Notes: generated by a model from the sequence alone, not told the origin. Positions 1 through 64,000 are shown, counted from the stretch's first letter. The stretch is DNA of 64,000 nucleotides from an uncultured Alphaproteobacteria bacterium (GCA_951812775.1 OX638326.1:216151-280150), one strand, 5' to 3'. Made by a program: numbers and translations.

Positions 1-1
1 G

Positions 2-1546
2 ATTGAGGCCATCGAAACCGGCGCGACCAAATTCGTTCCCAAACACTGGGAAAATACCTATTACGAATGGATGCGGAATATCCAACCCTGGTGTATTTCA
101 CGACAGATCTGGTGGGGGCATCAAATTCCAGCGTGGTATGGACCTGATGGCGAAGCATTTGTTGCTGAATCCGCAGAGGAGGCAGCTGCTGTTGCGGAGT
201 CCCATTATGGTAAACCGACGGAATTAACTCAGGAAGAAGACGTTCTGGATACCTGGTTCTCATCAGCGCTCTGGCCGTTTTCAACACTTGGTTGGCCCGA
301 TGAGACCCCCGAAGTAGCCTGTTATTATCCAACCAATGTCCTGGTGACAGGCTTTGACATCATCTTTTTTTGGGTCGCCCGGATGATGATGATGGGGCTC
401 CACTTCATGAAGGAAGTCCCGTTCGATACCGTCTACATTCACGCTCTCGTCCGCGACGAGAAGGGTCAGAAAATGTCCAAAAGTAAGGGCAATGTCTTGG
501 ACCCGCTTGATCTGATCGATGAATATGGTGCAGACACGCTTCGATTTACGCTGACAGCAATGGCGGCGCAAGGAAGAGACATTCGTCTTTCGACCGGCCG
601 TATCGAAGGTTATCGCAACTTCATTACCAAGCTGTGGAATGCGTCCCGCTATGCAGAGATGAATGAGTGCTGGTCAAATCCGTCTTTTGCCCCGGAATCC
701 TGCACGCAAACGGTTAATCAATGGATTGTCGGGTCAGTTGTTGATACGGAGAAACAAATCGCTGTTGCCCTAGATGAATATCGTTTTAATGATGCAGCGA
801 ACGCTATTTATCAATTTACCTGGCATAGTTTCTGCGACTGGTATCTGGAATTCACCAAACCCATCCTCTCGGGTGAGGATGAGGCAGCCATTTCGGAAAC
901 GCGAGATACAATGGGATGGGTGCTCGATCAGATACTGCTGATGCTTCATCCGATGGCACCGTTCGTCACCGAAGAGCTCTGGACGGAGCTAACTCCTGAA
1001 GGTGGTCGGCAAACGCCCCTGATTACAGCACCATGGCCACAGAATGAGGCGCCGAGTGATTCAGAGGCCTCCGGAGCCGAAATGGATTGGGTTGTTAAAC
1101 TCATTTCTGAAATTCGGACTGTTCGGGCTGAAATGAATGTGCCGGCAGGGGCAAAAACCGACCTCGTGGCGCAGAGCGCCAATGAGCTGACGGCAGAGCG
1201 ACTGTCGCGACATGCTGATCTGATTATGCGGATGGCCCGTATTGAGAATATAGATGTATCAGGCGGCGAAACACCAAAAGGTGCTGCTCAGGCCATCGTT
1301 GATGAAGCGACTTACTTTCTGCCCGTAGGTGATGTCATTGACATTGCATTGGAAACTGATCGGCTGACCAAAGAGATCGACAAGGTCGAAAAAGAAATTT
1401 CTCAGCTAACCAAGAAGCTTTCCAATGAGAAATTCATATCACGTGCGCCTGCCGAGGTCGTTGAAGAAAACCGCGAACGTCTGGTTGAATATGAACGCAC
1501 GCGAGACAAACTTAAGGAAGCCCTGGACCGACTAAAGGCCCTTTAA
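2..1546 (+). CDS. valS: Valyl-tRNA synthetase, C-terminal part (5' end lies outside the window)
   Basis: The frame is open from the window edge (IEAIETGATKFVPKHWENTYYEWMRNIQPWCISRQIWWGHQIPAWY). It has the class I KMSKS motif (QKMSKSKGNVLDP) and the C-terminal coiled coil typical of ValRS. Confidence 0.95.
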   Translation: MEAIETGATKFVPKHWENTYYEWMRNIQPWCISRQIWWGHQIPAWYGPDGEAFVAESAEEAAAVAESHYGKPTELTQEEDVLDTWFSSALWPFSTLGWPDETPEVACYYPTNVLVTGFDIIFFWVARMMMMGLHFMKEVPFDTVYIHALVRDEKGQKMSKSKGNVLDPLDLIDEYGADTLRFTLTAMAAQGRDIRLSTGRIEGYRNFITKLWNASRYAEMNECWSNPSFAPESCTQTVNQWIVGSVVDTEKQIAVALDEYRFNDAANAIYQFTWHSFCDWYLEFTKPILSGEDEAAISETRDTMGWVLDQILLMLHPMAPFVTEELWTELTPEGGRQTPLITAPWPQNEAPSDSEASGAEMDWVVKLISEIRTVRAEMNVPAGAKTDLVAQSANELTAERLSRHADLIMRMARIENIDVSGGETPKGAAQAIVDEATYFLPVGDVIDIALETDRLTKEIDKVEKEISQLTKKLSNEKFISRAPAEVVEENRERLVEYERTRDKLKEALDRLKAL

Positions 1547-2878
1547 AACCCTCCGATCATTACCCAAAAGATCAGGGCAGGGACGACAACAGCGCACATC
1601 CAGCGCCATATCGGCGCCCACCGTGGCGGGGCTTCGCCCTCTGCGTTGAGGGAATTCGCTGCATCTGGCCAAAACACCCACCCGACGAACAATGCCATTC
1701 CTATTGCACCGGCAGGAAGGAGCAGCTTGGTGGCAAAGAAATCCATCAATTCGAATATGGTCATCTCAAACAGAGTGAGATCAGCCCAGGGACCGAAAGA
1801 CAGGGAAACAGGAATACCGATTAGGAAAAGAACAAGACCCGTTGCAATCGTGCCGGAACGGCGAGACACCTCGTGTTGCTCGCTTAGATGGGCAACAGAA
1901 ACTTCAAGAATCGAAATTGCCGATGTCAGAGCGGCAACCGACAACATCAGGAAGAACAGAATCCCGAAAAATGTGCCGCCCGGAATTTGTGAAAAAATTT
2001 GCGGCAGCGTAACAAAAGTTAAGGCTGGCCCCGCAGAAGGATTCTGACCGAAAGCGAAAACGGCGGGTAAAATTATCAACCCTGCCATGATTGCAAATAG
2101 GCTATCGAGTCCGACAACCCAAAGCGCATCCCCAGGCAATGATCGTTGTCGGGAGATGTAGGAACCGTAGGTGATCATCACACCCATACTGACACTTATT
2201 GAAAAGAACACCTGGGAGAGAGCGGCCTGAATTGTCGCCATTATCACTTTTGAGAAATCAGGCGTTATAAAGAAAGCGATCCCTTCACCCGCTCCGGATA
2301 ACGTAACGGATCGGGCAATCAAAACGACCATCAGGATCACGAGGCCGGGCAAGAGGATACGACACCAGCGTTCGATGCCGTTTCGGACACCACAGACCAC
2401 CAACTGCGCTTGTCACGGCCATAAACAGGGCATGAAACAGAATTGGAAGCCAGCTGTGAGAAATGAAGTTTCCGAAACTTCCTGTTGCGTTTACGGATCC
2501 TATAACGGTTTTCCAGATGAAACCTGATGTCCAACCGCCGACAACACTGTAGAAGGGAAGGATCACGACAGCGCTCAAGACGCCGATATAGCCGACTATC
2601 GGCCAGGCACCCCCTTTGAGGCGTCTAAAAGCGGCGACGGGACTGCGTTTTGCCGAACGGCCAATGGTTTTTTCCACGAGGAAGGTGCTGAAGCCCACGG
2701 TGAAAACGATGGCGAGGTAGAGAATAATAAAGGCGCCACCGCCATTTTCGCTGGCGACATAGGGAAATCGCCAGATATTTCCCAGACCAACGGCGGATCC
2801 CGCTGCGGCAATTATAAATCCGCCCCGTGACTGCCAACTCTCTCGTGCTTCGGTCATTTCAGCCTCGCGTTCTACCAT
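1543..2878 (-). pseudogene. Neurotransmitter:sodium symporter (NSS/SNF) family transporter, split by a frameshift near 2396-2406
   Basis: The N-terminal ORF 2285..2878 carries the NSS signature GSAVGLGNIWRFPYVASENGGGAFI. The C-terminal ORF 1543..2403 continues the family (VCGVRNGIERWCRILLPGLVILMVVLIARSVTLSGAGEGIAFFITPDFSKV) in another frame. Confidence 0.8.
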
Positions 2879-2952
2879 CGTGCTTTGCGGCGGCGACCCT
2901 AGCCGCTATTTTGCGCGATAATCAGGTGATAAATCAAAGGGAGCGCAAAAGA

Positions 2953-3843
2953 ATGAAAATTCGCATCGGCACAAGCGAAATCGACGGAACCTTTCACCGA
3001 CAAGGGGAAGCCATTGCAAAGCTCTTGCGTTCCAACCATACCGTCAACATTGAGCCCATGGCCGGATCAAGTGTCGGAAGTGCCTTGGGTCTCCATTCAG
3101 GCGACCTTCAGTTCGGATTCTCTGCATCAAACTGGGTAGGGCGGGCTCTGCGTGGGGAAGATCCCTTTGAAGAGCCCATTGGTATCAGAATGGCGGCCCC
3201 GGCCAATGTTGGTCCAATGTTTTTTGTTGTGCGCGCCGATTCTGATCTCCACACAATTGACGGCATGAAAGGTCGCAGGGTCTCCGTAAATGTTGCTAAT
3301 AGCGGTATGTACCAACATACCAGAACGATCTTTGGTATTCTGGGGATCTCCTTTGATTCCTTTGAACCGGTCCATATGACTTTTGAGGAAGGCGCAGCGG
3401 CCCTTAAATCCGGTGCGATTGATGCGCAATGGCAATGTCCTATTCCCAATCCGGTGATGACCGAACTCGCCAACAGCACTGATGTGCGTGTGCTCGAATA
3501 CGGTCCCGGCCAGTTGGAGAAGGTTATCGCCGAAGCAACGTTTTATCGTCGGGCTGTGATGCCTGTTGATGCTTTCAGAGGTATTGAACAGGAAACAGCC
3601 CAAGTTGGTGTTTTAAATGTCATCGCCACACATAAACGGGTCGATGACGCAATGGTCCACGAATTTGTATCGACGATGATCAACAATGCTAAGGCGCTCG
3701 GAGAGTCATTAGAGCTTTATCGCCGGTTGGCAGATCTGTTCGCTGAATTAAAAACCGAAGGCCGGTCGGTTTTCGAACCGGGCGGGGTTTCACTCCACCC
3801 CGGTGCCGTGCAGGCATACCGTGAAGCTGGTCTTTTGAGCTAA
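2953..3843 (+). CDS. TAXI-family TRAP transporter solute-binding-like protein (no signal peptide seen, no permease adjacent)
   Basis: The pattern IRIGTSEIDGTFHRQGEAIAKLL ... DLQFGF ... MFFVVRADSDLHTIDGMKGRRVSV ... AALKSGAIDAQW fits TAXI/NMT1-like binding proteins. The ATG at 2953 is preceded by GGGAG. The longer GTG start at 2827 would overlap the divergent NSS gene. Confidence 0.6.
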   Translation: MKIRIGTSEIDGTFHRQGEAIAKLLRSNHTVNIEPMAGSSVGSALGLHSGDLQFGFSASNWVGRALRGEDPFEEPIGIRMAAPANVGPMFFVVRADSDLHTIDGMKGRRVSVNVANSGMYQHTRTIFGILGISFDSFEPVHMTFEEGAAALKSGAIDAQWQCPIPNPVMTELANSTDVRVLEYGPGQLEKVIAEATFYRRAVMPVDAFRGIEQETAQVGVLNVIATHKRVDDAMVHEFVSTMINNAKALGESLELYRRLADLFAELKTEGRSVFEPGGVSLHPGAVQAYREAGLLS

Positions 3844-3925
3844 CGGGCATTAAGTGACTAGGCAGATCGCAGCCTGCGGACTATGTTGCGCCCCAATTGA
3901 ATTCATGTAGGAAAAGAGGATTCCG

Positions 3926-5701
3926 ATGCCTGACGGATCACGCGTAGCCAGCAAACGCAAACCCGCCAAAAAACGTGCGGCAAAGAAAAAGTTTAACAAA
4001 GCCAAGCTGCCAAGCCGTCACGTGACGGAAGGACCGGAAAGAGCGCCGCATCGTAGCTATCTGTATGCGATGGGGCTAACAGATGAACAAATTCATCAGC
4101 CTTTGGTAGGTGTCGCAACCTGCTGGAATGAGGCAGCACCCTGCAATATCTCGCTTTCCCGTCAGGCGCAGGCTGCCAAGCGCGGCGTCGCGGAGAATGG
4201 TGGAACGCCACGCGAGTTTACGACGATCACTGTGACCGACGGCATCGCCATGGGGCATGCCGGCATGAAATCTTCTCTGGTTTCACGCGAAGTTATCGCT
4301 GACTCCGTTGAACTGACGATGCGTGGGCATTGTTATGATGCACTGGTTGGACTTGCCGGATGCGATAAATCATTGCCCGGAATGATGATGGCCATGGTCA
4401 GACTCAATGTCCCCAGCATATTCATTTACGGTGGCACCATCCTGCCGGGTCGTTTTCAGGGACGTGATGTAACCGTTGTTGATGTCTTTGAAGGTGTCGG
4501 CATGCATGCCGCCGGGAAGATGAGTGATGCCGACCTCGAAAAGCTGGAAAGCGTTGCTTGTCCCTGTGCCGGATCTTGTGGTGGCCAGTTTACCGCGAAC
4601 ACAATGGCCTGTGTATCCGAAGCAATGGGTTTGGCTTTACCGGGATCAGCAGGCGCACCAGCCTCGTTTAAATCGCGGGATAAGGTGGTTCGTGAGACGG
4701 GCGCCGGCGTTATGCATTGTCTTGAGAAGAATATTCGTCCTCGCGATGTTGTCACAAAGGAATCGTTGGATAATGCGGCCAAGGTGGTTGCGGCTACGGG
4801 CGGCTCTACAAATGCGGCCCTTCATCTGCCAGCAATCGCACATGAAGCGGGAATCAAATACACACTTGATGACGTTGCGAAGATTTTCAAGAAAACGCCG
4901 TATATCGCGGATTTGATGCCCGGCGGAAAATACACGGCTACCGATATGTACCGCATTGGCGGGGCTCCGGTTGTCATCAAGGAACTTCTTCGTGCCGGCA
5001 TTTTGAATGGAGATTGCCTGACAGTTACCGGGAAAACGCTTGCCCAAAACCATCGAAGTGTAAAATTCCCAAAAAACCAGGATGTTGTTTACCGGGTAAA
5101 AGATGCGATTACGCCGACCGGTGGTGTTGTCGGACTCAAGGGAAATCTTGCGCCGGACGGGGCTATTGTGAAGGTCGCGGGCATGGAAAATCTAACTTTT
5201 AAGGGGCCTGCTCGCGTATTTGACTGTGAAGAAGATGCCTTTGAAGCCGTCGTAAATGACAAGATCAATGAAGGCGATGTCATAATCATCCGCTATGAAG
5301 GTCCAAAAGGTGGGCCGGGGATGCGGGAGATGTTGTCGACAACCGCTGCTCTCTATGGACGAGGAATGGGAGAGAAAGTCGCCCTGATTACGGACGGGCG
5401 CTTCTCAGGCGGAACACGCGGTTTCTGCATCGGTCATGTTGGACCGGAAGCGGCAGTTGGAGGCCCTATTGGTTTGCTCAAGAACGGTGATGTCATCACA
5501 ATTGATGCCAATAAAGGCAAAATGGATGTCGCGTTAAGCAAGGCGGAACTCGCCTGGCGGAAAAAAGTCTGGAAACCCCGTAAACATGATTTTCAGTCGG
5601 GAGCGCTTTGGCGCTATGCGCAAACCGTAGGACCAGCCTCCTCCGGTGCGGTTGTTCATCCGGGCGGCAAAGCTGAAAGTCATTGTTACGCAGATATTTA
5701 G
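3926..5701 (+). CDS. ilvD: Dihydroxy-acid dehydratase with a Lys/Arg-rich N-terminal extension
   Basis: IlvD/Edd motifs are present: [40 protein letters not shown] and [12 protein letters not shown]. The ATG has an AAGAGGA RBS. Confidence 0.93.
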
Positions 5702-5898
5702 GCGGAAAGTTATTTAAGTTAACTATTAATATTAACCATTAAGCTGTTGATATTTATAAAAAACTTATTGCCTAAACTGTCGGGCCAGCGTAACCTGCTG
5801 AAATAGTTGAAGAGATTCTTGACGGTCCGAAAAGAGCTAAATAGCCAGCCCGCAGAATCTTAAAATTTTGGTCTGCTGGTTCCTCAATTATTAAATTG

Positions 5899-6087
5899 AT
5901 GGATCAGCCCAAAAAAGACGGGATGAGAGCAATGTCGGACAGTGTTTCGCCAGGGATTTCGCGTTTTATCGACGGACTTAGTGAAGAAGAACGTGAGGAT
6001 CTAAAACTGGTTTTGCGGGATTCAAACACCTATCTCGCCGAAGATATGGACGACGTGATCGCTATTTTGAACCAGATTAAGAGCTAA
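5899..6087 (+). CDS. Hypothetical small acidic protein
   Basis: An ORF in the track is the only support, and I recognise no family. It sits in an AT-rich intergenic context. Confidence 0.25.
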   Translation: MDQPKKDGMRAMSDSVSPGISRFIDGLSEEEREDLKLVLRDSNTYLAEDMDDVIAILNQIKS

Positions 6088-6158
6088 TTCGCGTTCAAAA
6101 CGCAAGGAAACCAGGTAAATCCTGCTAAGACGCATCCCGGTGATGGTGGCCTAAGTCT

Positions 6159-7760
6159 TTAATCAAAGACCGTTTCGACATAATGCTCTGAGTTCACCAC
6201 GGCCTCAATTACCGTTGGACCAGCTGCCTTCAGCGCTTGCTCGACTGCATTTTGCAAACCATCTGGGTCGCGAATTCCGGTTGCGGGAACACCGAAGTAA
6301 TGTTCCGGCGGGTCTCGATATTCCTCGGGCTGCAACTCGGTTCCGTAAATTCCATACTGCCGGCGCATTTGTTTGACCCGGATTAAACCCAGCCAGCGGT
6401 CGTCCAAAACCACTACCGGAAGGGTAATTCCAAGTCTTTTTGCCGTTGCCAACTCACCGCAAGTCATCTGAAAACAGCCATCGCCAATGAGGCAAACGAC
6501 CGGCAGGCTAGGGTTTGCCAACTTAGCTGCGATTGCGCCGGGTAAACCGAACCCCATGGATGACCAACCGTTGGTAATCAGAAATCGTTTGGCCGCCTGT
6601 GAATTCCATTGGCTTGCGATCTGGTGGGTATGGGCACCAACATCAAAACTCAAAATGCCTTCTTGTGGTAGCGCCGCTCGGACGGCGTCGATTGCCTGAT
6701 AGGCTGTAAAGCCGGTATTTTCTGGTCGCAGCAGTGCATTGAAAGCCTTCCGATGGCTTTCCAACTCATCCCCTGTCCAGTCGTTTGGCGCAGCCTGTGC
6801 GTCAGTGAGGGCTCTTAGTGAATGGCTTAACTCGCCAACGACTTCGTGTTCCAAATTTACGCTATCAGCGAGATCAGCACTCTCGATATCAATTTGCAGG
6901 AGCGGCGTATCATCAATCCACGCTTCAAACTCCACTTCGATCGTGTCATAGCCCAGCCCAATGATCAGATCGGATGAACGCAGGAATTTGCGTTGATGTT
7001 GTCTGCACGCGCGTTCGATACAGCCGATAGCCAGCGGATGATTGTCATCAATTAGCCCTTTCGCCATCGTCGTTGTTGCGAAAGGTATCTGATGTTTTTC
7101 GATAAAGGCTTTGAGGGCGCCATGGTCCTCGATTCGCATCGCCGTTGAGCCGAGTATAGCAATAGGTCGTTTTGCAGCCGCTAGAACGTTAATAGCCTGA
7201 TCAATCGCTGCCTGTGAACATGCTGCTTGATCTTCAGGTTTGTCGAGCTGGGGAACTTCTTCCTGTGCGGCGGCCAGGGCGACATCTTCAGGCAGGTCCA
7301 GATGGACAGGGCCACAGGGCTCTGTCATCGCGAGTTTAATAGCTTCCGCCATGCTCTCTGCGACATTTCCTTCCCTCAAGGGGAGGGTAGCCTTGGTAAT
7401 CGGCGCGAACAGGGCGTGATGGTCGATATACATCTGAATACGCCGCCCAAGCTGATCTGTATTCAGGTTACAGGTGATTGCGATCATAGGAGATCGATCC
7501 AGCCAGGCATTCCCAACACCGGTCGCCAGATTGGTCGCACCCGGGCCGAGGGTGGCAATGCAGAATCCCGGAACGCCGGTAAGACGCCCGGTTACATCGG
7601 CTGCAAAGCCCGCGGACCCCTCATGGGCAGTTAAAACAAACTCTACACCGCCGGTCCGCATAGCTTCCATGACCGGAAGAACGTTGCCGCTCGGAATGCC
7701 AAAACCGTGCTTCACACCCGCTTTCTTGAGCGTGGCAACAATCAGTTCTGCATTATTCAT
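6159..7760 (-). CDS. Thiamine-diphosphate-dependent enzyme of the acetolactate synthase large subunit family
   Basis: The N-terminal TPP-enzyme pyrimidine-binding domain is present (LTAHEGSAGFAADVTGRLTGVPGFCIATLGPGATNLATGVGNAWLDRSPMIAI). So is the C-terminal TPP-binding motif (IGDGCFQMTCGELATA). Confidence 0.8.
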   Translation of the reverse strand: MNNAELIVATLKKAGVKHGFGIPSGNVLPVMEAMRTGGVEFVLTAHEGSAGFAADVTGRLTGVPGFCIATLGPGATNLATGVGNAWLDRSPMIAITCNLNTDQLGRRIQMYIDHHALFAPITKATLPLREGNVAESMAEAIKLAMTEPCGPVHLDLPEDVALAAAQEEVPQLDKPEDQAACSQAAIDQAINVLAAAKRPIAILGSTAMRIEDHGALKAFIEKHQIPFATTTMAKGLIDDNHPLAIGCIERACRQHQRKFLRSSDLIIGLGYDTIEVEFEAWIDDTPLLQIDIESADLADSVNLEHEVVGELSHSLRALTDAQAAPNDWTGDELESHRKAFNALLRPENTGFTAYQAIDAVRAALPQEGILSFDVGAHTHQIASQWNSQAAKRFLITNGWSSMGFGLPGAIAAKLANPSLPVVCLIGDGCFQMTCGELATAKRLGITLPVVVLDDRWLGLIRVKQMRRQYGIYGTELQPEEYRDPPEHYFGVPATGIRDPDGLQNAVEQALKAAGPTVIEAVVNSEHYVETVFD

Positions 7761-7939
7761 TTCTGATTTCTAAACCACTGAACGACATAGGAAAGAAGAG
7801 TGCAGATCGTCGTTCCCAGAACAACAAAGATCAGAACACCCGCGATGAGTTTTACAGGATCGCTAACACCTTGCTGGGTATAGGCAATGGATGCCCAAAT
7901 CAATCCAAACAAGGTTGCACCAACAATATAACGTTGCAT
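7757..7939 (-). CDS. Small two-TM membrane protein, hypothetical
   Basis: The 60-aa ORF has two hydrophobic helices. Its start overlaps the xthA stop by 1 nt and its stop overlaps the downstream TPP-enzyme start by 4 nt. Confidence 0.45.
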   Translation of the reverse strand: MQRYIVGATLFGLIWASIAYTQQGVSDPVKLIAGVLIFVVLGTTICTLLSYVVQWFRNQK

Positions 7940-8727
7940 CAGATTTCAGCCTCTTCGTCTGCAATCACACACCAGACTGGTGTGTGATCTGAAGGTTTTT
8001 CCTTACCCCGGGGCGTTTTGTCTATATCACATTTGATCAGACGGTCTGACGCTTGAGGGGATAATAAAAGATGATCAATCCGTATCCCAAAATCCTTTTG
8101 CCATGCACCCCCTGTATAATCCCAGTAACTATAACGTCCCGGTTCGGGGTTGAGGGCGCGGAAAGCTTCTGTCAGGCCAAGATTCAAAAGGGCGCGAAAG
8201 CGATTACGGGATTCCGGCTGACATAAGGCATCATCTACCCAGCGAGCTGGGTCGTGACAATCTCCATCTGCGGGTATGACATTGTAGTCTCCGCCGAGGA
8301 CAAACGCCTCTTCATTGGTCAGTAAATCTTCGGCGTGGGCAATTAACCGGTCCATCCAGCTAATTTTGTAATCGAATTTCTCTCCGGGGACCGGATTGCC
8401 GTTAGGAAGATAGATTGAGGCAACGCGCAGGCCACCCGTAAAGGCTTCGATATAACGGGCTTGTTCATCATTATCGTCACCCGGCAGTCCGCAGCGCACA
8501 TCTTCAATCGAAAATTTCGACAAAATCGCAACGCCGTTATAGGTCTTCTGGCCATGGATCGCGAGATTGTAGCCAAGTTCCTCGATTTCCAATCCTGGAA
8601 AGGCGTTATCGACGACCTTGATTTCTTGGAGAAGCGCGATATCAGGCGAAAACTCTTCCAGCCATTCCAGCACCCGCGGCAGGCGGGCACGGATAGAATT
8701 GACGTTCCAGGTCGCTATTTTAGCCAT
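7939..8727 (-). CDS. xthA: Exodeoxyribonuclease III
   Basis: MAKIATWNVNSIRARLPRVLEWL..., the LLQEIK motif and the C-terminal SDHTPV are typical of the Xth/APE1 EEP family. Confidence 0.92.
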   Translation of the reverse strand: MAKIATWNVNSIRARLPRVLEWLEEFSPDIALLQEIKVVDNAFPGLEIEELGYNLAIHGQKTYNGVAILSKFSIEDVRCGLPGDDNDEQARYIEAFTGGLRVASIYLPNGNPVPGEKFDYKISWMDRLIAHAEDLLTNEEAFVLGGDYNVIPADGDCHDPARWVDDALCQPESRNRFRALLNLGLTEAFRALNPEPGRYSYWDYTGGAWQKDFGIRIDHLLLSPQASDRLIKCDIDKTPRGKEKPSDHTPVWCVIADEEAEI

Positions 8728-8801
8728 TCTTCATCCCGGCAGTTTGGCAACAAATTATGAGAGATCGTGCTGCGTTGTTGTTCTAACGCAAAAAGCCGGA
8801 T

Positions 8802-9149
8802 TCAGCCAATCGAGAACGAAACACCGCAGCCACAGGTGGAGGCTGCGTTGGGATTACGCATTGTAAAAAAGGAACCGACCAATTCTTCGGCGTAATGCAA
8901 TTCACTTCCGACAACATATTCCCAGGACATTTCGTCTATCAGGACTTCGACACCATCCCGTTCGATGACACAGTCATCGCCATTTTTCTCGTCATCAAAT
9001 GAAAAGGCATATTGAAACCCTGAACAACCGCCGCCGGAAACCGCGACACGGAATTGCATGTCTTTAAATTCACCGTCCGACGTGAGATTACGGATTCTTT
9101 TAACAGCACTTTCGCTGATCTGAACGGTTTGTTCGGGTGAGTCTGTCAT
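8802..9149 (-). CDS. erpA: Iron-sulfur cluster insertion protein (HesB/IscA/ErpA family)
   Basis: FRVAVSGGGCSGFQYAFSFDDE and the C-terminal STCGCGVSF cysteine motif are present. The track ORF starts at a TTG (9191); the internal ATG at 9149 gives the usual length. Confidence 0.88.
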   Translation of the reverse strand: MTDSPEQTVQISESAVKRIRNLTSDGEFKDMQFRVAVSGGGCSGFQYAFSFDDEKNGDDCVIERDGVEVLIDEMSWEYVVGSELHYAEELVGSFFTMRNPNAASTCGCGVSFSIG

Positions 9150-9309
9150 TTTAGCGATATTATCCAGTTGCCGACTGACATTAGCATACAATCTTTATCA
9201 AACGGTAATTAAGGACGAGATGGGTAGTGGTCAACAGCTTGTTTAAAAGTTTTAGGGCAACGGCGCATGCCGAATTGCCTGGAACGTATGAGATAATTAG
9301 GTTCCAGCC

Positions 9310-10503
9310 ATGAATCCTGAGGGCATATCCCAAACAACCACGGCCATCGTCGATTACGCCAGCGATCCTGCATCGAGTCGCGGCAGGCTATTTGACGAAA
9401 CCGAAAGCCAAACGCGATCGGTTTTTCAGCGGGATAGAGACCGCATCGTACATTCTAGCGCCTTCCGGCGTTTGAAATATAAAACGCAGGTTTTCGTGTA
9501 TCACGAGGGCGACCATTACCGAACGCGGCTTACCCATAGCCTGGAGGTCGCACAGATTGCACGCTCCCTGGCCCGGGTGTTGGGAACCAATGAAGATATG
9601 GCAGAGGCCTTGGCCCTGGCGCATGATCTCGGTCATCCTCCTTTCGGCCATGCCGGGGAAGATGCGCTTCAGAAGGTTATGGAGCCTTATGGTGGATTTG
9701 ATCACAACGGACATGCCGTTCGTATCGTTACCCAACTCGAAGCCCGCTACGCGGATTTTGATGGATTAAATTTAACATGGGAAACATTAGAGGGATTGGC
9801 CAAGCATAATGGTCCTCTCATTGCTAAATCCGGGGATACCAGCAAATTACCCTGGGCTTTGGCGGAGTATGCGTCTCGGCAGGATCTGGAATGGCACACC
9901 CAGCCAGGCATCGAAGCCCAAATTGCTGCGCTGGCAGATGATATCGCCTACAACACTCATGATGTGGACGATGGTTTGCGTGCCGGCTTGTTCAGTGTTG
10001 AGGATTTGCAAGAACAACCGCTTGTGGGTCCGGTAATTGCCGAAGTCACCAGAAAGTATCCCAACCTCGAAAAAGGGCGGGTGATTCACGAAACAACGCG
10101 CCGAATGATAGATCGAATGGTCGATGATTTATTGACCGAAACAAGAACCCGTATTGATCAGTTTCAACCATCTTCTGCTGAATCCGTGCGCGGCTTGAAT
10201 GAGCCTGTGGTTGCGTTATCCCGTGATATGATGGAAATGAACCGGGGATTAAAAGCATTTTTGTTTGAGCGGATGTATCGACATCCGCGTGTAAACAGAA
10301 TGACGAACAAGGCCAGCAGAGTTATTCAGGATCTGTTTAAGCTGTTTGTTTTAGAAACCGGGTTAATGCCGGTTGATTGGCAACGAAAACTCGACAATGC
10401 CGATGATACGGATCGGGCGAGAATGGTTACGGATTACATTGCCGGCATGACGGATAGATTCGCTTTGGAAGAACATCGGCGGCAATTTGATTTGTACGAA
10501 TAA
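9310..10503 (+). CDS. dgt: dGTP triphosphohydrolase-like HD-domain protein
   Basis: [24 protein letters not shown], the HD motif ([11 protein letters not shown] ... [11 protein letters not shown]) and [12 protein letters not shown] are present. Confidence 0.9.
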
Positions 10504-10504
10504 A

Positions 10505-12259
10505 ATGAATTATTTCAAATATATAAAAGACATACTTCTTGAAGAAATTGAAGTGTTGGTCAGTGATGACAAGCTTCCCGCAGGTCTCGATTTAAGTCGT
10601 ATCGGTGTAGAGCCAACCAAGGATGCCGCTCACGGCGATCTCGCGTCCAATGCCGCAATGGTGTTAGCGAAGCCAGCAAAGACCAATCCTCGCGAATTGG
10701 GACAGCTTCTGGCAGATAGACTTAATGCCAGGGACGAAATTGAGAAGGCAGAGGTTGCAGGCCCTGGATTCGTCAATATGCGGCTTGTTCCCGAATTTTG
10801 GACCAACCAGATATCCGCGGTTCTGAAGGCAGGTATCGGATATGGCGATTGTGATCTCGGAAACGGGGAAGCCGTCAACGTCGAGTATGTTTCCGCTAAT
10901 CCGACAGGGCCAATGCATATCGGACACGCCAGAGGCGCCGTTATTGGTGATGCGCTCGCCTCATTGCTGAGCAAGGCCGGATACGCTGTTTCGCGAGAAT
11001 ACTACATCAATGATGCGGGCGCTCAGGTCGACGTGCTCGCGCGTTCGGCACATCTGCGTTATCGCGAAGCCCTAGGCGAAGAGATCGGGGATATTCCAGA
11101 TGGTTTGTATCCTGGGGACTACCTGAAACAGACTGGTCAGGACCTTGCTGAACGGGACGGAGACAAATGGCAGGGTATAACCGACGACGAGTGGCTTCCG
11201 GAACTCCGGAGTTTCGCGATAGATGCTATGATGGACCTCATTCGCGAAGATCTAGGGGCCTTGGGTGTAAAGCATGATGTCTTCACATCTGAGCGGGAAT
11301 TGGTAGGGTCCGGTTCAAATGACGAGGTGGTTGAAGAATTACAATCTCGGGACCTTGTTTACATGGGAACGCTGGAACCACCGAAGGGCAAGTTACCTGA
11401 GGATTGGGAAGAACGGCCGCAACTATTGTTCCGATCTTCCAATTTTGGCGATGATGTAGACCGCCCGCTTAAAAAGGCAGAAGGCGATTGGACGTATTTT
11501 GCCTCAGATATTGCCTATCATCGGGACAAGTTTAGACGCGGATTTGCCTCAATGATCGACGTTTGGGGCGCTGATCACAAAGGATACGTGAAGCGGATGC
11601 AGTCCGCGGTCAATGCGATTACCGGCAATAAGGGTGCCCTGGATGTACGTCTTTGCAATCTCGTTAATCTGCTGGAGGACGGCAAACCGGCGAAAATGTC
11701 CAAACGGGCAGGGTCTTTTGTAACTCTGCGCGACGTTGTCGATGAGGTTGGAAAAGGGGCTGTCCGGTTCATGATGCTCACTCGTAGCAGCAACGCATCT
11801 CTCGATTTCGATCTCAAAAAAGTTACAGAGCAAAGTAAGGATAACCCGGTATTCTACGTACAATATGCGCATGCGAGGATTTGTTCGGTGATCAGAAATA
11901 CGGCAGAGGCCTTTCCTGAGCTCTCGCTTGACGATTCGAGCCTCTCCGGTGCTGATGTCGCGCAACTGCGGGACCCAGGTGAGCTTGCCATGATCAAGGA
12001 ATTAGCCGGTTGGCCACAAATCGTAGAAAGTGCGGCACTTGCTCATGAGCCTCACCGGGTTGCGTTTTACCTTTCGGATCTGGCAGCATCATTTCATGCC
12101 TTCTGGAACCGAGGTAATTCGGATGAGTCCCTGCGGTTTATTGTTCCCGATGACAGCACTAAGACGCTGGCACGGGTGGTGTTGGCACGTGCTGTGGCGG
12201 TGGTAATAGCTTCCGGTCTCGCTGTCATGGGTGTCGAACCGGTCGAGGAGATGCGTTGA
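10505..12259 (+). CDS. argS: Arginyl-tRNA synthetase
   Basis: The class I HIGH-type motif ([14 protein letters not shown]), the KMSKR-like [11 protein letters not shown] and the DALR anticodon-binding C-terminus are present. The ATG at 10505 is preferred to the overlapping upstream start. Confidence 0.93.
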
Positions 12260-13104
12260 TGAATGATCTAATAGGCGAGAATAGAACACCAACATCAGAA
12301 ACAGGTAAAAACCCGCGCTGGGGACGTCGTCTTCTTACAGGCATGGTGGCTGTAGCTGCAATGGGTGGTTTCGCCATGATCCTTGTCTTTAGCTACGACA
12401 AAGGAAAAGAAAAGGGCGCCATCGTCGGCACGCCAATTATTAAAGCGCAGCAAGGGCCCACCAAAATTAAGCCTGAAAAACCTGGCGGCATGCCTATCCG
12501 TGATCAGGACAAAGACGTTTATGACCGGCTGGACCCAAATGCGTTCAAGGAAAAGGTCGAAAACCTGCTTCCTGAACCAGAGCCAGCAATGCCGAAGCCG
12601 GCACCGATTAAGGTCGCTGAAATTTCCAAGAAGGACATAGCCCGTGTTGTTGAAACAAAACCCGCTGCTGGTTCCAGTTTTGTTGCGCCACCGCCACCAA
12701 TCATTGCAGCGCCTGCAAAGCCCGTCGTTAAAGCGCCTGTAACTAAGCCAAAAATCGAAAAGAAAATGGCTAGTCTTCCGAAACCGGTGAAAACAATTAA
12801 AAAATCGGCCAAAAAGGTAGTGGCGCCGATTACAAAAACGCCGGCCATTAAGAACGGATATAAAATACAAATCGCGTCATTACGCTCTGAAAAAGCCGCC
12901 AACGCTATTTGGCGCAAGCTGCAGAAAAACCATCCATCGTTGTTTGGAGGTTTAAAGTCTAACGTTGTACGCGCCGTAATTTCTGGCAAAGGTACGTTTT
13001 ATCGCCTGCAGGCCGGTACCCTTAAAGGCAAATCAACTGCTCAAACGCTGTGCTCACAGGCTAAAAAGCGTAAAATAGGATGTCTCATTGTCAGAACCCG
13101 ATAG
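12256..13104 (+). CDS. SPOR-domain protein (N-terminal TM, Pro/Lys-rich linker, C-terminal SPOR)
   Basis: It has a TM segment ([20 protein letters not shown]), a PK-rich linker, and a C-terminal [21 protein letters not shown]...FYRLQAG motif typical of SPOR domains. Confidence 0.8.
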
Positions 13105-14143
13105 CGGTACGCCGTCAGCCGTCATTTTTGGCTGCATCGATACAGCCCTAACGCCAGCAGAAATAGACCTTTTCGCTGATTGCAATCCGTTCGGTCTTAT
13201 CCTGTTTGAACATAATTGTGTTGAGCCAACCCAATTGGCGGATTTGATTTCTCAATTTCGGGAAACAGTCGGTCGTAAAGATGCTCCTATCCTGATTGAC
13301 CAGGAGGGTGGACGGGTTACCAGAATGAAGCCGCCTCACTGGCGGCATCCACCTCCGGCGCGTGTTTTTCCCGAAATCGCAGTGAAGGACAGAGAAGCAG
13401 GAAAACGGGCTGCCTACCTGAATGCCCGACTTATTGGCAAGGAACTCGCGAGTGTCGGTATTGATGTCGATTGTCTGCCTGTTCTGGATATTCCCGTCGT
13501 TGGAGCTCACGAAGTTATCGGCGATCGGGCTCTCGGACGAGATGCCGAAATGATTGCAGAGTTAGGGCGCGCTTTGTCTGAAGGGATTATGGCTGAAGGC
13601 GTCCTTCCTATTATCAAACATATTCCCGGTCATGGTCGGGCGAAATCTGATAGCCACAAAGAACTTCCCATCGTCGACACTACCCGTGAAGAACTCGAAG
13701 CGACCGATTTCGTTCCTTTCGAACTTTTGGCGGAAATGCCATGGGCGATGACGGCGCATGTTGTCTATACAGCAATAGATTCCGACCGGGTGGCGACGAT
13801 TTCACCGCAAATTATTGACGACATTATCCGCCAGAAAATCGGCTTTGACGGGTTGCTGCTTTCCGATGACATTGGCATGGAGGCGCTTTCTGGGACAAAA
13901 GGGGAGCGTGCCAGAACGATATTGGAAGCCGGCTGCGACCTTGCCCTCGAATGCTCAGGCAAAATTGATGATATGACCGAGGTGGGTTCAATCGTGCCCA
14001 AAATGTCCGAAAAGGCGATGGCTCGAGCCGCTGGCGCCGAGAAAATGCGTCAGGAGAATGTCCTGAAAGATGGTTTAACCTCTGACGGCGCTCTAAAAGA
14101 ACTTGAGGACATACTCTCGAAACACCAAATTGAATGGGCATGA
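13088..14143 (+). CDS. nagZ: Beta-N-acetylhexosaminidase (GH3, NagZ)
   Basis: ILIDQEGGRVTR, KHIPGHGRA.SDSH and LLSDDIGMEAL motifs are present. It has a TTG start and overlaps the SPOR gene end. Confidence 0.88.
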   Translation: MSEPDSGTPSAVIFGCIDTALTPAEIDLFADCNPFGLILFEHNCVEPTQLADLISQFRETVGRKDAPILIDQEGGRVTRMKPPHWRHPPPARVFPEIAVKDREAGKRAAYLNARLIGKELASVGIDVDCLPVLDIPVVGAHEVIGDRALGRDAEMIAELGRALSEGIMAEGVLPIIKHIPGHGRAKSDSHKELPIVDTTREELEATDFVPFELLAEMPWAMTAHVVYTAIDSDRVATISPQIIDDIIRQKIGFDGLLLSDDIGMEALSGTKGERARTILEAGCDLALECSGKIDDMTEVGSIVPKMSEKAMARAAGAEKMRQENVLKDGLTSDGALKELEDILSKHQIEWA

Positions 14144-14820
14144 GCCCCGCAATTTATCAGGCCTCCGTCTGGATACTGCCAGTTCTGGTCGCTATTACCT
14201 TTCATGAGGCGGCCCACGGCTATGTTGCCTGGCGGTTAGGTGACAATACAGCCAAAGATCTTGGACGGGTGACATTCTCTCCATTTCGCCATGTTGATTT
14301 GTGGGGAACCATTATCATTCCCGCGGTTCTCCTGATATTCAGGGCACCATTTCTCTTTGGATGGGCAAAACCAGTTCCGGTAAATTTTGTGAATTTGCGC
14401 AATCCACGGCGCGATATGGTCTGGGTGGCCGCCGCCGGGCCTGGAGTCAACCTGCTGCTCGCCTTGGCGTCAGCGGTGCTTTTGCATCTAACACCGATGT
14501 TTCCGCCGGACTCCGGAAAGTGGATTGCTGACAATCTGAAAAACTCAATTCGGATCAATCTGGTTCTCGCCGTTTTTAATATGTTGCCTTTACCGCCCTT
14601 GGACGGCGGCAGGGTCGCTGTTGGACTGCTTCCGGCCCCTTTGGCAATTCAATTGGCACGGCTGGAGCGAGTCGGGCTTTTAATAGTAATCTTGGCATTA
14701 TTCGTTGTGCCAATGGTTGGCCGCGAATTTGGATATAACTGGAACCCTCTGATCTGGTTACTCGAGGGACCCATTGATGCTTTGTATCGATTTGTATTGA
14801 CAGCCGCAGGGCATTTTTAG
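14134..14820 (+). CDS. Site-2 protease family (peptidase M50) membrane protein
   Basis: The HExxH motif is inside a TM helix (FHEAAHGYVAWRLGD) and a downstream NMLPLPPLDGGRV motif is present. Confidence 0.85.
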   Translation: MGMSPAIYQASVWILPVLVAITFHEAAHGYVAWRLGDNTAKDLGRVTFSPFRHVDLWGTIIIPAVLLIFRAPFLFGWAKPVPVNFVNLRNPRRDMVWVAAAGPGVNLLLALASAVLLHLTPMFPPDSGKWIADNLKNSIRINLVLAVFNMLPLPPLDGGRVAVGLLPAPLAIQLARLERVGLLIVILALFVVPMVGREFGYNWNPLIWLLEGPIDALYRFVLTAAGHF

Positions 14821-14831
14821 TTTGAGGGTTT

Positions 14832-15617
14832 ATGACCGAAGTGCCTGACGATTTTGAAATGGACGACAGACCCGTCGGTTTGGATGGTGCCCTTGTTGTC
14901 GATTTGGAAGGGTACGAAGGCCCGATCGATATGCTGCTGGTACTGGCACGGCAGCAAAAGGTTGATCTCCTCAATATTTCCATTTTGCAACTCGCAGAAC
15001 AATATTTAAAGTTTATCGAGGAAGCGCGTCGGTTACGGCTCGAAATTGCAGCCGATTACCTGGTGATGGCAGCCTGGCTTGCTTACCTCAAATCACGTTT
15101 GCTTTTACCGCCGGACAAAGAAGATGATGAACCGAGCGGTCCCGAAATGGCCGAAGCGCTGGCCTTTCAACTGCGTCGTCTCGAAGCGATGCAGGAAGCC
15201 GGCGCCAAAGTTATGGAATTGCCGCGCTTAGGGCGAGACGTATTTCCCCGTGGCGCGCCTGAAGGCGTTAAAGTTATACGGACACCAGTTTATGATCTTT
15301 CCCTCTATGATCTTTTACGGGCTTATGGAGATCAACAGAGCAAAGGGTCATCTGGACCGCTTGAGATCGCACCGACAGAAATTTATTCGGTCGAAGACGC
15401 TCTTGAACGTTTGGGAAAAGTATTGGGAAGAATTCCCGACTGGACCACTTTGCAAGGATTTTTGCCCGAGTCGATCAAAGACGCGGTAGTTTTCCGTTCA
15501 GTTGTTGCATCAACCTTTGCCGCGAGCCTGGAACTAGCAAAATCGGGGCAGCTTGAACTTCGCCAAAGCAGGACGTTTGGTCCTATTTATGTCTGTTCCC
15601 GCACAGAAACAGGGTGA
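14832..15617 (+). CDS. scpA: Segregation and condensation protein A
   Basis: The N-terminus is typical of ScpA kleisins (LEGYEGPIDMLLVLARQQKVDLLNISILQLAEQYL). The gene sits directly upstream of scpB. Confidence 0.88.
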   Translation: MTEVPDDFEMDDRPVGLDGALVVDLEGYEGPIDMLLVLARQQKVDLLNISILQLAEQYLKFIEEARRLRLEIAADYLVMAAWLAYLKSRLLLPPDKEDDEPSGPEMAEALAFQLRRLEAMQEAGAKVMELPRLGRDVFPRGAPEGVKVIRTPVYDLSLYDLLRAYGDQQSKGSSGPLEIAPTEIYSVEDALERLGKVLGRIPDWTTLQGFLPESIKDAVVFRSVVASTFAASLELAKSGQLELRQSRTFGPIYVCSRTETG

Positions 15618-16345
15618 GTAATATGGATGGTTCTATCCAGACCGAAGAAACAGTGGAACGCCAGGATGGCAGCATGACCGACAAATCCCAGGAACTCAGA
15701 ATTTTAGAAGCGGTTTTGTTCGCGGTTTCTGAGCCCATGACAGAGGGTGCTTTAGCGCAACGACTTCCGGATGGCACAGATGTTTCTGCATTGCTGGCTG
15801 AGTTAGCGCAGCAGTATGAAGGCAGAGGAATTGAGTTGAAGCCGATTGCCGGTCGATGGGCATTTCGAACTGCCGCTGATCTCGCCGGGTCATTGGAAAT
15901 CGAAGTTAAGGTGACACGGAAACTTTCTCGGGCCGCGGTGGAAACATTGTCAATTATTGGTTACCACCAACCCATAACGCGTCGGGAAATCGAGGAAATT
16001 CGGGGCGTCGCTCTGAGTAGGGGGACTCTGGATTTACTGCTGGAAATTGGCTGGATCAGGCCGGTCGGAAAGCGCAAAACGCCCGGCCGTCCCGTGACTT
16101 GGGGAACGTCGCAGGAATTCTTGGACCACTTCAACCTTAATAAGTTGAGCGATTTGCCGGGTGTTGGGGAATTGAAGGCTGCTGGCCTTCTTGATCCACG
16201 CCCCGTGCGGACGATATTTGGTGAAGTTGCAGCCAAATCTGACGAACCGAACGCATCCAGTGCAGTCGGCGATGATGAGGATGTATTGCCTGAACCTTTG
16301 AATGCTGACGGCGACTCAAAGGTCGCTGGCCAACAAGACGCTTGA
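15614..16345 (+). CDS. scpB: Segregation and condensation protein B
   Basis: ILEAVLFAVSEPMTEGALA... and LSRAAVETLSIIGYHQPITRREIEEIRGV (winged helix) are present. The start overlaps the scpA stop. Confidence 0.88.
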   Translation: MSNMDGSIQTEETVERQDGSMTDKSQELRILEAVLFAVSEPMTEGALAQRLPDGTDVSALLAELAQQYEGRGIELKPIAGRWAFRTAADLAGSLEIEVKVTRKLSRAAVETLSIIGYHQPITRREIEEIRGVALSRGTLDLLLEIGWIRPVGKRKTPGRPVTWGTSQEFLDHFNLNKLSDLPGVGELKAAGLLDPRPVRTIFGEVAAKSDEPNASSAVGDDEDVLPEPLNADGDSKVAGQQDA

Positions 16346-16497
16346 TCGACTGATCTAAATAGCTACAAGTAGAAATCAGGTCTCGCGGCAGGAGACCGTA
16401 ATGGTTATTCGATTGGCTATTTACGCGCCTTCCAAGTGTGATAAACCTTGGATCAATTTAAATCGGGCCTGCGGGCCATTTTGGCGAGGATTTCGAT

Positions 16498-16737
16498 ATG
16501 GGTACGTTGAGCATTTGGCACTGGGCCATTGTGTTAGTGGTTGTCCTCGTATTGTTCGGCGGCGGTGGCAAACTTTCACGTCTGATGGGTGATGCGGCAC
16601 GTGGCATTACTGCTTTTAAGAAGGGCTTAAAAGAAAATAGCCCTGATGAAGGTGATGATGAAAAGAAAACAATTGATGGTGAGGCGTCGCAACCATCGGC
16701 CAACACATCAAGCAAAGATGAAGCCGCTAAAGGCTGA
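16498..16737 (+). CDS. tatA: Twin-arginine translocase subunit TatA/E
   Basis: [43 protein letters not shown] matches the canonical TatA architecture. Confidence 0.93.
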
Positions 16738-16778
16738 CGATCTGATCTGTTCCAGCATTTAAAGGGTGCAGAAGCACC

Positions 16779-17252
16779 ATGTTTGATATCGGCGGCTGGG
16801 AATTCCTGATTATTATCATTGTGGCGATTGTTATCATCGGGCCAAAAGACCTGCCTGGAATGATACGTTCGGTTATGGGATGGGTGCGAAAAGCCCGCGA
16901 ACTCGCCCGCAAATTTCAAAGTGGAATTGACGACCTTGCTCAGGAAGTTGAACTTGAGAAAATCGGGGAAGAGTTCAAAAACGATGTTGGTTTGGGGGAA
17001 ACCGGGGAATTCGGCAATACGATTCACCAGGAAATAACTAATGCGATTGACCCTAGCGGGGAAGTAACCGAAGCCGTTGATAGCGCGAAAGAGTTTCTGG
17101 AAGACGATTTAGCGAAAATTCAGGAAGATCTCGATCACCAGGAGGAATTTGGCGACCCCCTGGATGATGTAGAGCAGGTTTCCACCAAAGATAAAAACAA
17201 AACTTCTCAGTCAGTTGAGCTTCAGGACGACTCAGATCAGGCTAAAACCTAA
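16779..17252 (+). CDS. tatB: Twin-arginine translocase subunit TatB
   Basis: MFDIGGWEFLIIIIVAIVIIGPKDLPGMIRSVMGWVRKAR is followed by an acidic tail. The gene lies between tatA and tatC. Confidence 0.9.
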   Translation: MFDIGGWEFLIIIIVAIVIIGPKDLPGMIRSVMGWVRKARELARKFQSGIDDLAQEVELEKIGEEFKNDVGLGETGEFGNTIHQEITNAIDPSGEVTEAVDSAKEFLEDDLAKIQEDLDHQEEFGDPLDDVEQVSTKDKNKTSQSVELQDDSDQAKT

Positions 17253-17254
17253 CC

Positions 17255-18064
17255 ATGGCTAAAGAAATTAACGATACCGAAGATTCAAAAATGCCGCTGC
17301 TCGATCATTTGATTGAGCTGCGTAGCCGCTTGATTTGGGCATTAGCTGGATTTGTCGTGTGTTTCTTTATCGCCTTTTATTTTGCGGAACACGTCTTTGC
17401 GTTCCTCGTTCGTCCGCTCGCAGATTTGATGGAAACGCGGGACGAGGCCCGAATGATTTTCACTGCCCTGCATGAGGCTTTTTTCACTTATGTCAAAGTC
17501 GCGTTCTTTACCGCGGCTTTTGTTTCCTTCCCATTGATTGCATCACAAATCTGGCTGTTTGTTGCCCCCGGGCTTTATCGGAACGAAAAACGGGCCTTTT
17601 TGCCGTTTTTGGTGGCTACACCGGTGCTGTTCTTTATGGGTGGTGCCTTGGTGTACTACTTCATTTTTCCCCTTGCTTGGGAATTCTTCCTAGATTTCCA
17701 AACAACGGGCGGTGAGGGGCTTCTCCCGATACAGGTCGAACCTAAGGTCGATCAGTATTTATCACTTGTGATGCAGCTTATTTTTGCTTTCGGCTTAGGC
17801 TTTGAACTACCGGTATTCCTAATGCTTCTTGCCAAGGCTGGAATCGTTACGGCCGATGGGCTTGCAGATAAACGGCGCTACGCCATTGTCGGAGTCTTTG
17901 TCTTCGCAGCTATTCTGACCCCGCCTGATGTAATTAGCCAGATAGGCTTGGCCATTCCAATTATCCTGTTATACGAGGTCTCCATTCTTGGTGCCCGGAT
18001 GATGGAGAAAAGACGGGAAGAAAGGGCTATGGCGGATGAAGAACGAGACGCCGCAGAAGATTAA
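17255..18064 (+). CDS. tatC: Twin-arginine translocase subunit TatC
   Basis: The 6-TM protein has MPLLDHLIELRSRLI at the N-terminus and TPPDVISQ near the C-terminus. Confidence 0.93.
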   Translation: MAKEINDTEDSKMPLLDHLIELRSRLIWALAGFVVCFFIAFYFAEHVFAFLVRPLADLMETRDEARMIFTALHEAFFTYVKVAFFTAAFVSFPLIASQIWLFVAPGLYRNEKRAFLPFLVATPVLFFMGGALVYYFIFPLAWEFFLDFQTTGGEGLLPIQVEPKVDQYLSLVMQLIFAFGLGFELPVFLMLLAKAGIVTADGLADKRRYAIVGVFVFAAILTPPDVISQIGLAIPIILLYEVSILGARMMEKRREERAMADEERDAAED

Positions 18065-18140
18065 TGGAAGAGCACGATTCTAGACGTATTAATCTTCTGC
18101 CCCTATAACCGCCAGCCATAGGTCGCGTCTGGAGTTCGCA

Positions 18141-19415
18141 ATGCATGATATTCGTTGGATACGGGAAAACCCCGCCGAGTTTGATTCCGCCATGGCAAAA
18201 CGCGGTGTTGAAACGATGTCTGCGGGACTTGTCGAGCGAGACGCAAACCGCCGCGCTGTCCAGACCGAGCTGCAGGAACTCCAAACAAGAAGAAATGACG
18301 CCTCGAAACAAATCGGCATTGCGAAAGGAAAAGGCGAAGACGCAGATGTGTTGATCAAAGAAGTCGGAGACCTCAAGGATCGGATGCAGAGCCTTGAAGA
18401 GAAAGAAAAAACCCTTTCAGCCGAATTAACCGAAATGTTGTCCGGCATTCCAAATTTGCCAGCGGAAGACACGCCGGAAGGAAACGGCGAAGAAGAGAAC
18501 GTTGAAATTCGGCTAGAGGGTAATCCGCCCAAGTTTGAATTCGAAGCAAAGGATCACGTCGAACTTGGTGAAAATCTTTCGGGAATGAGCTTTGAACGCG
18601 CCGGTAAACTATCTGGCGCCAGGTTCGTTGTCTTGCAAGGTGCTTTGGCAAAACTGGAACGGGCTCTTGCTGCCTTCATGCTGGATGTTCAGACCGGAGA
18701 ATTTGGGTATACGGAAATAGCACCTCCTGTTCTGGTGAAAGATGAGGCGCTTTACGGCACTGGCCAACTGCCGAAATTTGCAGATGATCTGTTTAAGACA
18801 ACTGATGATCTTTGGCTTATTCCAACTGCTGAAGTCCCCCTTACTAATCTTGTTGCCGATGAAATTCTGGCTGAAGAAGATCTGCCCATTCGGGTAACGG
18901 CGTTGACACCTTGTTTCCGTTCCGAAGCTGGGGCTGCTGGCAAAGATACACGTGGCATGTTGCGGCAACACCAGTTTAACAAGGTGGAGCTTGTCAGTAT
19001 CTGTCATCCCGTTAATTCACTAGATGAGCATGAGCGGATGACTGGCGCTGCTGAAGAGATACTCATGCGGCTCGGACTTGCTTATCGAGTCATGGTTTTA
19101 TGTACTGGTGATATCGGTTTCTCTGCCCGAAAAACCTATGACCTCGAAGTATGGCTGCCCGGTCAGGAGACCTACCGTGAGATATCGTCTTGTTCTAACT
19201 GTGGAGATTTCCAGGCGCGCCGTATGAAAGCTCGTTTCAGACCGGAAGGTGGAAAGGGCACGCAATTTGTCCACACTCTCAACGGTTCTGGCCTGGCAGT
19301 AGGCCGTTGTCTCATCGCAGTAATGGAAAACTATCAGAACGAAGATGGTTCAATCACTGTGCCCGAGGTCCTGCGCCCCTATATGAACGGTCTCGAACTC
19401 ATCACGGCCGGATAG
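18141..19415 (+). CDS. serS: Seryl-tRNA synthetase
   Basis: [11 protein letters not shown] is followed by the N-terminal coiled coil and class II motifs ([33 protein letters not shown]). Confidence 0.95.
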
Positions 19416-19421
19416 CTTCAA

Positions 19422-20072
19422 ATGCTTGAAGCCCGCAATATCCGGCTGGTCATGGAACTGCGCCAGCAGGGGATCACCGATCAGGCTGTGCTCTCCGCTA
19501 TAGAGCGGGTGCCGCGCGAAGCTTTTATCCCAGAAGCCTTTCACGATCAGGCATATGAAAATACCGCGCTACCTATTGGTCATGGGCAGACTATTAGCCA
19601 GCCATCGGTTGTTGGTTTCATGACTCAGGCGATGAGTATCGGCCCGCGTATGAAGGTCCTGGAAGTCGGGACAGGATGTGGGTATCAGGCAGCCGTTCTG
19701 GCGGGGTTGTGCCGTCGGGTCTATTCCGTCGAAAGGTTTCGGGAATTGTTACGATCCGCCGATGCCCGTCTTCGAGACCTGCGGATCAACAATGTCACAA
19801 CGAAATGGGGAGATGGCGGTTCCGGCTGGCCAGAACAGGCTCCCTTTGATCGTATGATCCTGACCGCTGCGGCAAAGGAAGTCCCGCAAGTGCTTCTAGA
19901 GCAAATGACAGAAGATGGTGTCATTATTGCGCCAATTGGAACCTCAACCCACGATCAGAAACTTGTCAAATTTACTCATTTGCCTTCAGGGGAATGGGAT
20001 TCTGAAGAATTATGGCCCGTAAGATTTGTGCCAATGCTGGATGGAAAGATTGGTGACACCTCTAACCAATAA
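19422..20072 (+). CDS. pcm: Protein-L-isoaspartate O-methyltransferase
   Basis: GQTISQPSVVGFMTQ, VLEVGTGCGYQAAVLA and DRMILTAAA motifs are present. Confidence 0.92.
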   Translation: MLEARNIRLVMELRQQGITDQAVLSAIERVPREAFIPEAFHDQAYENTALPIGHGQTISQPSVVGFMTQAMSIGPRMKVLEVGTGCGYQAAVLAGLCRRVYSVERFRELLRSADARLRDLRINNVTTKWGDGGSGWPEQAPFDRMILTAAAKEVPQVLLEQMTEDGVIIAPIGTSTHDQKLVKFTHLPSGEWDSEELWPVRFVPMLDGKIGDTSNQ

Positions 20073-20120
20073 AACAAGCAATTTGTTGACCACAACTCGG
20101 CTCATTCTTAACGTGATGCC

Positions 20121-21203
20121 ATGAAATTGATTGTGGATTTCAAATTCTTGCAAAAAGCCACGGCTATTTTATTGGCCGTCTTGGTCTCGGCATGCGCACG
20201 CAACGATTACAGTCCAACGATTTTTGACGAATCAAAAAAATCAACAGAACGGCCTCAGCAATCTCAAAATCGTACAGCCGTTCCAGCAGGGCATATTCTT
20301 ATTCGTCGTGGCGATACTCTATACGGTATTGCTCGACGTCACGGAATTCCGATCAGAAAGCTGATCGAAGTAAATAAGTTGCGCCCGCCATATGTGATTT
20401 ATCCAGGGAGAACGCTTAAGACCCCTGGTGTTCGTAGTCATATAGCGCGTGGAGGTGAGACCGCCTACGGCGTCGCACGAAAGTATGACGTTGATATGGG
20501 GGCGCTGGTTCGGCTCAACCGTATTCGTCCACCATACCGGCTGCGTTCGGGACAAAAACTAAGATTGCCTGACAGTGCTTCAACCAGTGTTGCCAAAAAC
20601 GACAGAGGCACTGTTTCCGGAGGTAGCCGATCAACTTCAGTGGTTAAGCCCGTAAGGGGACCTGCGACATATCCACGAAAATCTGCGAGTACGCGGACCG
20701 GTCGGCCACAGCCAATCGCTAACAAACCTGCACCTAAGCCCTTAAAAACTCCGCCAAGGCGTAGTGGTCGCAAATTTTTGTGGCCGGTAAAAGGACGAAT
20801 AATCGTAGGGTTTGGGCCGCGCAAGGGCGGATTCCATAATGATGGAATCAATATTGCCGCCCGCGCTGGCACGCCAATCAAAGCAGCGGAGAATGGCGTG
20901 GTCGCTTATGTCGGCAATCAACTCCAGGGATTTGGAAATCTGGTTTTGATTAAGCATTCAGGTGGCTGGATGTCTGCCTATGCGCATGGCTCACGTGTGC
21001 ATGTACGTCGTGGAACAGTAGTGCGACGCGGACAGACAATTGCAAGAGTGGGTAAAACAGGGAATGTAAATAAACCCCAACTTCATTTTGAGTTACGGCG
21101 TGGTGATAGAGCCGTTGACCCGAGACGTTATCTCGTTCGATTTGCTTCGGTTATTAGACCTAAGGTATTTGCTTTTCTAACCGCCCCGCCAAATCCTGAA
21201 TAA
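20121..21203 (+). CDS. LysM-domain / M23 family metallopeptidase (NlpD-like lipoprotein)
   Basis: A lipobox-like signal (LLAVLVSAC) is followed by two LysM repeats (HILIRRGDTLYGIARRHGI, HIARGGETAYGVARKYDV). The M23 core is present (NDGINIAA, GNLVLIKHSGGWMSAYAH, GNVNKPQLHFELRRG). Confidence 0.9.
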   Translation: MKLIVDFKFLQKATAILLAVLVSACARNDYSPTIFDESKKSTERPQQSQNRTAVPAGHILIRRGDTLYGIARRHGIPIRKLIEVNKLRPPYVIYPGRTLKTPGVRSHIARGGETAYGVARKYDVDMGALVRLNRIRPPYRLRSGQKLRLPDSASTSVAKNDRGTVSGGSRSTSVVKPVRGPATYPRKSASTRTGRPQPIANKPAPKPLKTPPRRSGRKFLWPVKGRIIVGFGPRKGGFHNDGINIAARAGTPIKAAENGVVAYVGNQLQGFGNLVLIKHSGGWMSAYAHGSRVHVRRGTVVRRGQTIARVGKTGNVNKPQLHFELRRGDRAVDPRRYLVRFASVIRPKVFAFLTAPPNPE

Positions 21204-22017
21204 ACTGCCAAGCTACCCGGCCTGAGCGCGCGCCCCGGGTAACGGACCATTCGATAGCTTCCGCATGAAGCTGTTCTTTGTCGAAATCCAGGCCGAACTC
21301 TTCAGCATAGCCTTCGATGATCTCAAAATAAGTATCCTGATCGCAATTGTGGAAACCAAGCCATAAACCGAACCGGTCAGAAAGGGAGACCTTTTCTTCG
21401 ACAGCTTCCGCCGGATTGATCGCCGTAGAACGTTCATTTTCAATCATATCGCGCGGCATGAGATGGCGACGATTAGAGGTTGCGTAAAAAAGAACATTGT
21501 CCGGGCGTCCCTCAAGACCGCCTTCGAGCAGCGCTTTCAGTGATTTGTAGGTGTCATCCTGGCCATCGAAAGAAAGATCGTCGCAAAACAGAATAAACCG
21601 GTAGTCAGCGGATTCCCGCAGGATCGGCAGTAGCTGTGTTAGAGATGAAATGTCTTCACGATGAATTTCGATTAGGACTAATTCGTTTATTTCATCATTA
21701 ACGGCACAATGCGCGGCTTTTACGAGAGAGCTCTTGCCGGTACCGCGCGCACCCCAAAGAAGCGCATTATTCGCCGGATAGCCTCGCGCAAACCGCGTTG
21801 TGTTATCGACCAAAGTGTCTCGCGATAAATCAATACCTTTCAACAGCTTGATTGGAACCCGATTGACCTTTTCGACCGGGATTAAAACCTGCTCGTCGGC
21901 ATTCCAGACAAAGGCGGAGGCCGTGTTGAAATCCGGTGCCTTTGTTGCCGATGGATGGATTTTTTCTAGAACATCGGCAATACGGCGGAGAAGGGGAGTA
22001 AGCTCTGAATCGGACAT
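21160..22017 (-). CDS. DUF815-family AAA ATPase
   Basis: It has a Walker A motif (LLWGARGTGKSSLVKA) in the context typical of DUF815 proteins. It lies divergently upstream of yajC-secDF. Confidence 0.8.
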   Translation of the reverse strand: MSDSELTPLLRRIADVLEKIHPSATKAPDFNTASAFVWNADEQVLIPVEKVNRVPIKLLKGIDLSRDTLVDNTTRFARGYPANNALLWGARGTGKSSLVKAAHCAVNDEINELVLIEIHREDISSLTQLLPILRESADYRFILFCDDLSFDGQDDTYKSLKALLEGGLEGRPDNVLFYATSNRRHLMPRDMIENERSTAINPAEAVEEKVSLSDRFGLWLGFHNCDQDTYFEIIEGYAEEFGLDFDKEQLHAEAIEWSVTRGARSGRVAWQFIQDLAGRLEKQIP

Positions 22018-22189
22018 GCCGCCAGTTCTTCAATGGTGTACAAAAGTGCGCGGGACACTATCATACGCGGAAAACGCGTCAATCCTGTTATATTTCAATA
22101 ATTTCAGGTCGGCTATTCAACGCATTTGCAACCTGTAAAGAGGGCTATATAGTCCGGCAACTTTCGATCCGAGAAAAAAGGAGACCCGG

Positions 22190-22555
22190 ATGTTAATTTT
22201 ACCAGCCTACGCTCAATCCGCGGACAGCGGCATGGGCGGTTTTGAATCGCTGTTGCCCCTAATTCTGATTTTTGTTGTTTTTTACTTTTTGCTTATTCGC
22301 CCTCAGCAAAAGAAACAAAAGCAACATCGCGAGATGCTGGAAGCCCTACGTCGCGGCGATAGAGTTGTCACCGCGGGTGGTATCGTCGGGAACATTACAA
22401 AAGCAACTGAATCTGAGCTGACCGTTGAAATTGCAGACGGTGTTAAGGTGAAGGTTATGCGAGGCATGATCAGTGACGTATTGGCTAAAACTGAAGCACG
22501 CGACGCTGCCAATGATGACGATGAAGAAGACGACGACAAAAAAGACGAGAAATAG
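22190..22555 (+). CDS. yajC: Preprotein translocase subunit YajC
   Basis: LLPLILIFVVFYFLLIRPQQKKQKQHREMLEALRRGDRVVTAGGIVG is the canonical YajC sequence pattern. Confidence 0.93.
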   Translation: MLILPAYAQSADSGMGGFESLLPLILIFVVFYFLLIRPQQKKQKQHREMLEALRRGDRVVTAGGIVGNITKATESELTVEIADGVKVKVMRGMISDVLAKTEARDAANDDDEEDDDKKDEK

Positions 22556-22606
22556 TTTCAGTTAGCCCTATATATAGACAAATCATTGCTTCGGTAGGTC
22601 GGCCAC

Positions 22607-24178
22607 ATGGTCCAAATAAGTAAATGGAAAGTAATTTTCGTGCTCGCAATTTGTGGGCTTGGTATTTTATTGGCGTCTCCAAATGTCGTCTCGCCAGAAA
22701 AAGTTCACACCATTCCATCGTGGCTGCCGAATAAACAAATGAATTTGGGCCTTGATCTCCGTGGCGGCGCTCATCTGTTAATTGAAGCCAAGGTCGATGA
22801 AGCGCTTAAGGAAGGCTTACAAAGCCTGCGGCAAGGTGCACGGAGTTCTCTCCGCCGTTCTCCTTCTATCGGATATACGGGTTTGGGGCTCATCCGAAAT
22901 GGTATCACCGTTACCGTCAGAAACGAAAAGGACCGGACGGAAACACGTCGCCGGCTCTTGGAGCTGGGTAACGAGATGTTGCTGGAACGCAATGAAAATA
23001 CCTACACACTAAGGTTTACGGATACGCAATTGCGGGAGCGCCGTGCTAATATTCTCGAACAAGCCATGACTATTTTGGGTCTACGGATCGACCCAGATGG
23101 CGTAAAAGAAGCGACACTACAACGGCAGGGCGCAGATCGAATACTTCTTCAAGTCCCTGGTGCAGACCCGGAGCGGTTGAAAAAACTTATCGGTCAAACA
23201 GCAAAAATGACTTTCCATCTGGTTGATCCGGAGATTTCAACCCTGGATCCAAGGCGCCGTGTACGGCCCGGCACGATGGTCTTAAAAAGCAAAGACGAAG
23301 TCGACGCCGCGGGACAGCCGGTATATTACCTTGTCAAGAAACGGGTAGAAGTGAGCGGTGAGAATCTGGTGGATTCCCAGCCGACTGTTGAACAAGGAAG
23401 ACCCGTCGTCAGTTTCCGATTTGATCCGATCGGCGCCCGCCGATTTGGTAATACGACGAAACGCAATGTTGATAAGCCGTTCGCAATTGTCCTGGACAAA
23501 GAGGTCATTAGTGCCCCGGTTATCCGAGAACCTATTCTTGGTGGTAATGGGATCATCAGCGGTAATTTTACAACAGAATCCGCACGAGATCTTGCGCTAC
23601 TCCTGAGAAGTGGTGCTTTACCGGTGCCTCTAACAGTCATTGAAGAACGGTCTGTTGGTCCAACGCTTGGTACAGATAATATCAATGCTGGTAAAATCGC
23701 GAGTATTTTCGGCCTGATTGCTGTCGCTGTCTTTATGGTACTGGTCTACGGTGGTTTTGGAGCGATGGCTGTCGTTGCGTTAGCCTTAAATCTCATTCTG
23801 ATCGCCGCTGGATTGTCGTTGCTGCAAGCCACTTTGACGTTGCCGGGTATTGCAGGAATCGTTTTGACGATAGGTATGGCGGTAGATGCCAACGTTCTAG
23901 TTTTTGAACGAATACGTGAGGAACAGCGTGCAGGGCGAACGCCCATCTCAGCAGTCGATGCCGGTTATTCCCGCGCCCTTACAACAATCATTGATGCCAA
24001 TCTGACGACTTTTATTGCCGCTCTGTTGCTTTACATGTTTGGCTCAGGACCGGTTAAAGGTTTTGCAGTAACACTTGCCATCGGGCTTTGTACGTCAATG
24101 TTCTCCGCCCTCATGGTTACGCGTTTAATGGTTGTCGCATGGCTCCGCAAACGCCGCCCGCAAGTTTTGCCGTTATAA
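22607..24178 (+). CDS. secD: Protein translocase subunit SecD
   Basis: LGLDLRGGAHLL, the periplasmic domain and a C-terminal 6-TM region with GIAGIVLTIGMAVDANVLVFERIREE are present. Confidence 0.95.
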   Translation: MVQISKWKVIFVLAICGLGILLASPNVVSPEKVHTIPSWLPNKQMNLGLDLRGGAHLLIEAKVDEALKEGLQSLRQGARSSLRRSPSIGYTGLGLIRNGITVTVRNEKDRTETRRRLLELGNEMLLERNENTYTLRFTDTQLRERRANILEQAMTILGLRIDPDGVKEATLQRQGADRILLQVPGADPERLKKLIGQTAKMTFHLVDPEISTLDPRRRVRPGTMVLKSKDEVDAAGQPVYYLVKKRVEVSGENLVDSQPTVEQGRPVVSFRFDPIGARRFGNTTKRNVDKPFAIVLDKEVISAPVIREPILGGNGIISGNFTTESARDLALLLRSGALPVPLTVIEERSVGPTLGTDNINAGKIASIFGLIAVAVFMVLVYGGFGAMAVVALALNLILIAAGLSLLQATLTLPGIAGIVLTIGMAVDANVLVFERIREEQRAGRTPISAVDAGYSRALTTIIDANLTTFIAALLLYMFGSGPVKGFAVTLAIGLCTSMFSALMVTRLMVVAWLRKRRPQVLPL

Positions 24179-24197
24179 CCGGGATTAGGAAAAGAAC

Positions 24198-25133
24198 ATG
24201 AAAATTATAAATCTTATTCCCGTCGGAACTAAAATCAGGTTTTTGGCAATTCGCAGAGTTGCCATTATGGCCTCCCTGGCTCTGTGTATTGGTTCGCTTG
24301 GCCTACTCGCAACTAAAGGTCTTAATTTTGGTATCGATTTTAGAGGTGGCATCCTTCTTGAAATAAGAACAGCTCAACCGGCTGATCTTTCCTCCATCCG
24401 CTCTAACCTCGGATCTCTCGGGCTTGGTGAAGTACAATTACAGCTTTTCGGTAAGGAAACGGATGTTTTGATCCGGATTGAGAGCCAACCTGGCGGAGAA
24501 AAAGGTCAGGCCCTTGCGGTTGAAAAGGTTAAAAAAGCATTAGGTCCAACAGTTGATTATCGACGTACCGAGTTTGTCGGACCGAAAGTGTCCGGGGAGC
24601 TCATAGAAGCCGGTGTGACAGCGGTGATCTTAGCCCTCATTGCCATGCTGATGTATATCTGGTTCCGTTTTGAATGGCAGTTTGGTATCGGCGCTGTCGC
24701 TGCCCTCGGACATGACGTGATCATGACGATTGGTGTCTTTTCGCTACTTGGCCTTGAATTCAACCTCTCAACTATCGCGGCCATCCTGACAATCGCCGGT
24801 TATTCGATCAATGATACCGTGGTCGTTTATGACCGCGTCCGGGAGAATCTGCGGAAATATAAGGTTCGTCCGCTTGAAGATGTTCTGGACATGAGCCTCA
24901 ATGACACTCTTTCACGTACATTGTTGACTAGTATTACAACGTTGATTGCGTTGTTGATCCTGTATTTCTATGGCGGCGAGGTTATCAAGGGCTTCAGTTT
25001 TGCCATGATTTGGGGTGTTCTGGTTGGGACTTATTCTTCTATCTACGTCGCAACACCGCTTCTGGTACATATGAACCTCCGGGCATCTGCTGTAGCCCTT
25101 CCTGATGAGGATGACGCGACGGCGCAACCGTAG
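24198..25133 (+). CDS. secF: Protein translocase subunit SecF
   Basis: LNFGIDFRGG, HDVIMTIGVFSLLGLEFNLSTIAAILTIAGYSINDTVVVYDRVREN are present. Confidence 0.95.
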   Translation: MKIINLIPVGTKIRFLAIRRVAIMASLALCIGSLGLLATKGLNFGIDFRGGILLEIRTAQPADLSSIRSNLGSLGLGEVQLQLFGKETDVLIRIESQPGGEKGQALAVEKVKKALGPTVDYRRTEFVGPKVSGELIEAGVTAVILALIAMLMYIWFRFEWQFGIGAVAALGHDVIMTIGVFSLLGLEFNLSTIAAILTIAGYSINDTVVVYDRVRENLRKYKVRPLEDVLDMSLNDTLSRTLLTSITTLIALLILYFYGGEVIKGFSFAMIWGVLVGTYSSIYVATPLLVHMNLRASAVALPDEDDATAQP

Positions 25134-25147
25134 GAGCGAGCGTCCCG

Positions 25148-25525
25148 ATGGCCGACATTACGCCGCCGGTTTCCACTGAACACCAAATGATCCAAGGATA
25201 TGGTGATGGTGGCTTCCGCATCGCGGGCGAGGCCTATGTAGGTTCTGTCATCGTAACCGCGTTAAAGACAAGCACATGGACCGCAACTTCTGTTGACGCA
25301 ATTGATATTGAAGAGTTACTGACAACATTGAAGCGCGTCCCTGATCTAACTGTACTGTTGTTAGGAACAGGACCCTCTATGGTTCCACCAGTACCGAAAT
25401 TGCGTTCGAAGCTCCGTGAAATCGGTATAGGACTGGAATTCATGGATACAGGAGCAGCTTGCCGGACATTCAATGTCCTACTGGCCGAAGAACGATCCGC
25501 TGCTGCCGCGTTAATCGCCGCATAA
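25148..25525 (+). CDS. Mth938-like (DUF498) domain protein, bacterial counterpart of NDUFAF3
   Basis: The 125-aa protein has IQGYGDGGFRIAGEAYVGSVIV...LLLGTG... and sits immediately downstream of secF, as is usual in alphaproteobacteria. Confidence 0.75.
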   Translation: MADITPPVSTEHQMIQGYGDGGFRIAGEAYVGSVIVTALKTSTWTATSVDAIDIEELLTTLKRVPDLTVLLLGTGPSMVPPVPKLRSKLREIGIGLEFMDTGAACRTFNVLLAEERSAAAALIAA

Positions 25526-25555
25526 AAAAACGGGGAGCCGAAGCCCCCCGTTTAA
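25524..25555. terminator. Bidirectional intrinsic-terminator-like hairpin between convergent genes
   Basis: AAAAAAA-CGGGGAGC-CGAA-GCCCCCCG-TTTAA. The GC-rich stem (one A.C mismatch) is flanked by an A-run and a T-run, and lies between the Mth938 gene (+) and the membrane protein gene (-). Confidence 0.6.
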
Positions 25556-25575
25556 TCCTTAGATGAATATCCTGA

Positions 25576-26184
25576 TTAGAAGATATTCTGTGCCGATACC
25601 ATGCAATAAAGCATCGGGATCGACAGCATTGTATTGGTCCGTGAGAACAACATCGCTTTGCGACCTGCCGCGGGTTTCGCCGCGTCATCGGCCTCAACCA
25701 TACCCAGCGCGATTTGCTGTGCTGGCCAGATGATGAACCAAACATTGAACCACATGATTGCACCGAGCCACATGCCAATGCCGATAGCAGAAGCTTTAGC
25801 TGTACCACCAGCCATAAGACCGATCGTAAGCGCATCTACCAGATAGCCATTGAGCCAGGCCAGGATAAGGCCGGTGACGATGGTCGACATCGCTGCCCAA
25901 CGGAACCAGAAAAGAGCTTCCGGCGCGATAACCTTGGTAATCGCGGGTTTTTGGTCATCCGGAATATTCGGCATATTCGGGATCTGTACGAAGTTGAAAT
26001 AGTACAGAATACCAATCCACATTATGCCGGAAAGAACATGCAGCCAGCGGAAGAAAAACGCCCACCAACCAGTGTCATTAGCAAATCCACCATCATGCCA
26101 TTGCATCATGACAAGGACGAATACAATCGCTAGAACAAAACCAGCGATAATTGTGTTATTGAGATTTGAAAGAATTTTTGCCAT
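25576..26184 (-). CDS. Integral membrane protein resembling the N-terminal membrane domain of urate hydroxylase PuuD / HemJ-type proteins
   Basis: It has five predicted TM helices. The motif FFRWLHVLSGIMWIGILYYFNF resembles the RW(L/I)HV..ai.WIG motif of PuuD-type proteins. The functional call is tentative. Confidence 0.4.
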   Translation of the reverse strand: MAKILSNLNNTIIAGFVLAIVFVLVMMQWHDGGFANDTGWWAFFFRWLHVLSGIMWIGILYYFNFVQIPNMPNIPDDQKPAITKVIAPEALFWFRWAAMSTIVTGLILAWLNGYLVDALTIGLMAGGTAKASAIGIGMWLGAIMWFNVWFIIWPAQQIALGMVEADDAAKPAAGRKAMLFSRTNTMLSIPMLYCMVSAQNIF

Positions 26185-26337
26185 TTCCTACACCCCCTTT
26201 GCGTAGAGAACTCGAATACTACAACCACATAACTTCGTGGAACCGCTTATTTTTATAGCATTTTGCAGGAATCGTCGAAACCCTGAGAAAAGACTCACCT
26301 TATCGGCGCTTGATCACGCATGACTATCTTCAAATAT

Positions 26338-27615
26338 TCACGGATCGTCAGGAACTTTTGTCATGCGCCTGATCGCCAACCGTGCGGCGCGGCGTCCTGA
26401 TTTTATACTACCTTCAATCGTTGCCGGGAGCCCGGTATTGGTCCAATCTCCTGCAACAAACAGGTTGTTGAGCGACGTCGTCGCTCCTGGACGCCCAGCC
26501 AATACCGCTGGCGTTTGCGCAATTGTGGCCCGGCGTTCTTTGATTACCCGCCATGGCGGCAGACGCCCCATATTGCGGCCAAGGATTTTCGTGATTTCCG
26601 ACCATAAATGATTGGCAATTTCCCAATTTGGTTTATCGACATGATCAGAGGCGGCACTAATGGTAATTGATAAAACGTTCTCCCGCGAAAATATCCACTG
26701 TGAATCCGTTCCGATAAGGCCCAGAAAAGGAAGGCCTCCAGGAAGTTCTATTGGTTCTCGAACCCTAAAATGAACATTTACGATTGGTAAGGTTTCAACA
26801 GGTGGATTTGTATCCGGCCACAGTTCTGCACAAACATCCGGCGGAACAGCCAACACGACTGCATCCTCATTCTCAACGCGAAGAAGCCCCTCGGGAAATC
26901 TCATCGCGAGGACGACATCGTTCTGCCAGCGAAGCCCACGCAAACGTGCCTGAAAGCGAATATCCGCGCCCTTATTTTCTAAAAAGGTAAGTGCGGGACT
27001 AACCAAAGCCGCCGATAACCCTTTCTCAAAAATCATCGGACGACAGGCGGCTTCTCCTTTGAGAAAACTGAGTTTGATTACTTTCCAGAGCAGTTGGGCA
27101 GAGGCAACATCTGCATCGGTATTTAAGACCGCGCGACAGATCGGTTGCCACAATCGATCATAAAGCGGATCGTCCTGGCCAATAATCTGACCAACTGTGT
27201 CTTCCTTTTTGGCCCGCGATAGTTTGAACGCTTTTGCATAATCGACTGGGTTGGTTCCCGGCACACGGCGTCCCGGGGTCAGCAACCACAAGGAGAAATA
27301 CGGCGAACCCGGTTTAATCTGCCATTGCTGACCAGTGTCCGGTTCCAGAAACGGAAAGGTTGCTGGTGCGATCTCTGTGACGAGCTCTTTCGAACCTATT
27401 TGTTCCAGATAATTCTTTGTCGCGTCATTGGCGCCAATCAACATATGGCTGCCATTGTCGATCATGCAGCCAAGACCTTCGTCCTGAAAGGATCGACATC
27501 GTCCACCTGCCTGTAGCGACGCTTCATAAATTGCAACAGAATGCCCCGCTCGGGCGCACTGAACCGCACAGGAAAGTCCCGCCATACCGGCACCGATAAC
27601 ATGTACTGTTCTCAT
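26338..27615 (-). CDS. hpnE: FAD-dependent hydroxysqualene dehydroxylase-like oxidoreductase (HpnE-like)
   Basis: MRTVHVIGAGMAGLSCAVQCARAGHSVAIYEASLQAGGRCRSFQDEGLGCMIDNGSHML matches the HpnE pattern (GxGxxG, GGRCRS, IDNG.H). The ATG at 27615 overlaps the stop of the upstream gene (TAATG). Confidence 0.75.
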   Translation of the reverse strand: MRTVHVIGAGMAGLSCAVQCARAGHSVAIYEASLQAGGRCRSFQDEGLGCMIDNGSHMLIGANDATKNYLEQIGSKELVTEIAPATFPFLEPDTGQQWQIKPGSPYFSLWLLTPGRRVPGTNPVDYAKAFKLSRAKKEDTVGQIIGQDDPLYDRLWQPICRAVLNTDADVASAQLLWKVIKLSFLKGEAACRPMIFEKGLSAALVSPALTFLENKGADIRFQARLRGLRWQNDVVLAMRFPEGLLRVENEDAVVLAVPPDVCAELWPDTNPPVETLPIVNVHFRVREPIELPGGLPFLGLIGTDSQWIFSRENVLSITISAASDHVDKPNWEIANHLWSEITKILGRNMGRLPPWRVIKERRATIAQTPAVLAGRPGATTSLNNLFVAGDWTNTGLPATIEGSIKSGRRAARLAIRRMTKVPDDP

Positions 27616-28463
27616 TATCCTGTAACCAACCCTCGCCAAATGCCCATAAGCGCACATGAAGCTTTCTGAATTTTGTTCAATTCTACGCGCTCTGCCACAG
27701 GGTCGTATCTTCTTAATTTCTTTGACAGCTTTTCTGCTATTGCGACGATTACTGCCGTTTCCAATCTTAAACCGCGATGAGATATCAGCTTCGGTCCGTT
27801 TCGCGCATGTTTGAGAAGTTCGTCCGTGCGATCAAGAACAGCGTCCAGGACAGCCCGCAACTCAGCACTCGAGCGAACAGAATCTAACGCTGAGACATCA
27901 ATGTTCTGAGCTTTCAGCATATCCTCGGGGATATAAACACGGTTAATTTCTAAATAATCATCCTTACAATCCTGTAAATGATTGAGAATTTGCAAAGCGA
28001 TGCAAAGCGCGTCTGTTGCTTTCTTGGGGCTGTCATCACAACCATGAAGATCGACCAGGTAGCGTCCGACAGGGGCTGCTGAATACAGGCAATAATTTAT
28101 GAGCTCTGACCAGTTGCGATAACGCTGTTTGGTAACATCCATCCGAAAAGCTTGAAGCAGGTGACGGGCATGTTCGACGGTAACCCCGGTTTTTTCGGCA
28201 CTTTCGACATGTGCGGCCGCATATTGTGTCACCTCATCTGCGGTGTCTTTTCCTTGTAGAGCTTCATCCATGTGCGTTAACAGATCAGTTTTTTCGTCTT
28301 CCGATAAATCCGGGGAGTCAGCAACATCATCAGCAGCCCGAACACAGAGATAAAAGACGTGCACATGGTCACGCAAAGCCGTCGGTATAAGCCAACTCGC
28401 GACAGGAAAGTTTTCATCATTCATGGTCTTTGTTGGCGGTTTTAATGGGGCATTTGTACTCAA
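27615..28463 (-). CDS. hpnC: Squalene/phytoene synthase family enzyme, HpnC-like (hydroxysqualene synthase-like)
   Basis: The ENFPVASWLIP N-terminal motif and both Asp-rich motifs (RAADDVAD; LQDCKDDYLEINRVYIPED) are present. The start is uncertain: TTG at 28463 or ATG at 28424. Confidence 0.72.
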   Translation of the reverse strand: MSTNAPLKPPTKTMNDENFPVASWLIPTALRDHVHVFYLCVRAADDVADSPDLSEDEKTDLLTHMDEALQGKDTADEVTQYAAAHVESAEKTGVTVEHARHLLQAFRMDVTKQRYRNWSELINYCLYSAAPVGRYLVDLHGCDDSPKKATDALCIALQILNHLQDCKDDYLEINRVYIPEDMLKAQNIDVSALDSVRSSAELRAVLDAVLDRTDELLKHARNGPKLISHRGLRLETAVIVAIAEKLSKKLRRYDPVAERVELNKIQKASCALMGIWRGLVTG

Positions 28464-28545
28464 AGAAAAACTTCCGTTCGGGACTTTTAGAATCTGGGTT
28501 AAAAGAAGAACTATATCATAGCGTTAAAAATGAGACATTAGCCCC

Positions 28546-29358
28546 TTGGACGAGTCGTTCGCAGCCCCACAAACTGAAACGTCGCTTGAAAGCGCGGTAG
28601 AGTATTGTGCTCTACAAGTAAGAAGTTTTGATCGTGATCGCTATCTTACGGTGATCGCTTCCCCAAAAGAATTTCGTTCAGCCTTATTCGTTCTCTACGC
28701 TTTCAATCTCGAAATATCCAAAACCCGAGAAACGGTGTCAGAGCCGATGCTCGGCAGAATAAGACTGCAATGGTGGCGCGAAGCAATTGAGGGGATATTT
28801 CAGGGGACACCTCGAAACCATGAGGTGGTTATAGCGCTGGCTTCGATAATTAAAGACTTTTCTCTGAGCCGTGATTTATTCGACGGCATGATCGACGGGC
28901 GAGAATTTGATCTTGAGGAGCGGGCGCCTCAGGACATCCAAGAACTGGAATCCTACGCCAGGTCGACTTCGGGGAACCTTCTTTGCCTGGTTGCAGAGAT
29001 TTCCGGTGCGAATAGTGAGAGAGCGACAAGGTTAGGGACAGCTTGGGCGCTTGTCGGTTTGATGAAGTCAGTTGATTTTCACAGACAGCAACAATGCTGC
29101 TATTTGCCAGGGGTTCCGGTTAGCAAAATTGATACCGAGCAAGCGTCCCAGGCGTTTCAAACTGTCCTAAAACGTTCATCTGAACTCCTAGATATCGAGC
29201 CTACTAAAGAAGATCGGGTGCTACGACTTCATCATTGGATTGTGCGATATGACCTGAAGCAGTTAAAGAAAAGGGGGTTCAGTCCTTTCACTTCAGCTAG
29301 TGCAAATGACTCTTGGCGCCGTTTCAGGATTATCGTCGCTGCTCTCATAGCCAGCTGA
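28546..29358 (+). CDS. Squalene/phytoene synthase family protein lacking the catalytic Asp-rich motifs (NDUFAF6-like)
   Basis: LYAFNLEISKTRETVSEPMLGRIRLQWWREAI is the pattern of the non-catalytic alphaproteobacterial SQS/PSY paralogue. No DDxxD follows YAF. The start is TTG. Confidence 0.7.
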   Translation: MDESFAAPQTETSLESAVEYCALQVRSFDRDRYLTVIASPKEFRSALFVLYAFNLEISKTRETVSEPMLGRIRLQWWREAIEGIFQGTPRNHEVVIALASIIKDFSLSRDLFDGMIDGREFDLEERAPQDIQELESYARSTSGNLLCLVAEISGANSERATRLGTAWALVGLMKSVDFHRQQQCCYLPGVPVSKIDTEQASQAFQTVLKRSSELLDIEPTKEDRVLRLHHWIVRYDLKQLKKRGFSPFTSASANDSWRRFRIIVAALIAS

Positions 29359-30702
29359 TCAATCCGTGGTTTCCAGCCAGCTTTGAAAATCCTCCAAAGC
29401 CCGTTTTGCATAGGCCGCTTTTCGGGCTTTCTTATGGATCCGTTCTTCAAAGGGCGGAAACAGCCCGAAATTCACGTTCATTGGTTGGAATGTTTGTTCG
29501 TCGGCGCCCCCCGTAATGTGGCTAATCAGGGAGCCGATTGCGGTTGTTATGCCGGGCGCCGAGGGTTCCGTTCCAAAGTATTCTGCCGCGGCAAACCGGC
29601 CTGCCATCAGCCCGACCGCGGCGCTTTCAATATACCCTTCACAGCCTGTGATCTGTCCGGCAAATCGAATATGTGGCGCTGCTCTAAGTCTGAGATGCGA
29701 ATCCAGCACTCGTGGTGAGTTCAAAAATGTATTGCGATGGAGCCCACCAAGCCGGGCAAAAGTAGCCTCTTCGAGGCCAGGAATCATTCGGAAGGTACGC
29801 GTTTGCTCGCCATGCTTGAGCTTGGTCTGAAACCCGACAATGTTAAACAAAGTTCCAAGTTTATTATCCTGACGTAGTTGAACCACGGCGAAGGGTTTTT
29901 CAGTTGGATTGTGCGGATTGGTTAGGCCGACCGGTTTCATGGGGCCGTAACACAAGGTCCGGCGTCCCCGCGACGCGATAACCTCGATAGGCAGACAGCC
30001 TTCAAAATAAGGCGTGTTCTCTTCCCATTCCTTGAATTCGGTTTTCTTACCCGCAATCAGGGCATCCAGAAAAGCATCATATTGTTCACCGGTCAGCGGA
30101 CAGTTGATGTAATCAGAGCCGTCTCCTTTGTCATAGCGCGACTGAAACCATGCCTTCTCCATATTGATGGAGTCTTTGTTCACAATCGGGGCGATAGCGT
30201 CAAAGAAGGCGAGGGCTTCTTCTCCTGTTACGGCCTGAATTGCGTCGGCCAACGCCGGGGAGGTTAGGGGACCGGTTGCAATGATCGTCTGTCCCCAGTC
30301 TTCCGGTGGCAAACCAGTGACCTCTTCGCGGCTGAGCCTCACAAGTGGGTGCTGTTCGAGCGTTTCCTGAACGTGTTGAGAAAAGGCATCGCGATCTACA
30401 GCCAGAGCGCCGCCTGCCGGAACCCTATGTTTATCCGCGGCGCTGAGTATAAGAGAGCCAGCGCGGCGCATTTCCTCATGCAGGACCCCAATAGCGCTAC
30501 GTTCCGCGTCATCCGACCGGAACGAGTTCGAACATACCAACTCTGCCAATTTATCTGTGTGATGGGCATCGGTTTTCTGAACCGGACGCATTTCATGCAA
30601 AATGACCGGAATATTTGCATTCACAAGCTGCCAGGTGGCTTCTGAACCCGCCAACCCACCTCCAACAACATGTACTGGTTTGATATCTCTTTCCGTCATC
30701 AC
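29359..30702 (-). CDS. trmFO: Methylenetetrahydrofolate--tRNA-(uracil54-C5)-methyltransferase
   Basis: [30 protein letters not shown] and [19 protein letters not shown] are TrmFO/Gid signatures. Confidence 0.92.
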
Positions 30703-30790
30703 AAATCTTGGAATCTTTTGACGTTTTAATTTGTCAGTTGATTAGCAGAGTGTGTCCTAAGAGGATATGCAAAACATTTAGAAAGCTATT

Positions 30791-31600
30791 ATGGCAATTT
30801 TCACGACCCTCGACGATCTGGCGCAAGAGATCAAGGATGGCACTCTGATCGTCCTGCCGCCGGATTACAGCAATGTGCCAATCGCGGCGGTATTTGCGTT
30901 GATCAGACGTCGCGTCAAGGGGCTCCATCTCCTGTTTGCGCCAATTGGCGGTATCGCCGGAGATCTGCTCATAGGTGCGGGCTGTGTTAAAACGCTCGAA
31001 GCGGCTGCCATAACTATGGGAGAAGCTGGTCTTGCCCCGAGGTTTTCAGAGGCTGTGCAAACCAACTCAATCAAAATCAAGGATTCTACCTGTCCGGCTA
31101 TCCACACAGCGTTACAGGCATCCGAAAAGGGCGTGCCCTTTATGCCATTGCGGGGATTAATCGGGAGCGACGTTCTCAATAACAGACCCGATTGGCAGGT
31201 CATCACCGATCCATTTGATGAGAACCATGGTCCAATCGTTCTTTTACCGGCCATCCAGCCTGATATCGCTCTAATACATACACGGCTAGCTGATCGCGAG
31301 GGCAATGTCTGGATAGGCAAACGCCGTGAACTCGTCACAATGGCTCACGCTGCGAAGACAACTTTCGTCACTGTTGAAGAAATTCAGGAGGAAAATCTCC
31401 TGGAGGATGAAAGAACGGCTACCGGCACTTTGCCGGATATGTATATCGGGGCAATTGCGCGGGCCAAGAAAGGCTGTTGGCCGCTGGGGCTTGCCGGTCA
31501 TTATGTACCCGACGGAAAGGCAATCACCGAGTATGTTGAGGCGGCAAAGACACAGGCGGGCTTCGAAGAGTGGCTAGAAGCTCATAGCGTGCCCCAATGA
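30791..31600 (+). CDS. CoA-transferase family I, subunit A-like
   Basis: LDDLAQEIKDGTLIVLPP...GDLLIGAGCVKTLEAAAITMGEAGLAPRF fits glutaconate/3-oxoacid CoA-transferase alpha subunits. The gene overlaps its B-subunit partner. Confidence 0.7.
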   Translation: MAIFTTLDDLAQEIKDGTLIVLPPDYSNVPIAAVFALIRRRVKGLHLLFAPIGGIAGDLLIGAGCVKTLEAAAITMGEAGLAPRFSEAVQTNSIKIKDSTCPAIHTALQASEKGVPFMPLRGLIGSDVLNNRPDWQVITDPFDENHGPIVLLPAIQPDIALIHTRLADREGNVWIGKRRELVTMAHAAKTTFVTVEEIQEENLLEDERTATGTLPDMYIGAIARAKKGCWPLGLAGHYVPDGKAITEYVEAAKTQAGFEEWLEAHSVPQ

Positions 31601-32337
31601 ATTGCAACCAGGAAGAATTTCTGATCTGCACAATTGCGACGTTGCTTGAGTCCTCTCAGCATGTCGCTGTGGGCATGGCGTCGCCAGTACCAGGGTCGGC
31701 AGCTTTACTGGCTCGCGAGGAAACGAAGGGTCGAATTGACGGGTTACGTCTGTCGATGATTGGCGGCGATGCCAATAATCCTTTTACCGACGGCGGGCGC
31801 GAACTGTTCGATTGCTCGGGGCAGGGAAGGTTCGACACATTCTTTCTGGGCGGTGTTCAGATTGACGGACAAGCCAATATTAATCTCGTCGGAACAGGTG
31901 AGTACCCGGCTATGGAGCGGCGGTTCCCGGGCTCTTTCGGCTCGGCTTACATGTATTTTGTTGTACCAAAGGTCATTTTATTTCGTCCGGAACATACCAG
32001 GCGCGTTTTCGTGCCTGAAGTTGACTTCATAAGTGCTCCAGGCACCAGCGAAGAAGGGGTGTATCGCCCCGGCGGCCCACATGCGCTGGTAACCGAACTC
32101 TGTCTGATGATCTTTGATCGAAAACGGAAACGATTTCAGCTGGCATCTGTTCATCCCGGACACAGCGTGGAAGAGGTGCTGGACAATACGGGCTTTGAGT
32201 TCGATATTCCGGAGACAGTCCCTGAGACTTTAGGGCCAACAGATCACAGGCTGGAACTTCTTCGAACCCAAATCAGTCCTAAGATCGCCAAAACCTATCC
32301 GGAGTTCGTCGCGCGTGTCTTTGAAACAGCCGATTAA
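31597..32337 (+). CDS. CoA-transferase family I, subunit B-like
   Basis: [18 protein letters not shown] is typical of CoA-transferase beta subunits. The ATGA overlap with subunit A suggests translational coupling. Confidence 0.7.
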
Positions 32338-35189
32338 GCGCTCTTTTTGAGCCTTCGTTTGCCAAGATAGGGCGCAAGATACTCACCGGTATAGCTGCCC
32401 TTTGTCTGCGCCACATCTTCCGGCGTTCCGCTCGCAACAAGTCGGCCCCCTTTGTTCCCACCATCTGGGCCTAAATCGATAATCCAGTCTGCGGTTTTAA
32501 TGACTTCAAGATTATGTTCGATGACAACGACGGTATTTCCCTGCTCAACAAGAGCATGCAGGACTTCCAGGAGCTTGCGAACATCCTCGAAATGCAGACC
32601 AGTCGTGGGTTCATCCAGGATATAGATTGTTTTGCCCGTCGACCGGCGCGCCAGTTCTTTAGAGAGTTTAACGCGTTGCGCTTCGCCGCCAGAAAGGGTT
32701 GTGGCCTGTTGCCCAATATGGATATAGCCAAGACCAACGCGTTGCAGCATTTCCAGCTTCTCACGGATCGAGGGAATCGCCTTAAAGAACTCACAGCCTT
32801 CATCAACAGTCAGATTAAGAACATCAGCTATTGATTTGTTTCTAAACTCTATTTCAAGGGTTTCCCGATTATAACGACTGCCTTTGCAAACATCACATTC
32901 GACATACACATCAGGCAGGAAATGCATCTCAATTTTGATAACGCCGTCTCCTTGACAGGCTTCGCAGCGGCCGCCTTTGACGTTGAACGAAAAACGACCG
33001 GGCTTGTAGCCACGTGCTTTGGCTTCCGGCAATCCAGAAAACCACTCACGAATAGGCGTAAACGTTCCAGTATAGGTTGCGGGATTTGATCGCGGCGTTC
33101 GACCGATAGGCGATTGATCAATCTCAACCACTTTATCGATGAATTCGAGACCTTGTATGTCTTCGTGGGCCCCCGGAACGGCCCGCGCGCCATGGAGACG
33201 GCGGGAAATCGCCTTATAGAGCGTATCGATAATCAAGGTGGATTTGCCGCTACCCGACACACCAGTTATAGCGGTAAGCGTCCCGAGCGGAATAGACGCA
33301 TTGATGCCTTGCAGGTTGTTCGCAGCGGCGCCTTTGATCGTTAGCTGTCGACCTTTTTTGCCCGGTCGGCGGTGGGTCGGGATCTCAACATACCGAACGC
33401 CCGTCAAATATTGCGCCGTAATGCTGTTTTTAGCCTTCATCACCTTCGCTGGTGGGCCGTGGGCAACAACTTTACCACCATGAATCCCGGCCCCCGGTCC
33501 CAAATCCACGAGATAATCCGCAGAACGAATAGCATCTTCGTCATGCTCAACGACAAGGACAGTGTTCCCCAAGTCTCTTAACCGGCGCAATGTCTCCAGG
33601 AGACGTGCATTGTCGCGTTGATGCAATCCGATCGATGGTTCATCCAAAACATACAGAACACCTGTCAAACCTGACCCTATCTGAGATGCCAAGCGTATCC
33701 GCTGGCTTTCGCCGCCCGAAAGGGTTCCTGAAGACCGTGACAAGGTAAGATATTCAAGCCCCACATCGACCAAAAAGCTCAGCCGTTCATTGATTTCCTT
33801 CAGGATACGGCTCGCGATTTCAGATTGTTTGGCGGAAAGTGATTTTGGGAAGGCCGCAAACCAGTCTCGCGCCGCCAGGATCGAAAACTCGGTGATTTCA
33901 CTAATGTGTAACCCATCAAGCTTTACAGCGAGCGCTTCGGGTCGCAATCGCATGCCGCCACAGCTTTCGCAGGCGGTATTGCTTTGAAAACGGCCGAGCT
34001 CATCCCGAACCCAGGAGCTGTCGGTTTCCCGAAAACGACGCTGCATATTGGGGATAACACCTTCAAACGGACGATCGAGCGTATATTCCCTGCCATCATC
34101 GGCATAAGTCATCTTCACCGACTTATCACCTGTTCCCCACAGAATGCCATCTCGCGCTGTTTTCTTTAAATCTTTAAATGGCGTGTTGACTGAAATCTTG
34201 TAGTGCCGGGCGAGGGAGTCGAGCGTTTGCGCATAATAGGGTGATTTGGAATCCGCCCAAGGCGCAATCGCGCCATCCTTAAGAGATTTGTCATCATCCG
34301 GTACGACCAGATCAGGATCAATGAACAGCGAGGTGCCGAGCCCGTCACAGGAGGGACAGGCGCCAGCTGGGGCATTGAATGAAAAGAGCCGGGGCTCGAT
34401 CTCATCAATTGTAAATCCCGATACCGGACAGGCGAATTTTGCTGAAAATATAACCCGTTCACCATCATTGGCATTCTCGGTAATCGCAATCCCATCTGCC
34501 AGCTCCAGCGCGGTTTCCAGAGAATCTGCCAATCGATTACCCAAGTCAGGACGCACGACAAGACGATCAACCACGACTTCTATGTCGTGCTTGAAGTTCT
34601 TCTTCAGGGCAGGAGCATCTTCGATTTGGTAGTGTTCGCCATCAATCTTGACCCTTTGAAAACCCTTTTTCTGGAGCTCAGCGAGCTCTTTTCGATATTC
34701 GCCTTTACGACCGCGAACAATTGGCGCCAGCAGATAGAGCCTGGTTCCTTCTTCCATCTCAAGGACCCGATCGGCCATCTGCGACACCGTCTGACTTTCA
34801 ATAGGCAGCCCGGTTGCCGGTGAGTAGGGAATCCCCGCTCGCGCGAATAGGAGCCGCAGATAATCGTATATTTCCGTGACGGTGCCGACCGTTGAACGGG
34901 GGTTACGAGATGTTGTCTTCTGTTCAATCGAGATTGCCGGTGACAGCCCTTCGATAGAGTCGACATCTGGCTTTTGCATCATCTCCAGAAATTGTCGAGC
35001 ATAGGCCGAAAGGCTTTCCACATAGCGCCTTTGGCCTTCAGCGTAGATCGTATCGAAGGCGAGGGAAGACTTGCCTGAACCGGACACACCAGTCATCACC
35101 ACCAGTGAGTCCCGGGGCAATGCGATATCAACGTTGTTCAGATTATGTTCACGGGCACCGCGAACAACAATTTTTCCAGCCATACTCAA
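32334..35189 (-). CDS. uvrA: Excinuclease ABC subunit A
   Basis: The 951-aa protein starts [53 protein letters not shown]. It has two ABC modules and zinc-finger cysteines. Confidence 0.97.
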
Positions 35190-35396
35190 CCGATCTTGTG
35201 GAGAGAAAACGTCTGTCTGGGATAGTTATAGGCTACCAATCGAGGAGCTTCAAACGAACTAGGGGCAGGAGGCGAATTATCCACCACCCAACGAAAATGT
35301 GAACTCAAATTAGCGTTGAAGATTGACCAAACCAATTGACTTACACCTGTAAAAGCCATGAAAATATCAGTCACTAGATACTGTGTTGAGATCGCA

Positions 35397-35972
35397 ATGA
35401 ACCGGACTTTTAAAATCCTGCTGGTGGCTTTGGTAGCTACTCTGTCCTTTGGACAGGTGACGCCAGGCTATACCGTTGATGAGATCAAAATCGGGCCCAA
35501 GATTGGTGTCGCATTGCCGCATTCATTGAAGGCTCAGGATCAAAATAGCCAGTATCGTGATTTTAAATCACTTGCTAGAAAGCGGGGCTTGATCGTGATG
35601 TTCTCACGGTCATTGGATTGGTGACCCCACTGCAAACGCCAGGCGGTCGCCTGGAACGCAAAACATCAGGAATTTAAGAAGCTTGGCTACGATATCGCCC
35701 TTGTCACCAAGGATGGTGTAGGTGTTCACAAACGGTTCTCTGCAGCTGAAGGTATTTCCTACGCGCTGCTCGCAGACCCTAAGACTGATATTATCGGTGC
35801 CTTTGGCTTGATTAAGCCGGGCGTCCCGAAATCCAGCGCGTGGTATGGGATCGCCGTTCCGGCAATTTTTGTTGTCAATTCGGATGGAAAAATCAGTCAT
35901 CGGTTTTCGACGGAAAACTACCGCGAAAGGCCGGATGTTGAACGTGTCCTTGCCACATTGGGCAAACAATAA
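35397..35972 (+). CDS. Periplasmic thioredoxin-fold redoxin (AhpC/TSA-TlpA-like) with in-frame UGA (putative selenocysteine) at 35622-35624; active site W-U-P-H-C
   Basis: A signal peptide (MNRTFKILLVALVATLSFGQV) is followed by ...GLIVMFSRSLDW-TGA-PHCKRQAVAWNAKHQEFKKLGYDIALVTKDGVGVHKRFSAAEGISYALLADPKTDIIGAFGL...AIFVVNSDGKISHRF. The same frame stays open from the TGA to the TAA at 35970-35972, and a SECIS-like hairpin follows the TGA. Confidence 0.75.
35637..35658 (+). promoter_or_regulatory. Candidate bacterial SECIS element
   Basis: CG-CCAGGC-GGUC-GCCUGG-AA-CG. The 6-bp perfect stem (35639-35644 / 35649-35654) has a GGUC loop, and the UGA-to-loop distance is 23 nt. Confidence 0.6.
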
Positions 35973-35973
35973 G

Positions 35974-36790
35974 CTAGTTAGCGATATCCTTTAGCTTGAA
36001 AAGGCGCGCCGCGTTGCGCCACAGAATGTTCTCGCGTTCTTCCTCGGTACAATTTGCATCTTCAAGTACCTTCAAGCGCATTGTATAGAGCGGTGCAGGT
36101 TCGCGGACACAACTCCATTCGCATCCCAACGGCCATACAGGGATCAAAGTAAGTAATCAGACTTCGTCCCATTTTAGTCAGAATAATTAGCACATCGGGA
36201 TACCGTGCTGCGACTTCATCTGCCCAGACCGGATGGCCATAAAATAACCCACCGGGGAATTGCGACCAGGCTGTCGGAAACTGCACAGGTACCTTGTACT
36301 TGTTTACAGCATCCATCATCGGCACCAGGTCCTTGGCGATTTTCTCGGGGTCTACCTCCGCGGTCATCGCGCGAATAAAGATTTCGCCAAGACCGATCAT
36401 CCCCAGGTCCTCAATACAATGCGCGACCTCATCAGCGGCGCTTTCTCTTACAGGTGCAGGGTCCTCCAAATATTCATAGGCGGCTTCCTGATCGTGGCCT
36501 ATGCGCATAAGGCCATACAGGCGATCAGGATGTCTTTCGACCGACTGGGCAACCTGATCATTGGTTACTGAACCCGGGCGTGCCTGAACAAAGGCCTTAT
36601 CGATCCCAAATTCATCCATGTCCGCGATGAGTTGATCAGAATTATCAATCGGGTCTTCGGTCAACGTACGATCATAGAGATCGGGGCAACGACTCTGAAA
36701 ACTCACAAGATCCTTGGTAGATTTAATATGATCCCTTGCATCGGCGAGGGCCGGGTAGCTCCAAACGTGAATATGTGTATCGATAATCAT
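35974..36790 (-). pseudogene. Amidohydrolase_2 (metal-dependent hydrolase/decarboxylase) family gene with a frameshifted C-terminus
   Basis: The N-terminus is MIIDTHIHVW. The track ORF ends at 36062, but the +1 frame continues as ...VREPAPLYTMRLKVLEDANCTEEERENILWRNAARLFKLKDIAN* (stop 35974-35976), which is the canonical family C-terminus. The total span is 817 nt, not a multiple of 3. Confidence 0.7.
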
Positions 36791-36804
36791 GTTGCGCTCC
36801 TCTG

Positions 36805-37554
36805 TTAGATGACGACGCCACCATTCGGGCTCAGAACCTGTCCCGTGACGTATTTGCTGCCTTCTGATGCGAAGTAGGCAACTGCGTGAGAAATATCATC
36901 GGGTTCACCTTCATGTCCCAAGGGAACACTGGCGATACGCGCCGCACGAAGCACATCTTTTCCTGGTCGTTCGGTCATTGGGGTTGGAATGAACCCGGGG
37001 GCAACCGCATTGACCAATATATTCCATGGTGCAAATTCCTTTGCCCAGGCTTTGGTAAGGCCGATAAGGGCTGCCTTGGCCCCGCAATAATGTGACCCCT
37101 GTGTCGTTCCGGCCATTCCGAAGATAGAAGACGTATTGATAATGCGGCCTTCCTTCCTTTCTTTCATACTTGCAAGCACGGCCCTTGTAGCGACATAGGC
37201 GCCTTTGACGTTGATATCGAACATCTCCGCAATGATCTCATCATCAATTTCCTCAAACATGCGACCGCGGCTGCTGATCCCGGCATTATTGACCAGTACA
37301 TCAACCGGACCGAGTTCTGACTGCGCTTCTTTGGCCAACTCAGCAAAACCATCTGAATCGCGTACATCACCGATCATCACATGTGACTTTGTGCCATTGG
37401 CAGTGACCAACTCTGCGGACTTTTCTGCGCCTTCAGGATTGATGTCCTGCACAATAATATCTGCGCCGTACTCCGAAAGAAGTGCCGCATGACTCTGGCC
37501 CAAGCCGGAGCCCGCACCCGTTATCAGAACGACTTTTCCCGTCATTGATGACAT
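36805..37554 (-). CDS. SDR-family oxidoreductase
   Basis: TGAGSGLG cofactor motif, NNAGI and the catalytic YxxxK (SHYCGAKAA) are present. Confidence 0.88.
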   Translation of the reverse strand: MSSMTGKVVLITGAGSGLGQSHAALLSEYGADIIVQDINPEGAEKSAELVTANGTKSHVMIGDVRDSDGFAELAKEAQSELGPVDVLVNNAGISSRGRMFEEIDDEIIAEMFDINVKGAYVATRAVLASMKERKEGRIINTSSIFGMAGTTQGSHYCGAKAALIGLTKAWAKEFAPWNILVNAVAPGFIPTPMTERPGKDVLRAARIASVPLGHEGEPDDISHAVAYFASEGSKYVTGQVLSPNGGVVI

Positions 37555-37637
37555 TTCAAACTCCCCATCTGTAAATCGGCATTGTCAGCATGCCCTTTGG
37601 CAACCATCATGGCCCAAATTTCAATGGGAGACGAGTG

Positions 37638-38591
37638 ATGCGCGTGGCAATTCTGGATGACTATCAAAATACAGCACTGGAGAGTGCTGACTGGTCATCG
37701 GTTTCAAGCCAGGCAGATATCGATGTTTTTAACGATCATATCCATGAAGAAGATGCCGTCGCAGCACGTTTGCAGGATTACGAAATCATCTGCGCCATGC
37801 GCGAAAGGACGCCATTTCCGCGTTCTCTCATCGAAAAACTGCCAAACCTTAAACTCATCATTTCAAGCGGTATGCGCAATCGGGGAATTGATGTTGAAGC
37901 CGCCAAAGAACATGACGTTATCGTTTGCGGCACCAAGAGCGTCGGTAAACCAACGGCAGAGCTCGCTTGGGGTCTGATCCTCGGACTTGCCAGAAAAATT
38001 CCGGCAGAAAACAATACTGTTAAGGCAGGGGGCTGGCAGCAAACGGTTGGCGAAGGTCTCATCGGCAAAACGCTGGGTATCGCCGGATTGGGAAATCTCG
38101 GCGGTCGAATGGCAACGATAGCCAAAGCGTTTGATATGAATGTCATCGCCTGGAGTCAGAATCTGACGCAGGAACGATGCGATGAATTCGGTGTTCAGCT
38201 CGTCAGCAAGGATGAGCTAATGGCACAATCCGATTACCTGACAATTCATTTAATCTTGAGTGACCGAACCAGAGGTGTCATTGGAGCTGATGATCTTGCT
38301 CGAATGAAACCTTCGGCCTATATCGTCAATACCGCGCGCGGACCAATCATTGATGAGGATGCTTTAGCCGAAGCCCTCCAGAATAATACTATCGCAGGTG
38401 CTGGCATTGACGTCTTTAGTGTTGAACCGTTGCCAGAGGATCATCCATTCCGACGTCTTGAAAACACGATTATCACGCCACATCTCGGCTATGTCGAAGA
38501 AGAAAATTATGGCGCTTATTTCAGCGGCTATGTCGAAGCAATTGACGCCTTTTTGAAGGGTGAACCAAGGAATTTTCTTGGTGGATATTGA
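37638..38591 (+). CDS. D-isomer-specific 2-hydroxyacid dehydrogenase family protein
   Basis: MRVAILDDYQ..., GKTLGIAGLGNLGGRMA (NAD fold), IVNTARGPIIDEDAL and ITPHLGY are present. The ATG at 37638 has a GGGAG RBS. Confidence 0.85.
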   Translation: MRVAILDDYQNTALESADWSSVSSQADIDVFNDHIHEEDAVAARLQDYEIICAMRERTPFPRSLIEKLPNLKLIISSGMRNRGIDVEAAKEHDVIVCGTKSVGKPTAELAWGLILGLARKIPAENNTVKAGGWQQTVGEGLIGKTLGIAGLGNLGGRMATIAKAFDMNVIAWSQNLTQERCDEFGVQLVSKDELMAQSDYLTIHLILSDRTRGVIGADDLARMKPSAYIVNTARGPIIDEDALAEALQNNTIAGAGIDVFSVEPLPEDHPFRRLENTIITPHLGYVEEENYGAYFSGYVEAIDAFLKGEPRNFLGGY

Positions 38592-38665
38592 GTGATCGGT
38601 CGAAGTTTATAAATACTGATTGGCTTAAAATTAGACGTTAATGTTGACTATAGTTTGCCATCAAG

Positions 38666-39532
38666 TCATTCAGGTTTACGGGCAATCACAACGATATCAT
38701 CTCGGAGATTGGGGAATATCTTGGTTATACCTCGTCCAAATATCTTGATCCAATCGAACCAATTCATCGGATTAAAAGGCAACGAATAGTCCCATACCGT
38801 CGCGCTTTCTGTAAAATCCGCTCCCCGATTAGTACTGAGTGTACCTTTTTCAATCAGGGTACGATTAAATACGATGTTTTCCAGATAAGCCGATTGGATT
38901 TCGAAGCCTGACCACTCAACAACAGATTTAGCCTCTTCTAAGGTATATTCACGATGATGTTCGGCATGAAAGTCAGAATGATAAATATACTCGATAGACG
39001 GCAATACATTTATTCCCAGGAGCATTAAAATTCGATGTCTTAGACATAAGAAGTTGGGAACGTCGATAAATACCGACCCTCCCGGTCGTAAAACTCTTAA
39101 GAATTCCAATAAAATGGGTCGCGGTGAATTGTGCAAATGCTCGAGTGTTGCCCCAAAATAGATATAGTCGACGGAACTATCTGGCAAAGGTAGGGGCCCA
39201 TCTTCAATTCTTAAGTCCAGTAAATTGATATTGTGATCTTCGAAATCCGACATCCAGTCCCCGGCGATCTCCGTGCTATCACTCGCGGATACAGTGTAGG
39301 AATTTCTACTCAATATACGGGCAATTACCCCGGAACCGGTGCAGACATCCAAAAAATGCCCGGATTCTGGCAAATGAGCCAAAGCATGCTTTAGCAACCT
39401 GAAATGCTTCGGGTGGACTCCCTTTGGCGTATAATGTTTAAGTTTTCGAGTATGTTCACCAGAACCATCTGATTTTGAAACCAAGTTGTATTGATCCAAA
39501 ATCATTTCTCGAACTTCGTTATCATTTAACAT
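38666..39532 (-). CDS. Class I SAM-dependent methyltransferase (orphan, AT-rich context)
   Basis: Motif I is FLDVCTGSGVIARIL, and post-I/II elements are present (YIYFGATLEHL, LRPGGSVFIDVPN). The substrate is not predictable. Confidence 0.7.
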   Translation of the reverse strand: MLNDNEVREMILDQYNLVSKSDGSGEHTRKLKHYTPKGVHPKHFRLLKHALAHLPESGHFLDVCTGSGVIARILSRNSYTVSASDSTEIAGDWMSDFEDHNINLLDLRIEDGPLPLPDSSVDYIYFGATLEHLHNSPRPILLEFLRVLRPGGSVFIDVPNFLCLRHRILMLLGINVLPSIEYIYHSDFHAEHHREYTLEEAKSVVEWSGFEIQSAYLENIVFNRTLIEKGTLSTNRGADFTESATVWDYSLPFNPMNWFDWIKIFGRGITKIFPNLRDDIVVIARKPE

Positions 39533-40024
39533 TAAATGCCTTTTCTTAAAACGAACAGGTAAAGCGAACTACGGACAATTCCAACAGCGGAAGCATTATA
39601 ATTTATCCTGCATTTGCGTTACAATAGTATAAATATAAAATTATACGCCGTGAACGACTGTAACTCGAATTCGAAAATTTAAAACACTCATAGAATATTC
39701 GATTTATGGGCTTTTCTTTGAATATTTATTTCTTACTTCATCTCGAACTTTTCGGATCGCAACGTGCAAATTTCAATAACGAAATTGTTCGTTTATCCCT
39801 AACGGGCGTTAACCCTCTTTGGCAACGCGGTCTTAAATGGTTTTTGCCACTATCTATGCGTGGTCGGTAGTGTCATATGTTTTTAGGCTGTTCCGCTTCC
39901 CCCCTTGATGGCCAGGTACTATCGACCACTCTTAACTTCCTTGTAAATTCTCCACTGCGTCTGATTGTTGCGCCACCCGCTTTACGATACCTTGCAGTCA
40001 CAACTCTCGTAGCAGGGGCTTGCA

Positions 40025-40744
40025 ATGACAAACACAGAAACCATCGACATCGCGACCGGGTTAGAAAATCTTGCGCGCGGATACCGTATTATTGCCGCCA
40101 ACGGCCATCTTGACGCAACGCTCGGACATTTGTCCTGGCGTGATCCGGAAGGTCGTGGGCTTTGGATGAAATGCCAGGAAATAGGTCTCGATGAAGTTGA
40201 AGCGTCCGATCTTCATCTCATCGATTGGGAAGGTAAGGTCTTAGAGGGCAGTGACGGACATCGTCATTCAGAATGGCCGATCCATGCCGCTGTTCTCCTT
40301 GCACGCGCCGATGTCAATTGCGTTGGTCATACACACCCAATGAATTGTGTTTTGCTCTCCGCCACAAACGAAAAGCTCGTTGGGATCGGACATAACGGTT
40401 CCTATTTTGCTGGTAAGGTTGAGATCTTCGAAAAAACGCTGGCGCTCGTCCGCAATATGGAAGACGCACAAGGCATGGCCGATGCTCTCGGCGATGCCTG
40501 GGCCGTTCTTCTACGAAACCATGGCGTTACCTTTTGCGGCACATCAATAGAGCATTGCGTCATTATGGGAATAGCAATCGAACAAGCATGCAAAGAGCAG
40601 CTCGCCATGTGTGCGACCGGGCTGGACTGGCAGTGGAAGGTCAATACCGGAATGAAAGATGAGGCCATCCTCTATCCCCGGATCGTCACAAATCTATGGC
40701 GCTACCACAATCGGAAGCTCGATAAAGCGGAAGGCCGCGCTTAG
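40025..40744 (+). CDS. Class II aldolase/adducin-domain protein
   Basis: GHLSWRD..., EWPIHAAVLLARADVNCVGHTHP and LLRNHGVTFCG are signatures of the class II aldolase/adducin N-terminal domain. Confidence 0.8.
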   Translation: MTNTETIDIATGLENLARGYRIIAANGHLDATLGHLSWRDPEGRGLWMKCQEIGLDEVEASDLHLIDWEGKVLEGSDGHRHSEWPIHAAVLLARADVNCVGHTHPMNCVLLSATNEKLVGIGHNGSYFAGKVEIFEKTLALVRNMEDAQGMADALGDAWAVLLRNHGVTFCGTSIEHCVIMGIAIEQACKEQLAMCATGLDWQWKVNTGMKDEAILYPRIVTNLWRYHNRKLDKAEGRA

Positions 40745-40747
40745 GAT

Positions 40748-41845
40748 TTACTTTTTGGGTGGCGCAGCCGCCCGAAGAATGCCGTCACGTTCCAGTACCC
40801 GTCGAAAAGCGTGTGGCACAAATGGATGCATCCCGAGCTCAATCATTTCTGCTTGATCCAATGCGACCAGCGCTTTGCGCTCTTCTTCGGTCAACCCCAC
40901 AATTCCAGCTGCGTAGGCAGCAGGATCATCGAGATACCGTTCGCGTTCGGCCTTGTCACCGGCGAGGTTATGCAATGTCTCTGACAAAACAACGCGTTCA
41001 GGATGGATATGCGGATAGTGCGGCTCAAAGTTTTCTTCCTCGGGCTCGGTCGTCCAGGCAACGGTACCGTAGTTGTGGTGCCAGGTCGGCTCAAAATTGG
41101 TTGTGTCGGGTGCTCGTTCACCGATCATCCCAGCGGCAACGCCCCAGCACCGCAATTCGATATTACCTGTTTCATCAAGTTTCTTTTCATCCAGGGCCAG
41201 CAGATAGCGGAGTTCACCCCGTTCCATCATTGACATGAAATGGCGGTCGAATTCTTCGTCAGGACCGGGATCCATATAGCGTTCCGTGCCAGGATAGTGC
41301 GAAAGCCCACCACTACAGACCACGACAGCGCGCAGGCCCAATGCCTTAATGCCATCGCCTAAAACGCGTCCGAAGGCAAAACAATGCTCGATAGAAGGCT
41401 GTGGCGGCACATAAGCGTTTACAAAGATGGGCAGGATAGGGATGTCCTCTATGCCGGTAAAATCAAGGGGAATGCCGAAGGCATAATCAATTTTGGCATT
41501 GCTGGTAAAGGCGGGGTCTACATTATTCCGCTGGGCGTAGCGCAGGAGGTCAAGAGATGCCTCGCTGGCGACCGGATACTGATAGTCACGACCGGCAAAG
41601 CTGCCTTCCGCGACACCGCCGATATGCATCGTAAAACTAGCCGTGCAGTGAAGCAGAAACTGATGCGCATGGTCGTTGGCAATAACGATACAGATATCCG
41701 GTTTCATTGCCTTGAGCTTGTCGCCAACGCCGGTAAGAAGGTCTTTGACCCGTTTGACGACATTGGGATCTTCCGAATCAGGAAGAGTCCAAAGTTGCGG
41801 GGCGTGTGTCGTGCAAACACCCCCAATGACACCAGCTTTACTCAT
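40748..41845 (-). CDS. Class III extradiol ring-cleavage dioxygenase, LigB-like catalytic domain fused to a LigA-like C-terminal domain (gallate/protocatechuate 4,5-dioxygenase-like)
   Basis: The LigB-type N-terminus (GVIGGVCTTHAPQL ... IANDHAHQF ... CSGGLSHYPG) is followed by a C-terminal LigA-like segment (RYLDDPAAYAAGIVGLTEEERKALVALDQAEMIELGMHPF). The ATG at 41845 has an AAGGA RBS. Confidence 0.75.
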   Translation of the reverse strand: MSKAGVIGGVCTTHAPQLWTLPDSEDPNVVKRVKDLLTGVGDKLKAMKPDICIVIANDHAHQFLLHCTASFTMHIGGVAEGSFAGRDYQYPVASEASLDLLRYAQRNNVDPAFTSNAKIDYAFGIPLDFTGIEDIPILPIFVNAYVPPQPSIEHCFAFGRVLGDGIKALGLRAVVVCSGGLSHYPGTERYMDPGPDEEFDRHFMSMMERGELRYLLALDEKKLDETGNIELRCWGVAAGMIGERAPDTTNFEPTWHHNYGTVAWTTEPEEENFEPHYPHIHPERVVLSETLHNLAGDKAERERYLDDPAAYAAGIVGLTEEERKALVALDQAEMIELGMHPFVPHAFRRVLERDGILRAAAPPKK

Positions 41846-41998
41846 CGTGATCGTCCTTGTTTTCATCGACTTAGGGTACTGTCTCGCAACTCTATCGTAG
41901 TTGCAAGATATCCACCGATAACTGTAAGGAGCAGGTGTCTCCACCCGGCGATTCAGGTATGATGGACCCTCAGAAATTGAGATGAAAAAGAGGATGTC

Positions 41999-42469
41999 AT
42001 GCCTGGCTCAGTAAACAAGGTAATCCTGATCGGCAATCTCGGGCGCGACCCCGAAAGCCGGACCATGCAGGACGGTAATCCGGTCGTGAGCCTTTCGCTC
42101 GCTACCACAGAAAGCTGGCGTGACCGGAATTCCGGTGAGCGTCGGGAACGGACCGAATGGCACCGGGTTGTAATCTTCAACGATAAACTTGGCGAAATTG
42201 CCCGGAAGTATCTCACCAAAGGCTCAAAGGTTTACCTGGAGGGGCAACTCCAGACCCGGAAATGGACCGACCAGGCCGGTCAGGAAAAATATACCACCGA
42301 GGTCGTTTTGCAGAGATACCGTGGTGAACTGACGATGCTGGGTGGCCGCAGCGACTCTGCGGGAGGCGGCGATTACGGCGGATCAGGTGAAATGTCCGCT
42401 TCCGGCACTGCCCCGGACGCCATTGGCAGTGGCACTGGTGCGGATTTGGATGACGAAATCCCGTTTTAG
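41999..42469 (+). CDS. ssb: Single-stranded DNA-binding protein
   Basis: [17 protein letters not shown], the OB fold, a Gly-rich linker and the C-terminal acidic tip DDEIPF are present. Confidence 0.95.
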
Positions 42470-42648
42470 ACGGATCCACAATCAGGAAATAAATGTTCAG
42501 GGAAATTATTTAGTTTTCCTCTAAAAAACATTTCTAATTGACTGATTTTAAACTATTTTTTAGCCATCAATTCATCGGGCGTTTAGTTGTCCGATTCTCT
42601 CCTTTCTGGTAAATCTTCTCAGTTAAACAGACTGTCAGACTCGACCGT

Positions 42649-45522
42649 TTGTTCACCAGAAACAATCGCCCGGCGAACAAAATTTTGACCTCCGAAACAT
42701 TACCGCCTGAACCGCCAGATTTCGATATTACGCCGATAGCAATCGAAGACGAGATGAAATCCTCTTACCTCGATTATGCGATGAGCGTTATCGTCAGTCG
42801 CGCCCTTCCCGATGTTCGGGATGGATTGAAACCGGTTCATCGCAGAATTCTGTTTGCAATGAAGGAGGAAGGGTACGACTGGAACCGTGCCTACCGTAAA
42901 TCTGCCCGCGTCGTTGGTGACGTTATGGGTAAATATCATCCGCATGGTGATACCGCGATTTATGATGCCATGGTCCGGATGGCCCAGGACTTCTCGATGC
43001 GGCTTATGCTGGTCGACGGGCAGGGTAATTTCGGATCAATGGACGGCGATCGTGCAGCGGCAATGCGCTACACCGAGGTTCGTCTCCATCGTGCTTCCGA
43101 AGAACTCCTGGAAGACATTGATCGCGAGACGGTTGATTTTCAGGCAAACTACGACGAAACAATCCACGAACCTAAGGTTCTCCCGGCGCGTTTTCCCAAC
43201 CTTTTGGTCAATGGTGCCGGCGGCATCGCTGTTGGTATGGCGACCAATATCCCGACCCACAACCTGGGCGAAGTGATAGATGGCTGCTGCGCGCTTTTGG
43301 ATAATCCTGATCTAACCATCAACGAACTTATTGAAATCATTCCTGGCCCCGATTTCCCAACCGGTGGGTTGATCATGGGACGGAGTGGGATCAACCAGGC
43401 CTATCACACCGGGCGGGGCTCGGTGGTTATCCGTGGTCGGACAAAAATTGAGGAAATTCGTAAGGACCGCGAAGCAATCATCGTCACGGAAATTCCCTAT
43501 CAGGTAAATAAAGCGCGAATGATTGAGCGCATTGCCGAAATGGTGCGGGATAAGCGGATTGAAGGTATTTCTGATATTCGTGACGAATCCGACCGCGATG
43601 GTGTTCGCGTCGTTGTTGAGATCAAGCGCGACCATATGGCTGAAGTGGTTCTCAACCAGCTCTTCCGTTACACGCCACTGCAGACCAGCTTTGGCATTAA
43701 CATGCTGGCCCTAAATGGTGGCCGTCCGGAACAAATGACAGTTCGGGATGTTCTGGTTGCCTTTATCGCTTTCCGCGAAGAAGTTATTACCCGACGGACC
43801 GTTTATGAACTGGGCAAGGCCAGAGATCGTGCTCATGTCTTGGTTGGTCTGGCGATTGCAGTTGCCAATATCGACAAGGTCATTGAACTTATCCGCGCGG
43901 CACCGGACCCGGTAACTGCCCGTGAAGGGTTGATGAAAACGCCTTGGCCAGCGGGTGATGTAGAACCGCTCATCGAATTGATTGACGAACCCGGCCGCAC
44001 TGTTGTTGACGGGAAATACCAGCTTTCCGAAATTCAGGCGCGCGCCATTCTGGATTTGCGCCTGCAAAGGCTGACAGGACTGGAACGCGGTAAAATCGCA
44101 GAAGAGCTCGAAGGCCTTGCTGCCGAAATAACAGAATATCTCAGCGTGTTGGCATCTCGCGACAAAGTCCGCGCGATTCTAAAAGACGAGCTTCTCGAAG
44201 TACGCGAGAAATTTGCCGATGATCGCCGGACGACCATTGATGACTCCGAATTTGAAGCGGATATTGAAGATCTGATTCAACGCGAAGATATGGTCGTCAC
44301 CGTTACTCATGGCGGCTACATCAAACGGGTACCGGTTTCGACCTATCGGGCGCAACGCCGTGGCGGCAAGGGCCGATCTGGAATGGCAACCAGAGACGAG
44401 GATTTTGTCTCCAGTGTTTATGTTGTGAATACGCATACACCTGTTCTGTTCTTCTCGTCACGCGGCATGGTCTACAAGCTAAAGGTCTACAAGGTGCCAC
44501 TAGGAACACCGCAGGCCCGAGGTAAGGCACTGGTAAATCTCCTTCCATTGGACGAAGGCGAAACCATCACGACATTAATGCCCCTGCCAGAGGACGAATC
44601 TGCCTACGAAGAACTCGACGTGATGTTTGCAACGGCAAGCGGTTCGGTAAGACGGAACAAGCTAAGCGATTTCGTGAATGTCATGGCCAACGGCAAAATC
44701 GCCATGAAATTGAATGACGGCGACCATCTCGTTGGTGTTTCGGTTTGCGATGCCGATCAGGATGTCCTGCTGTCAACGGCCAAGGGCAAATGCATCAGGT
44801 TCCCAACCACAGATGTCAGACTGTTTGCTGGACGGGCATCGAGTGGTGTTCGAGGCATACGTTTGGCCCCGGGCGACAATGTTATGTCTATGTCGACCTT
44901 AAACCATGCTGCCTTCTCAATCGAAGAGAGAGACGCATATTTACGCCGTCGTCGTGCGGAACGTGTCGAAAACGACGCCGCCGCAGAAGCAAATGGTAAC
45001 GGCCATAGTGAAAACAGCGAAGCCATCACGCTAACGGATGAACGCTATGCGGAAATGGTGGCGATGGATCAGTTCATTCTTACCCTTGCCGTAAATGGTT
45101 ATGGAAAACGGACATCCTCATACGAGTATACAGTCCGCAAAAGAGGCGGGCAGGGCATTGCCAATATCGACCTCTCAGTGAAGGACAATACCGTCGTCGC
45201 TTCGTTCCCGGTGGTTGATAGTGATCAACTGGTTCTCGTCACTGATAATGGGCAAATGATCCGTACCGGTATTAATGAAATACGGTTTGCCGGACGGTCT
45301 ACGCGTGGTGTTATTGTTTTCCGGGTCGCCGATAAAGAACATGTCGTGTCCGTCAGTCGTCTGTCGGATGTCGAAGAAGGCGATGAAGAAGATGAAGTCG
45401 TCGAGGGGGAGAGCAATCAGCCGGTCGCCGAAGTAACAGAGGAAGCAGTGCCTGCGCCTGAAGAAGCAGAGGGGGCTGAAGCAGAAGAGCCCGAGGAAGA
45501 AGGCGGAGAAGAAAATGTCTGA
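42649..45522 (+). CDS. gyrA: DNA gyrase subunit A
   Basis: [43 protein letters not shown] (catalytic Tyr), the beta-pinwheel CTD and an acidic tail are present. The start codon is uncertain: TTG at 42649 or 42685, with no upstream ATG. Confidence 0.95.
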
Positions 45523-46018
45523 TCCTTTGGTCGGCATTTACCCGGGCACATTTGACCCCATTACCAACGGACATACCGATGTAATCCAGCGGGCAGCGAG
45601 GATGCTCGACAAACTCGTTGTCGGCGTCGCGATAAATGCAGGTAAAGGACCTCTTTTTTCGCTTGAAGAGCGCCTCGAGATGGTTCGGGTGGAAGCTGCC
45701 GAAATGGGTGATGTCGGCAAGCGTATTGAAGTGCGTGGTTTTGACAATCTTCTGGTTGATTTTGCCAAAGACAATGGTGCCAGTGTGATCATAAGGGGGC
45801 TGCGAGCAGTCTCTGACTTCGATTATGAATTCCAAATGGCAAGCATGAACGCGAAACTGGCCCCTGATGTCGAAACTGTTTGCCTTATGGCTTCAGATCG
45901 CCACCAGTTTATCGCATCCCGCCTCGTAAAGGAGATTGCGATTCTTGACGGTGATGTCGCGCAGTTTGTATCGCCACGCGTTCGCACATTACTTGAGGAA
46001 AAAGTTAAGAACAGATAG
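45515..46018 (+). CDS. coaD: Pantetheine-phosphate adenylyltransferase
   Basis: [18 protein letters not shown] and [16 protein letters not shown] are present. The start overlaps the gyrA stop by 8 nt. Confidence 0.93.
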
Positions 46019-46103
46019 GGATTTTCCCAGCTTTCTATTGACCATACGCGGTGGCCCACATATTGTGCGCCGCCGTCGATTTTTTACGATGGTTACACAT
46101 CGG

Positions 46104-46180
46104 GCGCCCGTAGCTCAGCCCGGTAGAGCAGTTGACTTTTAATCAATTGGTCGCAGGTTCAAATCCTGCCGGGCGCACCA
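46104..46180 (+). tRNA. tRNA-Lys (anticodon UUU), CCA encoded
   Basis: I folded it by hand: acceptor GCGCCCG/CGGGCGC, D arm GCTC-AGCCCGGTA-GAGC, anticodon arm GTTGA-CTTTTAA-TCAAT, T arm GCAGG-TTCAAAT-CCTGC, discriminator A plus CCA. Confidence 0.9.
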
Positions 46181-46332
46181 TTTAATTTTCTAATATCCAC
46201 AAACGTGGCTAAGCCGCTACCGAGTTTTCTTTGGCTACAAACAACCTGAGGATATGTCTTAGAATTAACCTACAAACCATCCAAAGACAGCAACTAAGGT
46301 ACATTCGTCGTTCTCCAATCTCGCCTCGGTTT

Positions 46333-46815
46333 TCAGGAACCTTTCGCTGAAACGTGAGCAGAGGCGTAATCTTTAAGTGTCGCAAAGATTAGTACTCCAT
46401 AACCAAATAGCATGATGTAGCCCCGGATCCTGTGCGACCATTCCCACTGGTCACGATAGTTCGCCCAATCAACTGGTGGTGCGCTCCACGATTTGACAGC
46501 ATCATTCACCGGATCCAAATATAACCCAAAAATAATCAGAGGAATTAAGACGGTAACGCCTACGAACAGGTGTAAATACCTCTGGAGGGGTACTTTAAAT
46601 CGGATGATCGCGATACCAAATGCGCTGAGCATCGCCCCCATTTCAATAGGGCCAAGAATCCTCCCAAAACCTTGATATATGTTTTTCTGAACGATGAAAT
46701 ACTCGTTCATTGCCAATGCCATTTTGTTTGGATAATGCAACTCATGTCCGAACGAAACGCCAACTGCAATGCCCATTAACAGAAGTGCTACAAACCTAAT
46801 TGTAAAAACCATCAC
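46333..46815 (-). CDS. Four-TM membrane protein, possibly DUF1772/anthrone-oxygenase-like
   Basis: The call rests on the hydrophobic helix pattern and a C-proximal W..P..W...RD.W motif. The family assignment is tentative. Confidence 0.4.
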   Translation of the reverse strand: MMVFTIRFVALLLMGIAVGVSFGHELHYPNKMALAMNEYFIVQKNIYQGFGRILGPIEMGAMLSAFGIAIIRFKVPLQRYLHLFVGVTVLIPLIIFGLYLDPVNDAVKSWSAPPVDWANYRDQWEWSHRIRGYIMLFGYGVLIFATLKDYASAHVSAKGS

Positions 46816-46989
46816 AGCCTCCCATCCGTTATGAATGGTCTAACGCGTTTTTTTTCAGCGAATCTTTATTTTCTAATCCAAGAATAACAATCGGTTCGAC
46901 TGAAGATGAAATTACGTGATCGGAATTTGTGTAGACCCCGCATTTACCTTTAGGGTACTCGCTAGAGCCATTTAAGCCATGGATTTGTG

Positions 46990-47787
46990 ATGTTCGCCAA
47001 AATTAATCACGTCGCCATTATGTCGCGCACTTTTGCGCTGCAGGCACAATTTTATGAAATTCTGTTTGGCATGAAACGGGCGGAGGGGCCGTCACAAGGT
47101 GCGATCACCGTTGGGGATGGCTATGTCAGGCTGAACATCAACCCCCGTAAGCCGGGCCGTCCAGGTGGTCTCGATCATTTTGGCGTGCAGGTGGAAGATG
47201 TCAAGAGTGTCTTTGCGCGAATGGAGAAATACCCTGAAGTAAAATGGCTCAAACGGCCAAGCAGCCGTCCCTTTGCCGGCATCACAACTCATGACCCTGA
47301 TGGCAATCTGTTTGACCTGTCGCAGGCAGATATGAGCAATCGCAAAGGCATCTATACCGCAGGCGAATGGGAACAGGATCGCTATATCACCCATTTTGCA
47401 CTACGAACGCTCAACCCGGAGAAATGTGCAGGGTTTTACTGCGACGTTTTAGAACTCAGTCTCGCTAATCGGGAAGAGGGGGATGAGAATTACTACGTCA
47501 CAGACGGGCGCGTAACCATTGTTCTTGCACCCTGGGATATCACCAACTACGCCAATACCGGCATCTCCCGCGCCGGTCCTGACCATTTCGCTTTTAAGGT
47601 AGAAAGTCTCAATGTCTTTAAAGACAGCTATCAGGCCATGATTGATCGCAATCTAACCCTTATCCCACAGCCGGTGGGCATGGGACCTGAAGGAAAGGCG
47701 CGCTTGGAGTTCCTGACAAGGATCGCGCCCTACACACAACATCATCTTGCTGACCATGACAGCGTTCTGATAGGCGTCTCCGAATAA
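46990..47787 (+). CDS. VOC (glyoxalase/bleomycin resistance/extradiol dioxygenase) family protein, two-domain
   Basis: INHVAIMSRTFALQAQFYEILFGMK ... LDHFGVQVED is repeated as ITHFALRTLNPEKCAGFYCDVLEL ... PDHFAFKVES. Confidence 0.75.
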   Translation: MFAKINHVAIMSRTFALQAQFYEILFGMKRAEGPSQGAITVGDGYVRLNINPRKPGRPGGLDHFGVQVEDVKSVFARMEKYPEVKWLKRPSSRPFAGITTHDPDGNLFDLSQADMSNRKGIYTAGEWEQDRYITHFALRTLNPEKCAGFYCDVLELSLANREEGDENYYVTDGRVTIVLAPWDITNYANTGISRAGPDHFAFKVESLNVFKDSYQAMIDRNLTLIPQPVGMGPEGKARLEFLTRIAPYTQHHLADHDSVLIGVSE

Positions 47788-47809
47788 AGGTCTATCGCCA
47801 GCCCCAGCT

Positions 47810-49324
47810 TTACTCAGCTGAATCTTCTTTTTCAAAAACGATAACACCCGGTGCCTCGCCCGGCAGATCCAGCTCTTTCCAGTTTGCGGCCACCTTGTCA
47901 TAGACAGACTTCCGTAACACCGTTCGGTTGGGAAATTTGTCCCGATGTTTGTGGTTCTTACAGGCATTGATCAGGGCTTTTGATCCATACGGCCGCAAGG
48001 AGGGTTCGCCCTGACTTGGGTCAAGCGGCGTACTCCAGGTATTGCGCAGAATATCGATATCATCGATTGGATTACTTCGACTGCCGAGCGCCCATAGAAC
48101 TTCATCCATATTGGAGGGATCGACGTCTTCATCGACAGCGACAATCCATTTGGTAAAGAACGCGCCACCAGGAACCTGTGCTGCGAGTGAAAGAGCCTGT
48201 GCGGCGTGGCCAGCATAGCGTTGTTCGAGGCTTACGACGGTCAACCCATAACCGCCAGCGGAAGCCGGGTGGGCATATACCCCTGCGATTCCCGGAACAC
48301 CAAGCTTGTCGAGATCGTCCCAGATTTTGGCGGATCGAATAATGGCGAAAAACCCGCTTTGTTCGCAGGATGGATAATCAGCCATCAGCGCATTCGTCAA
48401 AATGGGATTATCGCGATAATGAATGGCCGTAACCCTTACCAGCGGTGCCTGACCAACCGGTGAGCCGTAATAGCCAGTAAACTCGCCGAATGGTCCTTCT
48501 GCACGGACCGCTTGGGGTTCAATAACACCCTCGATCATCAAATCAGCGTTAGCCGGGATCAACAAATCACTGTTTTTGGCTTTGACAACAGGGACCGCTT
48601 GGCCTTTCAACCCTCCAATATATTCGTATTCGGAAATGTTCTTGGGGAAGCCTTGCGAACCCACCAACATAAACAGGGGATCAACCCCCCATGCTGCCGC
48701 GACCGGAACTGATTCACCCTTTTCCCAGGAACGCTCAATATGCAGACGCGCGTCCTTTCCCGGCGATAAATGTAGACCAACCTCATTTTTGCTGTGTTGC
48801 ATCATTCGGTAGGTACCGACATTGAGATATCCGTTCTCCGGGTCGCGCGTAATCACGCAGTCACCGGTCCCCGCATATCGTCCGCCGTCAAGCGGCCAAT
48901 GGGTTGGTATTGGCAAGAGATCCAGATCAATATCATCGCCCGTCAGCGTATTCGCATAGATTGGTGCGTCATCGGCTGAGACTTCTTCCGGTGGGATGCG
49001 GTTGGCCATTTTGCCTTTGACACGCGTGATAAGCTCAATCGTTGGCGTGTCAGCCGGCTCTTCAAGGGTAATAGCGATCCGCTTTATGCTCGGGCCAACT
49101 AAATTCCATAAAAGCCGTGCTCCGATGGGATTGTTGTCATCAAACCCGTTCGGGCTTTCAAACAGAACGGTTGGGGAGGGCGTTTGCTTTCCCAAAAGAT
49201 AGGTGATCGCACCCATCTCTTCGTCCCGATCAACCGGCTTTGTTACGCGAACCAGTTCGCCGAGATCCTCTACATCGTCAATCCACTCGCGAAGATCCTG
49301 GATCGGTTGATTTCTGTTCGCCAT
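47810..49324 (-). CDS. UbiD-family (prFMN-dependent) decarboxylase
   Basis: The 504-aa protein has DLREWIDDVEDLGELVRV at the N-terminus, an overall UbiD pattern, and EGPFGEFTGYYG. Confidence 0.85.
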   Translation of the reverse strand: MANRNQPIQDLREWIDDVEDLGELVRVTKPVDRDEEMGAITYLLGKQTPSPTVLFESPNGFDDNNPIGARLLWNLVGPSIKRIAITLEEPADTPTIELITRVKGKMANRIPPEEVSADDAPIYANTLTGDDIDLDLLPIPTHWPLDGGRYAGTGDCVITRDPENGYLNVGTYRMMQHSKNEVGLHLSPGKDARLHIERSWEKGESVPVAAAWGVDPLFMLVGSQGFPKNISEYEYIGGLKGQAVPVVKAKNSDLLIPANADLMIEGVIEPQAVRAEGPFGEFTGYYGSPVGQAPLVRVTAIHYRDNPILTNALMADYPSCEQSGFFAIIRSAKIWDDLDKLGVPGIAGVYAHPASAGGYGLTVVSLEQRYAGHAAQALSLAAQVPGGAFFTKWIVAVDEDVDPSNMDEVLWALGSRSNPIDDIDILRNTWSTPLDPSQGEPSLRPYGSKALINACKNHKHRDKFPNRTVLRKSVYDKVAANWKELDLPGEAPGVIVFEKEDSAE

Positions 49325-49481
49325 TTACACAAGTCCTTGTATCTCAGACACGCCGCAGGGATTGCAGCGGGTGAATTATTCGGTGCGTGAAAATAGTCCG
49401 GCAATACCGGTTAGGTCCAGAGGTGTTGTAGTAAATAAAGCTGTTTCTCGCCCGCAAATTGGATTCGGGCGGTCTCAAAAT

Positions 49482-50262
49482 CTAATGAGAATTGCGCCTA
49501 CGGGCTGCTCCTAAACCGAGGAGGCCAACTGTAAAAACCAAAAGACTCTCCGGTTCAGGAATTGCCGTCTCTACATCACACGAAGTCGTCACAGAAAATG
49601 ATCCAAATTGTCCTAACGCCGAAGTACCGGCTACATCAACAGGGTCAAAGGATGTCCCGGTCCAGACGGTTGGAAAAAATGACAAAGAACCTGGGTCGAG
49701 AGTGCCTGTAAATGTGTTCGTGATAGAACCATCGCTGTAATCGATATCAATGTCGAAAATGGCGTTAGACCAGCTTGCAACCTGGTTAAAGACACCTGGG
49801 GGCAATTTCTTCGAATATTGCCGCGCTGCCGTTCCTGTAAATTCGGTTTTCGATCAACCCTGAAAAGGAAAGGTCAGCTGTTGAAGAGGTATTCAATGTA
49901 AAACCGTTAATACTAATATGCAGCGGACCAGCTAGGCCGAGCCCTTCACGACCATGCGGCTCCGGGAGAGTCGTTGCCGCAAACGGTGTCCCTGGTGAGT
50001 TGGCACCATGAGCCAACTCAACGCCCGTCGTGGTATTAAAGGCATCGGGACTCACTATGCGGGAGTAAGGGCCTGCAACACCGATCCCGGCATAAAACGA
50101 GTTCATGTGCGCTATTGAAGCCCTCGGTACAAAGGCATGCCCCAATAACCCTTGCCCGTCACCTGTCAGGCCCTGAAAATTTACGGTGACCGGCGCAGCA
50201 TGCACCGGTGCCGAAAAGATCGACAGCAAAAGGACAAAGATTGAAAGAAAACGCGATTTCAT
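49482..50262 (-). pseudogene. PEP-CTERM-anchored secreted protein, frameshifted at a C5 (G5 on + strand) run
   Basis: ORF 49786..50262 has a signal peptide (MKSRFLSIFVLLLSIFSAPVHA). ORF 49482..49805 ends with the PEP-CTERM motif IPEPESLLVFTVGLLGLGAARRRNSH. The two frames meet at the GGGGG run at 49798-49802. Confidence 0.75.
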
Positions 50263-50310
50263 AGTTTTATCTTATTAGCGGGGTACCGCTATAAATTGTA
50301 TAAGCCTTTG

Positions 50311-51204
50311 ATGTTTATGCCAATGCAAAAACCTAAATTCGTGAATGTCGATGGCATTCAAACCCGTTATTTCGAAGCAGGACAGGGCGATGACACCCTC
50401 GTACTTTTTCATGGCGGTAATATGGGCTCCGCAAATCTTGCTGAATGTGCTCTGGATTGGGAGCTCAATTTCAACAATCTCGCAGGGTTTTGCCGGGTAA
50501 TAGCAGTCGATAAATTAGGTCAAGGGTACACAGATAACCCATTGAAGGATATTGATTTTATGATGAATCAAACGGTGGAGCATGCTTATCGTTTTATGAC
50601 AGAGCTGGGGTTACGAAATGTCCATATTGCCGGACACTCACGCGGGGGATTTTTGGTTTGCCGTTTAGCTCTTGACCATCCGGAGCTCGTCAAATCCTGC
50701 GTAATTATTGACACAAATACCTTGGCGCCGGGCTCGCCCCGCAGTGCTCAAGTACTCGCCAACCCACCACATCCCAGATTAAGTCGGGAAAGCCAGCGCT
50801 GGATCATCGAACATTACTCCTTCAGTCCCACGCATATAACAACAGCGTGGCTTGACGCCGTAGTCGAAGTTGCAAAATTGCCTAAATCTATAGAGGCCCA
50901 CAGGAAAATGACTGCCGATGGGCTCAGTAAGAAACAATTCATGCCAAAGTTAGCGGAGGATAGGTCGAGAATATTCTCTGAACTAAGAGATAAAGGTATT
51001 ACGTGCCCAACTCTTGTCCTGTGGGGAAAGAACGACCCGACTGCGGTCCTCCAACAAGGAGAGATCATTTTTAATCTGATTGCGGCTCGTCAAAAACATA
51101 CGCAAATGGCCGTACTTAACCATGCGGGACATTTCTGTTTCCGAGAACAGCCAGACGCATTCAATGCCCGTTTAATGGGCTTTATCAATTCAATTGAAAA
51201 TTAG
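50311..51204 (+). CDS. Alpha/beta hydrolase (meta-cleavage-product hydrolase-like)
   Basis: It has the HGGN oxyanion region (LVLFHGGNMGS), a nucleophile elbow (AGHSRGG) and a C-terminal NHAGHFCFREQPDAF. The start is uncertain (TTG 50296, ATG 50311 or 50323). Confidence 0.8.
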   Translation: MFMPMQKPKFVNVDGIQTRYFEAGQGDDTLVLFHGGNMGSANLAECALDWELNFNNLAGFCRVIAVDKLGQGYTDNPLKDIDFMMNQTVEHAYRFMTELGLRNVHIAGHSRGGFLVCRLALDHPELVKSCVIIDTNTLAPGSPRSAQVLANPPHPRLSRESQRWIIEHYSFSPTHITTAWLDAVVEVAKLPKSIEAHRKMTADGLSKKQFMPKLAEDRSRIFSELRDKGITCPTLVLWGKNDPTAVLQQGEIIFNLIAARQKHTQMAVLNHAGHFCFREQPDAFNARLMGFINSIEN

Positions 51205-51303
51205 GAGCGTCAATTACAAACGCGGATTGACGAGACCGCTAACATTCGTCCGTTGGACGAATAGGTGAGGGGGCCAGTTTACACCAGCCCCGCATCAACC
51301 AAC

Positions 51304-51510
51304 TTATTTAACGACCAGGTTCTCGGCCGAAGATTTTCCGTTCTGGCCAGGGACCAGCTCGAACTCAACTTCCTGACCTTCATTCAAGGTCGACAAACCA
51401 GCGCGTTCAACCGCAGAAATATGCACAAACGCATCGCGGCTTCCATCGCTAGGCTCAATAAAACCGTAACCCTTGGTCGGATTAAACCATTTAACTTTTC
51501 CACTCGGCAT
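51304..51510 (-). CDS. cspA: Cold-shock protein (CspA family)
   Basis: [17 protein letters not shown] (RNP1) and DAFVHISA (RNP2) are present. Confidence 0.95.
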
Positions 51511-51802
51511 CTCAATAGTCCTTTCAAACGTCTTATATATGCGACGGCATATTTACCGTCACATGGTCTTGGTTCCACAATTTCTCAGTGTAGCTCAGCT
51601 AGCGGGCCTTCAAGCAATCCAGGGGTTAAGCCAGGATCATGTGTTACCTGAGCGTAGTTTTTCAGCATTCCGTTAATGATTGCAATATAATTCGCGGAAA
51701 CCGCCAATTATTTTTTTAAGACAGAATTTGGGTATTCCACATTTACATACTGAATCTTTAAGAGAAGAACACAAAATCCCTTTTAATTTCAGTTCGTTAC
51801 CA

Positions 51803-52318
51803 TTATTCCGCAGCAGCCGTCAGATATTTCTGTGCTTCATTTTTGACTCTGTCATATTGACCGTTTTGAGCGAGCTCCGGCTCATCATCCGCATAATCTT
51901 CCAATCCCTGTGCGCGGCGGTCTTCACCCCACTTCCGGATGAAATCTCGAATATCCTGCTCCGTCAGGATATATCGGAGCAACGAATTCTGAATTTCAAG
52001 CGGCGGCTCACCGTCTCCATCGTCAGAAATATCGCGACACACCGCCCGCAAATATTTCACGGCATCAAGAATTAGGGCTGCTTCTTCTTTGCTCCAATTC
52101 TTGTCCGGGGTGAAGCTGTTCGCTTGAAGTGCTTTGATTTGATTGAACGTAAGTGTCGCCGGCGTACCAACACGCGGCATCTCCGCCTGTTCCGCCTTGG
52201 GCTTGGGAACAATCGTTGCTGCTGGATCAGAGGTACTGGATCGTCTTTGATGAATTCGATAGAGAACCCATGCTCCCCATGCAAAGCCAAAAGCGATCAT
52301 TACAGTAGTGGGGTCCAT
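51803..52318 (-). CDS. Hypothetical protein with N-terminal TM anchor
   Basis: An ORF is the main support. It has an N-terminal hydrophobic helix (VMIAFGFAWGAWVLY) and an acidic C-terminal domain. I recognise no family. Confidence 0.4.
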   Translation of the reverse strand: MDPTTVMIAFGFAWGAWVLYRIHQRRSSTSDPAATIVPKPKAEQAEMPRVGTPATLTFNQIKALQANSFTPDKNWSKEEAALILDAVKYLRAVCRDISDDGDGEPPLEIQNSLLRYILTEQDIRDFIRKWGEDRRAQGLEDYADDEPELAQNGQYDRVKNEAQKYLTAAAE

Positions 52319-52402
52319 TTCCTTGCCCGGTCTTCAAGTTATTACGGGCGCAGAATGCTACGGTCAGAAAATCCGTGCAAGACGTCAAAAACCAAATAGT
52401 GA

Positions 52403-52711
52403 CTAAGTACGGGGTTGCCAGCAGTTATCCGGTGCAATCGCGCGCAAGGTAAAGTTCTTTGCTCCATTCATACCGTTGAGATGCAGAATGGGGCCAATCC
52501 GCTTAACGTGATATTGCGACGTTCCACCGGTCGGCCAGAATATTTTGAGATAGCGGCTGCCTTTACGCATTTCCCACGCTCCAAATGTCCGCTTTTGTTT
52601 TTCAACCTTGTTCTCATCATACTGGACCATGGAACCATTGCCGACGAAGTGGACTTTCAGATCAACACTGTCGCCTTTATCCGCATCGCCCCAACATCCC
52701 AACACAGTCAT
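52403..52711 (-). CDS. Hypothetical small protein, probably secreted (a signal-peptide-like in-frame extension up to 52825 lacks a canonical start)
   Basis: This is the track ORF from the ATG at 52711. The in-frame upstream sequence reads SRILSKALFLALTIGAVFSVSLPAHAQEDKKRN. Confidence 0.4.
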   Translation of the reverse strand: MTVLGCWGDADKGDSVDLKVHFVGNGSMVQYDENKVEKQKRTFGAWEMRKGSRYLKIFWPTGGTSQYHVKRIGPILHLNGMNGAKNFTLRAIAPDNCWQPRT

Positions 52712-52965
52712 GTTGCGTTTTTTGTCTTCTTGCGCATGAGCGGGTAGGGAAACAGAAAAAACCGCCCCTATAGTTAGGGCTAGAAAAAGTGCTTTCGATA
52801 GGATTCTAGATATCGCGAATAACCATCACTTTGCGGACCATGGAACGCATATCAACCACTGAATGGTTCAATCTGCCAAAGGCCGGATATCAATGAAACT
52901 ACCAAAGTTTGCGCCAATTCCCGTCGAAATGAGGTTATCGAATGCTGGTTAACGGAGAGTTTATT

Positions 52966-53789
52966 TTAAAAGCGATAGCCATAACGAACACCCACAGTTT
53001 CGAGACCTTCATTGGCATCGCATATGTTTGCGTTTGAAATATGGCCAAAAAAGCCTGAAATACTGTGCCGTTCTTTAAATATATAACCTAGCTCCAGAAA
53101 ATATATAACCTAGCTCCAGAGATTCTCTGAAAAGAACTCTGCAACCAAGTTTTTTGCGATCAATGCGTGTCGTCGTCTTCTTAGCGGCATGAATGGATCC
53201 GCCAAGGCTAAAGTCAATGAACCAGTTTCTCCAGAACCGCCATTCCCAGGTTAAGCCCATATAAGCTTGGCTGGTATCACCTGATGAATTCACCGAGAGA
53301 CCAAGATGAGGCCGTGGCGCCCAGATCTTTTGCAGCCAGGAAGGAGATCTAAAGAGAATTTCAAAGTTTCCATCGAACCCGTCTTCCTCATTGCGTGAAA
53401 AGGGTCCGATGTCATGAGCCAGAAAACCCACGCGAATTTCAGAAATCAGACCTTTTTCTTGTCTCGGAACGGCGGCAACGGCAGCTTTTGGTGCTGTTGT
53501 GACCGGGAGTCTATCGGATACGGATTTTTGAATGGCCGGACGCGGAATAGCGCGTGCCGGTGTTGTAAAACCGGGAAATTCGGGCGGGTGCTCTAATGCT
53601 TCTTGTCGGCACGGCAACTGACGGCGCTGTTGCAAAATAAGGGTCACTTGCCTGGCCCGCAAAAGGGTGAGGCTGATCTAATAAGACATTGATATCATAT
53701 CCACGCGTTCCGGCTTGCGTAGAACCGGAAGCCATCAAAATGAGTCCTGCTGCAAAGATGTTAAGTTTGGCCGACGCTTTTGCGATCAC
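52966..53789 (-). pseudogene. Acyloxyacyl hydrolase / lipid A 3-O-deacylase (PagL-like) outer-membrane protein, disrupted twice
   Basis: The core EIRVGFLAHDIGPFSRNEEDGFDGNFEILF...PRPHLGLSVNSSGDTSQAYMGLTWEW...LGCRVLFRESLELGY matches the family. The signal peptide (MIAKASAKLNIFAAGLILMASGSTQAG) is in another frame. The C-terminus (HISNANICDANEGLETVGVRYGYRF*) is out of frame because of a 22-bp duplication. Confidence 0.8.
53077..53120. repeat. Perfect 22-bp tandem duplication (AAATATATAACCTAGCTCCAGA x2) inside the PagL-like gene
   Basis: A direct read shows 53077-53098 and 53099-53120 are identical. Confidence 0.95.
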
Positions 53790-53932
53790 GATGTCATCCG
53801 CTTATTTCGAAATTCTTACAGATTTATAATGATCCACTTTCCTGTACACATTGTCTATCATTTAGCGTCCAATTCTGACCGTTTTGAAACGAGAAAGATT
53901 GGCGTCTGGGTGACAAAACGTTAGTATCAGCT

Positions 53933-54112
53933 ATGGTTGAGAATTCATCAGAACAAGAATCCGACGTCGGATCAAGCAAAGAACGCAAGACGGAGTATAT
54001 TGTGCTTGCAGTTTTGTTCTTTGCCGCACTGATGGCCTTCCCGGCGTTTCGGGATGTGCAGCTTATGCAGGATTTCTTTATTTCAATCTGCTCCGGGCTA
54101 GGCTTGACCTAA
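53933..54112 (+). CDS. Hypothetical 59-aa membrane peptide
   Basis: I translated it by hand (MVENSSEQESDVGSSKERKTEYIVLAVLFFAALMAFPAFRD...). It has one TM helix and is below the track length cut-off. There is no other support. Confidence 0.2.
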   Translation: MVENSSEQESDVGSSKERKTEYIVLAVLFFAALMAFPAFRDVQLMQDFFISICSGLGLT

Positions 54113-54135
54113 CCCGGATCTAGCATATCTTTTGA

Positions 54136-55245
54136 TTAGAAGTTCACAACACTTCTAATCGACTCTCCCTCATGCATTAGATGAAATGCGTCATTGATGT
54201 CTTCAAGCGGCATCGTATGTGTAATCAAATCATCAATGTTGATCTTCCCATCCATGTACCAATCAACAATTTGCGGCACTTGCGTCCGGCTTTTCGCACC
54301 GCCAAAGGCTGTACCTTTCCATACGCGTCCGGTAACCAGCTGAAACGGCCTTGTAGAGATTTCTTGGCCGGCACCGGCGACCCCAATGATGACGCTCACT
54401 CCCCAGCCACGATGGCAACATTCCAGAGCCTGACGCATCGTATTGACGTTACCAATACATTCGAAACTGTAATCCGCGCCGCCATCGGTAATATCCACAA
54501 GATAAGCAATCAAATCATCTTCCACCTCGCTGGGGTTGACGAAATGTGTCATGCCGAACTTTTCAGCAAGCGGCTTCTTTTTGGCATTCAGATCAACACC
54601 AATAATCTTGTTTGCGCCTGCCAATCGAGCGCCTTGGATAACATTGAGGCCGATACCCCCAAGTCCAAAGACAACAACATTTGCACCGGGCTCAACCTTG
54701 GCAGTGTTGATAACAGCACCAATGCCCGTTGTTACGCCGCAACCGATGTAACAAACCTTCTCAAAAGGCGCATCTTCACGAATTTTAGCAGCCGCGATTT
54801 CCGGCATGACAGTAAAATTCGAAAAAGTCGATGTGCCCATATAATGAAATAGGGGTTTTCCGTTCAGTGAAAATCGGCTGGAACCATCCGGCATAATTCC
54901 TTGGCCCTGTGTATCCCGGATCGCTGTACACAGATTGGTTTTCCCAGAGAGACACGATTTGCACTGGCGGCATTCAGGGATATAGAGAGGAATGACGTGG
55001 TCGCCTTTTTTGAGCGAGGTCACGTTTTTGGCAACATCAACAACCACACCGGCCCCTTCGTGTCCTAGAATTGCCGGAAACAGACCCTCAGGATCGTCAC
55101 CCGATAAGGTAAAGGCATCAGTGTGGCATATACCGGTCGACTTAATTTCGACCAGGATCTCACCTTCCTTTGGTCCATCAAGCTGAACTGTTTCAACCGT
55201 AAGCGGTTTTCCCGCTGCGTGCGCGACGGCAGCACGAACATCCAT
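54136..55245 (-). CDS. frmA: S-(hydroxymethyl)glutathione dehydrogenase / class III alcohol dehydrogenase
   Basis: [31 protein letters not shown] is present, with a 369-aa Zn-ADH architecture. Confidence 0.93.
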
Positions 55246-55338
55246 GTGATTTCCCTCCCAAAACGAATACGCAATGGCCTATGTTTTCAAGCCAAACGAA
55301 ACAGTGCAAGAGGAAGATGAAATTTGTTGAAAATTTCT

Positions 55339-56272
55339 CTAGCGGGCGGCCACGGTTTTAATAATATCCTCAGCCAGGCCTTTGGTGGTTTCTGTTGGAA
55401 AGAGGGAAGCTCTGATCGCCATTCCAAGATGTTTCAGAACTTCAAGATCATGTTCACTTGGTGAGGCGCCTGAAGCGCGCATTTTCGTCACGACGCCAAC
55501 ACACGCACGGCAAAGCTCGGCAACGTGATATAAACCATTTTCGCCAGCTCGCCGGTCCATTGCATTTACGAGCGCCGTCAAGCGCTCGACCTGAGGATGG
55601 ATGCGCGCCAACCCGTCTGGCTGGCTGGCTGGTAAGCTCAGATATAGAATCGGCCAAAGCAGCAATAATTTCGGCATGTCGGTCAATTTTTCTGGTGTTG
55701 ATGGAGCCAACGGCGGAGGCCAGATTCTTCTCAAATCGACGAGGGTCCCATTGCCCAAGGGCTTTTTCTTTTAAAGAATTGGGAACATCCACAAGCGGAA
55801 AATCTTTCCCAGGACGCGTTAGCTTGCGTCGGTCCGGTCCAACATAATCCGCGGTTACAATGAAGGGCAGTCGATGACTGACCATCGATGAAACGCGGCT
55901 TAAGATTTGCTGCGGTGAAAGAGGTGCCGTAACCAGATGGTCAACGCCGCAATTGATCATGCGGATAACATCCTGTGCTTCTGCTTCCCAGGAAATGCCA
56001 ATTACACAAAGAAACGGGTTCTTTCCAAGGTCGTTGTGGCGGACATGTGAGATGAAATCGATAATTTCTCCATCTCCAAGTCCCATGTCGCAGATTAGAA
56101 TATCGGGACCGATGGAGTGTTCCATCGCATCGGTAACGCCGTTGAGTGTCCCGGTGTGTTCTATGTTTTCCAGACCGGCATGGGAAAGGACGACCTTCAG
56201 CGTACTGCGTATGTGTGTTCGCGGATCGGCGAGCATCACCTGCACATCGTTATATTTGATATCTGCCGCCAT
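55339..56272 (-). pseudogene. Response regulator (CheY-like receiver plus uncharacterised C-terminal domain), out of frame at a (CCAG)4 tract
   Basis: The receiver is in ORF 55454..56272 (VMLADP...ILICDMGLGDG...VTAPLS). The C-terminal domain is in ORF 55339..55758 in the +1 frame. The frames meet at the CTGG x4 tract, 55617-55632. Confidence 0.7.
55617..55632. repeat. Tetranucleotide tract (CTGG)4 on + strand, (CCAG)4 in the coding sense
   Basis: Direct read: gt-ctgg-ctgg-ctgg-ctgg-taag. Confidence 0.95.
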
Positions 56273-56357
56273 CGGAGTATTTCAATCAAGATTTCGGTAG
56301 GTATGACGATCCACTATGCATCTGAAATCTTTAGAATTTATAAACAATAACAAAACC

Positions 56358-57650
56358 TTAAAGCGCGCTGTAGAGCAGGGAACAAGCGATAATAGCGCCG
56401 ATTATGCCAAAGAGATCAGCAGTAAGTGCCGCAGCCAATGCGTGGCGGACGCGTTTGATTTGTACTGCGCCGAAATATACTGCCAGGACATAAAATGTTG
56501 TTTCCGTAGATCCCTGCAAGGTACTAACCAGATAACCAGTGTAGCTATCGGGGCCAATCGAAGGATCCTGTATAATTGACGCCAATATGCCATAGGCGCC
56601 AGAGCCAGAAAGAGGGCGGAGCAATGCCATCGGTAAGGCTTCCCCGGGAAGCCCAAACGCGCTGGTAACCGGGCCGACCCAACCAACGAATAAATCAAGC
56701 GCCCCGCTGGCACGTAGCATGCCGACGGCAACGAGGATCGCCACGAGATAGGGAATTATCCTTACAGCCACCTGAAACCCGTCTCGAGCCCCTTCGACAA
56801 AGGATTCGTAGACCGGAACGCGCCGGACCAGGCCAAAGGTCAGGAGCCCGATCATCAATCCTGGAATAATCCAGGGCGCAATAATCTTTCCATAGATGAT
56901 CGTAATCGGAACAAAGGCAGCGATTGAGCAGAGAGCAAGGGCAGAAACCCACCAGGGATAACCGCTATCGCTGATATCATCTTCAAGACCACCACCTGCC
57001 GTCTCAAGTTCACCTGAAATATCTTCTGTGGCCGGGGGAGGTTCTGAAAATCGGCGATAGAATTTGACGGCGATAAACGCGACGGTGGTAGACAAAATCG
57101 TCGCAAATAATGTCGTCGGTAGGATCCCTGCGGGGTCTGTTGAACCCGTCGCCGCGCGTAAGGCGATAACACCCGTTGGTAACAGCGTCACACTCGACGT
57201 ATTAATCGCCAAAAACAGCACCATGGCATCTGTCGCCGTGCCCTTGTGGGGATTAATTTTATCCAGCTCCTGCATGGCTCGAATGCCAAACGGCGTTGCG
57301 GCGTTCCCAAGGCCGAGCGCATTGGCAGAAATATTCATGATCATCGCTCCCATAGCCGGATGATTGGCAGGCACATCCGGGAAAGCGCGGACCATGAGCG
57401 GGCGAACAAGTTTGGCGATTATGGCCAGCAAACCGCCAGCCTCCGCGACCTTCATTAAGCCCAGAAAAAGGGCCATAACGCCGATAAGTCCAAGGGCGAG
57501 CGTCACAGAACTTGCAGCGGAATCGATCATTCCGACGCCAAGCTGCTGCATCGGTGACACTGCCTTATCTGTCGCCGGTATCCAGAAAATCTGGCGCCAG
57601 GCGGTGACACTAAAGGCAATAGCAACCAATCCAACAAAGACGATGTTCAT
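56358..57650 (-). CDS. Nucleoside-recognition (Gate) domain membrane protein, SpmA/SpmB-like fusion
   Basis: The 430-aa polytopic membrane protein has two halves resembling SpmA and SpmB Gate domains. The call is by pattern only. Confidence 0.55.
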   Translation of the reverse strand: MNIVFVGLVAIAFSVTAWRQIFWIPATDKAVSPMQQLGVGMIDSAASSVTLALGLIGVMALFLGLMKVAEAGGLLAIIAKLVRPLMVRAFPDVPANHPAMGAMIMNISANALGLGNAATPFGIRAMQELDKINPHKGTATDAMVLFLAINTSSVTLLPTGVIALRAATGSTDPAGILPTTLFATILSTTVAFIAVKFYRRFSEPPPATEDISGELETAGGGLEDDISDSGYPWWVSALALCSIAAFVPITIIYGKIIAPWIIPGLMIGLLTFGLVRRVPVYESFVEGARDGFQVAVRIIPYLVAILVAVGMLRASGALDLFVGWVGPVTSAFGLPGEALPMALLRPLSGSGAYGILASIIQDPSIGPDSYTGYLVSTLQGSTETTFYVLAVYFGAVQIKRVRHALAAALTADLFGIIGAIIACSLLYSAL

Positions 57651-57663
57651 CTTCTAACCTCGT

Positions 57664-58893
57664 CTAGTTGCGGGCTCTTACCGCCCGCGCCGTGGCAAAT
57701 ATGATGAAGGCGGCGATTGATAATAGAACTCCCGAACTGAAGAACACCCAGTCAGGTCTTCCCAAATCCACAAACCAGCCATAAATCGCTGGCGTGATTG
57801 CTGCACCGGTATCAAGTCCACCATAAACAAACCCGAAAACTCGACCACTTGCTCCCTTGGGAGTCGAGGCACGAACAACCATGTCCCGATTAGGCAGAGC
57901 CGTGCCAAAGAATATACCAGCCAGGAAAAACTGGAATGTCAGAATTAACCCGGAAAGTTCGAGGACTGGCACCAAGAAAATCAATATGCCAGCTACAATA
58001 ATGCATATGAGGGCCACGACGTCTTGATGTTTGATTTTATCCGCGGCATATCCGCCAAAAAATATTCCAATTGGAGCGCCAATTAAAAAACCTGTAAGGG
58101 CGCCACTCGCGCTAACCAGATCAAACCCGCGCCCGGCGACCAGGGCTGTCGGTGTAAAGTTCTGCATGCCGATGAGCCCCATGGCGAGGATCGTAAAGAA
58201 CAGAAAAAAGGCTATGATTGAGGGTCGCAACAAAACGGCGATTGATGTCGAACTGACTTCCTTCTGTGTCGTTTCATCTTTCTTTGTTTGGGTCTCTTCC
58301 TGAGACTGACTTCCTTCGAAAAGTTTCGCACCGCCAATCACCAGAACGATTGTCAGCACAACGCCAACCAGACCTACAGCCATTGCGGCATCCCGCCAAC
58401 CGAAGGAAGCTGCAAGCAGAGCCATAACAGCAGGGCCTAACGCAAATCCAAAATGGCCTCCATTGGTGTGGTAGCTGAACGCACGTCCCATCAAATGAGG
58501 GCTGATAAGATTGTTCATCAGGCTGTAATCAGCTGGGTGAAAAACGCTATTTCCCATACCGGCGAGAAAGGTGAGAATCAAAAACATCTCATAGTTCGGC
58601 GCAAGAGAGTAGCCTGTGACCGCCAAGGAGAGCATCCCAAGCCCACCCAGCAAGATTGGCCGCGCGCCAAATCGGTCGACCAAAAAACCAGCAGGAGTCT
58701 GAAACAGGGCTGAAGCGATAAAGAAAACGGTGACCAAAAACCCCAACTCAACATTGGTAAGACCCATCTCGACTTTGATAAGAGGAAAGACCGGCGCGAG
58801 GGTCAGCTGATAAAAATGGCTAAATAGATGAACGACGCTGATTACGCTGATCAGCCTGACGTCCTTCCTCGTTGCACTGACCACACTGGTCAT
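57664..58893 (-). CDS. MFS transporter (paralogue 2 of a tandem pair)
   Basis: It has 12 TM helices and an MFS loop motif (GFLVDRFGARPIL). It is clearly paralogous to the upstream gene. Confidence 0.85.
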   Translation of the reverse strand: MTSVVSATRKDVRLISVISVVHLFSHFYQLTLAPVFPLIKVEMGLTNVELGFLVTVFFIASALFQTPAGFLVDRFGARPILLGGLGMLSLAVTGYSLAPNYEMFLILTFLAGMGNSVFHPADYSLMNNLISPHLMGRAFSYHTNGGHFGFALGPAVMALLAASFGWRDAAMAVGLVGVVLTIVLVIGGAKLFEGSQSQEETQTKKDETTQKEVSSTSIAVLLRPSIIAFFLFFTILAMGLIGMQNFTPTALVAGRGFDLVSASGALTGFLIGAPIGIFFGGYAADKIKHQDVVALICIIVAGILIFLVPVLELSGLILTFQFFLAGIFFGTALPNRDMVVRASTPKGASGRVFGFVYGGLDTGAAITPAIYGWFVDLGRPDWVFFSSGVLLSIAAFIIFATARAVRARN

Positions 58894-60104
58894 GCTGCTA
58901 TCGGTTTCTTCTTCGCCGTAACTTTGGCTAACAGTACGCTTGCCACACCAATCATCATAAACACGCCTACCAAAATAAAGACGAGTTGTGATTGACCACC
59001 TCCCAACAGGAAGCCAAAGACAGCAACGGCGACAGCCGAACCAACATCCATTCCTGAATAGGTAAAGCCAAAGATTTTGCCGGCGGCACCGGAGGGCGCC
59101 ACTGAACGGACCACCATGTCACGCGAGGGCTGTGCCATGCCGTACGCAAATCCATAAACGACAAATATTGTAATCAGAAGCGCCAGGTTCTCTGGTTGAA
59201 AAGCCGGAACGGTCCAGAGGAGTAGAACCCCAAGGGTCACAATACCCGCCGTCGCCATATCGTGGCGAACGATACGGTCGGCGACGATACCACCGACCAG
59301 AATTCCGCAAAGTGACCCGGTGAGCTGCAATGAAATCGTTGAGCTTGCCGTTTCGCGCGATAGATCAAGAAAGGCGGTAAGGGCATCGGGACCAAGTGTC
59401 ATCAACCCAACAGATCCCATGGCCATAAAGCAGAAAAACAGGAACGAAAATATTGTTGCTGGCTGGAACAGAATGCCAATGCCCTCCCGAACTGAGCCGG
59501 CACTTACGCCTTTATCGAGACCACTATCACGAAGATCGGTTCGCTGGGTCCACATTAACCCGGCGACAACAACACCGATGATGCCAATGATCAACATCGT
59601 TTCCCGCCATCCAAAGGTCGTCCCCATAAGGTACATGGAGTAGGGGGTGATGGCGTAGCCGATGAGCCCGCCGAAGCCATGAACGCCGTAGGCTTTACCA
59701 ACATTTTTCTCAGTAATACTGCCATTTAGAATACTGTAATTTGCTGGATGAAAAACGCTATTGCCGAGCCCTGCCAGAAACGACAATACCAACATGGCCA
59801 AATAGGAATGTACGAAGGCAAAGGCCGCAATAGACATCGCCATCAGGAAGAAACCAACGAACAAAATTGGGCGCGCCCCGTACTTGTCGACCATAAAGCC
59901 GGCAATAATTTGTCCGACGGCCGAAACCACAAAGAAAACCGAGGTCAAGATTGCCAGCTTAGCGATGCTGAAACCTTCTTGAACGGTGATCAAAAAAAAC
60001 AAGTTGGGCAATGCCAGTTGATAAACATGGCTCAAACAATGGCCTGTCGATATCAGGCTGATAACTTTTAAATCACTCGCAGGAGCGGTCGCTGCTGTCG
60101 CCAT
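58890..60104 (-). CDS. MFS transporter (paralogue 1 of a tandem pair)
   Basis: It has 12 TM helices and the motif GFMVDKYGARPIL. A 4-nt ATGA overlap links it to the downstream paralogue. Confidence 0.85.
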   Translation of the reverse strand: MATAATAPASDLKVISLISTGHCLSHVYQLALPNLFFLITVQEGFSIAKLAILTSVFFVVSAVGQIIAGFMVDKYGARPILFVGFFLMAMSIAAFAFVHSYLAMLVLSFLAGLGNSVFHPANYSILNGSITEKNVGKAYGVHGFGGLIGYAITPYSMYLMGTTFGWRETMLIIGIIGVVVAGLMWTQRTDLRDSGLDKGVSAGSVREGIGILFQPATIFSFLFFCFMAMGSVGLMTLGPDALTAFLDLSRETASSTISLQLTGSLCGILVGGIVADRIVRHDMATAGIVTLGVLLLWTVPAFQPENLALLITIFVVYGFAYGMAQPSRDMVVRSVAPSGAAGKIFGFTYSGMDVGSAVAVAVFGFLLGGGQSQLVFILVGVFMMIGVASVLLAKVTAKKKPIAA

Positions 60105-60199
60105 TATAAACTCTGAACAGGAGAAGAGATGAGAACGGGTTATACATAAACTAGCATGGCAACAGAGTTGTGATCACCATCTAAACAAATGTTGAATTT

Positions 60200-61130
60200 T
60201 CAGTACCCCCGGACGGGGTCAATGAGATTCAGGAGCGGACGACCGTCCAAGCTTCGACGTATCGTATCAGCAATAACAGCGGAAGCACTCTCATAGTTTA
60301 CCAAGGCCGCGACATGGGGCGTGATAGATACTTTGGGATGAGACCAGAGAGAATTTTCCTTCGGAAGCGGTTCGTTCTCAAAAACGTCGAGGGCGGCGCT
60401 GGCGATGTGATTGCTCTCCAACAACTTCAACAAATCAGTCTCGACGAGATGGCCACCTTGAGCCGCATTAATGATAAAGGCGCCCTCAGGGAGTTTACGC
60501 ATATTCTCTTCGTTTAATATCCCGCGCGTGTCGGTCGTCAATGGAAGTAGACAAATAACAATTTCGGACTGGGCAAGAAATAGATCAAAACCTTGCTTGC
60601 CATAGAAACAGCCAACTTTGTTTAATGTTTTTTTCCGGCGGCTCCAGCCCACCACGTCAAACCCCAAACCGACCAAGGCTTCAGCACATGCTGCTCCGAG
60701 GGCACCAAGACCCATAAATGCCTACGGTCCGCTTAAAGGGCATCGTTTGGTCTTGCTCGATCCAAAGTGATTTCTGTTGTTGCTCTTCGTATTCCGAAAA
60801 ACGGCGATGAAATTTCAAAACGTTATAGAGAACGTATTCGACCATGCCTGTTCTTAGAGCCGGATCACCCAGCCTAACGATCGGGACGCTGGGCGGACGA
60901 TCCTTCAGGGCTAGAATGTGATCAACACCTGCGCCGAGCGATAAAAATGCCCGGATATTTGGAAACTGGGTTAAATCGGTGTTCCACTTTCCCCAAAGCA
61001 GAACGAATTTGACATCTTCGGGCTCGGTTACATCCGGCCATAGATGAATAGCCAAATCTGGGATTTCTGCCTTTATAGCCTTAACCCATGGCTCCGATGG
61101 AATATCTACAAAGGCAAAGATCAAAGACAC
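60200..61130 (-). pseudogene. ghrA: Glyoxylate/hydroxypyruvate reductase A-like 2-hydroxyacid dehydrogenase, frameshifted in the NAD-binding loop
   Basis: Both halves are collinear with E. coli GhrA as I recall it (...FKRTVGI / GLGALGAACAEAL...ITPHVAA...VRGY*). The frames meet at the TTT run (AAA on + strand, 60716-60718). Removing one T gives TVGIMGLGALG. Confidence 0.75.
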
Positions 61131-61234
61131 GGTAACGCTCTGGTTTGTTGACAGTTGACTTGTTCAAAAGGGTGCGGCAAGTCTGGCTAAGCGTCAATCT
61201 TGAGAAATTGCGCGACGAAATAAGGAAGCACAGC

Positions 61235-62035
61235 GTGAAAGTAGGAATTGCCGGGTACGGCGCGATAGGCAAAGTCGTTGGTGAAGCCTTGGACAAGGGA
61301 ATCGATGGCCTTGAACTCGCCGCGATCTGTGTTCGCGACGTCGAGCGCGGTGAAGCACGAATGGCCGATCTGTCGAATCCAGTACCAATTCTGTCGCCCG
61401 AAGAACTCGCAGAAACCTGCGATATAATTGTCGAATGCGTGCCCAAGGAAGCCTTCAATACATTCGCGATTCCGGCGCTCAATGCGGGACGGTTGTTTGT
61501 TACCGTGAGCGCTGCAGGTATCCTGGCTAATCCGGATACCGTTGAACTCGCCAATACAGGGGGCGGGCGCATAATTCTCGCGACAGGCGCGCTCCTGGGA
61601 CTTGATGCGGTCCGTGCCGCTGCGGAAGGCACGATCGAAGAAGTCGTGATGATTACCCGCAAGCCGCCAAATGCGTTAATCGGCGCGCCGCATCTCGTTG
61701 ACAACGATATTTCAGTTGAAGGGCTGAACGAACCCAAGAAAGTATTTTATGGCTCAGCTCGCGATGGGGCAGCCGGTTTCCCGGCCAACGTAAATGTCGC
61801 CGCCGCGCTGGGGCTTGCTGGAATTGGTCCGGACAGAACAAAACTTGAAATCTGGGCTGATCCCAATCTTACGCGAAATACCCATTCAATCCGGGCTGTT
61901 TCCGATAGCGCCTCTTTCGAAATGAGTATTGAGAATGTGCAGTCGGAAGAAAAACCCGGCACCGGAAAAATTACCGCTTTAAGTGTTATTGCCTGTCTTC
62001 GGGGACTGGTTTCCCCGCTTAAGGTCGGCACCTGA
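61235..62035 (+). CDS. L-aspartate dehydrogenase family protein (NadX-like)
   Basis: VKVGIAGYGAIGKVV Rossmann N-terminus and a C-terminal ...NTHSIRAVSDSASFEMSIENVQSEEKPGTGKITALSVIACL are present. The GTG at 61235 has an AAGGAAG RBS and gives the usual length of about 266 aa. Confidence 0.7.
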   Translation: MKVGIAGYGAIGKVVGEALDKGIDGLELAAICVRDVERGEARMADLSNPVPILSPEELAETCDIIVECVPKEAFNTFAIPALNAGRLFVTVSAAGILANPDTVELANTGGGRIILATGALLGLDAVRAAAEGTIEEVVMITRKPPNALIGAPHLVDNDISVEGLNEPKKVFYGSARDGAAGFPANVNVAAALGLAGIGPDRTKLEIWADPNLTRNTHSIRAVSDSASFEMSIENVQSEEKPGTGKITALSVIACLRGLVSPLKVGT

Positions 62036-62051
62036 ACCAAGGAGAGATCGA

Positions 62052-62966
62052 ATGAAATACGAGGCCATCAAATGGGAGGTCCATGAAAATCCCGAACGGC
62101 CCGGAGAGAAATGTATCGGGGTCATCACGCTGAACCGCCCTGAGGCTCTCAACGCCGTTGATGTTCGTATGCGTGTCGAACTCGACATTCTATGCGATGA
62201 GATTGCCGCAAACAGTCATATCAGAGCCGTCATTATCACGGGTGAGGGACGGGGTTTCTCCGCCGGGGGCGATCTTAAAACCGAAGCGGATCCGCTTGGC
62301 GCCGGGGAAGAAGACTTCGATTTTGGCAATTTTGGCGCCTACAAGGAGCTCGCTGGATACTTTTTCAATGATCTCCGGCACGAAGTGCTGCAACGCGCTT
62401 TCCGTAAATTTGAAGACCTGCCGCCAGTCGTCATTGCCGCGATTAATGGTCCGGCGGTCGGCATCGGGCTGGAAATCTGTACGCTGTGCGATATTCGCTA
62501 TGCCTCAGAAAAGGCAAAGCTTGGCGAAGTTGCCGTCCCGGCAGGATTTCTTCCTGAATCCGGAGGCGCCCGTAACCTGCCAAAATTCGTTGGCATCGGC
62601 CGCGCCATGGAAATGATCATGACCGGCGACATCATCATGGCCGATGAGGCGGAGCGCATCGGGTTGGTTGACCGGGTTTTTCCGCATGATGAACTAATGG
62701 ACGGCGCCTTCAAACTCGCCGTAAAGATCGCCAACAATCCTTATCGCTCAGTTCGCAAAGCCAAGGATCTGGTTAAACATTATTGGAACCAGAACCGAAC
62801 GGATGAAGGCTGGCAACGCGAATTAAACGCGATCAAGGAAATTACCCGGACCAAAGACTGTCACGAAGGCATCCGGGCTTTTCTTGAGAAACGCGACCCG
62901 GAATTCCGGGGCCCTTACTATGACAACTGGCCTTTTCCGGGTGGTTCCAAAAAAGATGGCAGCTGA
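62052..62966 (+). CDS. Enoyl-CoA hydratase/isomerase (crotonase) family protein
   Basis: ITLNRPEALNAV, ITGEGRGFSAGGDLK and AAINGPAVGIGLEI are present. The ATG at 62052 has an AAGGAGAG RBS. Confidence 0.85.
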   Translation: MKYEAIKWEVHENPERPGEKCIGVITLNRPEALNAVDVRMRVELDILCDEIAANSHIRAVIITGEGRGFSAGGDLKTEADPLGAGEEDFDFGNFGAYKELAGYFFNDLRHEVLQRAFRKFEDLPPVVIAAINGPAVGIGLEICTLCDIRYASEKAKLGEVAVPAGFLPESGGARNLPKFVGIGRAMEMIMTGDIIMADEAERIGLVDRVFPHDELMDGAFKLAVKIANNPYRSVRKAKDLVKHYWNQNRTDEGWQRELNAIKEITRTKDCHEGIRAFLEKRDPEFRGPYYDNWPFPGGSKKDGS

Positions 62967-64000
62967 CGAGATAAAGACCTGGCCGGGATACCGGGAGGTT
63001 CCCGAACGGCTGAACATTACCGCCGAGACCCTCGACAAACAAATCAGGTCGGGAAACGGCAAAGGCATTGCCTTCAAGGATTCAGAAGGGGCTATTTCTT
63101 ACGCAGAGCTCAATGATCGTGTTTGCGGACTGGCATCTGGTTTAAGCGGTTTGGGAATATCCAAAACTGATCACGTCCTGATACGTCTGCCGAACTGCAT
63201 CGAGTTTATTGTTAGCTTTCTTGCGTTGGTAAAACTGGGTGCTGTTCCTGTTCTGCAAAACTCACTCCTCGGGGCGTCCGAAGTTGCCTATGTGCGCCAA
63301 CATAGCGATGCGAACGCAGCCATAACATTACATGGCATAGCGGAGCCGGTAAGGGCGTTAAAAGCCGATCTGCCCAATGGCGTGATCGTCGCCCGTGGAT
63401 CATTGGAAGGCGATCATATCTTCGAAGACCTATCGAACACGGAAGCAGAAGGTTCAATCGAAACTGTGGATACCGGGGCCAACGAGCCGGCCTTTATGGT
63501 CTATACCTCTGGCACGACAGGAAATCCCAAAGGCATTGTCCACGCTCACCGTTGGATTGTTGCGCAGGGCGATACCAACAAGTTGCGTATCGAACCGAAA
63601 GAAAACGATGTTGCGATGGCGACGGGAGAGTGGAGTTTTATCAGTGCGCTTGGGCACAATGTTCTCTATCCACTCCGCAATGGCGTAACAGGCGCCATCC
63701 TCGAGGGGCGTATGCATCCGGAGCGGGTTTTAAAAGCCGTTGAAACCCTTGGCGTCACGGTCCTGTATTCCGTTGCGACGGTCTATCGCCGTATCCTTGC
63801 TATTGACGGTGTCGAAAACCAATTTGATTTGTCTTCCTTACGGGGATGCAATGCCACTGGGGAAGCGCTCGAAGCGGCTACTTATAATGAATGGTTTGAG
63901 CGGATAGGCTGCCCCATCTGGGAACATTATGGCATCTCCGAAATGCAGCTTGTTTTTGGACAATGCCCGCATTGGCCCATCAAACCCGGTTCAGTGGGCA
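62956..64000 (+). CDS. AMP-dependent synthetase/ligase (acyl-CoA synthetase), N-terminal part; 3' end lies outside the window
   Basis: I translated it by hand: MAADEIKTWPGYREVPERLN...ISYAELNDRVCGLASGL...AFMVYTSGTTGNPKGIVHAHR (AMP-binding motif). The frame is open to the window end, so it is absent from the track. The start overlaps the crotonase stop by 11 nt. Confidence 0.85.
   Translation, partial: MAADEIKTWPGYREVPERLNITAETLDKQIRSGNGKGIAFKDSEGAISYAELNDRVCGLASGLSGLGISKTDHVLIRLPNCIEFIVSFLALVKLGAVPVLQNSLLGASEVAYVRQHSDANAAITLHGIAEPVRALKADLPNGVIVARGSLEGDHIFEDLSNTEAEGSIETVDTGANEPAFMVYTSGTTGNPKGIVHAHRWIVAQGDTNKLRIEPKENDVAMATGEWSFISALGHNVLYPLRNGVTGAILEGRMHPERVLKAVETLGVTVLYSVATVYRRILAIDGVENQFDLSSLRGCNATGEALEAATYNEWFERIGCPIWEHYGISEMQLVFGQCPHWPIKPGSVG

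What the first reader, a model, noticed from the sequence alone, without database searches (positions are those of the whole stretch)
35397..35972. Unannotated candidate selenoprotein: periplasmic redoxin with UGA at the first Cys of W-C-x-x-C plus a SECIS-like hairpin
The ORF track ends at the TGA at 35622-35624, but the same frame stays open to the TAA at 35970-35972. The downstream translation (PHCKRQAVAWNAKHQEFKKLGYDIALVTKDGVGVHKRFSAAEGISYALLADPKTDIIGAFGL...AIFVVNSDGKISHRF) continues an AhpC/TSA-TlpA-type thioredoxin fold. The TGA sits exactly where this fold carries the nucleophilic Cys (FSRSLDW-[TGA]-PHC), giving a U-x-x-C redox centre. Fourteen nucleotides after the TGA comes a perfect hairpin, CCAGGC-GGUC-GCCUGG (35639-35654), extendable by CG/CG across an AA bulge. 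The UGA-to-loop spacing is 23 nt, and the loop carries the GU-containing GGUC that I recall from the apical loop of the E. coli fdhF SECIS. TGA is an ordinary stop elsewhere in the window (scpA, tatA, crotonase), so codon reassignment is not the explanation. The N-terminus is a signal peptide, so this would be an exported Sec-containing thiol oxidoreductase. The minus-strand ORF 35610..35969 in the track is just its shadow. UxxC redoxins are a known selenoprotein class, but gene callers split or miss this locus.
Basis: partly seen in the sequence, partly recalled or inferred. Interest (0 to 1): 0.85.

Follow-up and report, generated by a model that had tools for sequence, protein, structure and literature searches.

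The report
Unannotated exported selenocysteine redoxin gene
The apparent stop codon in the middle of this small gene almost certainly encodes selenocysteine, so the gene makes one secreted redox enzyme of a selenoprotein family already known from marine surveys, which gene callers routinely cut in two.

Summary
Window 35397-35972 (+) is one 191-codon gene for a signal-peptide-bearing AhpC/TSA-fold redoxin. Its only in-frame stop, TGA at 35622-35624, aligns with the first Cys of a near-invariant R-S-x-D-W-C-P-x-C motif in Cys homologues.

The TGA is kept in 14 distinct genes of the window's subfamily, all from marine alphaproteobacterial MAGs or metagenomes, and in 114 more distant ones. After the TGA, dN/dS is 0.02-0.07.

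The hairpin CCAGGC-GGUC-GCCUGG (35639-35654) is invariant at its synonymous sites in those 14 genes, while flanking codons vary. In the sister subfamily a different hairpin occupies the same place, with compensatory changes (G-C 87, A-U 24, 3 exceptions). Both put G-U at nt 25-26. The GGUC loop is the same as in E. coli fdhF.

Caveats:
- selA, selB, selC and selD could not be looked for, because the source genome is not available.
- The hairpin is not unusually stable.
- Some Cys forms keep the stem.

The family ("Prx-like thiol:disulfide oxidoreductase", PF00578, UxxC) has been predicted since 2004-2005, so this is a new member of a known kind. It is a useful annotation fix, not a discovery.

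The parts
35336..35365 (+). Promoter-like site (TTGACT-18-GAAAAT) upstream of the ATG at 35397. This is weak, consensus-only evidence.
   Evidence: 2 sites found against 0.9 expected by chance. The site lies inside the alternative upstream ORF start at 35358, which favours 35397 as the start. Orthologues L010 and L011 also begin at MNRTFK.
35397..35972 (+). Complete coding sequence of the selenoprotein: 191 codons including Sec76, then TAA.
   Evidence: frame; AhpC-TSA 1.1e-21 across the TGA; dN/dS 0.02-0.07 on both sides of the TGA.
35397..35474 (+). Predicted Sec-type signal peptide (about residues 1-26, MNRTFKILLVALVATLSFGQVTPGYT|VDE). Inferred, not tested with a predictor.
   Evidence: The sequence has a basic n-region and a hydrophobic core. 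Orthologues have canonical A-x-A|VDE sites at the aligned position (AYA|VDE in L002, SFA|VDE in L010, SYA|VDE in L011). This segment is only 23% identical between orthologues, against 83% for the mature part. Full-length Cys homologues also have hydrophobic N-termini. There is no twin-arginine motif.
35622..35624 (+). UGA read as selenocysteine (Sec76).
   Evidence: It aligns with the first Cys of W-C-P-x-C in 22 of 23 full-length homologues. TGA is conserved in 14 class A and 114 class B distinct genes.
35622..35633 (+). U-P-H-C redox centre (TGA CCC CAC TGC).
35639..35654 (+). SECIS-like hairpin: 6-bp stem CCAGGC/GCCUGG with GGUC tetraloop (loop 35645-35648; G-U at nt 25-26 from the UGA). 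It is encoded by the last base of codon 81 plus the codons for Q-A-V-A-W.
   Evidence: fold. (the longest identical run against the orthologue, 35637-35658). (98.8% paired across 14 genes; a class B hairpin at the same position shows compensatory changes). (one codon per residue inside the hairpin; nt 18 is always C although its codon encodes 8 different residues). (apical Val in 127 of 128 TGA forms against 2 of 22 Cys forms). (same GGUC loop as fdhF).
35970..35972 (+). True stop codon (TAA).
   Evidence: Orthologues stop at the aligned position.
35610..35969 (-). Minus-strand ORF. It is a shadow of the plus-strand gene, not a gene.
   Evidence: It is interrupted by 2-4 stops in orthologues L002, L010 and L011. 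The substitution pattern follows the plus-strand codon phase.

Best explanation
Window 35397-35972 encodes one exported thioredoxin-fold selenoprotein of the AhpC/TSA ("Prx-like", UxxC) class.

Proposed mechanism:
1. The ribosome reaches UGA at 35622.
2. The mRNA 14 nt downstream folds into a 6-bp hairpin topped by a GGUC loop.
3. SelB carrying Sec-tRNA(Sec) binds the loop G-U and delivers selenocysteine, so translation continues for another 115 codons.
4. The N-terminal signal peptide sends the protein through the Sec translocon to the periplasm.
5. There the U-P-H-C centre cycles between selenol/thiol and selenenylsulfide, reducing disulfides, sulfenic acids or peroxides on periplasmic targets.

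Shown here: the gene is a single selected reading frame; the TGA occupies a Cys position; and an RNA-level constraint acts on the hairpin.

Inferred: SelB binding, actual selenium insertion, export, and the substrate.
For: - Fold: the AhpC-TSA domain spans the TGA.
- Sec/Cys pair: 22 of 23 full-length homologues have Cys at the TGA column, within R-S-x-D-W-C-P-x-C.
- TGA conservation: syntenic orthologues at 88, 84 and 73% identity and relatives at 44-49% all keep the TGA and the full-length frame. A hairpin-blind DNA pattern retrieved about 120 metagenomic genes, all homologous, all with TGA and all open on both sides of it.
- Selection: dN/dS after the TGA is 0.017, 0.062 and 0.068, with dS above 1. 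Differences by codon position are 25/16/66.
- Paralogues: tandem copies (two in L007, three in L013, L015-L018) all keep the TGA, in independent assemblies.
- Hairpin, class A: across 14 genes each hairpin codon uses a single codon (CAG 14/14, GCG 13/13, GTC 14/14, GCC 11/11), while neighbouring Pro, Lys, Asn, Glu and Phe codons vary. Nt 18 is always C.
- Hairpin, class B: 114 genes carry a different stem at the same place. Pair 21-31 is G-C in 87, A-U in 24 and other in 3 (Fisher 3e-21), with A-U variants spread over 13 peptide backgrounds. Pairing is 93%, against 10-39% when the partner is slid.
- Loop: G-U at nt 25-26 in 127 of 128 TGA forms. The apical Val is present in only 2 of 22 Cys forms.
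- fdhF: the loop is identical to the fdhF SECIS loop.
- Genetic code: TGA is a normal stop in this genome.
Against: - No selA, selB, selD or tRNA-Sec was seen in the window or in 951 kb of related loci. The source genome could not be found, so the decoding machinery is unverified.
- Hairpin stability is not significant on its own.
- Within the window's own subfamily, the stem's only variation is G-C to G-U at one pair plus one A.C mismatch, so there is no true covariation there.
- Four of the six pairs follow from the Q-A-x-A-W peptide.
- The closest Cys form keeps the stem with a GCGG loop, and a second Cys form also folds locally.
- The stem has no bulged U and sits 2-3 nt further from the UGA than in E. 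coli fdhF.
- No Rfam model matches.
- No member of this family has been verified experimentally according to the reviews read.
Confidence: 0.92

Rival explanations
1. UGA is recoded, but not as selenocysteine. Cys could be inserted by a tRNA-Sec-like tRNA charged with Cys (recoding of Sec sites of this kind has been reported; Mukai et al. 2016, seen only as a reference). Alternatively, Trp or Cys could be inserted by near-cognate read-through that the hairpin stimulates.
For: The Sec machinery was not found in any sequence held. The hairpin and the conserved TGA would fit any hairpin-dependent recoding equally well.
Against: The GGUC loop with G-U at a fixed distance from the UGA is the SelB-type signature and is the same as in fdhF. 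The family is consistently classed as a Sec/Cys family in marine surveys in which SelD is also abundant. If Cys were the product, a simple TGA to TGC/TGT change would be expected to take over, yet 128 distinct genes keep TGA.
Confidence: 0.04
2. The gene is a pseudogene or a truly split gene. The TGA terminates translation, giving a 75-residue peptide, and the downstream part is untranslated or decaying.
For: Gene callers annotate it this way: the orthologue is called as a 118-aa hypothetical protein plus an 89-aa AhpC-TSA fragment. A neighbouring gene in the window does look broken.
Against: Downstream dN/dS is 0.02-0.07 with saturated dS. The TGA sits at the same codon in 128 distinct genes spanning 33-88% identity. 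No start codon or ribosome-binding site follows the TGA, and the cut would fall inside the active-site motif.
Confidence: 0.02
3. The TGA is a sequencing or assembly error for TGC, TGT or TGG.
For: None specific. The raw reads for the window are not available.
Against: The same TGA is present in syntenic orthologues from at least five MAGs and many independent metagenome assemblies.
Confidence: 0.01

Closest known systems
Prx-like thiol:disulfide oxidoreductase selenoprotein family (PF00578, UxxC/UxxU; "Prx-like protein" of the Sargasso Sea survey, "Prx-like 1" of the GOS survey)
   Same: It has the AhpC/TSA domain and Sec at the first position of a thioredoxin-like U-x-x-C, replacing the T of the peroxiredoxin T-x-x-C. 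It has abundant Cys homologues, a bacterial SECIS-like hairpin just after the UGA, and a marine origin.
   Different: Nothing essential. This is a particular alphaproteobacterial subfamily (W-U-P-H-C, with a Q-A-V-A-W-encoded hairpin and a signal peptide). I did not compare it directly with the family's reference sequence (WP_010940744.1), so the subfamily assignment ("Prx-like 1") rests on the defining features, not on an alignment. The papers read do not mention signal peptides for this family.
E. coli fdhF SECIS element
   Same: It lies inside the ORF immediately 3' of the UGA and has an identical GGUC apical tetraloop (G-U exposed) on a short G+C-rich stem.
   Different: The loop is at nt 24-27 rather than 22-25 from the UGA. 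The stem starts 14 nt rather than 11 nt after the UGA. The stem is a perfect 6 bp without the bulged U, and there is no conserved lower stem.
BCP/PrxQ peroxiredoxins (e.g. PDB 5iph, 2cx3)
   Same: They are the closest solved folds by sequence (E 3e-07), and the alignment covers residues 66-167.
   Different: Peroxiredoxins have P-x-x-x-T-x-x-C with a single peroxidatic Cys. Here the Thr position is Sec and the Pro position is not Pro. All NCBIfam peroxiredoxin models score far below their cut-offs (36.8 against 140 bits and lower).
TlpA/ResA/CcmG-type periplasmic thiol-disulfide oxidoreductases
   Same: They are exported thioredoxin-fold proteins with a W-C-x-x-C active site. There are weak hits to ResA.
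   Different: The ResA model scores 24.8 bits against a cut-off of 170. There is no cytochrome-maturation or DsbD/CcdA gene context: the neighbours are uvrA, an amidohydrolase and a short-chain dehydrogenase.
SelL-related redox proteins (NCBIfam NF040769)
   Same: They are Prx-like fold redox proteins related to a eukaryotic selenoprotein. This was the second-best NCBIfam hit.
   Different: The score is 34.5 bits against a cut-off of 120, and the match covers only residues 44-140, so this protein is not a member.

Membership tests
Prx-like thiol:disulfide oxidoreductase selenoproteins (PF00578, UxxC) | AhpC/TSA (PF00578) domain that includes the Sec site | tested here: met
   PF00578 at 1.1e-21 (77.5 bits, cut-off 26), residues 44-168, spanning residue 76.
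Prx-like thiol:disulfide oxidoreductase selenoproteins (PF00578, UxxC) | In-frame UGA at the first position of a U-x-x-C motif, aligned with Cys in homologues (a Sec/Cys pair) | tested here: met
   Cys at that column in 22 of 23 full-length homologues; against peroxiredoxins it is the Thr position of T-x-x-C, as the Sargasso Sea paper describes for this family.
Prx-like thiol:disulfide oxidoreductase selenoproteins (PF00578, UxxC) | [quoted passage not shown] | tested here: met
   14 class A and 114 class B distinct genes; dN/dS of 0.02-0.07 downstream.
Prx-like thiol:disulfide oxidoreductase selenoproteins (PF00578, UxxC) | Organism has the Sec-decoding trait (selA, selB, selC, selD) | not testable with these tools
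   None of these is in the window or in 951 kb of related loci (SelB was not probed).
Prx-like thiol:disulfide oxidoreductase selenoproteins (PF00578, UxxC) | Selenium actually incorporated at the UGA | not testable with these tools
   This needs 75Se labelling or mass spectrometry. The reviews list the whole family as predicted only.
Bacterial SECIS element (general consensus: stem-loop just 3' of the UGA, small apical loop containing G) | [quoted passage not shown] | tested here: met
   6-bp stem at nt 18-33 with a 4-nt GGUC loop. The consensus features are as stated.
Bacterial SECIS element (general consensus: stem-loop just 3' of the UGA, small apical loop containing G) | Structure maintained by selection (covariation or suppressed synonymous change) | tested here: met
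   Class B shows compensatory G-C/A-U changes (87/24/3) and C-G/U-A changes (110/4). Class A, the window's own, shows suppressed synonymous change but only one G-C to G-U variation, so covariation within class A alone is inconclusive.
Bacterial SECIS element (general consensus: stem-loop just 3' of the UGA, small apical loop containing G) | Element specific to UGA-containing forms | tested here: inconclusive
   The loop G-U (apical Val) is present in 127 of 128 TGA forms against 2 of 22 Cys forms. However, 2 of 3 Cys-form DNAs examined still fold locally, and one keeps the same stem.
E. coli fdhF-type SECIS (strict) | GGUC-type loop with exposed G-U | tested here: met
   identical GGUC tetraloop.
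E. coli fdhF-type SECIS (strict) | Bulged U in the upper stem, and an 11-nt spacing between the UGA and the minimal stem-loop | tested here: not met
   The stem is a perfect 6 bp without a bulge and starts 14 nt after the UGA, so the loop lies 2 nt further away. That these features matter in E. coli is from my own knowledge of the fdhF literature.
Peroxiredoxins proper (Prx, BCP/PrxQ) | P-x-x-x-T/S-x-x-C peroxidatic motif and a family-model score above the cut-off | tested here: not met
   S-L-D-W-U-P-H-C aligns with P-K-D-S-T-P-G-C, so both the Thr and the Pro are replaced; the best peroxiredoxin model scores 36.8 bits against a cut-off of 140.
TlpA/ResA-type thiol-disulfide oxidoreductases | Family-model score above the cut-off | tested here: not met
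   ResA NF002854 scores 24.8 bits against a cut-off of 170. The W-C-x-x-C motif and the export signal are shared.

The most novel reading that the evidence does not exclude
In the window's subfamily the mRNA can adopt either of two mutually exclusive folds. One is the SECIS hairpin. The other is a 7-bp helix in which GG-UGA-CC pairs with the SECIS loop and 3' arm (GGUCGCC), burying both the UGA and the SelB-binding loop. This alternative helix can form fully in 11 of 14 class A genes and in no class B gene. It could act as a toggle that tunes Sec insertion against termination, for example with selenium supply or translation rate. Every base involved is already constrained by the W-U-P codons or by the hairpin, so coincidence is the likelier explanation.
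Probability: 0.05. Interest if true: 0.55.

Novelty: new member of a known kind. Interest (0 to 1): 0.25.

Why it matters
The practical value is in annotation. This gene and its relatives are split into a "hypothetical protein" and a redoxin fragment in public MAGs, or missed altogether. That undercounts selenium use in marine alphaproteobacteria.

The comparative set assembled here gives a clean, family-specific SECIS signature that could be used to rescue such genes automatically:
- 14 class A genes, with the hairpin encoded by Q-A-V-A-W.
- 114 class B genes, with the hairpin encoded by Q-L-V-E/Q-L.
- G-U at nt 25-26 from the UGA in both classes.

It also shows how strongly a SECIS inside an ORF dictates the encoded peptide: Val at the apex in 127 of 128 TGA forms against 2 of 22 Cys forms.

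The signal peptide suggests a periplasmic UxxC selenoprotein, and no member of the family appears to have been tested experimentally. None of this would surprise a selenoprotein specialist.

Tried and rejected
- **Thermodynamics.** With upstream bases included, the minimum-energy fold is a different helix, and z-scores are only -0.8 to -1.8. I did not use stability as evidence.
- **Rfam.** Nothing at gathering threshold apart from tRNA-Lys. At E up to 10 there were only chance hits well below threshold: c-di-GMP-I, AbsR28 and RAGATH-25.
- **Word-indexed protein search.** The full-length U-to-C protein found only one hit, the N-terminal fragment of the orthologue.
- **Exhaustive HMMER search.** I ran the 115 residues after the TGA instead.
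- **Window's own contig.** It could not be found through an encoded protein, so the rest of the genome cannot be examined.
- **The search for related loci.** A 12-sequence alignment had no usable conserved stretch. A 6-sequence alignment worked but used a single peptide pattern and gave only 5 loci.
- **Sec machinery.** Nothing was found. This is uninformative for a whole genome.
- **Other selenoprotein genes in the window.** The other in-frame-TGA candidates are shadow frames of known genes.
Not conserved.
- **"Hairpin only in TGA forms".** Rejected as stated, because Cys forms can keep a stem. I replaced it with the loop G-U / apical Val test.
- **Not spent.** I did not use a large protein search on SelD. 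Ranking by similarity to an E. coli query would be unlikely to surface the right MAG's protein.

Full report
**1. What is in the sequence**

From the ATG at 35397 the plus-strand frame reads MNRTFKILLVALVATLSFGQVTPGYTVDE...FSRSLDW-TGA-PHCKRQAVAWN...LGKQ-TAA. It has one internal stop, TGA at 35622-35624, and the final TAA at 35970-35972. ORF listing splits it at the TGA.

With the TGA read as Cys, the 191-residue product matches Pfam AhpC-TSA (1.1e-21) over residues 44-168 and Redoxin (2.9e-13). The domain therefore runs straight through the TGA.

The hairpin CCAGGC-GGUC-GCCUGG lies at 35639-35654. It is the minimum-energy structure when folding starts at the UGA, as it would behind a ribosome. 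If upstream bases are included a different helix wins. In no case is the energy unusual compared with shuffled sequence (z = -0.8 to -1.8).

**2. TGA is a normal stop in this genome**

TGA ends 18 of the 50 open frames of 200 codons or more in the window. Large conserved genes such as UvrA, GyrA and several tRNA synthetases come out full length under the standard code. Reassignment of TGA is excluded.

**3. Orthologues keep the TGA, and everything after it is under selection**

The only word-index hit was a 118-aa "hypothetical protein" from a marine Rhodospirillaceae MAG that ends at exactly ...SRSLDW. Its DNA, found in many Tara and other assemblies and syntenic with the window (uvrA | redoxin | amidohydrolase | SDR), has TGA at the same codon. 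The frame stays open to a TAA at the same position.

A scan of species-representative genomes found four more alphaproteobacterial MAGs at 88, 84, 49 and 44% identity. All have W-TGA-P-H-C and the full frame.

Comparing the window with the 88, 84 and 73% orthologues gives these figures for the 115 codons after the TGA:
- dN/dS is 0.017, 0.062 and 0.068.
- dS is above 1, so synonymous sites are saturated.
- The 53 mature-protein codons before the TGA give 0.02-0.08.
- Differences by codon position are 25/16/66.

This rules out a pseudogene, a real terminator, and a sequencing error. Tandem paralogues all retain the TGA: two copies in L007 and L008, and three in L013 and four independent assemblies of the same locus.

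**4. The TGA occupies a Cys position**

An exhaustive HMMER search with the C-terminal 115 residues gave 635 representatives. They fall into two kinds:
- Full-length proteins of about 170-200 aa.
- Fragments of about 90-115 aa that begin inside the domain, which are the C-terminal halves of further split genes.

In an alignment of 23 full-length homologues, 22 have Cys at the TGA column, within the consensus F-x-R-S-x-D-W-C-P-x-C-x-x-Q. Most have hydrophobic N-termini.

Against true peroxiredoxins (BCP, PDB 5iph), U-P-H-C aligns with T-P-G-C. Sec therefore replaces the peroxiredoxin Thr, and the second Cys corresponds to the peroxidatic Cys. The Sargasso Sea paper describes its "Prx-like" selenoprotein family in just this way.

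**5. The hairpin is under RNA-level selection**

To avoid circularity, I scanned the metagenome collection with a pattern built only from protein-level constraints (G-x4-F-x-R-S-x-x-W-TGA-x-x-C-x-x-Q). The next four codons were left free. All ~120 metagenomic matches were homologues (E 1e-8 to 1e-56) with open frames on both sides of the TGA. Together with the earlier loci this gives 128 distinct sequences in two classes.

*Class A* (14 genes, including the window; marine alphaproteobacteria) encodes Q-A-V-A/V-W with the window's hairpin.
- Pairing is 98.8%.
- The only variation in the stem is G-C to G-U at one pair (3 genes) and one A.C mismatch.
- Each hairpin codon uses a single codon in every gene: CAG 14/14, GCG 13/13, GTC 14/14, GCC 11/11.
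- Flanking codons vary freely: Pro uses four codons, Lys AAA/AAG is 4:4, and Asn, Glu and Phe are mixed.
- Nt 18 is always C although its codon encodes eight different amino acids. It pairs with G33.
- Against the 73% orthologue, the longest identical run in the whole gene is the 22 nt at 35637-35658.

*Class B* (114 genes, largely from JGI metagenome contigs whose habitats I did not check, with about 280 residues after the TGA) encodes Q-L-V-E/Q-L. It forms a different stem at the same place.
- Pair 21-31 is G-C in 87, A-U in 24 and non-matching in 3 (Fisher 3e-21).
- The A-U variants occur in 13 different peptide backgrounds.
- Pair 22-30 is C-G in 110 and U-A in 4.
- Overall pairing is 93%, against 10-39% when the 3' partner is slid by 1-3 nt.

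Both classes put G-U at nt 25-26 from the UGA, supplied by a Val codon at the apex. Val occupies that position in 127 of 128 TGA forms but only 2 of 22 Cys forms (Fisher 1e-21; the sequences are not independent). I fetched the E. coli fdhF SECIS directly. It has the same GGUC tetraloop, at nt 22-25 rather than 24-27.

**6. Limits of the hairpin evidence**

- Four of the six class A pairs are dictated by the Q-A-x-A-W peptide.
- The closest Cys form (L139, Q-A-R-A-W) keeps the stem with a GCGG loop. Another Cys form folds locally, and a third does not. The stem is therefore not diagnostic, but the loop G-U is. The Cys-form stems look like relics of Sec-to-Cys conversion.
- There is no bulged U, and the spacing differs from fdhF by 2-3 nt.
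- No Rfam family matches.

**7. What could not be tested**

selA, selB, selD and tRNA-Sec are absent from the window and from 951 kb of related loci. SelB was not probed. That is a small fraction of any genome, so the absence means little.

The window's own contig is not in the look-up collection, and the collection scans were exhausted. The literature shows that some Rhodospirillales have the Sec trait, with selC sometimes nested in selB. That says nothing about this organism. The long-term maintenance of TGA-interrupted, strongly selected genes and their tandem duplicates is indirect but strong evidence that the machinery exists.

**8. Mechanism**

Most likely (0.92), SelB carrying Sec-tRNA(Sec) binds the GGUC loop and decodes UGA76 as Sec. 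The signal peptide directs Sec-translocon export: it has a basic n-region, a hydrophobic core, canonical A-x-A|VDE sites in orthologues, and no twin arginine. The mature protein of about 165 residues uses its U-P-H-C centre for periplasmic thiol/disulfide or peroxide chemistry. Export and substrate are inferred.

The neighbours (uvrA on one side; an amidohydrolase and an SDR on the other) give no functional clue. A weak promoter-like site at 35336-35365 fits a monocistronic gene starting at 35397.

**9. Comparison with what is known, and novelty**

The features match the "Prx-like thiol:disulfide oxidoreductase" family (PF00578, UxxC/UxxU).
- The 2022 and 2026 reviews list it as predicted, the latter "with high confidence".
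- It had 22 sequences in the Sargasso Sea survey.
- In GOS it appears as "Prx-like 1", with 225 selenoprotein sequences and 2,740 Cys homologues.

It is not a member of any curated NCBIfam family, because all scores are far below the cut-offs. It is neither a true peroxiredoxin nor a ResA/TlpA protein. This is a new member of a known kind. I score it 0.25.

Noticed in passing
window 35977-36790 (-): The Amidohydro_2 gene just downstream of the redoxin looks broken in the window. The intact 308-aa orthologue matches residues 1-226 in one frame (36790..36113) and residues 262-308 in another (36117..35977). So about 35 codons are missing and the frame shifts. The gene is intact in L001, L010 and L011. 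It is either a pseudogene or an assembly error.
   Followed up: partly
window 35620-35651 (+): An alternative 7-bp helix pairs GGUGACC (the end of the Trp codon, the UGA, and CC of the Pro codon) with GGUCGCC (the SECIS loop and 3' arm). It is the minimum-energy fold when upstream bases are included. All 7 pairs can form in 11 of 14 class A genes and in no class B gene. It is mutually exclusive with the SECIS hairpin. It may be a coincidence of independently constrained bases.
   Followed up: partly
L013 9400-11150; L015-L018 9058-10783; L007 1927-3225: There are tandem arrays of TGA-containing redoxin paralogues: three copies in an uncultured Rhodospirillaceae MAG and four independent metagenome assemblies, and two in another metagenome. 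The third copy in L013 (W-U-G-G-C) has an A.C mismatch in its hairpin. In two assemblies it ends 16 codons early, so it may be decaying.
   Followed up: partly
L139 1001-1612: The closest Cys-form homologue (P0020, W-C-V-Y-C...Q-A-R-A-W) keeps the class A stem CCAGGC/GCCUGG, but its loop is GCGG instead of GGUC. It looks like a relic of a Sec-to-Cys conversion.
   Followed up: partly
L019-L138 (class B loci): Most TGA-containing relatives from the JGI metagenome contigs continue for about 280 residues after the TGA, against 115 here. They therefore carry an extra C-terminal domain that I did not identify.
   Followed up: no
L083 1494 (-) and 2374 (+): One metagenome contig carries two class B TGA-redoxin genes on opposite strands.
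   Followed up: no
window 30791-32337 (+): Two ORFs (269 and 246 aa) lie between the GIDA-family gene and uvrA in the window. They have no counterpart at that position in the syntenic MAG locus L001, where the GIDA gene directly abuts uvrA. This may be a small insertion.
   Followed up: no
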